A stretch of DNA of 64,000 bases from Geosiphon pyriformis uo1 (Eukaryota; Fungi; Glomeromycota): the NCBI GenBank assembly GCA_016748015.1, contig JAAOMT010000436.1:424703-488702 (forward strand), in the 5' to 3' direction. The notes under the pieces are model-generated. The model saw only the letters and a list, made by a program, of their open reading frames with translations. It ran no database searches and was not told where the DNA came from. The position numbers and the translations under genes are program-made. Below, piece by piece: positions 1 to 64,000 of the stretch (its first letter is position 1; each line of letters starts with the position of its first letter).

Positions 1-1734
1 TACATGAGGACTGAACACCAGAGGCACCAATTTCACAAAACTCAATTTTTTCAAAATATCTGAAACCTGGTCTGCTAAAAGCTCCAAAAAGCATTCCAGA
101 AAAGCCAATTAATCAACCAAACAGAAACCACCAAGAGATTTAGAAACCAATGGGACAAGTTTTGCATTTGAAGATAAGCCAACACCAGAAGAAATCGACG
201 AAACCACATGAGAAAAAGAACCACCAGCCATCTGGGCCCAAGTTTTCCCATTGAAAGAAACTGGGCGAACAATTGGTGTATGCTTCTTCTTATATATGTT
301 TGGCAAACGGACCCAATCCTGAAGAGTTATTAACCACTTATCATAAACACCAGAATTCCCACCCAATAAACACTCTGTAGAGATATGATCAAACTGTTTG
401 CAATAAACACAACGGGCCAAAGAAAGACCAGTCCAGTGCAAATTTACACTCTTAAACACTGGAATAGAACCAATAGTAGCCAATTTAGATGTCTCATCAA
501 CAAAACACACAATCATATATCTATCATGCACATATGAGCTGGGATTATGGCCAATAAAGCAAGTCTTTCTATCATACAATTCCAACAAATCAGAAAAATT
601 ATGAGCCATCATATCAACTAAAAGAGTATAAAGCAATGTCTAATAATAATCTCTCACTATCCACAATTTCTTGTTATTTACTGCCAATGCAACATTAACA
701 GAATCTTTACCCATGAAAACTAACCATTTAGAAGCAACCAAGCCAGCCACATCTGATGAATTAAATTCTATTAAAGCTTTTTGCCAAAGCCCAATCAGTT
801 GTATCCTAATCGAAATCACCTGACCAAATTTAGAAAATACTGACTCAATCACTGATCTGGAAAGATCCACTAGGATCTTCTTGACAATCATCTCTTAATT
901 TAAATGGCTGTTTACTTTCCTCAAACCATTATTAACAAAAATTTTCTCACAAATTGCCAATTTTTTTGTCTTTTTCATATTAAACTCAGATGTAAATGAA
1001 GCTCTGATGATCTCTGAGAATTTTGAGGGAGTTAACACTCCCCCAAAACCATCAATTTGATAGAAAATTTTTTTAATTGCAATTAACTTATCATTATTTG
1101 TTTTTCTAGGCACAACAAACAACTCAATATCTAATGCGAATAATTTTACTGGCTCAAAGCTCCTTTTTTCCAGAACACATGATTTAACAAGTGGCAACAG
1201 ATTGGACTCAACAAATCTAGACTTAGGAAGCACTATTTCAGTGTTGTCGTTACTCAAGTTTTTGAAGAATGGTGTTTTTGGCAGCTGTTCTAAGACATAG
1301 GTTCTCATATGCATTTTCTTAGGAGTTGTATCATCCACCATATTATTAGTCTTAGAAGTATTGGAGTTCATGTAACTCATCTCTTCAGCCACTATGTTGT
1401 TTATGTTCCCAACATTGGATATTCTACTAATGCTGATATCTTTACTCTCCATCTCACTACCCTAAGACATCTTACATTCATCACAATCACTCTGTAAAAC
1501 GTGGCCAGGAAGAGGTCTGACCAATGAATCTATCACCATGCCAGTAACATCTGGTTTTTTTGATTTCTTATAAGAGGGACCCCAAGAGTACACACTCTCA
1601 ACATGCGCTTTTTTTTTAGCAACAGCCCAGGATCTCAATCCAGCTGAACCAGAACCAGAACCATCAGCAAAAGAGCCTACTGGATCCATTGCAACAAAAT
1701 TGAGTATGTTGGAAAAAATAACTAAAGGTAGCAA
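1..1734 (-). mobile_element. Decayed non-LTR retrotransposon (LINE) ORF1/gag-like copy; continues off the left edge
   Basis: ORF pieces 1462-1734, 895-1452, 640-891 and 109-636 are all in one frame, separated by single stops. They align with ORF1 of the LINE at 60947-64000 (FEPVKLFALDIEL vs FEPVKSFALDVEL; zinc knuckle CVYCKQFDHISTEC vs CAHCKQFGHVLVNC). Probable ATG at 1689. Confidence 0.92.
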
Positions 1735-1799
1735 GGGGGAAGAAAAAAGAAAAAGCTATATTTTCGGCAGTACAAAAACTCTTATTATGATCAGGGGAT

Positions 1800-4700
1800 T
1801 GACAAGAGAAAGAAAAGAAATTATATTTACACTTAATTTTTATTATGCTATTTAAGTAAAAAAACCAGTAAAAAACTATTAAAAAAAATATAATTACATA
1901 GAAAAAACATAATAAACATGAGATAATATAAAATAATACAAAATAACACAAAATAATTCATAATAACACAAAATAACATTTAATAATATAAAATGATATA
2001 GAATAACTAATAAGAACATAAAATAACTAGTTATAAAGATAAAAAAATAAAGCAATAGCTAAAATAGTAAGTAATAACTAATAATAACAAATAATTAAAA
2101 GTAATTTTATAGAACCAAAAAATATGTATAAAAACAAATAGTTTTAACAAATAAAAAAAACAAATTAAACAAAAATTAGCTTAATATTTTTATATTACTT
2201 TTAGCTTTAAAAACTTTTTTTTTCATCTTTTATATTCTAAATTTACCAAATAAAATATTATCATTTAATTTACAAATCTATGATCTTAATACTCTAATTC
2301 TTAAAATCTGATTAATTTTTTTTACTTACTTTTGTTTTAAATCAGATGCTATTAATATAAATGCTTTTGAAATCTTAATAACTTAAACCAATTATTTTTA
2401 ATCACAATAATTGATTAAATAATAATTTTTATTTTTTATTATTTTTTATTATTTAATTATTACCTTTATTTTGTTAGCTTATCAGAAAAGTAAAAAAACA
2501 ATGCTAAATTCTAATGACTGTATTTACTAGCTTAAAAAAACACAATTATTAGAAATATATTAAAAAAAACTATTTTTTTGTGTTTTATAACAAAAAAACT
2601 TTCAAAGATTAATAGCTAATTTTACATTAAAAACAATTTATTTAAACTCAATCTGCTTTTAAGATCAAATTATAAGTCTCAAATATTATTAATATATTTT
2701 ATTAATTATATTTATAATACTGTTATAAATTGGAATAACAAGCTAACAAATAGCAAAAGAGAACAGGATTGTAGAGTAATAGAATTAATCAAAGAAAATT
2801 CAACTTTAAGAAGTGAATTAAATGAATATGGATTCAATGTGTAAAAGTAGTCTCATAAAATATTTCAGTTATTATTCTTTTCAGAGAATAATTGAAGAAT
2901 CTGAAAATAAAAAAATATTTTATATTGTCAACAAATAATAACATACTGGTATAATTTTATGTTTCATGTTAACATTCTTAAAATTTAATATTGGGTATTA
3001 GATATACTTTTCAATCATGTTTTATTCAATAATTTTTAAATACTACAATTATATAAGTCAGAAAAAAAATAAGTAAATACCAACAAATAATTTTTTATTC
3101 TAGGATGTTTAGATACTTGAAAGTAGAAAAATAAAAATAAAAAAAATAAAAAAAATTGATATAATAGTTGTTATTTTATTTATTTTTGATTATTTATTAC
3201 ATTAATATTTTTTACAGCTAAGAGACTTATTGTTTATATAGTTATTAAAAATAGTTAATAATTAGATTAATAATTAAGTTAATAATTAAGTTAATAATTA
3301 GATCAATAATTAGGTTAATAGTTAAGTTATTAATTAGATTAATGATTACTATCTAAAAATAGAGTGGCTAATTATATAATATTAGTGACTAATATATATA
3401 ATAACTAATAAAAACTATGGGTTTCAACTATAACAATATTATCTATAATATAAAGTTAGTACAAGTTTTGTTATTTATATAAATGATTTAAATTTATTAA
3501 TACAAAATGTTTATTTTAATAAAATATTAAAAATTAATAGTTAAATCAAATTTATTTAAATTTTTTTAGTTAATAAAAGTTTAGATAAAAATTTTTATTA
3601 TATAAAAACTATTTTTGAATATTGTAAAATGGTTTATGTATTTAATCTTAATTATTTTTTAGTTAGAATACATATTTCTGATCAATTAGTATATAATTTA
3701 ATAAGTATAATATAGCAATATTTTTTTAAAAACTTATTAAAATAATATTACTAATTAATAAATATAATTTTTATCTTAATTTTTAAGCCAAGTAATTAAT
3801 TCAAAGCTTATTATATTGGAAAAATCTTGTTTACTTTTTGAAAATGAAATTTTATCTTTAAAAAAACAATAATAACACAATATATTAATAAAAAAAACTT
3901 TCTTTTTGCCAATATTATATTTTTAGAGTATAATAAAAATTACCAATAAATCTGTATCTTGGCAATAGTTAAAAAATCATACCAAAAAAGATAAAAACAC
4001 TTCCTATTATTTACTTAAACAATATAAAAAAAAAAAATCATTACTTAAATTTGTTTTATATATTAAAGTATTATAACAAAGTAAAAATATTTAAATACAA
4101 TATTTACTGTTTTTTAACTATAAACAATTATATTTATTTCTGTTATTTTATTTTTAATACATATTTTTCAATATTTTTATTAATTATATTATACAAAAAA
4201 AACCAATATTTAAAATAATAAGAATAACTAATTAAACAAAAATAATCTATTAATTTAATTAATGATTTTTCTGTTAATTCTAGACAAATATTAATCTTAT
4301 AAAGTTATAAAGTATTTTTAGAAGAAAAATAAAAAGACAACTAAATTTTTTATAATCTTAAGCTTTAAAAAGTTTTATAATTAAGAAATAAAAAAAAAAC
4401 TATAGTTTGATATATAAATTAAATTGTATTTTTATATTCTAATTAATTAATAAATAAGATTCTAATATTTTTATATTCTAATTGGCTAATAAAAATCCAA
4501 AATCACATGTTATATAAAATTATATAAAACATAAGATTTTGAATTTTTTTTCTTTTTTTTTATAATAATGTGATATATGTTTGTTTTTTTTATAATTCTA
4601 ATTTATTACATATTTTGGTTTATGATAAACTATCATTATTTTTTCAAAAAATATTTTTTAAATGAAAGAATATTCTTTAATAAAAGTAAATATATATTTT

Positions 4701-4800
4701 AACATATTGGAATGAATGTAATAAACCTTTAAAATACAATAAAAACTATCTAAAATATATCACTTATAGAAATATTAATTAATCAAAACCATAATAATTT
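1800..4800. other. Extremely AT-rich desert, probably hypermutated transposon relics
   Basis: Almost no G/C and no credible ORFs; directly adjoins the decayed LINE. Relic origin is inferred by analogy with the alignable relic at 54192-55030. Confidence 0.6.
3254..3349. repeat. Degenerate 12-bp tandem repeat, 8 units (consensus ~GTTAATAATTAG)
   Basis: Units read directly: gttaataattag, attaataattaa, gttaataattaa, gttaataattag, atcaataattag, gttaatagttaa, gttattaattag, attaatgattac. Confidence 0.85.
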
Positions 4801-4825
4801 CATTATAGAGAGTTTAAAATAATTA

Positions 4826-5976
4826 TTACTTACGAAGATTAAAGGTTTCTAAATATAATAAATAGTAAAATAAGTAAATGTAAACAAGAGCATAAACATA
4901 AAATTATATTCAAGATTTTGTTTATGGTAATTTCTTACCTTCATCAGAGAAATATGTTAATTCTTCTATAAAGTAAAGTAAAGTAAAGTAAAGTAAGTAA
5001 ATTTTTAATATATATAATAAATAAATCAAAGAAAATTTTTATCTCTTTTAAATTAATTGAACCAACCGTTAGAAAGATCAATAATTTCCAAAGTTAAAAG
5101 ACGACTTTTATAAACTGCTCCTGAATGAATGCTCGTTATCGTTGTTAAATTATCCGTTGTCGAGTCGTCGCCTTTTGCAATTTTTTTTATATAGTTTTCT
5201 GATTCTAAAAGCTGAAACATTTTAGGGTTCTCAGTTTTAGACTCCTGGTTTAACAACCGATACATATTCCAAAGTTCCCACAAGTTATTCTCGAGTTCTT
5301 TGGCAGTAGGACGATTCAATGGATTATCATCCCAACACTTTTCAATTATTTCGGCAATACAAGGTGGAATAAGTGGGGAGGTAATTTCAGGTCTAGCACC
5401 ATTAAAAGAAATATCTAACATGAGAGAGTGGTCATGAGAACAGTTATGAAAAGGAGGCTTTCCTGTTGCTAATTCCCATAATAACATGGCAAAACTATAA
5501 ATATCACCAGCTGCTGTAAACTTTTCTCCTCTTAAAACTTCTGGTGGAATGTATGGAATCACTCCAAATATTCCTTTTTTCTCCTCTGTTGTTGTTGCTT
5601 TATGGTTTACTGGTTGACATAATCCGAGGTCACCAATTTGAACATATTTAATGTCTAATTGCAGGATGTTGCCCGAGTGTAGGTCACGATGAACCATACC
5701 AGAAGAATGAATTGAATAAAGTCCATTAGCTATATCATACGCGATCTCTAATTTATTTTTCCAACTCGTAGAATGAAAATTTTTTGATATAAATTTTCGC
5801 ATGTCTCCATGTTTGGCAAACTTCATCACAATTCCATACTCTAGAGTTTCAGGATTTTGCGTAATCCCATAGATTGAAGAGATCTTGAGTAGCTGAGTAC
5901 TGTTTTTATAAAACATAGCTCTTTGGATATTTAACTATCAACAGTGTAAAAAATGTTAAATTAAGTTATAGTTATA

Positions 5977-6022
<46 letters not shown>

Positions 6023-6478
6023 TATTACCTCTTTCAACACTTCTTCACTATTCATTAAAAATTTTATTGCTACTTCCATCTCTTCCACCTCTCTTCCCAT
6101 ATAATCAAATTTTTTTCTTTCATAATATATCGCACCATAATGTTCTATACTATATACATCAATTAATCCATCAATTACGTTTGCTTTGTAGATTATACCG
6201 AACCCTCCTCTAGCAATTTCTTTGATATTTGACAGATGGTCCCATGGAATCCATTCATAATAATTCAAACCACCATATTTAGTATAAATTGGATTCTTGA
6301 TTATTTCATCAACTACTTTATGGCCGCTTGAAAAGTTTTCATAAAGTTTTTCAAAAAATGTGAATTGGCATGCCGTACACTTATTACTCCCTTCCTTTTC
6401 AATACTCGCTTGACAGAATGGACACAGATTGCAATCATGAGCTTTTGAACGATTGCTTTGAATTTCAACGTTTTCCAT
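4826..6478 (-). CDS. Tyrosine-kinase-like (TKL) protein kinase of the family expanded in AM fungi
   Basis: Exon 6478-6029 (Cys-rich N-terminus, ARGGFGIIY, VAIK) splices via GT..AG in frame to exon 5934-~5067 (HRDLHSGN, DLG, PYIPPE, DIYSFAMLLWE). Two small 3' exons (~4965-4939, ~4848-4826) are less certain. Confidence 0.9.
5977..6020. repeat. (AAT)n microsatellite in kinase intron 1
   Basis: Perfect run that produces the artefactual poly-Tyr tail of ORF 5972-6478. Confidence 0.95.
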
Positions 6479-7402
6479 GGTGTGAATAAAGGGTAAAATG
6501 TGAATATTTTATTGATAAAATAGGGGCTTTCTTTAAGAAGCTTTAATAAAAAATTCGAAAAAAGTAATGATAGACAAACTCATTATTAATACCGGTCTAA
6601 ATCAAAATATCAAGGGTTGAAATGTAACAGACCCAGGTCTTTTTTGCGGTAAATTACGGTAGATATTTCTAATCCTTTTTGAAAATACATTGTCGTTTGA
6701 ATTAATGTTTTTCAATTAGATGATGATAATTAAATGATAATATTCTTTCGTTAAGAATATACGTAATAAGAATATAGGTAATGGATAAATGCTAAAGCAA
6801 ATATGTTTAAAGATTTTTAAGAAACCCATCACTTTTAACTGCTTCAAAGGTTTTAATAGACTCTTTAATTGCACAATCTTAATTACAAGAATCAAAATAA
6901 TTCATGTTATAAATTCTCTTTTTAAAACTTGTATCCACAAAACTTTTTTCTCAATATTTCATCATTGGTTATAATTAACAATGCTGTTTCTGTTCAAATT
7001 AAATCATTATTATATTTAAATTATTTTTATATATATGCATTATATATTGTTTGGCGAATAAATAAACTGTTCAAATTCATTGTTACTAAGGAAATCATCA
7101 AGTCACCAGCGAAGGTTTACGGAGAAAGGCGTGAATTGAAATTAAAAGGTTCAAAAGCAAAAGATACTAGGCTAACTTTTGTATCATTTACAAATGATCT
7201 TTTAACCTCCGTAATAATTACAATTGTGATGCTATCTCGAAAGAGCGGAATGATGGCGTTTATTTAAGGGAATGCAAATTAACGCCATAGTGGTAATTTG
7301 TGCTTGTTACCCACCTTCAAAGATGAATTAAATAATATAAAAGGCAAGAGAACCCGAAGCTTTTTGTATTAGCTTAAATATAAGTACTTTTTTGCCCACA
7401 CA

Positions 7403-8562
7403 ATGCTGTACGTGCGGGAAAAACGAATGCGAGAAATCGTGACCTCTAAACGACTTGCTCTTTTTTTCTTTGCTATATTTTGCGTTTACATCTTGCTGAC
7501 ACTTGGTTTTATTCCTGTCCACTTTGCAAAGAATTCTACTATGAGTTCAAAATCTTCAGGAGCAGAAGTTTCTAGCTACTCTAATCACGTATTTCTTTCA
7601 ACGCTGGTACCTTCGTTAGTCGAGAAACGTCTAATTTTCATAGGTGACGTACATGGCGGGCTTGAAGAATTAAATAATCTATTGGAGAAACTAGAATACG
7701 ACCGGCAGAGAGATCATTTAATTTTTGTTGGAGATTTGACCGCCAAAGGACCCCACTCGTTAGAGGTAGTCAGGCGCGTACGAGAATTAGGAGCCAGCGG
7801 TGTTCGTGGAAATCATGATGATAAAATAATTCGATGGAAAGGTTATTTACAAAGTTTAAAACTTCAAGGAAGCGAATATAGTAGTGCGAACATACCGGGT
7901 GAGTTCAAAATAGGCTCCCAGCATGAGTATTTGGCACAGTGAGTTTTTTTTTTTAAATTTTTCTATGAAAACTTGAATAAATAAAAAAATTAAAGTTAAC
8001 TCTTTATGTTCTTAAAGGAATCTTGATGAGGATCTTTATGAATATCTTCTTACCTTGCCAATTATACTCGAAATTCCTGAATATAATTTATACGTAGTCC
8101 ATGGTGGGCTTCTCCCTAACAAAACAATACATGAGCAATCTCCTTTTGATATCATGAACATGGTAAAAGATAAAGTTCAAAATGTGGATGATATCCCACC
8201 TATTATTATTATTATTATTATTATTTATTATTGATAACTGCTGCCCAATTTTTAATTGGTTATTTTGGTGGTTTCATTAGCGAAATGTCCTAGATAATGG
8301 TACTCCAACTAAAAAAAAACATAAGGGTCGTCCTTGGACAGAATTGTGGAATGAAGCTCAAGTAAAATCTTCCAATCCAAAAACAATTATTTATGGACAT
8401 GACGCTTCACGCGGACTTGTTATCAAACCTTTTTCAATCGGACTTGATTCAGGATGTGGATCTGGTCGACAATTAACTGCCATGATATGGAACCAAGAGA
8501 GACAGTTGGTGAGTGTACCATGTACTTCTGTTTCTGTTCAACAATCTGATGAAGACGATTAA
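7403..8562 (+). CDS. PPN2: Calcineurin-like metallophosphoesterase with N-terminal signal anchor, Ppn2/ApaH-like (candidate vacuolar endopolyphosphatase)
   Basis: Exons 7403-7938, 8018-8162 and 8281-8562 join in frame. Motifs GDVHG, GDLTAKGP, GNHD, VHGG, YGHD and LDSGC; hydrophobic segment LALFFFAIFCVYILLTLGFI. Family is certain, orthology is inferred. Confidence 0.8.
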
Positions 8563-8963
8563 ACATTATGTTTGGATGAAGATTTATTGAAATTCTTTTT
8601 CTGAGGCTCGATAATTTTGGGAGCCATTTGTTCCCACAAATTTATTATTCTTTGGTTATGTCTTTTATTTTCCAAGGTTTTTCGATTCTATAGTGATACT
8701 TTCATTTGTGTGATCTTTCAAAGAAGTGAAACTTTCAATTTTTATCATCAACTAATTCTGGCTTTCAGAAAATTCTTTTCCCCAGAGGACAAATTTACAG
8801 TCTATGATTTGACAATTATTGAGAATTTAGTCTTTTTTCAGTAAATAAAAAAAAGGCCCTCGGCTAATAAAATATATGATTTATAAATTGAAGTTTTGTC
8901 TCACTAAACATCTTAAATTATTTTCTCTTTCATTCAATTATAAACCGTCAGTTTGTTCATCTT

Positions 8964-10838
8964 CTATTGATTATTTTTATATAATGCGATCAATCTCGGG
9001 TTTACATGTATTTTATTAGTAATCATTGAATCGATGATTATTTTTGCATATTCACATTTCTGGAATAGAATATAGATTTCTGCAACTGAGTGAAAGGTTT
9101 CCAAATTCGGACTCACTCTTGTATCCCTTTTTAATAGGTTATAAACATTCTCAAAAAATTTTTCAAGGCGATACTCCAGTGACGCATCTCTACAATTTTG
9201 ATAATGATGAGGAAGATCTTCACAATACTTTTTCTCTCTGTGTTCAATTAGACGTGTAATCACATGATTAAAAAAGCGATTATAAATCTCAATTTTTGGC
9301 TTTACGTTTAGTCTTTCCATTTCATGGAACAAGTAGATAGCTGTCCCCAATCGTTTCTTTCTTAAGGATCCAGAAATCAAATTGAGAAAGGTGACGTATG
9401 TCGGCCAAATAAGATTAGGATCAATTTCTGGACCAATGTTTTTTTCAAAAAGTAAGACGAATTCCTCAAACTTCGACTCTTCATCATTAAGAGAAATCTT
9501 ATGTTTATGCTTTTGACTAATTTCACAATCTCTGGTTCTAAATTTTTCCCTGTTTGATTTTGTTTGATAGAAAGTTGTTGGATTGCCATCCTGTATCTGG
9601 TTGGCCAATTCAGCACGATTCAATAAAAAATAATAAAGCTTTATTGCACAATTCAATCGGTCAATTTTTATGAAAGCTTGTATGATAACATTCCATGTTA
9701 TCATATCAGGAACAAAGCCCAACTTTAGCATCCTTTTAAACGTCTCCAATAGGTTCTTAAAGTCTTTTTTTAGTGCATATTGATGAAGAAGTGAAGTAAT
9801 TATTTTCAGACTTGGTTCTAATCTATAGACGTTTCGCATCTCATCAAGTAACTCATTTGCCAATACTCGATCATGAGCTTTGATTGCCATGTCTATTAAT
9901 ATATTGAATGTGATATTGTCCGGTTTTATGTTATCGGATAATTTCATTTCATTAAAAAATCGAACTGCCTGAACAACTTGATATTTTGTGATTTTCTTAG
10001 CAGAGCTGGTTGAAATAAAGTGAAACATTGCATTGTAATCTGCTAATAAAACGTAAAAACCCCGAGCTTTAAGGTCGGTCAAGACTGTAAAGAGGCTCTC
10101 ATAATTTGAGAAATCATCTGGAGCATTCTGTACTATTAATTTGATTAATTGTCGATAATTTCCAGAAGACAAAGCGGTAATTTCCGGGGAGACCCTTAGC
10201 TCTTTGTAAACCATGATAGCATTCATTCGATTACCTTTTTCGAGAGCACCGTAAAATTTTTTAAGCAGTAAGCTCGTATTGGAAATTTGAGCCATTTTTT
10301 CAATTTTTATCTCGCGATCTTGGTACAATGAAGTCCAACTTGATAAATTTTCTAATCTTTGAGGTTCCTGTTCTGAAAATCCCTTGGAAATAGGTGGTAA
10401 TCGAATTATATCAGAAATTTGTGTAACTGGGAAGATTTCATCCAAGAAAGGATTATCTAATTTGATATCGGCATAAAGATCCAAGTATGCCTCTTTTTGG
10501 AGATTTTCAGCTTTCGTAAATTCGGATTTTTCTTTTAACGGAGAAACCTCAGGGGTGGGAGAATGCAAACTTTCATTAGGTTCTTTAATTTGGGGATGGT
10601 GATCAGATCCAGACCCAACATGGTGATTTCTAAATGAGCCCGGTGACTGAGGTTTAGCCTTACTATTGTGCGAGCAAAAATTCAAAGTTTCTAGGCAGTG
10701 TTTGAAAAAAGAATTAGATCCGCAAGATAGCACATCTTCTAAAAAAAAGTCCTCAGAGGAAAAATGGCCTGAGGGACAAGAACGACTTAATTTCGTGATG
10801 AGTTGTCGACGGCTATTCGTGGCAACAAAAAAAAGCAT
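8964..10838 (-). CDS. Pentatricopeptide-repeat (PPR) protein, probably mitochondrial
   Basis: 624-aa single-exon ORF with PPR motifs (PDNITFNILIDM, PSLKIITSLL, PDMITWNVIIQAF, PKIEIYNRFF, PNLETFHSV) and an Arg/Ser-rich N-terminus. Confidence 0.9.
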   Translation of the reverse strand: MLFFVATNSRRQLITKLSRSCPSGHFSSEDFFLEDVLSCGSNSFFKHCLETLNFCSHNSKAKPQSPGSFRNHHVGSGSDHHPQIKEPNESLHSPTPEVSPLKEKSEFTKAENLQKEAYLDLYADIKLDNPFLDEIFPVTQISDIIRLPPISKGFSEQEPQRLENLSSWTSLYQDREIKIEKMAQISNTSLLLKKFYGALEKGNRMNAIMVYKELRVSPEITALSSGNYRQLIKLIVQNAPDDFSNYESLFTVLTDLKARGFYVLLADYNAMFHFISTSSAKKITKYQVVQAVRFFNEMKLSDNIKPDNITFNILIDMAIKAHDRVLANELLDEMRNVYRLEPSLKIITSLLHQYALKKDFKNLLETFKRMLKLGFVPDMITWNVIIQAFIKIDRLNCAIKLYYFLLNRAELANQIQDGNPTTFYQTKSNREKFRTRDCEISQKHKHKISLNDEESKFEEFVLLFEKNIGPEIDPNLIWPTYVTFLNLISGSLRKKRLGTAIYLFHEMERLNVKPKIEIYNRFFNHVITRLIEHREKKYCEDLPHHYQNCRDASLEYRLEKFFENVYNLLKRDTRVSPNLETFHSVAEIYILFQKCEYAKIIIDSMITNKIHVNPRLIALYKNNQ

Positions 10839-11002
10839 CTCGAGCGAGAAATATTGTCAAAAATTTTGCGGCATATTTATTTTGTTCTCACATCTTGTGA
10901 CACCAAATCAATCAACTTAAAAAATTTATTTTAGCCAAAATAATAAAAGCAATAAGCATTTGGCATAGCTAGTTCTGCTGGAATACTCTATTTGCAAGAG
11001 CA

Positions 11003-14000
11003 ATGTCGTTTTCCCTGAATTCTTCTCAGCAATTACAAGAAGCTTCGGAAAATAATATTAATTTGCAGTTAAGTAAAAGGGAGTCTCAAGACTGCATCCC
11101 TTCCAAGAATGCTTGCAACTCCTCAAACACCATTGAAACTTGCCCAACTGTTACCGGAAACAGCCCACCAACGTTGTCCGCAGATGATCCTGACTATGCA
11201 CTTATAGAGTTAAAATTAGATAAAGGTGGAAACATGCAATGCTACACTCTCGGTGAGCCCGCCCCTGATTTGCCCAAGAGCCTGAAGGCGTCGAGGGAAA
11301 CAAGTTTTGGTGCACGTAGGCGTTCTGGCTTGTCTAGTGATCAAGCTTTAGAGTAAGAGTAGCGAAAGAATAATTTTTTTCAAGTTAAAAGAAGCTTGCC
11401 TCGTCCTTTTTCCCTCAATTCATGATTATCGATGATTATTAGAAAACTAATAAAGATTGCTAATGAAATTTTGGCGGAACATCGGGATCGATTACCGAGA
11501 ATTCATTGTAAGTTTCATACCTTTATAGTTAGGGTTCATTAAGTTTTCTATTGTTACCTTGATTCATTACCTTTCCCAGATACTCGGGCATTCCTTACTC
11601 GACCTGATTCCTTGTTGACCTTATTGTCATCAATTTTATTGATCGCCTTTTACATTTATGGAAACTTCAACTCTAGTCCATATCAGTTTCGTTTGAATTC
11701 TATACTTTGTGAAGCCTTTTTGATTGTTGCCATGTTGATTTGGAACAGTCTTTTATATGCGAGGGAAATGAAATTGACAACAAATGAGATTAGTGATCGA
11801 GCCGAAAATATAATTGAGCAATTCAAAATGAGTGGAATGAATGTTATGCAGGTTAGCCTTCTATATTAAAAAACTGCTTAATTTCTATTCATAAAATGCT
11901 AATACTTTTGTTTGTATTAAATGGTTACTCATCCTTCATCAATATGTTTTTATCACTTATATATGCATTCATCTCCTTCATTGATTTAGGAAATTAAAAT
12001 CCCCTTTGTTCCATCCATGACTCTTGCCAAAGTTGTGCGTGATGGTTACGTCCGGAATTTCCCTACAACTTTATTAGTAGAAAATGACGTGGTAGAAATG
12101 TTGTACGGAGACATAGCTCAATGCAGAATGAAATATCTGGCGATCAACGGTGATTCTTCACCAGATGATTTTTCTGACGCAAAAGAATATGTCCTTGAGG
12201 CAAATCAAGTTTTCAAGCCTTCACTCTTTGATGACTTGTCTTCAAAACAACTCTGGGACCAACACATGAAAAACAGAGGGAGATATCAATTTGTATTGCT
12301 AGAAACCCCATGGGCTAACAGTTTACGAGAGGCATTGCGTGAAGTGCGACCGCCTACCTTGTTCAAGAATCAAGCCAAAGTCCTTGAAGACTTCTTTTTA
12401 AAAAGATTGTTATATGCCGTCCTAGCTCTTGCTCTTTCAATAAATTTTTTGAAATATTTAATTAAAAATATAATTGCAAATAATTCAAGTTTTCAACAAG
12501 GATTTGAGCTTCTTACTATTATGCCTGTTTACGCAATTATACCTATTTTCCCTTTTACTTTTCCTACTTTATGGCTGATAGCGCGAAGTTTTGGCAATGC
12601 ATCAGTGCTGGTATTGTTTGAAGCATTGCAAAAGTCAAAGACAGAATATGAGGATGACGAAGAGGTTGATGAATTTGATGCAGACGCACCACCACCTACA
12701 AAAAACATTCATTTGGAACGAGGTTCGTATAGTGTATTATTTCGGTAATAGCGGTACAAAAAGAAATTTCAAGACCAATTTGGGCAGCTACGAAATCTGG
12801 ATTTTTCTACTTTCAGGTGCCGTCTGGAATAAATTTCTTTATCTTCTCACCAAATGGGATCGATCCTCTTTCACACGCTCAGCCAATCTTTTCGAGTCAT
12901 TAGGTAGCACTACTGTTATATGCTCGGTTGATCGAGAAGGCACTATATCATCCGTAAGACCTGCTTCACTCATCATGCCGTGCTTTTTTAAAATCTCATA
13001 TTAACTTTTATTATTTAATTTCAAATTAGTCTTTCCCGTCTGTCGAACAAATCCTATTTCCTAATCAAGAAGAGGAAACTACTTTTTTGGATTTAGCGGA
13101 AGATCCCAATGCTCCTTTTGGTATTAAATTTGAGGATCAAGATTGGCAACAATATCTGCCGTAAGATGCCATTCCTTTATTTGAATACCAAGACTATTTA
13201 CTGATCTATCATACTGTTAATATGATACCTTGTTTTCTGATTTGACGTGAAGAATTTTCATCGCTATGCTAAATAATATTTGCTCCCGAAAAATTAGTTG
13301 CCTCAAACCTCTAGGTCTAAATCTTTTACTAAACACTAATTGTGGTGTTTTACAAGGTGAAAAACGTGTTGATCAGCATCGAAAGCTATCAAGCCTCAAT
13401 ATACACGCAAAGACAAAGCCCGCACGTCAGGGTAAATTTCTATAATAAGCCTTACTATTAAATATTTATATCGGGGACATTTCATTTGACATCTCTTTAA
13501 ATTTTGATAATAGTTTGCCTCTGCCGTCTCGGAAAAGAAATTGGGTTCACTGATGATGCTCTTCAATCATTTGTACGCCGCAAAGAAATATATACTTTTG
13601 CCCCTTGCCATCCTTCTCTGAAAGAGCTCATCAGAAACGATCAATGGGAAGTACCTAGTATGGTATCTTCGATATACGAGGAGACGGGATCTGGTCTGTC
13701 ATTTGTAAATTGTCCATTTACGTTTCCTCACGATCGCACAGTCATAATTTTTTTCTCATATATCAAATATAGGAAGCTACCAATTGCTGTCCGATGGCCA
13801 TGTCGAAATTATCTTAGATAGTTGTTCAGATTATTGGGACGGCAAAGGCCTTAGAACCATGAATGATATTGTACGTATATTCACTTTTGTGAATGAATCT
13901 TGGTCAAATATGAAATTTTATTTTAACATTTTTAAATTTAGCTAGAGAAAAAAATTTATGATTTTTATCAAAATGCAGTTATTAATGATATGCAATGCAT

Positions 14001-14406
14001 CGCATACGCATATCGCCCGATCAATATAGAAAACGGGAATAAAATTCCATTCCTAAACTCTAATTGCGCGAATGATCCTGAGGCGGCCTCATATATTGTA
14101 TTACCTTTTTTGGATCAAGAAGAGGAACCCTCAGAATCATTCTTGGAAGAGAATGACATATCACTGTCTCAGCACTACCGCTTGAAAAGACTAAAGGATG
14201 GTCTTTTGGAGGGTCTGCACGATTTTCATTTTGAAGAAGGGAAGGAAGTATCACTGGAGGAGGCTCAACGTTTCTATAAGTCTGTAACCAAAGGACAGAT
14301 ATTCTTGAGTATGGCCACATTATGCCATCAACCAAAATTGGTAGGTACGCCATCACCTATGTCCTTGCCACTCTTCAGTGTCAACTTTTCTATTCGGAAA
14401 TATTTA

Positions 14407-14460
<54 letters not shown>

Positions 14461-16397
14461 TGAAATAGGATGTTTGCAATTTCATTGAAGATCTTAATGG
14501 AGCTGGTATTCGTTTTGTGTATTTCTCTCCTACCGCTGAAAGGGAAAGTAAAGGTTAATATTTTATGAAGTTGAACTTTTTGATCCTCCTTGAAAAATAA
14601 ATAAATATCTTCAACCTTTCAATTCCACTTGCGCCGCTTTGTTCACTAAGCATACGCGGAGCGTTTAGGCTTAGAAACTGATTGGAATAGCTGTATTTTG
14701 CTTTCCTCTCCTGGTGATCGAAATTCTAGTGGGACCGGTTATCGCCAATTGCATGATATAAAGGCGCGACTTCCGCGTGGTATTCAGAACATTAAAAACC
14801 ATTTGGAGGATGTTGACGACATCCCGTTGCACGTTTCTTTGTTTGCAGAATGTACTCCTGACGCGACGCGTCAAATGATTAAAATTTTTCAGGAGTACGG
14901 GGAAGTAGTATGTTGTATTGGCAGTGCTTTGAATTCGGTTAATACCCATGTTTTTGCATTGGTCAGTATATTTGCCTATTTGAATATCTTAAGTGTCTCT
15001 CGTTGGAAAAACTAAAACAATATATTACCCTTTTTATAAAGGCCGATGTTAGCATCGCTATGGAACCCACAGATACTCGTGCAGCGACCAAAAATGGTTT
15101 ATGTCATCTTCACGGATCGAAAGGACAACTACCTATAGCCCTAGGTGCCTCTTTTACCACTTTACCATGTGGCTTATTTATGCAATACGACACTAGTCTT
15201 TACGCTTTAGCAGATGTCATAAGAGAGGCTAGACGGTTAACTAATTGCTTTAGAATGGTATTTATATAGAAAATTTTTAAAGTTTATCACGAATTGTTAA
15301 TTAGAGCTTATTTTTCCTTTTTTTTGTTTCCAGAGTGCAGCGTTCATAATTGGAAGCTACCTTTCTGTATCATCACTCCTGATTCTATCTTATTGCCTTT
15401 GTTTGCCCCCGATATTCACCGGATACCAAACTATGTGGATTCTTTGGGTGATCTCTCCCCTGTTAGCTTTCTCTTTTTTCTTTAATCCCCATGAAGCAGA
15501 TATAATGACCACAATGCCAGGTTTGTTTGAAATAAGTCGAGATTGGTTTAAAATAATTCATAGTGGCCATCTAATTAAATTCTTCCCTAGGCAAAAATAT
15601 CGATCACCTCAAGGATTTACCTCGCTTCTTGGGCTATTTTGTCCTGAGATTTTCTCTACCTGTACTGATGTGTCTCACGGTGTATGCATTGTAGGTATTT
15701 CTTCTTTTTTCATAATCGCGATTAAAGTTAGGCTCATTATATCTTCTGTATAACGTGCATTCTTTAGATCACTATATTCTTTTGATGATGAACAACATGG
15801 ATCATTTATATTTGGCTCCTATGGTAATGAAGTTTGGCTTCATTGGACCCTTGGTCAACAATGGGCCGTTTTATACGCCCAGAATTGCGCGTTATTTATC
15901 TTTGTTTGGTATCTCGGTAAGTTTATTGTTCTAACGAAGGATTTTTATATGTTCCAAAACATGTGCACTGAGACATAAAATGGAACTCCTCATTTTTAGC
16001 TTGTATATCATCCACCTTTCTCAACCGGACACTTTCGTTCAAACGTTTTCTTCCATTTCAGAATCGGATATGGGTGTTTGTGTTCTTTGCTAGGTATAAT
16101 ACAATGATTACTCTATCTTCAAGTCAAGGGGATTATTTAACAATTGTTTCCTACTTCTTTTTTTTATGATACAGCTTAATATTTCAAGGAATATTTACGT
16201 TAATCTCGATCTTCTCTGGGCCACATTCATTCAAAAAACTACCCGTATTTCTCTATTTGATGGCATTACTTTGGCCTGTCATTTTCTTGCCAATACAAGA
16301 AATTGCCCGATGGCATGACCGGAAGGAGTATAAACGATTCCAAAAAAGATCAAAATTGGAGTTTAACACCAAACTTGGAATGCATTCGCCTTTATAA
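11003..16397 (+). CDS. TMEM94: TMEM94 (KIAA0195/ERMA)-like, P-type-ATPase-related multipass membrane protein; many exons
   Basis: Spliced pieces give VVRDG..PTTLLV..DVVE, LFESLGSTTVICSVDREGTIS, GIRFVYFS, LGLETDWNSCILLS, ARLPRGIQNIKNHLEDVDDIPLHVSLFAECTP..MIKIFQEYGEVVCCIGSALN and C-terminal KLEFNTKLGMHSPL*. These match TMEM94 hallmarks as I recall them. Confidence 0.88.
14408..14460. repeat. (TAA)n microsatellite in a TMEM94 intron, just before the acceptor
   Basis: Perfect run that produces the artefactual poly-Ile tail of ORF 13990-14463. Confidence 0.95.
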
Positions 16398-17313
16398 TCC
16401 AGTCAAAAATTTTATATAAAATTAGTGACATTAGTATAAAAAGCTACCTTTTGACTTGTATTTTTAATTAACCAACCCTTGTACTTAATAAATTTCTTCG
16501 TTAAAAGGATTTATAACAAAACTAAAGTGAACTTGTAACGTAAATCCCGGTGAATGATGAATAAGATCTCGGTCCTCTCATGGGCAACCTTTCCACTCGA
16601 CACGGTTATTGTTCTGATAATAGCCTTAATAAGTCACACTTGAGTTCAAAAATGTAAAGTATCTGGAAAACTTTAATGATCACTCTTACATAATCCTCAA
16701 TGCTATCTATCAAGAGAAATCCCTCAAGAGTCTTATAGAGTATTGAATTTAAGCTCTAACCCAAGAAATCAGAAATCTGCATACTGAGGCGTCGTTGTCA
16801 TCAGCAAAGAGGGTAAATCGAAAATTAATAATATAAACTTATTTTTTATCTTATATAACCAACAAGAAATTCTGAAATCGATACAATAGTGATCTTTAAA
16901 CACATACACGATTAATTGATTTTAATTTATATTAAGTTGATAATAAAATTTACAATTTTTTTTTAATTTTTTAAAGTAAAGGTTTTTGTTAGTTTAAATT
17001 ACAATTAATTATTGTTATTTACAAAAATAAAAAATCTTTAATAATTACAATTTATATACTTTTTATGTGTGTAATTATTTATTTATTTTAAATTATAATA
17101 AAAAAATAAAATCAACAAAAGAATATATAACTATTTTTTTTTGGTTTTTATTATTTAATTTAGCATTATATTATTTTACAATTTGTTATATTATTTTATT
17201 TATTTAATATTAATTAAAAAAATTGTTATTTGTATATTAAAATTTTTCAATAAATATTAAATGTAAACTATTTTCAAAACCAATTATTATATTAAATTTT
17301 AATATATTAATTT

Positions 17314-17422
17314 GTGGCCTTGATTGGCCCGAGTGGCTAGTCACATGTGGACAGTGCATGAATCGCGTCTAGTTTAGAACAGGTAGCGATTGGGCTTTAC
17401 TCGTTAAAATAAAAAATAAAAA
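17314..17422 (+). mobile_element. Stand-alone LINE 3'UTR module (extreme 5'-truncated insertion or SINE-like element) with A-rich tail
   Basis: About 80% identical to the reverse complement of 56503-56620 apart from one internal indel. Followed by AAAATAAAAAATAAAAA and flanked by the direct repeat ATATTAATTT (17304-17313 and 17423-17432). Confidence 0.85.
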
Positions 17423-18274
17423 ATATTAATTTTAAATAATTTTATTATTAAAATTTTGTTATTAAAACAATTGTTTTTTTTATAGTATTTATTTTTTGTG
17501 TAATTATTATATTATTTTGTCTTATTAATAATTTTCAATAATTAATTTTAAATTTAAAAATTTAATTAAATATAAAATTGGTTTAATAATTTTAACAAAA
17601 TTAAATAACTAATTAACTTTAAAATTATTAAATTAAATTTTTTGTATTAATGTTAAAAATTAGAAAACCAAAAAGATGTAGTTAAAAAACAATCTTATAA
17701 CTTAATTAGTTTTTCTGATATTTTAAATGTTAAAAAACTAGTCTTATTTTTGTATAATATTTTAAAAGAAATAAAATCTTATACTGTCATATTGTCAAGA
17801 TAATAAAAATAAAAATACAATAAAAAATAAAACTTCTATATTTACAAAATTTGGAAAAGGCTCTATATTGTCAATTAATCAATCGTAACAGTTTGAAAGA
17901 TGCAATTATTTTAAAGAGGAATCCTCAAACTATTTAGTAGAGTTACTTCTAATGAAACATTTTAAGAGTCATGATAAAAACGGATTTACAAAGATAATCG
18001 AAGGGCCGGAAGGTAATGGATCAATCGTCTCAATTTGAGGTTTGATGGCTCGAAAACACGATGGAATCATTTAATTATTATCGGATTACGAAAAAACACG
18101 GAATCAGAGTCTACAAAGGAAGAATTTCCAAGATAGAGTTGAGTAAATAAGTAATCAGAATGTGATGTCACACTTCAAGTATTTGCGACAAATGTAAAAT
18201 ACCTCAAATAGAATTCCGTTCACCTAAGAGTTCAAGTCGCAGCGATTGAGGATACTACCAAATAGGCAAGCCAA

Positions 18275-19957
18275 TCATATCAATTGACATCTAGAGCATA
18301 TCCACCACTCTTCACCGTCAGTATAATTCGTACATTTCTATTAACGGAAGGTCGGGTTTTGTACAGAAAAATTATACCGAAATGGTTTAATTATCATTTA
18401 GCAACCATCCTTGCAAAAATCGGCTCTTTGACTATCCCAAGTTACTGTTTCGAAGGAAGTTATGTAGGGAGACATGAGAAAGAAGAAGCTATCTCATAAA
18501 AATGATCTCTACAATTCGTTCTGGGTCTCATATATTATGGGATACAATTTTAATAAATCTAATACGAGTATTAATTTAAATATAGTCTCGTGAGGAAATC
18601 AAAGTGGAGGCTAATCAACTAGCCCAATACAATGGTTTAGAATCACCAAGTTGTAGATCTTTAGATATAAAATAAGCCCATCTATTTCATCGATGAACGT
18701 GGAAATATGGAAAGAAATTTCATTAAGATCCTTACCTTGTGAGATGGAGTGTTACACACTTCACAAGTGATAAACTGGTTATCGACCTAGTATTATGGTA
18801 GGGAGAATATGATAAATGGGCAATAGATGGCAAATTGTTATGTGCCTGCTCAGGAAATATCAAAGACAAATCTCAACCTACATCTCTCGAATTACAAATC
18901 TCACATAATCTACCTTCTTTGTGCGATGATGATGACGACGATGATGCTTCGTTTCTTGGAATTATTGCGGATGTTTGAAAAGAATCATGGGGCTGTGAAG
19001 GTCGTACTGCAATAGAAGTTGAAGATGTGGAAGCTATTGACGTTGAAGCATTACCAAGTCTCGTGTTTGATGAAACATTTTGTGGATTTTGCGCTACGTG
19101 AGGAGCTGTTTGACTTGTTATATTTTGAGCTAAATGAGGAACAGTTTGATTTGTTACATTTTGTATTATATGAGGAGCTGGTTGATTTGTTGAATTTGGT
19201 AATTGCGAATGAAAGTTCGAAGGAACCCTAGGTGTAGAATTGGTGGTTCGTGAATTAAATTGTCGTTGTGTCACAGGATTTATCGAATTGGTATTAGTGG
19301 AAGGAATTGCACCTGTGTAATGTGATAGGGAAGGTCGTTGAGTAGTTTTATTATGGCTAGAGTTTGGCATTGGAGGATAGGAAAGTTGTTGTCTTTGTAG
19401 AGGGATTTGGCGAGCAAAATTCGAAACTCCTGGTTGGAAATTTCCAGCAAGTTGAGCTTGTTGAGTGTAGTGAAATAGTGGAGCATTAAAAGGTGGATAC
19501 GTTTGACCATTTAACGGTGGTCTCATCAAAACTTGATCGTTTAGACCACTACCCTGCTGAAATGGAAGTTGGTGATTGAAGTTTATTGAGGTAGGACTTT
19601 GTAGTTGAGGATTTTGAATTGGCGATGCAGTCGCTTGTAGGGGTCCTGGTTGGGAAAGAGGAGGTATTGGCTTGTTTTTTGGTTTAGGAATTACAGGTCT
19701 AGACGGGAGTGAATGAGGTGGGTTTCTTTGGGCTTCTAAATAAAAATTAAATTTTAATGGGTTCGTCGTTGAGGAGTGATTTGAAGAAAAATGGATCACT
19801 TGCCCTGTTCGTCTATCAAGTGAACAACGCGAGATCTCATATTTGTAAGGTGAGTATTTACATGGGTCCACAACTCAAGTTGCTTGTTAAATTCTTCTTT
19901 ACAAGAACCCCATCTACATCTATATTTTTCTGGCTCTTGATAACTATCCGGTGACAT
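18275..19957 (-). CDS. C2H2 zinc finger + Q/P/N-rich disordered region + C-terminal PHD finger protein
   Basis: Exons 19957-19804 (CRWGSC..HVNTH), 19735-18882, 18786-18736 and 18337-18275 splice in frame. They rebuild a C4HC3 PHD: CEIC..CEVC..HKKC..WICSRC. Intron 1 needs a GC donor (GCAAGT). Confidence 0.8.
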
Positions 19958-21264
19958 GGTAGCAGAATAAAGTTTTCTCTGAGAACAATGATTCAAAGTT
20001 TTGAAGCCTTTTAAAGATGGATCACCGTAAAATTTTAGGGGGGCCTTACAAGATGGATCACCTTAGGACCTCAAGATTTTAGGGCACAACGCGACATTCT
20101 TAAACATAACATTAATATAATATATATATATATATATGATAATAATTTTATGTATAATTTTAATCATAAATAATGTAACGGAATAACATGATGTTTTGCA
20201 TATAAATAAATAAATAAATAAATTTTATTTTAATTTTTTACATTCGATATTTTTTAATAATAACACTATAAAAAATAATAAATTTTAATAATAAATTTTT
20301 TTGCAAAACATAAAATTTTTTTGGTGTTTCATTCACATTTGGGAAATGAAATCATTTTTGTCAAGAAACCCAACAAGTAAAAAACTATTACACTTTTGGA
20401 GTGAGAATGAATATTACTGAATATCTATTAAGAAAAGTAAGTTAAATATGTTTATGAAATTTGTTTTTTATCTCTGCAAAAAATGGCTAATAAATTAAAA
20501 AACCTACTAACTATTAATCCAATGCTAAGAAAAGTTCAAAAGCAGAAACATGTTGAATTGGGCCAAATTTCATCATAATGATAAACTCAGAAAAACTTTA
20601 TTTTCTAAAAAACATTATTTCAACTATTGTATGAAGGAAAAACCTAGCTTATTTTTTATTCGGTAAATCATCAATGCTAAGGAAAGTTAATGCGCTTTCA
20701 CACATCTCGAATAGCTAAAGGCGTTTTTATGCAGTAAATTCAATTATATGACGTCGCGAGTTAATTCTATAGAACTGTAAAGTTAATTTTTTTGTCACAT
20801 AATACTGTATGTATGTTTTCAATTAAATGATCAAGAATAGACCTATTTTTTTTATAACACAATCAATCTTAAGAAAATTAGAAAATTCGGAGTATCCCGG
20901 TCTTTATGAAAAAGAAATTCAAAGTATGCTTTTAAAATAGGATATTTCTCGGAAACATGGTTAGTTATAATAATCTGAATTTGGATAGAAAATAAAAATG
21001 TTTTTTCACTCAAATGTTCAAAAAAATGTATAAAAATATTTGTTACATAAAAGGATTCATAAGAATAAATAAAAAGTTTAAATATTTACTTTCAAACTTA
21101 TGCACAAACTTATTCGATATTAAGGTTTTTTAATTCAAATTTAAGTTTGAATTTTTATCAAAAAATATTTCTAACAAAAAATTTATTAAACCTAAGATAA
21201 AAGAACTTGCAGGTGACATCTGTATAGAACACAATAACGATTTGATAATTTATTATTCAAGAAC

Positions 21265-22233
21265 ATGAAGCGTAAGCAGAAAATTCCCGTAACCACTATA
21301 AAAACTATTCAAAACTCTCCAACTTCCTCTGTACTGAACCGAAAAAATTCCAAACATACCGCAAACCTTATTCGCCTCTTTCACACCTTAAATAAAAGAC
21401 ACGCCTATCATGTCTCGCAAAATCAGCCAACACATGCTGAAGAGGTAAAGCGTCAACTTGCTGAACTTGGGGGCTTGGAAGCATATCAACGTGCAAGTGA
21501 GCTAGGACAATCTTCGCATCGTGGTGGAGATACAAGCAAAAGAATAGTAGATTGGTTATGCTCTTTAGGCCTAAACCCCATACAAAAACAGAAATTGAGA
21601 CTTGAAACAAATGATAAAGATAAAAAATATAGGTTGCTCGATGTGGGAGCCCTTTTACGAAATAATTACAAATCATGTGAAAAATGGATACAAGTGGTTG
21701 CCATTGATTTGAATCCACGCGAAAAAGGAATTTTAAAGCGCAATTTTTTGAAAATGAACCCTCCATCATTTAATGCGCTAGACTCGAGTACTAATGGAAA
21801 TACTGAAGAATGGCCGAAAACGGGATTCGACATAGTTTGTTTATCATTGGTTATAAACTTTGTTGGAGATCCCATTAAGCGAGGTAGCCAATACTGTTCA
21901 AACAATTTTTATTTCTCAATCTAACAATAATCTTCATTCTAAGGTGCGATGCTCCACCGTACAATTGAGTTTTTGAACCCCGAGGGGCTTCGTATGTGTT
22001 ACTTGGTTTTGCCGCTGCCTTGCATTCAAAACTCGCGTTACTTTGATCATAATCTTCTTCTAGAAATCATGGAATCATTCAAATATGAGATGCTCCGTCA
22101 TCATTTTTCACGAAAATTGGCTTATTACTTATTCAGATTGAATCCGGATATCAAAATATCCAGAGTATCTTTTGAAAAGAAAATTCTTCACAACGGGAAA
22201 GGAAAAAATAATTTTTGCATTGTTGTGAAATAA
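21265..22233 (+). CDS. BMT2: 25S rRNA adenine-N1 methyltransferase Bmt2-like
   Basis: Exons 21265-21883 and 21944-22233. Motifs LGGLEAYQRAS..RGGDTSK, LLDVGAL, IDLNP, FDIVCLSLVINFV, LVLPLPCIQNSRY and NNFCIVV. Confidence 0.88.
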
Positions 22234-22655
22234 TGAACTTGAACCAACTTTTCTAATTCGAATCGGGAAATATAATTAACTTCACCAAAACTCATTAACC
22301 AACTTCCAACACCTTTGACGAGTGATGGCATAAAATTTTAAGGCTTTGATTCATTATGACAGAAAAAGCATCAGTTTGATTTTTATCATCTCTCGGCCGT
22401 GAACTTTTAAAGGGCATATAAAATCAAAGCTCGCTTTAATCGTATCTCAACCATAAAAATGCCTTTGAAATGTCAATCTGGTCGGTGATATCAGATTAGT
22501 CACATTTCATCACATTAAATAGAAAAAACCTAAAAATACAGTGGCGCTTATCTCGAAAAAAAAAAAAACTATTCGAAAAAATGCCGAAAATTTTGTCCCT
22601 CTAGTCATTGAAATATTCTGTCCGACAAGGCGAAATTAAATCCAATAGTCCATTT

Positions 22656-23480
22656 TCAAGAAATTAATTTGGCAGCAATAGCAGCTAAAATCGCAGCCTT
22701 ATGGTTACCACTTAGTTTCTGGTAAGCTTCGAATACAGATATGCCTAGAGAATGCAGACATTGTAATGTCAAAATCAATGTGTAGTCGCTCTTTAAAAAA
22801 GACCAGCAATTGACAATAACCACCTTTAGCATCCCTCACAGCTCCCAATTTGCTTCCAGCATAAGCACCCAGCATTAATCCTGGAACATTGCCACATATA
22901 AATCCTAGCATTGCCCCTGAAACAGTACCAATTGGAGTATAGAACCATCTTGGATTATCAACCTCGGGCCGAAGCATTTCTTCAAACACATTACCAAACA
23001 AACTGTTCGGATCGGTGTGTTGTGTAACCCATCGTGAAGATATTGAAGGTCTCTTGTTCCGCGTAGCTCTTGCGACATCTTGGAGATAAAATTTAAACGA
23101 ATTTCAAGTTCTGATCAAATAAGACCAGAATTACTCGTTCAGATAGGCCAAAAGGAAAGTACTTAATCTACCATAATGCTCTTTTCGTTTCGAATCGCTC
23201 AACACATAATAAGCGTCTGCGACACGTTGAAATTTTATTTTTGCCTCTTCGACTGAAATGTTCAATTCACTATCTGCAATGTTTGAAAATCGATCCGGGT
23301 GAGTTTCTAGCGCTTTGCGTTTGTACGCATCTCTGATTTGGCTATAAATTTTTTCAAATTTGGTTGATTATTACAATCAAACTAAGCTCAGAAATAAAAT
23401 GTATTTAATTACACTGCATCGGCAGTATCTTCGATGCCAAGTACTTCGTAATATTCAGGGAAAGAGTTATATGTCTCCAT
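22656..23480 (-). CDS. J-domain (DnaJ) protein with C-terminal glycine-zipper hydrophobic segment
   Basis: 4 exons; YYEVLG..IRDAYKRKALETHPDR..ADAYYVLSD, followed by GTVSGAMLGFICGNVPGLMLGAYAGSKLG. Confidence 0.88.
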
Positions 23481-23759
23481 TACAACAAAGATTAAAAAGG
23501 AAAGAAAATTGAAAATAATTGAAAATATTCTTTTCGTATATTATTAAGTATCCTGCATTATCCAATAGAAACTTGCCGTATCGATTAAAGAATTATATGT
23601 ATTATGATGTCATCGTGTACAAAGAAGTTCACTTCCAAATGCAGTTAATCTTTTGATTATAATTAAACGCATCATAGAAATGGCTTAGCGTGGAAATACA
23701 AATTTCAAACCGTGATTTGAATATCTTTGGAATTTTTGAGGACTTGAATATCAAAGAAA

Positions 23760-26529
23760 ATGGACGTAGTCAAGGCAGTTCAGAATTATATTAGTAAAAT
23801 GGTCAACGAAGTCACAGGAATGAAAGTTTTATTGCTTGATAGTGAGACGGTATGATTTTGAATTTTCGGGATTTCTCGATACGTCCAAAAATCAAGCAAA
23901 ATCGTGATAGTCTTAATTATAATTGGGTATAATTTGATGTCTTCAATTTTTGATCGATAGACACCCATCATTTCAAATGTAATGACCCAGACCATACTTC
24001 TTTCTCACGAAACGTATCTTGTCGATCGACTCGATAATCGTAATCGTGAAAGAATGCGGCATCTGAAGTGTGTATGCTTTTTAAGACCTACCAACGAGAC
24101 GTTACAACTTTTAGTGGATGAGCTGAAAGATCCGTGTTATGGCGATTATTACTTATGTGCGTTCAAATTATTTTTATATTTCTTTTAATTACCAGAGTTT
24201 TTTTTGCGAAATAATTTATGAATTCAACATATAGATTTCAGTAATACTCTCAAAAAATCTTCTATTGAGAGATTAGCAGAAGTGGATGAACATGAGGTCG
24301 TTCGAGAAGTGCAAGTATGAATATATGGGATTTTAGTATTTGATGATCCGATCCGATCCCATTCCGATTCCAATTTCTATTTCTTTTATGTACATTTTTC
24401 TTTTAACTTTGAATTGCTTAATCAATATACAATTTCAAGGAATATTATGCTGATTATTGTGCAATCAATCCTGACTTTTACTCTTTGAACCTTTCACTGC
24501 CTCAATATCAATTATACGATGATTCTCCAACATCGTGGAATGGAAAAACATTTCAACGAGTTGTAGAAGGAGTATTATCGGTATTGCTTTCGCTCAAGAA
24601 AAAGCCTTTGATCCGTTTTGAGGCTAAAAGTGGGATGGCAAAGAGATTAGCCCGAGAAGTACATGTAAGTAATCTTCTTAAGATTAGCCTTATTTTTAGT
24701 GAACTTTTGAATAAATTCGTTGTTTTCAAGGATCCCGATTAAGATCGAGATTGGAAAAAGAACATCATTGAACAACAAAACTTGATTGTTTACCTAGTAT
24801 CAAATTCAACAAGAAGGACAATTGTTCACGTGGAGACGGACTGATACCCCGCCCATACTTTTGATTCTGGATCGCAGAAGTGACCCAATTACTTCATTGT
24901 TATCACAATGGACTTACCAAGCCATGGTTCATGAGTTGCTTGGGATTAATAATGGTCGAGTAAATTTATCCGAAGTCCCTGAAATAAGACCAGAATTACG
25001 GGTAAGCCTCTTTTATTCCATTGGAAAAATTAAAAGCTGAAATCTCTGATGAATGCCGTTTTTCTTAATTCAATTTCATCTATTTCTGATCATGAAACAC
25101 AGGAAATTGTTCTCTCAAGAGATCAAGACCCTTTTTACAAAAGAAACATGTTTCTTAACCTTGGTGATCTTGGCGAAAATATCAAATCCTATGTTGAGGA
25201 ATACCAAACCAAGACAAAATCAAGTATGAACATCGAATCGATTGCCGATATGAAACGATTTGTGGAGGAGTATCCGGAGTTTAGAAAATTGTCGGGTAAT
25301 GTAAGTAAACATGTGGCTTTGGTCAGCGAATTAAGCCGCTTGGTGGAGAGGGAAAAATTGTTGGAAGTTAGTGAACTTGAACAAAGTCTTGCTTGCAATG
25401 ACCAACATACCAATGATTTAAAGGTATAATTTTTCAGTTTCGTATTTTTGAGATCTTAAGTGGCGGCTATTTGACTGTGATTAACAACCGGTTTTTCCTT
25501 TGGTTATTTAGAATCTACAAAAACTAATTCAAAGCACTGGAGTATCAGAGGATAGCAAGATTCGTTTAGTCCTTCTGTACGCACTACGTTATGAAAAGTC
25601 ACAAAATAATTCAATCGCTTCGTTAATCGATCTATTGCATCGAAACAACGTTAGCGAGCAAAAAATATCGGTACGAAAGTCAGATAACGCGTAATTTTCG
25701 TCGGATGTCTCTCCTTATCTAATTTAACCACTTATCTCATTTCGTTGATTAGTTGATACAATCGATGATGGAATTCGCAGGAGCTGATAAACGTCAAGAT
25801 GATCTATTCGCAAAAGAAGGGTTTTTCGCACTAGGAAAGATGGCGTTTAAAGGATTGAAAGTTAGCTCTCTCCCTTTTCCTTTTCATGTTTTTGTACTTT
25901 TGTAATTTTATTCTAAAAATTTTACAACTGAGACTTTATAAACGATTGAAAATGGTGTATAAAACATATCAAGGGGGCCGAAAACGTGTACACAATGCAC
26001 TCCCCACAATTGACGCAAACTTTAGACTTGTTAAGTAAAGGGAAATTAAAAGATACCAGTTACCCGTTTTTCGAGGGGTCTACTAAGGATAGGTAAGAAT
26101 GAATTTTAAACCAATTCTTGATGAAATATTTATTTATTAGATATTGATAGTATAATTTGTTGATGATTTTCATCTGCATCCTCAATTTATCGATTTATCT
26201 TGTTCAGACCACAGGATATAATAATTTTCATGGTTGGGGGCGTTACCTATGAAGAAGCGCGTTATGTTGCTCAATTCAATGCGTCCGCGACTGGTGTTCG
26301 TGCTGTGCTTGGCGGAACGTGTGTGCATAATAGTACAAGGTTTGACTCTTTATGAGATAAATTTTGTTACATTGAAAAGTGCAAAGGAATCTGATATCCA
26401 CCTTTTCCATTTGTCTAATGCAGTTTTTTAAATGAGATTCAAGATGCCTTCTTTCGTTTCCCAACCACAGGAGGATTAGCAGGACGGGCGGCTAGATTTG
26501 GACGTACTTCTAAACAACGTACTTTATAA
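23760..26529 (+). CDS. VPS45: Sec1/Munc18-family vacuolar protein sorting protein 45
   Basis: [98 protein letters not shown] and [10 protein letters not shown]; multi-exon. Confidence 0.95.
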
Positions 26530-26737
26530 GAAAATATATCTAGGTTTTCTAGTGAATGTTGGACTTATTTATTTTATTTTGTATTTTTATTTTACAATGA
26601 GAGCAAAATTGCTTCTAAACTTTCTAGTACTATGTATTGGTTTTACCGTGAAAAGAAAGGATTAGATTTTTTGATTTATTTATTAATTGAATAATGGAAA
26701 ATAAATAGGAAATAATACTGAATAAAATATACCACAA

Positions 26738-27253
26738 TCACACGATACACTGCTTTAGCTTTTGCTGATAGACAATTAAATCGTGTGTTCCCACTCGTGT
26801 ACTTAGTGCTACTGTCGTGATAGTTGTCGAACTGCTGCTCTTGAAGGTCTTGGTTGAAAATGTTGGCTTGGGAGTGTCAAAGGAACCCAAGGCAGAGGAT
26901 AAGGTATCTTCTGTATTGGTATTCGTGATGGTCAACTGGTTCTTAGTAGCGGTTTCAGTGTGTGTAGGAGGGTCAAAAAACAATTTGCGAATGAGCAATG
27001 CTTGCAAAACCACGATGAGAAACAACAAGATATTGATTAGATTCCATTCTGGAGGACGATTTGGAACGGTCGCGTGTTGATGGTGGTGGTGATGATAATG
27101 AAAATGGGTGCCATGATGAACATGATGATGGTGATGGTGATGGGTATGTGTATGGAGATGATGTGATGAAGGTCTCGGTGAAGGGGTTGATGTGGTTGAA
27201 GAATTGTTATCACTACTAGTGTTGATGTTGTTGCTACCGCTACTATATTCCAT
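26738..27253 (-). CDS. Uncharacterised His-rich, single-TM, Ser/Thr-rich protein (171 aa from ATG 27253), in frame with DCTN5
   Basis: Open frame with a His tract, TM-like WNLINILLFLIVVLQALLI and an S/T-rich tail. ATG is in ACCATGG context, 21 nt after the DCTN5 stop. Confidence 0.6.
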   Translation of the reverse strand: MEYSSGSNNINTSSDNNSSTTSTPSPRPSSHHLHTHTHHHHHHHVHHGTHFHYHHHHHQHATVPNRPPEWNLINILLFLIVVLQALLIRKLFFDPPTHTETATKNQLTITNTNTEDTLSSALGSFDTPKPTFSTKTFKSSSSTTITTVALSTRVGTHDLIVYQQKLKQCIV

Positions 27254-27274
27254 GGTATCGGCAGTCAAGTCGCT

Positions 27275-28345
27275 TCAATCTCCTCTAGGTTGAAATTTGG
27301 AGTAATAGTCTTTGGTCTTTGATTCGTAAAAATCTTGTATGCATTCAGGCAACTCCTCAACGAATTGACCTTGAAATGGAAATTGGAAACGTATACGAAA
27401 GGACATAAAGAAATCAGGTTAGAGAACCCATGCCTAAAGGTTTGAATTTTGAGAATCCTCAAATTTCCAAACCCCGAAAATAGGTAAAAATACTGACCAG
27501 GTGATCCTTCATAAATTGAGAACGAAGGAACCACCGTGTTAGGAGATATCACAGTGTTATCCTCGATACGACAACAATCTTTAATAATTGCAAATCGTCC
27601 CTAAATAAATATAATCCAAGAATTAGGTTTAGAAATAAGCTTCATAAAAATTCGAAATTGACCAATTATTCTATTCCTCTTGACCACCTCCGTTGCTTTT
27701 TGAAACTCACAATCACACAATTCTTCCCAATGTGCACGTATGAGCCTATCGTCGCAGCCTCTACAATGCTCCCTTCCCCAATAGTAACATGATCGCCAAT
27801 CTTCACTGGGTAATAGCTAAATATCCTGTTGTAAGAAGGAGAGTCAATGCTAGAAAATGAATTGAAATACATCAAGTATAATGAAACGCAAAGACGTTCA
27901 AAAGACAGACCCCTTATAAGTCTTATAGGGTGGTCTGATAATGCTGCCTTTTGACAAAAGACAATAACGTCCGATAGCCACAACAACAGCATGACCACCA
28001 CCCGTACGTCGTAAATCACCACGAATTACACAATCTGTTTGAATAATGGTCTTTTATTGTTGACAAATTTTTCGGTAGGTAGTTTAAAGGAAAAACGATT
28101 ATTCATTTGAACAAAGAAAGTGACCAATTGAGATTTGTTATTTGTACCTTTCCTCCAAGTATAATATTTTGACTACCACAAATTACCGATTTACGGCTGA
28201 CTTTGTTGCCGGTATCCTAAAAATAAAATTGGTATTGGTAAAAAACATATGAGCTTCAGGCTGAAGAATTTGCTCACATGAAATTCTTTCTTTTTACCGT
28301 TTCAATATACTCTTGTTTAGGGTAGTAAACGGTGGGTGGTTCCAT
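27275..28345 (-). CDS. DCTN5: Dynactin subunit p25 (left-handed beta-helix)
   Basis: 6 exons: [104 protein letters not shown]. Confidence 0.95.
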
Positions 28346-28514
28346 TGTTTCAGGAAGCTAAAGAATGAAGTGATCAATATTTAGTTAAAAGGAGGGAATA
28401 AGGTTTAAATTAAAACGAAACCTTAATTGACTACAAATAAAAGATTTATGACATCATGATTTTCGAAAAAAAAATATAGTGTTACAGTTTTTTGATTCAT
28501 CAGTTTCGAAATTT

Positions 28515-29509
28515 ATGAAGAAAACCATGCAAGTTTTATTTCGATGTAAAAGATTATTAGTTTCATCCCTTTCTTCGAGTTTTAGACGATGTCTCCTAGG
28601 TATGAAATTTACACGCGTATTTAGTCTTTCATATTTTAATATAATCTAGCATTGAGAGATAAATGTTCTCGCAAATACCCCAAATACCAAACTTCCTTAT
28701 GATTTGGCGCTTTGTCCGTCGTTATCTTTTGCTTTAGCCCCAGCAGACACCGCAGTAATAGCACAACGTAGGGATTTGCATACAACATCTTATCTTCTCA
28801 AAAACAAGAAAAAAAGCCGAGACATCAAACGAAAACATTTAGCACAAAAAGCGACCAGAGCAGCCGAAGAAGTGGCTTCTAGGCCAAGTCCAATAGTAGG
28901 AATTCCCACTGAATTTACCCGTTCTCTACTTCGTCCAGCCCAAGCTTACCAAGCAGCAGTAGACCCAAACCTACCACAAATTAAAACATTTAATTTGGAC
29001 GAGAAAGATGAAAAATTCTTAACGGAAGTCGTACCACAAGCTGCTATTGATCTGCCGACTACGGTTAATCCTTACGTAACTGAGGCTGAGAAAGCGGAAA
29101 CTGTACAAAAGATTGTGAGTTTGCATAATGCAAACGCTCACGCTGTGTTAATTCACAATGTTAAACGCGCAGTTGAACAGTTTGCGAGGTTTGAAGGTGA
29201 TACTGGAACTCCCGAAGTACAAGGTAAGAAGGGGATAGGGAAAGATAGCAAACTGTGTAAAATTTATTTATTGATCTTGACTCGGACAAAAAAACAGCTG
29301 CCGTTTGGACTGTACGAATTCTCAATCTTTACGAACATGCAAAAAACAATCATAAAGATCATGATAATTTTCGCTCACTACGAAAGATGGTTCATAACAG
29401 ACAATCAATCCTACGGTATCTTAAAAAAAAAGATTTGGAAAGATATTACACTTGTCTGAAGAGACTAGGACTTGATTCACGTGTAGTTGAAAAGGAAATT
29501 GTGATTTAA
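28515..29509 (+). CDS. MRPS28: Mitochondrial small-subunit ribosomal protein uS15m
   Basis: 3 exons (introns ~28600-28737 and ~29224-29297). Basic presequence-like N-terminus; S15 motif RFEGDTGTPEVQAAVWTVRI..H..NHKD..R..LRYLK. Start at 28515 or 28527. Confidence 0.88.
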
Positions 29510-29842
29510 GTGAGAAAATTTAGTGATATATAAAAGGGATGAGATGTGGTTTGATTTGATTATTTTATAAAAATACTAAATAATTAATATTTGGAAGATC
29601 TGCAATGGAAATTAAATTAATGGCGATGATTTGAAAGAAATCTCATAACTCGGATACTTTTTTTTGTTCAAAGATATTTATTTTAAATAACAATGTCAAA
29701 GTTTCATAAGTATTCATGTAAAGTAAGGGACTTTCAAAATATCCGAAGTATAAGAATTATACTTTTTGAAATTCCCTCAATGAAAATAAATTCAAACTTT
29801 TACTTGTGAAAAAAAAAGAATCACATTAAAACATTATTTTAA

Positions 29843-29855
29843 TTCTTTCTTTTTT

Positions 29856-29907
<52 letters not shown>

Positions 29908-29944
29908 TCCTTCTTTCCTTCTTTCTTTCCTTCTTTCTTTCTTT
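29843..29944. repeat. (TTTC)n microsatellite / polypyrimidine tract
   Basis: Visible tetranucleotide run in intergenic DNA. Confidence 0.95.
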
Positions 29945-30401
29945 CAAGATATATATTTTTCATAATTTCGTTTCTTTTGCCTATTACCAATTAACGATTA
30001 AAATATTTCAAATAAAGAATAATAATAATTTAACCTTTAAAAATTATTTCTAATTAATAAATTTAGTCAAACAAATCGTGAAATCAAGAAATAGAATTTA
30101 TAAAATTTATTACAATTTTATTCTAAAGTCTCCTTACCGGAAATGTGAACTTTGAAATTTTCAAAAATATCCTCTCGCTGAAGGTTTTCAGCCTTTAAAT
30201 TATGACGAGTTTATCATTTAAATTTCAAAGATACCATGATTAAAATATCTCAAACTTTTGATGATATATCTAAAAGGCCCTGAAATATTTTATTATGATA
30301 AATGTTAAATTCGTCGATTTGAAGAGCTGAAGTTTGTAAAATTTGATTTAAAAGCAATATAAAATGATGGGTTTATCCAAAAGCTTAAAGTAATTTTAAA
30401 A

Positions 30402-31085
30402 ATGTCTAAAAAGGTGTTGCTTTCATATGTAACAGGTCGTTGGCTTCATCCAATCCATGAAGCAGTCGGCGAAACATCATTGAAATCCACCACTAAACTC
30501 ATCTCCAACTCAATCTTTCACAGACTATGTAACGCGTCAATCACCTCTAATAAACTTCTAGACCTACCAGGTTTCCGAGGCGACATTCCAGAAATCGTAT
30601 TAGAACCATCCCGAAAACTAGCCGCATTTAACACCCTTAATCCATTACCTAAAGGATTTCGACGTCTCTCATTTATCGGTGGAAAATTATTAGAAATCGA
30701 AGCAGCACAATTACTATACTCTAAATTTCCAAATTGTTCTGATGAGGAGCTATCAGATTTATTAAAGGTGCTAATGAGTTCTGATGAGATTGCTACGTTA
30801 GCTTTTGAAGCGGGATTAGATGAAACATTAGGGGGGCATTCGTTTGATGGTGGCAAAGTTGATTATGGAAATCGATTGATGGAGATGAGTGTGAAAGCGT
30901 TTCTTGGTGGGATATGGAGTCACTCTAAGGATGAAAGAGTCAGAAGGGAATCAATTCCAGAGTTCTGTAGAGAATTTCTTTCCCCAACGGTAAATTTTTG
31001 GGCTGATTGTGATTTAATGAAGGAAAAAAAGGATTGCGAAGTAGAAAATGATAAGAAAATTGGGAATACAGAGAAAGAGAGATGA
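30402..31085 (+). CDS. RNase III-fold protein, predicted catalytically inactive, intronless
   Basis: Signature FRRLSFIGG (cf. NERLEFLGD), LLYSKFP..EEELS, LAFEAGL and EMSVKAFLGGIW (cf. ADxxEAxxGA). Confidence 0.75.
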   Translation: MSKKVLLSYVTGRWLHPIHEAVGETSLKSTTKLISNSIFHRLCNASITSNKLLDLPGFRGDIPEIVLEPSRKLAAFNTLNPLPKGFRRLSFIGGKLLEIEAAQLLYSKFPNCSDEELSDLLKVLMSSDEIATLAFEAGLDETLGGHSFDGGKVDYGNRLMEMSVKAFLGGIWSHSKDERVRRESIPEFCREFLSPTVNFWADCDLMKEKKDCEVENDKKIGNTEKER

Positions 31086-33436
31086 ATAGATGATTAATTT
31101 TTCTAGACTTACAATCCAATGAGAAATCTTGGACAAATGGGAATTGTTGACTTGTTAACATTTCGAAGTGAATAGGGATAGAATGAAATTTTCTAATTAA
31201 TTAAGAGAGACTTTTTTGCAATGATGTAAATTTAATATTTCAAAAGTATAACTCTGAATTCGATAAATGAACTTTCTTTGAGAGAACCGAGTCAGCCAGG
31301 AGCATATAACGTAAAATGTCAAATCTCGAGACTTTTTATGTTATTAGCATTTTGGGGAGGAGGAATGTAGAATTATTCTTACATTTTACCTTTATAGGAA
31401 ATAACAATTTTCTAATAGTTTCTCAGAATCTTGTTTTTATATTTATATAAATTAGAAACTGGCATGAATAAAACCGAATTTAAATATTATGTTTGGTCAA
31501 TTGATATTTACGTTTTTTAAATTTATAATTGCTCAAATATTTGCAAAATTTTTAAATTTCATAGTAATAAGTAAATCAAAAAAAATTATTTTAATATATG
31601 TATAATTTAGTTATTATTTAATTTATAATTATTCTGAAAATAAATAAAAACAAAAATAGCTTAATATTATTTATTTATTTATTTTCAATATATATTAATT
31701 TTAATATTTGTTTGTTTGTAAGAAAAACATTATTTGTTCAAGATTAATACATATTTGGTTAAAAAAAAACAACAAATAATTTGATTTTAAAAAATTTTGT
31801 TATAACAGCCTTTATATTAAGCATTCTTTTTTATAAAATTTAATATTAACTAGGTAAAACCTAATGCAATAAACATTTTCATCACTGATGCTAATTCAAT
31901 TTTAAACTTCTTGAAAAAAAAGTTGTGATTTTTGAGAAACGATATTCTTTTTTGACAAAAAATCTATTTTTGCCGCTAAAACAAGAAAATTTAGTTTTGG
32001 GAATATTATACTTACACTTTTTTTTGTACAAAAAACCATCCCATTGATCATGTGAGCTAAACTTTATAATTGGGAAGCAAACCATTTTCCCTCTCTTCAC
32101 CATTGTACCACAAGTTGATGTTACAATCTATCCCGTAACATTTACTGATGCAGCTCTAAATAACGATGCAGGCTGTCCTTAAGGTCCTTTTGTCGGATTA
32201 AGTTGTGGTTAAAAGCTTATAAGGGATTTTTGACAATATTCAGTTGCCAATTGAGATTTCCTTCTCATCCCTTCTTTCTTATTAAAAGCTTTGTTTGAAG
32301 GTTGTGATTTGGAAATCTGAATTTCGGTATGGTCAGCGACATTAATTAAATTAATATCAGTAGTAGTATTATAATTATTATAATTATTATTGATTTTATT
32401 ATAGCAGAAAAAAAATTAAAACGATCGCTTTTTTTTTTGCTCAGTGATTTAGTCCTGAAAATTGAAATTCGTGCAACCGTTAGAAAATAATGCGCGTTTA
32501 TTGATCTGATCAATATTATATACTAAATAAATAAGCGATCAAATCGTTAGAGTGTATTTTTTTTAAGAATAAACGGTTCAAATGTACCAATTTCGGTTAG
32601 TTAGCTACCAAACGTGGCAAACCACATTTTCTCATATTTTGGTTTGTTCCCTAATAACTAATCATTGGGCTCCCCGGCTAGGAAATTTCAACTGCAATTG
32701 TATTAATAATTTCGGACTTGTAAAAGGTATATCCCACAACTAGGGAACACCTACATGACATAAAGGTTGTTAGTAAACCAAAGTTACTCCAATCAAAACG
32801 AGTTTTTTCAAAGGACAAAAAACAAATAAACCGTCATCTCATCAATTCCAACACCCTTCTCAACTTCCGAAAACCTTTATTCAACAACCTTTTAGTCTCG
32901 TTTATTTATTTCCTCCACTCCTCGACTAGTCTGACTAGTAACCTAACGCTATTAGACTAAAACGAGACTATTCTATGGTACTTCATTAGTTTCTAAAGCC
33001 TCTTTCTTTAGTAAAATATACTTTCATTTTTTGGTTTACTTGATTCGAAATCAAAGTCAACCTCACCTTGGGATTCCACTACCACTATAACCACCAAACT
33101 TGGACTAAAATAAAACGTAGCGTTTTGTAATCCTTTTGAGGAAATAAATTTAATTTTTTGTCTATTGCCTGCACAGACAACATAACTGCTGTTGAACTGC
33201 CAAACAAGTCTTTTGTTGGTTTCACCGTGCTGCTTCTTTTGAGTTGGTAAATTGCTGCTTCGCTCCGTGTTTACCCCTTATGTTTGAGGGGAATAAAACT
33301 CCCCACTCTTAAGAGCTCACCAAACCAAAGACAACATTTCGTAGGCTTTCCGTGACTTTTACCTCCTCGCATACTATTAAACATATCAAAATCAAAAAGT
33401 AGGGCTCTTGGTTGAATTTGTTGTGCGCACTTTGAT

Positions 33437-36249
33437 ATGGACACTATTCTTAACAACCAAACCATTAGTCCTACACACCCTGAATCTTTTATAGAAGAAA
33501 ATTTTCATACGATATCCCTCGGGAAATTTAAACCTTTTTATAGCACCTCTGACCTGCCCGCTCGTAGCGATAACCCGACTGGATACGATACTGAAATAAA
33601 ATCCTTATCTTTAGAAGCGGATTCAATGCTTGCAGATAGCCAATATCGGTCTTCTGCTAATTCCAGTCTTGCTGGATTAATTGCAAGTCCTGCTCCTTCA
33701 TATATGTCTCATTTACCGTCAAAATTGAAATCATTTTTTCGATTAAACACCAATGGAAGCAAAAAGGACACTTCAATAGGAAGCATGAGTGGGTCTCGTC
33801 GTGACCTAAGTTCATCCACATCAGGGATTCCGAAAATCAACAACGGTAATGGTCATGCACAAATTGGAGCAATTTATAAATCAACCGAAAAAAGCAAGAC
33901 ATTGGGTCCCTGGTTCTTGAGAGACCAGGCTATTAATCAAAAATTACGTAGAGTCGCCTCGGCTCCAAATGCCAAGGTTAATAATGAGAAAATAGAGATT
34001 TTGCAGTCGGAACATCCTCCGAAACAAAATTATCCTGGGAGCACCCTTAGTATCTATAGTAATAATAATAATAGTAATAAATCAAACGACACTAATAGTA
34101 GTTTAGCGGTACCCCTTTCAAGACCTCTATCAGAGTTCAAACGATCTGGAACATTTAGACGCACCTATTCCTCAAATTCCATTAAAATTAAAAGTGTCGA
34201 AGTAGGTCCGAGTAGTTTTCAAAAAATTAAACTACTGGGAAAAGGCGATGTTGGCAAGGTGTACCTGGTCACAGAGAAAAAGTCGGGCAAGCTTTATGCT
34301 ATGAAAGGTTTGGATCTTTTCGGTTTGTTTCGAGGGCTCATTTGGGAATTAGATTTTTTGTTAATCATATACATTTTTAATGGTGGAAGTCTTGTCAAAA
34401 AAAGAAATGATTAAACGTAACAAAATTAAGCGAGCTCTTGCTGAACAGGTTGGTGGCCGAGTGAATTTGCGAATTTTTATTCAATACCTACCTGAATCTT
34501 TTTTGAAGCTTCCTCAATTATTTGGCTGAAATCTAATTCTTCACATAGGAAATATTGGCCACATCCAATCATCCGTTCATTGTCACGTTATATCATTCAT
34601 TTCAGAGTGACGAATACTTGTATTTGTGCATGGAATATTGTATGGGGGGAGAGTTCTTTCGGGGTACGTTAATTGGCTTGAATGAAATTTAAGTTTTGGA
34701 TGGTTATATGCGATCTTTATTATGATTACTTCTATTATATACTTTAGCATTACAAACGCGACCTGGAAAATGTCTGGACGAGGAAGATGCAAAATTTTAT
34801 GCCGCGGAAGTGATTGCTGCTCTAGAATATTTGCATCTGATGGGATTCATTTATCGGGATTTGAAGCCTGAAAGTTAGAACACGCAAAATTTTCTTGTCT
34901 TCGATTTATATTTTTTTTGTACGTAATTCGATAGACTGACTAATATCTCAATTTTTTTAAAGACATCTTATTGCACCAATCAGGACATATTATGCTTTCA
35001 GGTCAGTAATTTTTCAAAGGTTAGACGATCTTTCAAAATTTCTCAATCAAATTTTACCTTAAAACTATTGATAGACTTTGATCTGTCAAAACAGTCACAT
35101 CCAGCAAATATGCCAACGATAGTAAGGAATACCTCAGCAAATGCGGTATGTTTTGGGAATCTCTGAAAAGTATATCGTTTAGTAGAATATTTTGATTCTT
35201 GATGACTCTGAGATATTTCTAAAACCGATATTTTATTTTCCCCCAGCCTCCCTCAATAGATACTAAATCATGTATAGCCAATTTACGTACCAATTCTTTT
35301 GTTGGAACTGAGGGTAGATTATCTTATATTAGCATTTAAAATGAAATAACCATTAATAAATACCAAAATAAATCATTAATCTGTTTGGTATTTATTTAAC
35401 TATTTGTAGAATACATTGCCCCCGAAGGTATTTAAGTTCTAAATCCTTTCCCAATCAGATTTTCAGTGCATCTTTTAACTTCGTTTCTTTAATCTCTAGT
35501 CATTAAAGGATGTGGTCATACAAGTGCCGTAGATTGGTGGACACTGGGAATTTTAATATACGAAATGCTGGTAAACAGTTATATAAATTATCCATGCATA
35601 CAATCTACGCCTACCAATAAATTATCAACATGTAAATTAAGCAATATAATTTTATAGTATGGGCTCACCCCATTCAAAGGACAGGATCGCAATGCAACAT
35701 TCTCTAATATATTAAAAAATGAGCCTTATTTTCCAGAACCGCCAGGATCTGTTCCAGTATCTACGTAAGTTCAATTGATAATAATTCATTTATCTTGAAT
35801 AAATTCAATCATATTCACATTCTTTAACTTGATAATTTTTCTTTAATTAGACTTTGCAAATCATTAATTCGCAAATTATTATTCAAAGACGAGAATCGAC
35901 GGTTGGGTTCGAAAGCTGGGGCTTCTGATGTAAAAGCTCATCCTTTCTTTAAGAGCACACAATGGGCTTTATTGCGTCACGCTACGCCACCCATTATTCC
36001 ACAGCAAAGTTTCGGAACGGATGCCGTGAACTTCAGAAATTTACAGGAGAGTATTAGTCTCGATATGGAAGGCGAGAGTGTAGTAACCGAGTTTAACGGC
36101 GAAAATCCTTTTGAAGAATTCAATAGTGGTAAGTATCACCCCTCCCTACTTCAAAAATCACAAAGACTATTCACTAATCGATTATTCAATAATTTTCTAC
36201 AGTAACATTACATCACGATGGGGAAGATGAAGAAACATCGTGGTCATGA
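33437..36249 (+). CDS. nrc-2: AGC-family flippase kinase, Nrc-2/Fpk1/Kin82 type
   Basis: [84 protein letters not shown] and WALLRH..PPIIP. Many introns, including an 18-bp exon at 35410-35427. Confidence 0.93.
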
Positions 36250-36917
36250 TAAGTTCATAATAATGAACAGAATAAGTAGGCCGTTGTGCCACACCCCTTT
36301 ATAAATAGTAAATAAAACATATTCATAGAATTGGGAATTTTCTGAAATTTATACAACACAAGAGTAAAACGTATTCTTTAATACAAGCTCTCCATTACTC
36401 ACTTTTGTAGTCCAACTTGTGTTCAAATCATCTAAATTCATTCTTTTTTCGCACACACTGGGTCACTGACTCCTATTTATAGGTAAATTTTTCGCAACAC
36501 CTTTGTATTTTTAATTTTTCATGTTCACCGAGTAAAAGCACTGAAACTTTTGACTGGCTTGAATAAAATTAATAAAACTTCAAAAATACAAATGTCAAAG
36601 GATAATTCCGTGAAGTTGCAGGGGTTCCCAAGAAAAAGTATATATTACAAGTGTTGCATCAAAGATCTGAGTAATGTAGATCTGAAAATTTTTCACCAAT
36701 ATCTTAGTGTTACAAGTTCACGACGCGAAAAAGATCTTACCTCGTTGATCTATCACCAACTTTTTAAACGCTTTACCTTGAGCTCTCAGCTAGCTATTTA
36801 GCTCAACCTTAACGTGAGAATCTTTTATATTATCGGCTTACAACTGCCGAGTATTTATACTGCGAACATTTCCTATATACACAACCTTTACGTGCTCAAT
36901 TCCATTTATCCTCAACG

Positions 36918-38440
36918 ATGGATGCCTCAATAGAGCACAAATCTCACACCAAACCTGCTGGCTCTTCTAAAAAAGTTACTGAACAGAAATCTACTGCCTT
37001 TATGAATAAACGTTCCTCCAAAAACACAAAAAAGCCTACTGCTTCAATGTCAAACTTTTTTACGTCTGGGAAAGTTAATGTTACGAAAACTTTTCATAAA
37101 ACTAAAACGGAAAATACCAAAACTACAATTAAGCAAGCATTTATCGCTGCACAGCCTAAAGCTACGATATCAATTAGCAAATGTGAATCTCATAGAGATA
37201 TAAGATCCTATTTCACTTCTGCTCTTGAAGCGAAGAATATTTCACAAGTAACCGACAGCGAACACACTAACCCTAAGCTTGGCGTTGACACTACGATTCA
37301 AACTTCTCCCTCATCATCAACTATCGACGTGAAATCTATGCTTGTTAGCCTTTCTGAAGCAACGAATGATTTATGTGTTTCTAATGAATCAGATATCAGC
37401 CCTCCTAGATATTGTACTCTTCGTATTACACCAAATCTTCTAAGCAAAAGAAAAGAGATGGAAGAAATGGGTTTTAATCTAAAAGATATGGTCAGATTAC
37501 GAGAAGAAGCTTTGAAAATTCGCGCGTCATTCAAAAGGCGTCGAATTCATGACCAGAATCTCATTACTAATTCTTCGAACGGTAAACGAAAGGCTGAAGA
37601 ATTTGATGTCTCATTTCCGGATACAAAACGGTTAAAAAATAGGTAAAAATACTGTCTTTTTGCATACCACGAGCTAGAAATGACCAATGAAGTTTTTTGT
37701 TCATTATCCTTCTTCCTTTTCCAGTACAATCTCTGATCACGCAGATCCACTCCGAATTAAAACCACCCAGATCTCAAAAATACTCGAGGTATTACCCTTA
37801 CCAAAAAAGTATGAATATTTGGTTACTTGCTTTGATGCAATGCATACGGTCCTTTGCTCTGGAAAATTTAAAGACCGTGTAACTTATCTTCAAATTCAGA
37901 AACAAGTAGAAGACATAACTAAATTGTATGTTCTTCAATCATCTGTATGAGTACATAATGTTATTTTCTTTTGATTTACAAATTTATTTATTTGTTGGTT
38001 TTTTAGGTGTTTCGACCTAAAGCATTTGGCACAAATTACATATCTATATTCCGAAGCTATCAAAGTTTATCCTTGCACAATCTTGATTGATGAGAAAGAA
38101 GTCTTTACTTACGAGATTAAATTCCTACCTACTATTAATGGGGTGGGGACTATCGACAAAGGAGAAGCGTCTTTTTCTCTCTCACAGTCTGAAGTTAGGT
38201 CTAGAGTCCGCGAACTTCATCTTCGTTTAGCCAAGATAGTGAAGCAGACGCATGAGGTATCTTTTAGATATTATATGACCCTTTTATTGATTTTTCGCTA
38301 ACTTTCATCATTTTTTTCAGCGTTTCATGATTTCAATACGATGCCTTTTACTGCTTGATGGAGAAGGACCTTTACATCCTCGTTTTAACGTTGAGTCCTG
38401 CCCCGATATTCCTCCCTTGATGTATCAGGATTTTTTTTGA
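36918..38440 (+). CDS. CDT1: Cdt1-like protein (basic N-terminus + middle winged-helix), apparently lacking the C-terminal domain
   Basis: 4 exons; LPLPKKYEYLVTCFDAMHTV..TYLQIQKQVEDITKLCFDLKHLAQITYLYSEAI and LHPRFNVESCPDIPP resemble the Cdt1 middle domain. Stop at 38438-38440. Confidence 0.7.
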
Positions 38441-40435
38441 GGCTCTTGGGCTTATGAAGAGATAAATTACTTTTATCCATAGGTTTGAGGTTTTATTAAT
38501 CTCCGGGTCGCACTTTTGTATTTTCTCGATGTTGCAAAGTATCTTGCAATCAAGTCAGATTAGTATCCAAGCCTTTTCGATTCTCAAAGACTTATATGTT
38601 TGAATTTAATTGTTGTGCTATTAAATTTATTTTAGCTTGCTTATTATTTCTTACTATCACCTTTAAACCAAGAGGTAGGTTTAGCTTAATCTCCCTTTAT
38701 AATTAAATAAGTTGAAATTGACTCTGTCGGCTTCGAAGCCTTCTTGAATCAATCAAGCCTCCCTTGTAATAAACACCTGAAATAAATTGATTTAAACCTT
38801 CTCTGATTATAACGGGTAGATTCTATAGACTCTCAACATTTTTAGCTATAAACAGTTAAAAATTTTATTACATGGAATGGAAAAGTAAAAGAACATAATA
38901 TCTTTGGCAAGATTTAGCTGTAAATAAAATCTTCATAATTTGGTTGTTTTGAATTTCGTTAAAAATGAAGACCTATATATATAAAAATTTGCTCAATTTG
39001 GTATGCATTTTAAAAAAACTGGGATTATAGAAAAAATTTTCCAAGAAAACTGGGTAAAAACGAGCATTTACATTTACAATAATTGCATACTTTAAACACT
39101 CAATAAATTCAAATATATACTTGTTTTACTTTTTTTGTTTGGCCGAGTTTATATTTTAAGTTTTCGTTTTTTGGCAATATAACTTTGTAAAAAACTATTA
39201 AAAATTAAATAAAAAAAAGGTTAAAAAACAAAATAAAATAGATAATTATTTACAAACAAGCTTTTGAATATTTTAATTTTTTGATCACAAATATTTTGAC
39301 ACCCATTAAATTTCTTTAACAGCAAGACGTAAATCAAAATCATTAATGATATCCCGATCCTTTTTCATTGATTCTGGGGCAAAAGATGGCTTAGAATACA
39401 TCACAACCAACAAGAAAATCATTAATTGATCTCCTATTCTCCTTTTCTCAAAAATTTCAAACTAAACAAGTTTTCCTTCTCCTTGTTCACATTTTATCTT
39501 GAAGTTTTTAAAATTCAACTCTATGCGATAATTTACATGTATTTTCGGTTGTTGCTATGATGAGATACTTCTCAGTTTCCTTGAAATACTTTGGGAAATG
39601 TATGCGGTATGTTGTAATGGGAAAGTAGAGAGATTGAAGCGAACTATATAGTGAATTCAGGCTTCGAAAATCAAAGTTTCACAATGCAAACAAAACTTGT
39701 TTCGCTTTGGACCCCGAATTAAAAAGCAAAGGGTTCACTTTACACTAGTCTTTACACTGCAGCTATTAAAAAATTGCCTCCTTACTTATATCCAATAAAT
39801 GCAGCGGCTCATCTCATTTCCACTTTTATATCGTTGCCCCAGTTTGTTTTCATTAGATTCTATCCAATCCCGTTTAATATTGCTTCCACTTTCTCTTTTT
39901 TTTTTTTTTTTACTAATAGTAGCTAAGGTCATTTTCCTATCCGAGTTTTTGAAGCATTGCTACCATTTTTCATCTTTTTCACCTTGCCACTTATTGAACG
40001 TTTCTGGAGGCGATTTCAGAAATCGTCAGTTCATCTACCAACACCACCAACCCCCCTACCACAGTTTAATACCGTCGGCGTGACAGAACCAACATCTCAG
40101 TTACTCCCAGAACTGGATTTACCTGAACCACTTTTGACCGGGCTGTCATCTATGACAGTTGACCCTTTTGTTGATTTGACCACAGAGATGGGTACAGTAT
40201 TCACTCTTTTTGTATTTGGGGGTACACAAATAAGGGGTGGTTTTTAACTTTAAGAAAGAACCCGCCTTTGACGAAACTGGTTTTAAGCTCTAGTGCAAAC
40301 AATCTGTATTATTCTGTTTTCGTGAAAACAAAGACATGTTTATACTTTTAAAAATATAAGAGACTGACAAACCTCTATTTATTTAATTATATCAACAATT
40401 GTATCGCGTTTGCTGTCCCTTTCAACCTGGCTCAA

Positions 40436-41380
40436 ATGATGAATATTGCGAATATGAAATTTAATTCTCAAAATCTCAAAGAAAATCCAAATAGTGTCAG
40501 TCTTTTAAAGCAACAAGTGCACAACCTGCGTCATGACCTTGCCGAAAAGAGTGCATTACTTGTCAACGTTCAAAAGCAACTTGGTCGCGGTCAAAATGGC
40601 CTAGAGGGGACTACGGGTCGTGTAATAGAGCAACTTCAAGCGGAAATCGATCAATTAAAAAAAGAGGTCACTGATTCTAAAGGGCAAATTCATGTTGTTA
40701 AGGTTGCGCGGGAGCGAGCTGAACGACAACTACAAGAACATTTGAATTCCCATGATACCTTCCGAACGGAAATTGATTCGTTGAAACGGATGCTTGAACG
40801 GAAGGAACGACAGTTGAAAGAGTTGGAGAATTCGATGAAAGATATTGACAAAAGAAACGTAGATATGAAATTTGAACGTGACAATGCCAATACCAAACTT
40901 CGTCAATCGGAATTAAAAGTTTCGTCTTTAGAAAGAAAATTAAATGACGCACTTGCATGCAAGGAACAAGCAGAGCACGAATATCTTCTATTATCAAAGG
41001 AAATGCAAAATTTCAAGAGACGTTACGCGGAAGACGTAGATACTATAAAGGAGGAATTTTCTATTGTTCGTAACGAATTGAATACTACTACACAACAATT
41101 GGAAGATGTGATTCTCATGACTGGTGTCAAAATTGAAGAGATGACATCGGGTAGAAAAAATGAACTAGAAAATTTGGAAACCACACAAGCCAAGCTAAAA
41201 GAGAATCAGGAGAAATGTGCAGCACAATTTTTGACAGATATCGAAAAGATGAAACAAGATGTCGAGGTATCAAATAAAAAGACGTTAGAAAATATTGATC
41301 AGGTGGTAAAAATGAAAGCAGAAATATCTGGGAAATTGAATTGGCTGAAACGCATTGAGAAAGCGCAGATTGCTTCTTGA
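40436..41380 (+). CDS. Coiled-coil protein, She3-like
   Basis: Heptad-rich 314 aa. TGRVIEQLQAEIDQL...EIDSLKRMLERKERQLKELE resembles the She3 N-terminal coiled coil as I recall it. An upstream exon near 40.0-40.2 kb is possible. Confidence 0.7.
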   Translation: MMNIANMKFNSQNLKENPNSVSLLKQQVHNLRHDLAEKSALLVNVQKQLGRGQNGLEGTTGRVIEQLQAEIDQLKKEVTDSKGQIHVVKVARERAERQLQEHLNSHDTFRTEIDSLKRMLERKERQLKELENSMKDIDKRNVDMKFERDNANTKLRQSELKVSSLERKLNDALACKEQAEHEYLLLSKEMQNFKRRYAEDVDTIKEEFSIVRNELNTTTQQLEDVILMTGVKIEEMTSGRKNELENLETTQAKLKENQEKCAAQFLTDIEKMKQDVEVSNKKTLENIDQVVKMKAEISGKLNWLKRIEKAQIAS

Positions 41381-42554
41381 TACCGTGACATGAAAGCGTA
41401 TTTTTATATTTCTCGATGATTTTTTGCTGTGAATTCGCCGATGCATTTTCATTCCGGACGATTGGAGTTGCCTAATGGAGACACATTTTCATCGTTGGAC
41501 ATCTGTTGGGCTATTTTTTTCCACAAAAATAAAGAATGAACTGGACATTCTTTATTCTTACTTCAAGTGCACATTATTACGACTTTAGTTTTTGGGTTTA
41601 TTTTCGCGATTGTTTTGGGGGTGATTTAAAACAGTTTTCTCTGTGGCATATTTGTATTCTTAAACTTTCATATATACATTAGTAAATATTCTCTTTATTT
41701 TAATAATATAAATTTGAATGGATCATTCCAATCCTTATATTTTTTGTATCTCGATTTGTATCTCATCCAATAATTCCCCTTATGGATTCTGCATTTCACA
41801 CATATATTTGATACATAATTCCTATTTGCCATATGGTTTCAAAAATTATACATATACCAGCAAATTTATTCCTGATTAGTCTGATACCAGGACATAAAAA
41901 TAGTTTTCTCTGTCTGAAATTGGTATATTTTTAACAAACTTAATAAATTTGGTAAAATCTTATTTAACGATAAATTTTTATTCTTAGCTTTGTTTGACAC
42001 TTTGTAAAATCATCAAAACCTACAAACCTCTAAAATATTGAAATAAATTTATATAAGCTCTTGACTGACTCAATGAAAAGTTTATTGATTTTTCGGCCAT
42101 TTAACGGGATTAAATTTTTTATGATCTGATATGCCCATTGAATCTATTTGAAATAATTTGCATGATGTACATTAAATGCGAAAATGGAAACAATGATGTT
42201 TCACAGCTTTTGTTGAATGACAAATTTATTATTTCTTCTATTAAATAAATAAAGATAGGCACTGCGTTTTAATCTCTATTAAAGCGAGATCCTTGTCATA
42301 CACACTGAATGTCACTAATGAATAAATTATTGTATAAACACACCTAAGTTCTAATAAAGGGAAAGAGAAACAAAACCTCGAACTATGAAGGTATAAAAAC
42401 AACAGCCTATAGTATAATAGACTTGGATTTTCAAAGCTTATCGATGAAAAAGAATTTCATCAGCACCATCAAGAAAATTTTCTCTATTCCCATAAAGTGG
42501 TTAAAACAAAAACTTATTCTAAATCGTTATGGAGTTTCATCAACACAATGTTCT

Positions 42555-44236
42555 TCATGCACTGATAGTGTGATCATAATCTATAGTTGGTACCACCGAT
42601 GACATGAATTTCAAAAAGACGATGAGGTACCTGAGAATAAAATTTGTTCAAAATAAAGTAATTTGGAATAAAAGGTTAAAACTCGAATGGGATACTTACT
42701 GATCAACTCTCACTTGTGCCTGCTCAGCTTGTGGTCCATTAGGAGTAAGCGCGCCTGACTGTTCAAGTTTTTGCTGTAGTATCTCAAACTTTTTAACACT
42801 CTCCTCGTTCATTTTTTCAATAATCTTTTTCATAACCGGAGCATGTCGACATGGATGAATGCTAGCTAATGACATATTCAAGTGTGGGTGAGTTTCAATT
42901 GTCACCGTCTTTTTTGCATAGTCTTGTACAATATCTTCAAATGTTTGAGTTGATGTCAAAGGACGACGATGCTAATCATATTAAAAAATCTCATAAGTAT
43001 GGAATAAAAATTTATTATGAATGAATCCAGATTCCATAAACCCCAAAAGTAGATACCTCATCATATCCATATAGCCACATACGCGGTGTTTGATAATATT
43101 TATCATAAGTGATGAAAACATCATATGTGCGCACTTGAAGAATTTTGTTACTAATAAAAGGCTTTATATATTAGAATTATGAATATATGAAGGCAGCAAT
43201 GTTTCATACCTTGGGCCATCTTCAGTGGTTGGAATTGGTAATGCTGACTATATCACGAATCAAGATTAGATAAACTCCAAGGATGTAAAAATACATTGTT
43301 TCTTTTTTAATCTTACTGGATCGTCTTCTTCCACCACTCCTTCTTCAATGTCATCAATATCAGGAATGTCATCAATATCAGGGATATTGTCGTCATCCTT
43401 TTCAATCGCAACATCGAGGACCACCTTGCTTAATTGTTTTGTAATCTCATCTTCATCGCCTTCGATTTGTTGTGCAATCTCTTCAATATTAGTTGTTACT
43501 AAAGTGAAAAATATCGTAAGGTTTAAATTAAGAATAGAAAATAATCGAAATAAAACTTAATAGTGAAGCACATACCACGGCCACTATGAGTCGCTACCCA
43601 TGCTTCTTCCCCATCTTGAGTCTCAATTTGAGTCTCAGCATCCTCATCTGTATACTCCATTTGTTTTACGCGTCTTAAACAGGGTACTTTAATTTACCAA
43701 GTATTTCAAATGTCAAAATAGTGATACAGGGTTGATCATTAATTATTGAATTACGAGAGTAACTTCTTACCATTTCGGGTGATGAGAAATTGCTTTTCAC
43801 TTGGCAGGTAGTCCCGACGTTTGGTGACTTCTCCACTTTCCCTATTTTAGATAATATTGAAAGCGACTAAGATTAGATAGTTTAATTCAAGAATTATGCC
43901 TCGAATCAAATAAATTGGTCTTCATATAAATAAAAAGATGATAAATACCAATTCCAGGTTGGACATTTGTATACTAAGAAATCTCCAGCGGCGATAAACT
44001 ATCGGTTCCAAAATAAAACGCGGATAGAGTGGTTCACAATAATAAGCGATAAAAACACTCAAAAAGGTCAGGAGTGAAAGTCCAATAAAACCACCAAAGA
44101 GACAATAGTGTAAAGGCTAAAATAGGGAACAAACCTCCTCTGGGGTGATGCATCCAGTCTCCTTGAATTTGGAATTCTTTAACACTGGGCTAAGATATTC
44201 GCGGATTCCAAAGAAAAGCGTCTGCACAGAATTCAT
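42555..44236 (-). CDS. ATG3: Autophagy E2-like conjugating enzyme Atg3
   Basis: [65 protein letters not shown], catalytic HPCRH and [19 protein letters not shown]; multi-exon. Confidence 0.96.
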
Positions 44237-44814
44237 GGCGCGTCTTTATTGTACAAAACTCTATAACGGTAGGAGAATATGTAGAAGTGTAATTAACAAG
44301 TTTCGGCAAATTAAGGCACAGGTTACGCCAAAGACAGTTTTGTTTAACGAATATATGGAGAAAGAACGTTAAACTTCTTTTTTTCCGCGATTGTTTGATT
44401 TTCCAAGATTGCACAAAAAGGGTTGCGTATTAGCCTTGCACATGATCGAGAACCTTACAAATGAAAGCCGAAACAGGCCAATAACGTATGTTCGGTTGTC
44501 TAGAATAGTGATAATTATGCATCACGCATCACTGCTTATTCGACACGTTTCACAATAATATTTTCTATTTTCTGAAAGGAAATCTCTCAGAGTAAAGTGG
44601 AAAACCGAATTTTATGATAAAAAGACGTGACTCGTGCAAAACTGTCCCACTGGAGCTGGTCACTGGTGGCAAATTACTTGAACATTAAAATTTTTCTCTT
44701 TGAATTTACAACTATATATGTAAGCTAATTGACCTCTTGACGTTCTTTGCTGCAAATACATTCGACAAAAAGAGTACGTTTGAGGTCCAATTAAGTTTTT
44801 TCTTTTGAAAAGGG

Positions 44815-46632
44815 ATGACACCTAAAATAAACAACTCTCCATTCGCGGTCTGGGCTCGCTCCATTTTTCCAAAGGCGACAAACACAAACTCACATAAACT
44901 TGATTATAATCATAATTCTTTTCTCGCGCAAGCTAGTCAACAACAACGCCTGGCTTCTAGTGTCTCTGAACAGCAACACCATAAACATTATGGTTTTTAC
45001 CAGCAAAATACCCAAGCTCCAGAAGACCATCAACGAACCAAAGAACCATGGTATCAATGCATTACGCAGCATCCCACTGCAAAGTTGGCAACTGTGGTAG
45101 CTGGAACTTCGGCGGCATTTTGGTTGAATCACAATCGAAATGAGCAGATGAAATGGAAACAACCAATTCCGAAGGAATTAAATGAAGTAACGAAACATGA
45201 TAATATTCAACCGAAGAATGGTAGCTGGCTTGAAAAAAGTCAGATGTTGGGCGACTGCGTTGCACGTTTATCATACTTCCTTGATGGGACCTGTCCGCGA
45301 AGTCAGGTCTACATGATGGGAGTCATGCCCGATAAACGGATACCTGGTAGTCATGAACCATTGACCCCGCCACTCACCCCTGATAATTCACCACTAGGAA
45401 GCAGCGCCTTCAAGCCACAAGGAAAAGACAAAAAACCTCAAAACTCTCCTCTTGAGTCAGCAATATTTGATTTTGAATCATTTATTAATCAAAATCTGGC
45501 ACGTGCTGAAAATATTATCGGATTGTATTATGCACGGCACGCCGAAGGACTACCCAAAAATCATAAGCCTCAACCCCACCATACTCCTGCTCATTTCTTT
45601 CACCTAGCCTCCGAAAAGTTTCACCCTTCAGCACAATTCAATCTAGCCTTGTGTTATCATTACGGAAAAGGAGGTGTATCTGAGATAGATCTACCGAAGG
45701 CTCTCGAGTACTACCATTTAGCGGCAGCTGATGGTCATAAAATGGCCCAGTACAATTTGGGAGTCCTGTATCAGAAAGGTGGTAAAGGTATCCCAATAGA
45801 TGTGGGTTTAGGTCTGTGTTGGTTGCAAAAGGCAGCCGAAGGTGAAAATGGATATTTGCCTGCTAGATTGGCTATTGCGCTAACTTGGCAACGTGGGGTT
45901 GATGGTATCCTTCCCAAGAATAGTGAACGAGCCAGAGAAATATTGAAATCTGTACTTGAGGAAAGTCGACAAAAAATCGAAAAGCTAAATTCTATAAAGA
46001 CATCTGAAGGCGCAAACTCCATTGATATTGGTTACTCGAACCCAATTCTAGAGTTGACTTCAATATCTTCCGCAGCATTAGCAAACTTTTATCTGGATAT
46101 TTGCCTGAATAATATTTTGTCAGGTGCGAGTCATCCATTATCCATATCGGCTCGCTATCACCTCAATTATCTATCACATTCTCATTCACCAGCTGCAGCT
46201 TACAACTTGGGGTGAGAAACCCGTTCATTCCTTTGGTAGGGGAAAGCTCTGCGAGATTTGTTTTAATCAAATTACCTTATCTCAATAATTTTCCATTCAC
46301 CATATACTAATAGGGTGTTGTATGATCGCCATTTGAATAATTTATCGTTGGCGGTAAAATGTTATAAGCTTGCAGTTCATTTGGGAGCTCTTAATAGTGC
46401 TGTCGGGCCAAATAGTCCTGTTGGCGCAGTTCCTGTAAACAATGCCGAGGAAACACAATGCGTCCAAAATGCGATGTGGAATCTTGGAGTTATTTACGCA
46501 AAAGGGAAAGGTGGCTTACAGAAAGATTTGCACGCAGCTAAGAAATGGTTTGACGGCGTTCAAGTCAAGGATTCCGAGATGCGTAAAGTGGTAAAATGGG
46601 TTGAAAAGAAACTGAAGGAAAACAAAGCGTGA
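44815..46632 (+). CDS. Sel1-repeat (SLR/HCP-like) protein
   Basis: Exons 44815-46211 and 46314-46632; repeats AQFNLALCYHYGKGG, AQYNLGVLYQKG, AAYNLGVLY and AMWNLGVIYAKG. Confidence 0.9.
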
Positions 46633-48288
46633 AAGAAGACACAATTTCGATTGCCTTATCCTCGCCAATCGTATTGCCTTTAATATTCTTGTGATTTAAC
46701 ATCATCAACTGTTTGTTTCCAATCCATCATAGCCTATTGTATTCAAATTCATTTATCACGGGAAAAGGGTCTGTTATCACCATAAATCGGAATCGTCGCT
46801 TCAGGTTTGGAGTGTGTCAATGTCTACGTTATTCCATACTTCACTCCTCCTTCCTGCATCATGACTTTTAACACAAGCTTTTAAAATATTTAAGGTAGTG
46901 ATTGTTTAAGAACTGGCATTTTATATATAACATGCTCCAAAATAATCGAAAAAATTTTGTATAAGATATAAAAAAGGAAAAAAAGAGAACAAGTAACCAC
47001 AAGAATTTATCACCACGTGGGACATTTGTCGCGTTTTTTATCACTCAACACAATAAAATCATGAGCTGGTGTCAAGTTTTGGCTAAACATTTTTATGGTC
47101 ATTTAAAGGCGGAACGATAAGTTTCCTGCAAAGGTTTGAAAGCTTTGCTGTTGTGTTTAATGATTTTATAGTTTTGTATTTCGCAGATATCGTTACTGAT
47201 AGGGTGAATTCTCAGTTATTTTTGGCCTTGTTTCATGAAAGGTATCTAGAGAAATCGACACAATTAAGATTTCAATTCGAACCGAATAAAACCATGTTTA
47301 GAGTCCCATTCGGCTTTAAAATATAAATATAAATTTTTTACGAATTCGATATCACATTCAATTACCCAATAAACAAACAACAAACGAAATCATAGCATTA
47401 TACAATACGACTTCCAACACCAGACCAAATTAACCCGATATGTAAACCACTCAAAAAAAAATTAACTCCCATCCGAAATGGTTTAGGTGAAAAATGCAGG
47501 TTTATATCAGATATGTCAGAAAAGATTGTTCTTTCGGAAAATACTACTTTACGTAAGATATCTTAACCTAGCATAATTAATAAAGGGAATATGGTAGGTA
47601 AGGTTATTAATTTCACCCACGTGTATTATACTCAGCTATCTATGCCAAGATAAAAGGGAAGTGTTTTATAGAAATAAAAATTAGCCACAATAACAAAGCC
47701 TACCCCAAATAAAAAAATAATAATAGAGGTAAAACTGCTTTGGTTAAGCATAGCTAGGTTAGACAAAAAGGTAGTAGATAACCAAACCTTCATTCCCTAA
47801 TTAAAAACGATAGATAAAACAGAATAAGAATAGTAGTCAGTTGAATAGGATATAAAGAATCCAAGATTCCAAAAAGAAATACTTTTACAAAGGGTTGGGA
47901 ATTATGGTGACCAATGATGATGGTGATGATGATGATAAGGTGAAGTTGAGAAAGATTGTGTTTTAATCATGGTGTGAAATACCGGAAAAAACAGATAACA
48001 AATTGGAAATATCAAAAAAATCCCGCTTATGTAACTCCTATTATAGCGTATAATTTTCAAAAGGCTGTTAAACCATAAATGTTCAAAGACAATCTAATTA
48101 CAAAAAATTCGAACACTCGGGCGGTATACGGGGAAGGAATATGCTAAGTTTAAAGGTTAACATTTTGCTAAGAAAATTCCAATAAACCTTGGGTAAGAGA
48201 AAGTTCTAGATTCTTCCAAAATGTATCATTAAAACCACCAAAAATGTTTTGGGGCGTTTAAAAACAGTGATGAGGAATTTGTGTCTGA

Positions 48289-49775
48289 TTATTTGAAATA
48301 CTGTGTATCCAATTTATCGGAAAAATCCATGACTAATATATTTTTATCCTGGCTTGTGCTGTAAAGAAATCAAATATATAATATCAAACATGTAAACTTA
48401 ATGACAAAAATATTAAATTTGAAATTGAGAATTCTTTCTTACCTTACTATTCTGGTAGCACTAAACTGTACGTCAAACACCCAGCTCGTATGCCCATTTT
48501 TAAAATCAAGCAATGGTTGGCCACTCCTAAGATCCCATACTTTTACCGATTGATCATAGCTGCCGGAAACAATTTTGTCTTCGTCAAAATGCAAGGTTCT
48601 AACTAGATCAGTGTGTCCATACAATGTACGTATACAGAGACCAGTTTCGGCGTCCCAGATCTTAATCGTCTGATCATTCGAGCCCGATATTACTAATTTT
48701 CCATCAAATTGTACACACGCAAGCCCACGACTATGACCAGTAAAATCACGAATACATCTCCCAGTATCAGCGTCCCAAAGTTTAATTAGGGCGTCACCAG
48801 AGGCTGAAATGATTTTACTGTCCTTTAACTGCACTGCATTGACTGGTCCTCGGTGTCCGGTCAAAAGTCGTAAACATTCACCGGTTTGAACATCCCAAAC
48901 CCTTATTGTGCTATCTTTGGAACATGAGACAATATACATATCATCAAAGCAAATGTCCAGTACTCCAGCAGTGTGACCTTCAAGCCTTTGTCTTGGAAGT
49001 AAGGAACCCATGTCCCAGATTATGATTGTCATATCACTTGAACCGGAAACCATGATCGTTTCATTAAATTGTAGACATAAAACTGAGGCATCATGCCCTG
49101 TTAAATTTTGTATACAATTGCCAGTGTTTATATCCCAGAATCTTATGGTTTTATCACGTGAGCCTGTAATAATTTTCTCGTCGTCAAACTGTATACAATA
49201 GACACTATCGGTGTGTCCTCTTAGATATTTCTTATCACATTCGCCATCACACCAGCGTTTCTCCAGCCAGTATCGATTTTTGAACATTTGTTTCCAGTCT
49301 ATATCGCTGAACATCACATTAATTGGAATCTCAACTTTCCAGCCTTGGCTTTTAATGAACATACCTCGCCAGATTTCATTATCACGTGAGATGCGATACC
49401 ATGCACGAGATACTCGAGACATTTGACATAGGGTTCGATAATCAAGAAAGAGAAGTATATATGCCGCAATCTCATACGGAAGATGGCAGAGGAAATCTAG
49501 AAGCAAAGATTAGCTAATATCAGAATGAGATTGAACAGAATCTTTTGAGCTTAAATTCGAGGGTCATCACCTATTTTCTTGGAGTACTCCTCGGAGGTAA
49601 AAAATCCTTCATCTTCGATATCAGAGCATATTGAGAATCTCTTGCTAGATGAAGGCAAAGTGGATAATTGTCGACGAGTTATTGGCCTATGTTTAGGGTC
49701 TTCTGTGATTACTGTCTTGAAAATTTTTAAGAACCTTGATTTGCCGTTTTGAAGGGCTGACCTTGGACTTCTCAT
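48289..49775 (-). CDS. F-box/WD40 protein, beta-TrCP/FWD-1/Pof11-like
   Basis: Exons ~49775-49571, ~49496-48443 and ~48359-48289. F-box LPYEIAAYILLFLD..VSRAW; WD repeats GHTDSVYCIQFD, GHDASVLCLQF, GHRGPVNAVQ, GHSRGLACVQF and GHTDLVRTLHFD. Confidence 0.9.
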
Positions 49776-50989
49776 TTTTGATTGATACAAAAGGATCGGG
49801 TATATTGGGAAAATAAAAAAAAAGGTAGCGCTATAATTGGTGATAGGGGAGAATAATGAAAATTTGCCTATGTTGTTGCGGAAAAAAGATGGTAAGATGA
49901 ATTGAGAATAAAAGACCAGGGAAATAGATAAAAAGGAAGGCGATTGTAGTTTAGGGGACCTAGTCTAAAAATGGTTTATTTTTTACAAAAAAAATTAGGA
50001 AGGAGTGGTAGCAACCAAGTTTGAAAAACTATGTTTTGTCAAAGTTAAGAAATTAGGGAAAAAAAAAGAAAAGATTTGAAATGTTGCTGATGTAGAAAAA
50101 TATTAAAAGAAAGATATGAACAGCGAGTCGCAGTATTATAGTATATAAAAGGTCTTTTGAATCAGCAGGGAATGGTGGGAGTATAAAAATTGTAGGAGGT
50201 GAAGGAGGAGGAAGAGGTAGTAAAAGTGTACAGTAGAAGTAAGCCCTATGAGCTACAATTTTTTCACTAGGTACATTCGCCCTTGCGTATTTAAAAATGT
50301 GCGTTGTATAAATTAGCGATTTTTCATCGAGGGAGGATAGATTTTCAGGTCCCTTGCCCCAAAAACCATAATCGATCCTTTGTTGAAAAAAAAGTTAAGA
50401 GCTAGGAGATTTTCGTTTTGTTGTTGCGCTGACTTTGGAAAATATTTCAATGATAGAACTGGGGATTAGATGGCGTAGTATGGTAGGGAGACAGTTGTGC
50501 TTTAATAGGAAATTGACTGCAAAACGAAAGTTTTTATAAATTTGATGTTCACCAATTATCTACATCATATAATAGAAATTCTACTGTTGACTTGGATCAA
50601 ATTTGATTGATGATCAATATTATTGATAAAAAGTGTGAGAAACCAATAAAGGGAATGATGGACACATTAAATTTATAATAGGAAATTTTAATGACTGTCA
50701 TGCAAGGTAACGTGTCTCAAGAAACTTGGATTTTTGATAACCCCAACGATTTTTTCATGCGCATGAACACTAATTAGGGATACGTTTATGGGAAAAAAAG
50801 AGAGGAATACTTTATGTATTTGACAGCTCAAAAATTATGCAAACCCAATTAATGATAGTGCCCCCATTAAAATCATCCCACATCATTAAAACGGTTAACC
50901 GATTTTAATGATTGTACGAAAAAGAGGAAATTGAATTATTGATAATAATAATAATAATAATGATGATAATCTACAGTAGGTGAAATCTT

Positions 50990-53900
50990 TGCATTTTTGA
51001 AAAGCATAAAAATATGATAATTTTTGAATTGGTTATTCTCAATAATTGTGAATATAAAATTTTATTTAAAAAATATGTCAAATTTTTGTTAATAAAAAAA
51101 ATTATATTTGTAAATTATTGAAATATATTTTTTATAATTAGGAATTTTTTTTAACTTTTGAAATTTGTTTTATAAATTTCAGTGCTTTATTGATTTTATA
51201 AAAATTAATAATTAGTTAAATAATTTTAAAAAAAACAATTATATTTTAATTATTATAAAATTATTCTTAATTTTTATTATTTACTTAACATTTATTATTA
51301 TTTTACATTATTTAATTATAATTGATTTTTATTTTATTAATAACGCAATTTGTAATAGTTTACAAATATAACTAAATATTTTAATTAAATTATGCAATAT
51401 CTTAAAATATATAATAATAATAAATTTGTTAAAATATAAATAATTTAACCAACTTTTACCAAAATATTTATTAATTTGTTAAAATTCATATTTATTTTAA
51501 AAAAATTATTAAAATTATTATTTATATTAATAGATTAAAACTCAAAAATATATTATTACTCAAAATATAAATTAATTAACTTTAAAAAAAAATTTATTAA
51601 TATACAAAAATTTTTATTAGACAATTTTTAGCATAAAACTATAATAAACAAAAACCAATTATTGTTATTAAAAATTGGAAAACTTAATTTTTTTAATTAT
51701 TGATAAATATTTTTATTAATAATATATATTTATTTATATATTAACAATAAAACAAAATCTAAAATTGTAAATAATTTAAAATTTATATATAAAATCTTAA
51801 ACAAAAAATTTGCATTTAAAAAATAAAAATTAATTCATTTTTTGTAATTACAACTAAAGCAAAAAAAAAATTTTGTATTGTTTTAAATAATTTTAATATT
51901 CAAAAATCTTTTTAAAAATAAAAACAGTTAAACATTATTTTTTTAAAGTATTTTTTTTTAAATATTTTAAATATAATTATTAATTAACCATTTTTTTAAC
52001 TTTAAATAAGAGTTTTTTTATTTAAGTTTTTTTAAATAATTAAAAAAACCAAATTTAAAGCAACATTTTTGAAATACTAAAAAGTGTTTTTTTGGTGCTT
52101 TTTAATTTAAAATCTGGTTTTTTTGATTTTTTATGTTTTTACCAGTTTTATTATAATTATGTTAATTATAATATTTAATTTAAATTTAATTATAAACAAT
52201 AATTTTTTTTATTTGAATAATAATTATAATAATATATTTATTAAAACTAATTTTAATTAACATATAACTAAATTGCTTAATATATTAAATTTTAATTAAT
52301 TATTACCAGTTTTAAAAACAAAACAAATTATGTTTTTATATATAATTTTAATTAATTATTTTATTATATTAAAAATTATTAATAAAAAAAACAAAATCAT
52401 TTTTTTTTTCTGTTTTTTAAAAATATTATTAATTTTAATAATAGTTAAAAGACTTTTATTAGTTAATCAACCTTTTTTTATAAAATTAAATTTTTAACAT
52501 ATAATAAATTAAAGTTTATATTATAATTAATTTTGTGAATTTTATAACTTTTATATTAAAATAATAATATTTTTTAATAATTTGTATTGTTTATATTGAA
52601 ATTTTGTAAACATATTTTTATTAAATTTGTTAATTTAATTATTTTTAAAAATTAATTTTTATTTTAATTTGTTGTTTAAAGTTTTTTAAAATTATTTTTG
52701 TAATTATCTAATATATATTTTTATTATTATATTTTAATAAAGTATAGTCTAATTATTAATTATAATATTAAATTTAATATGTATTTTTTATATATAATTA
52801 GTTATTTGATTTAATTAAAAATAAATTGCATTAATTATAAAAAGAAAATTTATTTTAAACAAATATTTTATGTATAAAAACAATTAAAATATAATTATTG
52901 TTAATTATTATATTTATCTATTTAATAATATTATTTGTATTATATTTGATTTTAAAGATTCAAAGTTTTTAAAAAACTATTATCTAAGTAAATATTATTT
53001 AAATTAGTGTATAAAAAAACAATAATACTATTAATTAAAATAAAATTAATAACATATTTAATAAAATTAATAACAAAAAAAATATTTTTAGAAATATTAT
53101 TAAAAAAAATATTATAAAACAAAAAAAAATAACAGTTAATAATTTTAAAATTTTACAAAAAAAACATAATAGCAATTACTAAATAAGTTAATTAAATACA
53201 AAATTAAAGACAAAATATTACTATATTATATTAAAACAAAAATACAATAAAATAGAAAATTAAATTCCAAATAAAATAAATTATTTTATATTTATTAAAT
53301 AATTAAAAATAAAACCTATAAATTATAATTAAAAAACAAAAAAAATTAAAACTATATTAAAAATTAACAAAATAAATAAACAATTATATTAAAAAAATAA
53401 TTAAAAGTAAAAAAAACTTTAAATAATTTAGTTATAATTATTTAACTTAAAGTTAAAAAACAATTTTTGTTAACTTATTATTATAATATTACTTAATATA
53501 ATAGTTAAATATTTATATTTTGTATTTAAATAAAAAAATTACAATTAATATTATTTTTTTTAATTTATATCTGTTTAAAAAACTTTAAATTATACAAAAA
53601 ATAATAATAAACTATTTTATTTGGAAAATTTTTAAGTAAACTAGCTTTAAATTTAAATTTATAGCTAAAATAAAATAAAAAAATTGTTTATTAAAAATTG
53701 TTTTTCTTAATATTATATTAGTAAAAACCTAATATTTAAATATATTTTAATTAATTTAGGTTTAAATAGATATTTATATATTTGTAAGATTTTTTTACAA
53801 TAAAAATTAATAGATTATTAATATATAAAAAACATACTTTATTTTTTAATTAATAATATTATTTATAAAGTAATTTAAAAATAAATAATAATTAAATATA

Positions 53901-56476
53901 TAATACCAAAAATTTTAAAAATGTTAAAAATTCCAAAATATTAAGAATTTTAACAATAACTTAAAATTTACTAAAAATTTTAAAAATTTTATATTATAAC
54001 GATTTTTTTTTCTTATCTATTTTTAAAATTGCAAAATTTTTTGTAATAGTTTTTAGTTTTGCTTTTTTATCTTTATTGTATTTTGTAATATTTTTTTGAT
54101 ATTTTTTTTAATATTATTAAAAATGTTTTTAGTATTTTAGTATTATTATTTCTGTTAAATTAAAGTTTGCTAATTTGTAACAGTATATTATTATTATAAT
54201 TTAAAAATTTAGCAAAAAATTATAAAATAATATAAATTATTCAATTATAATATAGCATAATAATAATCTTAAAAAAAAAATAATTAATATAGTAATAAGT
54301 ATTATCTTATAATAGCAATAAGTATTAGCTTATAATAATAGCAAATACCAACTAATAATAATGGCAAACACCAGATTGAAATATTAAAAAAAGAGTATTA
54401 CAATGTATTTTTTTGTAAAATTACAAACATGTATATATATAGTAGCTTTAATATTAAGAAAAACAACAATCTATTTAACAATTTATTTAACAGTTTTTAC
54501 TTTAATTATCTTTTAGTCTTTATTTTAAAATAAATATTCAAAAAAATTTTTAATCAAAAAAAAATAAAAAAATATTGAAAACTAAATTATTACAACTTAA
54601 AATGTTAAGAAACTTATTGTGTTATTTATTAAATAAAACCATTATTTATTAGCTAAATCTTTTGGAAAAATAATTTCTGATCAAAATTATTTATGTTGTT
54701 ACTAATTAATAAAAAAATTTATTGTAAAAATTAAAAAAAACACTAAAAATTATTAATATTTATGTTTTTAAATTAAAAAAACACAAAAATAGTCTTAAAA
54801 AAAACTCTACCATTGTGAGTAAATTTTTGAATTAGCTTTTAAGAAAAAATATATAAATATATACACAATAATCAAAAATCAAAAAATAATTTATATTGTA
54901 ACATTAAAAAAAAGTTTTTAATATAACAATAATATTATTATACAAATAAAATTAAAGAATCTACAAAAAACTAATTGTAATTAAAACAGAATATTAACAT
55001 TTAATATATTAAGAAAAATATTTTATAATAATAATAATATTTTTAAAAATTTTTTTTATTGCTATTGTTTTTAACAACTAGTTTTTATTGATTAAAAAGA
55101 ATAATATTTAGATTTTTTTTTAACCAAAAAAAGATTATTATTTTTTATAATATTTTTAAGACCAAATTAATCAATTTTTTCTGTTTTTAAAATTAATAAT
55201 GTAATTTTTTAAGTTGATAATCATATTTGTTTCATTTTTTATTTTTTTAATTCTTATTATTATTAATATTTTATTATTATAATATTTGGTTTTTATAGGT
55301 TTTTGGATCTTGTTATTATTAAAACTAATATTTTACACAAATATTATATCTAATAAAAACTTCTGAATATTACTATTGCTATTAGTATTAAAATTTAGAT
55401 TATTTGTCTATTGACTATAAAATATTATTATCCTTTTTTTTAAGTTATTTATTAAGTATATTATTGGTTTTAAATATTTTATGTCTTTTTTTATTAATAA
55501 AAAGTCTTATATTAAAGCTTTTACTTTTTGGCTCTTTTTTTTGTTGCTTTATTGGTTATTTCTATTACTAAATTTGTAGATTGAATTTCTTAAAACTTTA
55601 AGTTTTAAATTTGGCTGTTTTGATTAAATCTATTATTAAGCTTATTAGCTTCTTAATTGTTTTGATTATTATTTTTCTAAATAATAATGTTAGCAAAAAA
55701 TTTTGTATGAAAAAAGACTTGTTTTTTATAAAATATACTATTAATAATTTTTTTAATTTTTTGGTTAGTGTTTTTAAGAATATTGTTTATCTTAGATTTA
55801 AGATTGATTTTGGTAAAATAAACTATAATAAGATATTAACTATTAAGTTTTTTTTAAGTAAAAATATTATTAAATATATAATTATTTTATAATATATATT
55901 AAGTTCTAATATTAAAAATAGTATTAAGATAATTAAATTATTTTTTAGTAAATTTATTTTTAATTTTAAAAATTTAAATAGCATTATTAAAAAAATTAAT
56001 AAACTGGATTTTAACTTTTTTTGTTTTAATGTAGTATTGTTTTAACTGATTTAAATAGCTAGTTATATATAAAAAATACATAATATATATATAATTTTGA
56101 TTATTTAATTTAATATATTGTATTAAATTGTATTTAAATCTTGTTTATTAAATATTATTACAGAATAATTTTTTTGTATATTAAATATTAATATCTTATT
56201 TTAATTGCAATTAGTTTATTGTAAATTTTTTAATTTTATTTGTATAATAATATTAATATTATACTAAAAACTTTCTTTTTAATGTTGTAATATAAGTTAT
56301 TTTTTAATTCTAATTGTTATATATATTTATATACTTTTTTTTAGAAGCTAAACTGAAATTTATTTGCTGTTTAAAGATTTTAAGACTATTTTTGTAATTA
56401 TTTAATGTGTTTCTCTAATTTAAAAAGATAAATATTAATAATTTTTTAATGTTTTTTCTAATTTTTACAATAAAAC
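50990..56476. other. ~5.5-kb AT desert of hypermutated transposon remains
   Basis: Nearly devoid of G/C with no credible ORF; contains an alignable LTR relic at 54192-55030. Confidence 0.75.
54192..55030. mobile_element. Heavily AT-eroded relic of the same LTR family as 62996-63695
   Basis: Colinear by eye at both ends. Left: tattataatttaaaaatttagcaaaaaattataaaataatataaattattcaattataatatagc vs tattatggtttaagaatttagcaaaaagaatcataaaataatacaaactattcaatcataatatagc. Right: aagaaaaatattttataata vs aagaaaatcatcccgtaaca. Confidence 0.88.
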
Positions 56477-56620
56477 TTTTTTTTTTTTTTTTTATTAACG
56501 CATTTAACGAGTGTAGCCCAATCACTATCTAGTACATAGAACCAAACTAAGAGGCTCAAACTAAATGCGACTCACGTACTTTCTACATGTGGCTAGCCAC
56601 TCAGGCCAGACAAGGCAACA

Positions 56621-59600
56621 CTACACATCTATAACTACCCGTACACTGCCACCCAGACCAGAAAAGAAACAAAAAGACTTCCGACAACCAAAGCTAACAG
56701 CAAAAGAATTGGCCAAACCAAGCAATCTCACAATACCATCAGACAAAACCGAAGACACACCACAAGGGAGCCCAGAAACAACACCAACATCACAGACCAG
56801 ACCAGCCTTCTCCATCACCACCTGGTGGCTGGCTCTAGCCAACCATACCTTAGCACGATGTAAACCAACAACGAACCTGACATAATCAACAATCCTAGCA
56901 GTGGCCATCTTTCTATCCTCAAAAACATCGCAAGCCTCCTCATACTACTCCTCCAGCACAAACCCTTTGCACACCAAAGTGTACAGCCCAACATCAATGG
57001 AACATTGAGACAAAATCCACAACACAGCAGAAGCAGAGAAACCACCAGCCAAAGTTGACCAACGAGCAGAAGCCTCCGCCAAAATCTCACCACGAATGCC
57101 AGACTCATGAACACAAGTAAAAACATGGTCAGAGAACTCCACCTCACCACAAAACAAACACAACACACTAGGGTAGCATTTATCATACAACCTCTTCCTA
57201 ATGGCCACCAGCAACCTCCTATGCACAGCCTTCATAACATAAGTGCGAAATGATGAGAATGCGCGGCTAGTGAACCCAGCAAGCATATGAAAATCAAGAT
57301 GTCACACCTTCACTGTGACAACCCAGTCTATGCAACCAATCATCGCATCTGGTACTACATCACAACCAGGCCCAGCTTCCCAACGAGCACAACGAATTGA
57401 TCAAAAGATATTTCTGACAAAATGACAGGCATTACCAGAAACAGCGACACTCTCAGCAACCAAAAAATGTTCACGCACATCGGCACAAAGGGAAAAGGGA
57501 GACCCAGAGGCAGCCCCAGCAGCCAAGTCAGCTCTCACATTACCAGGAATTCCAGAGTGTCCTTTCACCTTAACCCAATTCACACTAAGATCCTTATCTC
57601 TGACCAAATTGAAAATATGACGCCTTTTCAGCCAGCATTGATTATGGAAATCAGGAGCAACCAAAGACATCTCAGACACACATGCGTCAATGGCAGCCTG
57701 GCTGTCAAGATGCAACACCACAGTACTTGAAGAAGGAATACACTCCAAAACCAAAGTGACAGCCTATAACTCAGCCATAGTAGATGACAAAAGACCACGA
57801 ACAGCGACACCAATACTCATATCCAAGACCGGAAAGTACGCAGCAGTACCACAGGTGACCTCAGCAGAGCCTGCATTTCTCAAAGACCCATCCGTGAAAA
57901 CTTCAAAAGAGTCTGACCAAATGTCATGCAATCCATCTTTAACCGCAGAAAATTCCCCAGACCCCAAAATGTCCAAACCAAGCTTCTTAGCTGAGCCAAC
58001 AGAACCAGAAAATGAGTAACCCTGACCTTTCAAAAACTCAGAAGAAACCATGAACCAATGAGGCACAGGACCACGCGGATCCAACCTCTTCCAACGACGA
58101 AAAGTTTTCCAATCCAACAAAACACCTTTCTTATCAAAAAGCCAATCACCAAAAACAACACCAAAACATTTAAGAGATTTGACCGAATCAAAATACAGAG
58201 ACTTTTCAAGAACAGAGGACAACGGGAACCAACCAGGACTACGAAATGCAGTGGGGAGGTTGTTTACCAAAGTAAGCTCATTGCCCAGAAAGATCTTCAC
58301 CATCCCTGCCAAAAAATTGTTCACTGGACTAACATGCAACCTGACCGGAAACTGCAAAGGATCCAAAGGAGCCCAACCAAGAACCTGTAGGTCCAAAAAC
58401 CTATGTCTAAACAAATGCCCAAGAATGCCAAAAGCATTAGAGAATGCCATCAAAGCAGCAACCTTCCCTTCAGACTGCACCTGCTCAAAAGGCTTTAGGC
58501 CATACAATGAGAGATGATGCAAAGCAGCATCAGGAAAATCACGGAGGAGACAAGCCTTGGACCTAAGACCCTTTCTAACCAAGACATCCCACTTGCGACA
58601 AACATTAGATGAGACAAAATTGAACTGAGTACGATAGCTAACAATAGGCTGCAAAACAGCTGACACCAGATACGAGAATTGTTTGTCTGTAATAGCCTTC
58701 TTAAGCACAACATTGACGAAGAAACGTACATCTGCATGAGCCTTGGCAACACTCGGCTTGGAGAGCCCCTCAGTTGACAGAAAAATACCCAGATACTGAT
58801 GTGCTTCCCCTTTCTTGGCAACAGAGATTGGCTGACCACAAATGTTCAGTGAAGCAACTTTAACGCCCTGATTGATGAGAATAGCCACCGTCTTCTCACT
58901 ATTGATAGAAATGTAATTGATCACAAAAAATTCACTGGCAATGTTCAGAGCATATTGAGTAGAAGCCTGACAATTTCCAACCCAGATCGTATCATCGACA
59001 AATGCACCAGCCGAAAAATACGATGTCAAATCACTACTGCCCTCAATTCTGCCAGATTTCGAAACAAACTTAGTATCAATCTGGTACCCACACAATTGTT
59101 CGTGCCTTTTAACCTCACACAAAAGCAGATCATAAAAAATTCTCCAAAGAAGTGGCAAAAAGACCTCACCCTGGTCCAGCCCATCATGCACCTTATAACC
59201 ACCAGACAGACCAAAGTCAGTCATTACTCTATTAACTCTATCCTCATGAATACCACCAAAAAACCTTATGAACCTCTCACACATCTTGACACGCCGCAAA
59301 CTAGCTCTTAAATAATGCCACCCAACTGAATCGTAAGCTTTCCGCATATCTTGCAAGACCAACCATAACTCCCTATCCTTCTCAATGGCATCCTCAATTA
59401 CCGAACCGACAGCAAACACCAGAGATTGTGTTGACGTACCCTTCAGCACCGAAAAGTTGTCACCCTGAAGAACATTGAACTTGCTACAAGCCATTGAAAT
59501 ANNNNNNNNNNNNNNNNNNNNNNNNNNNNNNNNNNNNNNNNNNNNNNNNNNNNNNNNNNNNATCCACACTGGACTTCACCTCTTCAGGCAACAAAACCAG

Positions 59601-60950
59601 ATCATCATCAACTATCAAGTGATCCAACACAACCTTGTGAAAAGGCTTTTCCAACACACTCCTGATCATACTACCCTTATCCAAACAAAAATTATCCATG
59701 CGCTTCTCAATCGCCTTCCTAACCGAAGCTTCCTCAGCCAACTTTGACTCAAACATCTTCGACCTCCTGTAATCTCTATGAACCAATGACAAATGCCTAA
59801 CAACAACATCAGATTTAACACCTGAGCCAACCAAATCCTTGAAAGCATGAGCCTTCGCATCATCCAGAGTTGACCATTTACTCACAAGACGATCAGTGCT
59901 CAGCAAGTCACCAGAGCAAAATTTTTTGACAATCTTGGCCACCAACAATTCCAGACCAAAAAACCTAGAAGAATGTTTGTTTCTCGAACACTTGAATTCA
60001 CTAAACCAATGCCTCAAAAATGTCACATCAGCAGAATCCACCACAGCTCCCACCAGAACTGCCCATATAGCATCCATATTACCACATATTTCGGCACCAG
60101 AGAACACCTCACCCAAAGACAAAAGTTTAGCTGACGAAAGATCCTTAAACTTAACCCATCCAACACAGTCAGCATTTCTGATTTTGAACTTCCAACAATC
60201 CTTATTCGCCTGCTTGTGCAAACTGTTCAATTGTACATCTAGAAGCCCACCCAAACCGACTGAAACCACAACTGTCTTGTGATCGGTGTCAAAGAAATCC
60301 GAAACAGAGACAACTTGATGACCAGCAATAGCAAAAGACAAATTACCACCAACAAAAATGTAATCAATCGTTTTCCCAACCCCTCTTGAATTGCTCCACA
60401 TATAAAAATTAGCCAAATGATGACCAACAAATGAATTGACCAAACCCAAACTCAAACAAAACTTGAAACTAGCACTTCTACCAGATCCATTCTCATTAAG
60501 GTCCCCACCCAAGACAACAAAATTGTTGGAATTGACCGCCTTTACAATGAGGGTGTTAATCTCAGAAGCCTGACCAAATCTAGCTCCAGAGGAGGCACCA
60601 GCATACAACCCCAAAACAGTAACCAAGAGCTTGCTCTTAAACAGGAGCCGAACAGAAACAACCCGACCAGGAATCTCCTCCACCTTAGATACATGACGGG
60701 CCAAAGAAGTGTTCATAACAATTGCAATCCCAGCACCCATGAAACCCTTATCCAAGCCAGAAGAAAATACTTGCACTCCATCAAACTTATCCTTTATCCA
60801 CGGCCCAGAAGAGGACCTCAACTTAGTCTCAGTGATAAAAGAAACCATATTTCCTGAGTTCACATGCCAACGAACAACATCTGCTTGTTTCACAGGAACA
60901 TTGATACCCCGAACATTGCACATAGTAAATTTCCAAACCAAACTACTCAT
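56621..60950 (-). pseudogene. LINE ORF2 polyprotein with 4 premature in-frame stops
   Basis: APE (CNVRG, TETK, GGDLN, IDYIF, TDH), RT (QDMRKAYDSV, QGE, AFVDDT, YLG), RNase H (FTDGS, AEL, DSQ, VKGHSG..GNVRAD) and zinc motif CLFCGEVEFSDHVFTC. Stops at 57764, 57401, 57302 and 56945. N-gap at 59502-59560. Confidence 0.93.
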
Positions 60951-63900
60951 TGAGATGGAGGAAAAGCCAACGAACCCGATCCAGAACGCAGATGATCCAA
61001 TCTATCCAAGACTGAGCGAACTGAAGCCTCAAGAGCCATCATATTCGATTCCAAACTGCCAATCTTGGCAGTCAAAACCTTAGAACTGCTCAGACTGAAA
61101 TCAACAACCGACCCACCAACATTGGGAGAAGAAGAGACAGACGACAACAACATGCCATCCAACTCCAAACCTGGGTTCATATCTGAAACAACGGCAGTTG
61201 GAGACACCAAAGGAAGAGCTGAGGGAGAAGACGCCAATGGCACCAAGTCAACGAAACTTAACTTCTTTAAAATAAGTGAGACTTGGTCTGAGAGAATTTC
61301 TATGGAGCATTCCAGCACAGCTAGACGACCACCTAGATCAGTGGTACCAGATGAGGAGGAATCCATTGAGAAAGCCATCGAACCAGAGACCAAACTGACA
61401 CCAGGAGCACCTGAAGAGACAATGCGAGAGAGGGAACTGCCTGCCACTTGGGCCCACGTCTTCCCACCAAAAGAAACTGGATGAGCAACAGGAGCCGACT
61501 TCTTCTTATATATCCCAGCTAGACGAACCCAATCTTGCTCAGAAACCACCCTTCTTCTTCGAACACCAGAATACACACCCAAGGAACAATTGACCAAAAC
61601 ATGACCAAATTGTTTACAATGAGCACAACTGGCCAAAGAAAGACCAGCCCAACGCAAACTCACATTCCTGAAAACTGGAATGGTACCAATAGCAGCCAAT
61701 TTAGATGCCTCATCACCAAAACAAATTACAGCACATCTATCACAAACATATAAACTAGGGTTATGGCCGATATAACAAGTCTTCCCACCATATGATTCCA
61801 ACAAATTGGAGAGGTCATGAGCATTAGTGCCAACTGGAAGAGTATAAAGTAAAGCCCGATNNNNNNNNNNNNNNNNNNNNGAGACCAAACTGACACCAGG
61901 AGCACCTGAAGAGACAATGCGAGAGAGGGAACTGCCTGCCACTTGGGCCCACGTCTTCCCACCAAAAGAAACTGGATGAGCAACAGGAGCCGACTTCTTC
62001 TTATATATCCCAGCTAGACGAACCCAATCTTGCTCAGAAACCACCCTTCTTCTTCGAACACCAGAATACACACCCAAGGAACAATTGACCAAAACATGAC
62101 CAAATTGTTTACAATGAGCACAACTGGCCAAAGAAAGACCAGCCCAACGCAAACTCACATTCCTGAAAACTGGAATGGTACCAATAGCAGCCAATTTAGA
62201 TGCCTCATCACCAAAACAAATTACAGCACATCTATCACAAACATATAAACTAGGGTTATGGCCGATATAACAAGTCTTCCCACCATATGATTCCAACAAA
62301 TTGGAGAGGTCATGAGCATTAGTGCCAACTGGAAGAGTATAAAGTAAAGCCCGATGCTGATTCTTCGATACCCACGTTTGTTTATCAATATTTGCTTTTG
62401 CCACTCGGACCAAATCCTTTCCCATGAGCACAGACCATCTAGCTGCGACCAAATCAGCCATCTCAGATAATTCATATTCTACCAAGGCTTTTTGCCAAAG
62501 ACCAATAAGCTGCACTTTGATTGAAACAATCTTGCCAAACCTAGAGAACACCGCTTCAATTGCTGATTTGGGAAGATCTATTGGAATTTCTTTGACGATC
62601 ACCTCCCGATCTGAATGGCTGTTTACTTTTCTTAGATCATCATTTACCAATATTTTTTCACAGATCGCCAACTCTCTGGCCTTAACCAAACTAGACTCAC
62701 TTGTGAAAGTTGACCTAATGACTCCAGGAAATTTTGAGGGAGTTGAAGCACCCCCAAAACCGTCAATTTTATAAAAAATCTTTTTGACTTTAAACAACTT
62801 ATCATTATTTGACTTTCCAGACACAGCTGACAACTCCACATCTAAAGCGAAAGATTTTACTGGCTCGAAACAATGACACTCTAAACCACATGACTTGGGT
62901 GGCGGCAACTGATTGGACCCAACAAATGTGTGAGGAGAGAGTTCCAAAACACTATTGTTGTCGTTTTCCAGGTTGAAAGAAGGTTGTTTCGGCGGTATTA
63001 TGGTTTAAGAATTTAGCAAAAAGAATCATAAAAATAATACAAACTATTCAATCATAATATAGCACAGTAATAATCTTAGAAAGGTAATGATTAACATAGT
63101 AGCAAACACCATCTCGCGATAGTGGCAAGCACCAGTTCACAATAGCAGCCAACACCCACTGGTGATAGCANNNNNNNNNNNNNNNNNNNNAAGAAACCTT
63201 TAAAATCAAAAAGAAATGAAAAAGAATATTTAAAACAGAACTATCACAACCCAAAGTATTAAGAAACTTACTTGTATTATTTATTGAATGAAACTATCAT
63301 TCATCAACTGAATCCCTTGGAAGAATAATCCTTGATCAAGATTATTCACATTGTTACTAATTGATAAAAGCTTTATTGTGAGAATTAGAAAAGCGCTAAA
63401 GACCATTAACATTCTGTGTTTCTAGATTAGAGAAACACATCAGACAATTGCAAGAATAGCCTCAGAGAAGACCCCAGACAGTGGGTAGATTTCAGTTCAG
63501 CCTCTGAGAAGAAGTACATAAACACACACAACAATCAAGAATTAAAGAATAACTTACATCGCAACAGTAAAAAGAAAGCCTTCAGTGTAACAGTGACACT
63601 ATCACACAAATAGAATTGAGGAACTCACAAAAGACTGATTGCAATTAAAGCGGGATATCAGCAATTAAATATAACAAGAAAATCATCCCGTAACAGCGGC
63701 TTGCCTAAGACATATGTCCTCGTCCTCGTCTTCCTCGGAGTAACGTCATCCATCAAGTCGTTGTTTCCAGAGGCATTGGAATCGATGTAACTAGTTTCTT
63801 CAGCAACCAAGTTTTCCATATTCTCCAAGTCGGACACCTCGCTGATGTTGTTACTTTCGTTCTCCACTTCACTACCCCAAGACGCCTTACATTCACCGCC

Positions 63901-64000
63901 ATCAGCCAGCAACAGGTCTGTATACAAAAGTCCAGCTGGAGAATCTACCACAGTACCAGACATGACAGGTTTCCTCACTTTCTTGAAAGAGGCACCACGA
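60947..64000 (-). pseudogene. LINE ORF1 (RRM-like + CCHC knuckle + coiled coil), split by an LTR insertion
   Basis: VIVKEIPIDL..VFSRFGKIVSI..ALVEY is RRM-like; knuckle CAHCKQFGHVLVNC. Removing 62996-63699 restores ...YVLGKPPKQPSFNLEND.... Confidence 0.9.
62996..63695. mobile_element. LTR (solo LTR or gap-collapsed LTR retrotransposon) inserted in LINE ORF1
   Basis: Ends TATTATGG...CCGTAACA, i.e. the inverted termini TGTTACGG/CCGTAACA with two transitions. 4-bp TSD GCGG at 62992-62995 and 63696-63699; 20-N gap at 63171-63190. Confidence 0.9.

What the first reader, a model, noticed from the sequence alone, without database searches (positions are those of the whole stretch)
17304..17432. Isolated ~95-bp GC island is exactly the LINE 3'UTR and reveals a conserved three-way-junction RNA
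Seen: inside an AT desert, 17313-17408 (+) aligns with the LINE 3'UTR (reverse complement of 56503-56620). The match starts right at the base after the ORF2 stop codon, and the island has an A-rich tail and a 10-bp flanking direct repeat. I count 16 substitutions, and all either keep pairing or lie in loops or junctions. Helices (island vs LINE): P1 CGAGUG/UACUCG vs UGAGUG/CACUCG; P2 CAUGUG-GACAG-UGCAUG vs CAUGUA-GAAAG-UACGUG; P3 AAUCGC/GCGAUU vs AGUCGC/GUGAUU, extended by GUCU/AGGU vs AUUU/AGAU. The only indel is the distal end of P3. A small 5' GCC/GGC hairpin precedes P1. Known: stringent-type LINEs recognise a 3' RNA structure, which SINEs borrow. Inference: this is an undescribed structured RNA module (RT-recognition element, possibly self-processing, given truncation exactly at its 5' edge) that moves as a minimal unit or was exapted. 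It keeps 5 CpGs while its neighbourhood has lost nearly all G/C.
Basis: partly seen in the sequence, partly recalled or inferred. Interest (0 to 1): 0.78.

Follow-up and report, generated by a model that had tools for sequence, protein, structure and literature searches.

The report
Folded tail of a fungal LINE
The GC-rich island is a short copy of the tail of an abundant fungal jumping gene (a LINE), likely left by an ordinary truncated insertion, and the tail is predicted to fold into a compact multi-arm RNA starting at the stop codon that likely serves as the handle for the element's own copying enzyme.

Summary
The island (17313-17408) is a real homologue of the 3' UTR of an RNase H-bearing LINE of Geosiphon pyriformis. 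It starts at the base after the family's conserved ORF2 stop and has an A-rich tail and a 10-bp direct repeat (chance about 3%). The structure is real: differences keep pairing more often than chance, and the UTR persists across subfamilies with 33-50% ORF2 identity. With the stop codon included, a four-way junction is favoured, closed by a helix from the stop codon to the poly(A). Five of six distant soil-metagenome relatives with complete ends have such a closing helix, though their sequences are unrelated. No two-sided compensatory change exists between the two window copies; one pair of such changes is suggested by unlinked contig consensus. No Rfam family, ribozyme or tRNA head was found, and the contig tables showed no cluster of stand-alone copies starting at the stop. 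Best reading: an ordinary 5'-truncated LINE copy carrying an undescribed structured tail, likely the ORF2p recognition signal. Self-processing, a SINE-like unit and exaptation are unsupported. A termination-coupled switch remains an open, testable idea.

The parts
17304..17313 (+). left copy of 10-bp direct repeat (likely target-site duplication); last T is shared with base 1 of the UTR
   Evidence: chance 2.7%
17313..17408 (+). stand-alone copy of the LINE 3' UTR, from a subfamily other than the window's LINE
   Evidence: in-frame reading shares the DW..EWLVT variant with P0253
17317..17320 (+). 5' strand of the closing helix of the four-way fold (pairs with 17392-17395)
   Evidence: pair probability 0.64-0.78
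17344..17360 (+). hairpin P2, common to both folds; loop varies between subfamilies
17361..17391 (+). arm P3, common to both folds; 22 nt shorter than in the LINE
17398..17403 (+).
17406..17422 (+). A-rich tail
17423..17432 (+). right copy of the 10-bp direct repeat
56477..56493 (-). poly(A) of the window's LINE
56494..56620 (-). 3' UTR of the window's LINE; with the stop codon it folds as a four-way junction (z -3.78)
56621..56623 (-). ORF2 stop codon TAG; its AG pairs in the closing helix
56624..61001 (-). ORF2 (endonuclease, reverse transcriptase, RNase H), broken by stops and an N gap
60947..64000 (-). ORF1 region, interrupted by an insertion and running off the window

Best explanation
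The island is a copy of only the 3' UTR of an abundant RNase H-bearing LINE family of Geosiphon pyriformis, likely inserted by ordinary target-primed reverse transcription that stopped early, and the UTR is predicted to fold into a compact multi-arm RNA that likely acts as the recognition signal for the element's ORF2 protein. Shown: homology, start at the base after the conserved stop, A-rich tail, flanking repeat, conservation of the UTR across subfamilies, pair-keeping substitutions. Inferred from other LINEs: ORF2p binds this fold, primes on the A tail at an AT-rich nick, and copies towards the 5' end; this copy ended at the UTR edge.
For: Homology and stop. Repeat 2.7% by chance. Family size: 610 proteins at E<=1e-10, the 120 listed all Geosiphon, so very short truncated copies are expected (most LINE copies are 5'-truncated, 100-1000 bp: PMC3747384, passages). 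UTR kept while ORF2 diverges: loose ends at the UTR edge read as ORF2 ends of other subfamilies; two predicted proteins that run into the UTR have 44% and 33% C-terminal identity to the window's ORF2. Broken pairs fewer than random placement. Of 11 family variants shown in the common helices 9 keep pairing. Two loose-end consensus rows (13 and 8 contigs) carry matching two-sided changes at two adjacent P3 pairs (read by hand; linkage on one contig not shown). With the stop codon the LINE UTR folds as the four-way junction (-43.3 kcal/mol, against -38.2 for the three-way fold). A stop-to-poly(A) closing helix is present in 5 of 6 distant relatives with complete ends (P 0-0.013 each; L052 lacks it, P 0.59) and in the window LINE (P 0.02). 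Precedent: 3' UTR structure recognition in stringent LINEs and R2 (PMC12180492, passages).
Against: No binding or retrotransposition data. Only two full Geosiphon sequences were in hand; no genome was available. Most pair-keeping changes are transitions that pass through G-U, which deamination produces half the time anyway. The fold choice depends on context: with 60 nt of upstream sequence the two folds are about 50:50. Covariance models of the Geosiphon UTR and of the relatives' UTR do not find each other (0 hits in 16 loci; no hit at either window copy), so the parallel is architectural only. Truncation within one base of the stop codon is a coincidence under this reading. The family variant at UTR position 2 (10%) breaks the extended closing helix.
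Confidence: 0.62

Rival explanations
1. The UTR is released as a defined short RNA (5'-to-3' exonuclease blocked at the fold, cleavage near the stop, or self-cleavage) and moves as a minimal SINE-like unit.
For: 5' edge within one base of the stop and of the fold. Summed contig depth over the UTR is 4.6 times that over the ORF2 end. A four-way junction with a loop-tail pseudoknot is possible on paper with no broken pair in the island.
Against: The depth excess is explained by divergent subfamilies that share the UTR but not the ORF at 80% likeness; displayed loose ends are ORF2-like and no place where many molecules begin was reported. No Rfam match, no tRNA head. RT stalling would not by itself give a 5'-edge boundary (inference). 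The flavivirus dumbbell, a four-way junction with pseudoknot, is reported not to resist XRN1 efficiently (section title, PMC8266583 outline).
Confidence: 0.13
2. The UTR is a translation-coupled switch: the closing helix holds the stop codon; a terminating ribosome would melt it, freeing the 3' strand to pair with the H1 loop (pseudoknot or the reader's three-way fold), which would be the form that the new ORF2p binds in cis.
For: Two folds of equal energy in both copies; complementarity for both is kept in both copies and in subfamily consensus rows; the closing helix begins in or beside the stop codon in 5 of 6 relatives; 11-12 nt behind the A-site codon lie in the ribosome's entry channel (PMC13517186, passages).
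Against: GC-rich palindromic words give alternative pairings easily; no second fold was shown in the relatives; a 12% family variant breaks the loop-tail helix; no experiment.
Confidence: 0.12
3. The fold is a stop-codon readthrough signal that adds 19 residues to ORF2p.
For: UAG, 8-nt spacer, 8-bp stem, 1-nt loop, 6-bp second stem resembles the gammaretroviral arrangement (8-nt spacer); a second in-frame stop at codon 20 is kept in both copies, P0151 and P0253.
Against: The spacer is pyrimidine-rich, not purine-rich; most changes alter the peptide; relatives keep no common extension and L036 breaks the frame; no enzyme lies downstream.
Confidence: 0.04
4. The fold protects or processes the RNA 3' end (stability, polyadenylation) and is not the ORF2p handle.
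For: The closing helix ends a few bases before the poly(A) in the window LINE and 5 of 6 relatives.
Against: No U-rich internal loop and no Rfam match.
Confidence: 0.06
5. This copy was exapted by the host and is kept by selection in the AT-rich spacer between two convergent genes.
For: High GC and 5 CpGs in a 7-12% GC neighbourhood; all pairs of the four-way fold intact.
Against: An intact 10-bp repeat and CpGs fit a recent insertion; its differences from the window LINE are largely subfamily variants; no second genome to test conservation.
Confidence: 0.03

Closest known systems
3' tail stem-loops of stringent-type LINEs (eel UnaL2, silkworm SART1, monocot L1 and Chlamydomonas L1-1_CR tails; PMC3747384, passages seen)
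   Same: Conserved folded 3' UTR just before an A-rich end, kept while the protein diverges; short 5'-truncated copies are the rule.
   Different: Here the whole 118-nt UTR is predicted to be one multi-arm fold closed from the stop codon to the poly(A), not one hairpin; no SINE partner found; requirement for mobility untested.
Vertebrate A-clade R2 3' UTR pseudoknot-hinge-stem (PMC12180492, passages seen)
   Same: Tertiary 3' UTR fold in a non-LTR element; a loop-tail pseudoknot is possible here too.
   Different: R2 is site-specific with a restriction-like nuclease; this element has an APE-type nuclease, RNase H and poly(A); different topology; pseudoknot here only predicted.
Flavivirus dumbbell RNA (PMC8266583, abstract and outline seen)
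   Same: 3' UTR four-way junction with a pseudoknot, proposed to switch between translation and replication.
   Different: Viral; no sequence or Rfam match; an analogy only.
Gammaretroviral readthrough pseudoknot (PMC13517186, passages seen)
   Same: UAG followed by 8 nt and a possible H-type pseudoknot.
   Different: Spacer not purine-rich; only 19 unconserved codons follow; long inserted arms.

Membership tests
5'-truncated LINE copy made by TPRT | 3' end homologous to an autonomous LINE | tested here: met
5'-truncated LINE copy made by TPRT | A-rich tail and target-site duplication | tested here: met
   (10 bp, 2.7% by chance)
5'-truncated LINE copy made by TPRT | 5' ends of short copies spread over many positions | tested here: inconclusive
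   no cluster reported, but only 8 of 79 and 7 of 107 loose-end rows shown
Stringent-type LINE tail | conserved 3' secondary structure | tested here: met
   UTR shared across subfamilies
Stringent-type LINE tail | two-sided compensatory changes | tested here: inconclusive
   none between the two copies; two adjacent P3 pairs in unlinked consensus rows; 3 of 5 pairs in the relatives' non-homologous first hairpin
Stringent-type LINE tail | UTR required for retrotransposition or bound by ORF2p | not testable with these tools
   needs assay
SINE | head derived from tRNA, 5S or 7SL with a Pol III promoter | tested here: not met
   island aligns to the UTR over its whole length; ARAGORN 0 genes; no Rfam hit
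SINE | many copies with one fixed 5' end | tested here: inconclusive
   one copy in the window
Known self-cleaving ribozymes | match to a curated covariance model | tested here: not met
   no Rfam hit at either copy up to E 5; none in 15 relatives
Known self-cleaving ribozymes | self-cleavage in vitro | not testable with these tools
   needs assay
Gammaretroviral readthrough signal | UAG, 8-nt spacer, H-type pseudoknot | tested here: inconclusive
   geometry possible on paper, competes with other folds
Gammaretroviral readthrough signal | purine-rich spacer and a functional downstream frame | tested here: not met
Named LINE clade (L1, Proto1, Tad1 and others; names recalled) | placement in an RT tree with reference elements | not tested
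   no reference sequences in hand; tree holds only Geosiphon and metagenome rows

The most novel reading that the evidence does not exclude
A widespread clade of fungal RNase H-bearing LINEs locks its ORF2 stop codon into a helix that closes the whole 3' UTR; the terminating ribosome opens it and flips the RNA into a pseudoknotted form that the new ORF2p binds, giving cis preference, and the same fold can be released and copied alone as a minimal mobile unit.
Probability: 0.12. Interest if true: 0.82.

Novelty: new variant of a known kind. Interest (0 to 1): 0.42.

Why it matters
How LINE proteins pick their own RNA is known for a few animal elements only. This gives a 118-nt, sharply bounded candidate signal from a mycorrhizal-type fungus, and a recurring design (closing helix from stop codon to poly(A)) in distant relatives whose tail sequences are unrelated. 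That makes structure probing and binding tests easy. If the two folds are a ribosome-driven switch, it would offer a direct mechanism for cis preference. The stand-alone island itself is probably an ordinary truncated copy.

Tried and rejected
Whole genome: none held, so no genome-wide copy list. Rfam: 7 weak hits in the window, none at either copy; 0 in 15 relatives. tRNA: 0. Upstream AT desert as a hypermutated ORF2: deamination-aware alignment scored within shuffled range on both strands and both flanks, so the 5' boundary is not an artefact of decay. UTR patterns: 0 in viral, metagenome and prokaryote genome contigs. Protein-based and RT-pattern scans of viral contigs: none; genome contigs gave 2 matches, one with a weak tblastn hit, not used. 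Cross-searches with covariance models found no homology between Geosiphon and relatives' UTRs and no third copy in the window (best other hit E 0.058). Sequencing runs: no RNA holder listed; X3 gave 0 and 1 contigs, not evidence either way. PDB: only weak RNase H1 matches. A 12-nt identity between the window UTR and L055 was not supported by the model. A loop-loop contact in the relatives' UTRs is not kept in L036 and L051 (read by eye). Papers: no paper held all of 'arbuscular mycorrhizal, SINE, LINE, secondary structure, reverse transcriptase'; searches listed none describing this tail (listings only; PMC11952901 passages give only class-level counts; its supplements were not read and may list this family).

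Full report
Observation. The island at 17313-17408 matches the reverse complement of 56503-56620 (76 identities). The element at 56477-64000 (minus strand) has endonuclease, reverse transcriptase and RNase H domains and a poly(A). Its ORF2 stop is TAG 56623-56621. All listed homologues are from Geosiphon pyriformis (43 of 43; 112 of 112; the 120 listed of 610), and many subfamilies end at the same residue, so this is the true stop and the island starts at base 1 or 2 of the UTR. The 10-bp repeat is exact and arose in 2.7% of simulated junctions. The upstream desert is not a decayed ORF2.

Is the structure real? The folds were chosen after seeing the sequences, so these values are generous. 134 contigs fit the island and 1464 the LINE end at 80% likeness. 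Of 17 displayed UTR variants, 11 fall in the helices common to both folds and 9 of these keep pairing (95 rows not shown). Two loose-end consensus rows, of 13 and 8 contigs, carry matching changes on both sides of two adjacent P3 pairs, and the P2 loop is replaced while its stem is mostly kept (read by hand; the two rows are not shown to be on one molecule). Loose ends at the UTR's 5' edge read as the ORF2 ends of other subfamilies. Two predicted proteins that run into the UTR, P0151 and P0253, have only 44% and 33% C-terminal identity to the window's ORF2 yet nearly the same UTR reading. The island shares variants with these, so it likely comes from another subfamily and its 20% divergence is not decay in place.

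Which fold? P2 and P3 are stable in every context tried (0.93-1.0). With the stop codon included, the LINE UTR takes the four-way form, with the closing helix starting in the stop codon (-43.3 kcal/mol, z -3.78; three-way -38.2). With 60 nt upstream the two are about 50:50. The family variants do not decide between the folds.

Relatives. An RT-motif scan of soil metagenomes gave 120 loci, 117 confirmed as relatives at about 25-30% identity. 15 reach the ORF2 end (L020 left out, end unclear) and 6 of these reach a poly(A). In 5 of the 6 a helix joins the stop-codon region to the bases just before the poly(A) (P 0-0.013; L052 lacks it), as in the window LINE (P 0.02); several fold as multi-arm junctions. 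Seven of the 15 form a clade (98/87 support) and share a first hairpin with all 49 cells paired and two-sided changes at 3 of 5 outer pairs (5 of 500 shuffles as high; relatedness not controlled). Geosiphon sits on a long, unresolved branch, and the covariance models do not cross-match. The design recurs; the sequence does not.

Does it move alone? The UTR has 4.6 times the summed contig depth of the ORF2 end, but summed depth is no copy number and divergent subfamilies that share only the UTR explain an excess. No place where many molecules begin was reported, and the best-supported loose ends at the edge are ORF2-like (most rows hidden). There is no tRNA head and no Rfam family, and no third copy in the window. 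With hundreds of copies in the genome, and 5' truncation being the rule for LINEs (PMC3747384, passages), a truncation at the UTR edge can be chance. It stays the one point that favours a defined RNA end.

Mechanism. Most likely ORF2p recognises the folded UTR, primes on the A tail at an AT-rich nick and copies 5'-ward; this copy ended at the UTR edge (0.62). The window's LINE also joined its poly(A) at an A-tract of an older repeat. Binding is inferred from stringent LINEs and R2, where a 3' UTR pseudoknot is bound and needed (PMC12180492, passages; PMC12503042, passages). Rivals: a processed minimal unit (0.13); a termination-coupled switch, suggested by the two folds and the stop codon inside the closing helix, with 11-12 nt behind the A site covered by the ribosome (PMC13517186, passages) (0.12); a 3'-end stability role (0.06); readthrough (0.04); exaptation (0.03).

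Novelty. Structured LINE tails are a known kind, and this scan's own unchecked notes list several. I found no description of this tail in the searches (listings only, open-access library only). The multi-arm fold closed from stop codon to poly(A), recurring in a broad fungal LINE clade, is a new variant; the isolated island is probably ordinary. Interest 0.42.

Noticed in passing
window 62996-63695 (-): About 700-bp insertion in LINE ORF1, starting TG and flanked by a 4-bp CG-centred repeat (CCGC); likely a solo LTR. AT-shifted relics of it lie at 54192-55017 and 56158-56480 (72-83% identity), so the 51-56 kb AT desert holds decayed repeats and the LINE's 3' end inserted into one.
   Followed up: partly
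window 61386-61860 and 61881-62355: Exact 475-bp duplication across a 20-N gap in ORF1; likely an assembly artefact.
   Followed up: no
window 15-1489 (-): A second, diverged copy of the same LINE family (ORF1 region, about 70% identity) running off the window start.
   Followed up: no
L004:180-235(-), L005:6144-6199, L036:4650-4706, L051:2-57(-), L038:7255-7311, L009:7276-7332, L001:70-125(-): Conserved covarying hairpin right after the ORF2 stop in one clade of metagenome LINEs, with a CUAGUA-like apex; not in Rfam.
   Followed up: partly
L032:1-270(-), L076:1-196(-), L033:4989-5139: Another 3' UTR motif shared by three LINEs: a stem with apparent two-sided changes, a purine-rich internal loop and a variable hairpin (read by eye).
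   Followed up: no
L055:7660-7898: Strong closing helix from just after the stop to just before the poly(A), and a 12-nt word identical to the start of P3 in the window LINE.
   Followed up: partly
window 56561-56563 (-) and 17370-17372 (+): A second in-frame TAG 20 codons after the ORF2 stop is kept in both copies and in P0151 and P0253.
   Followed up: partly
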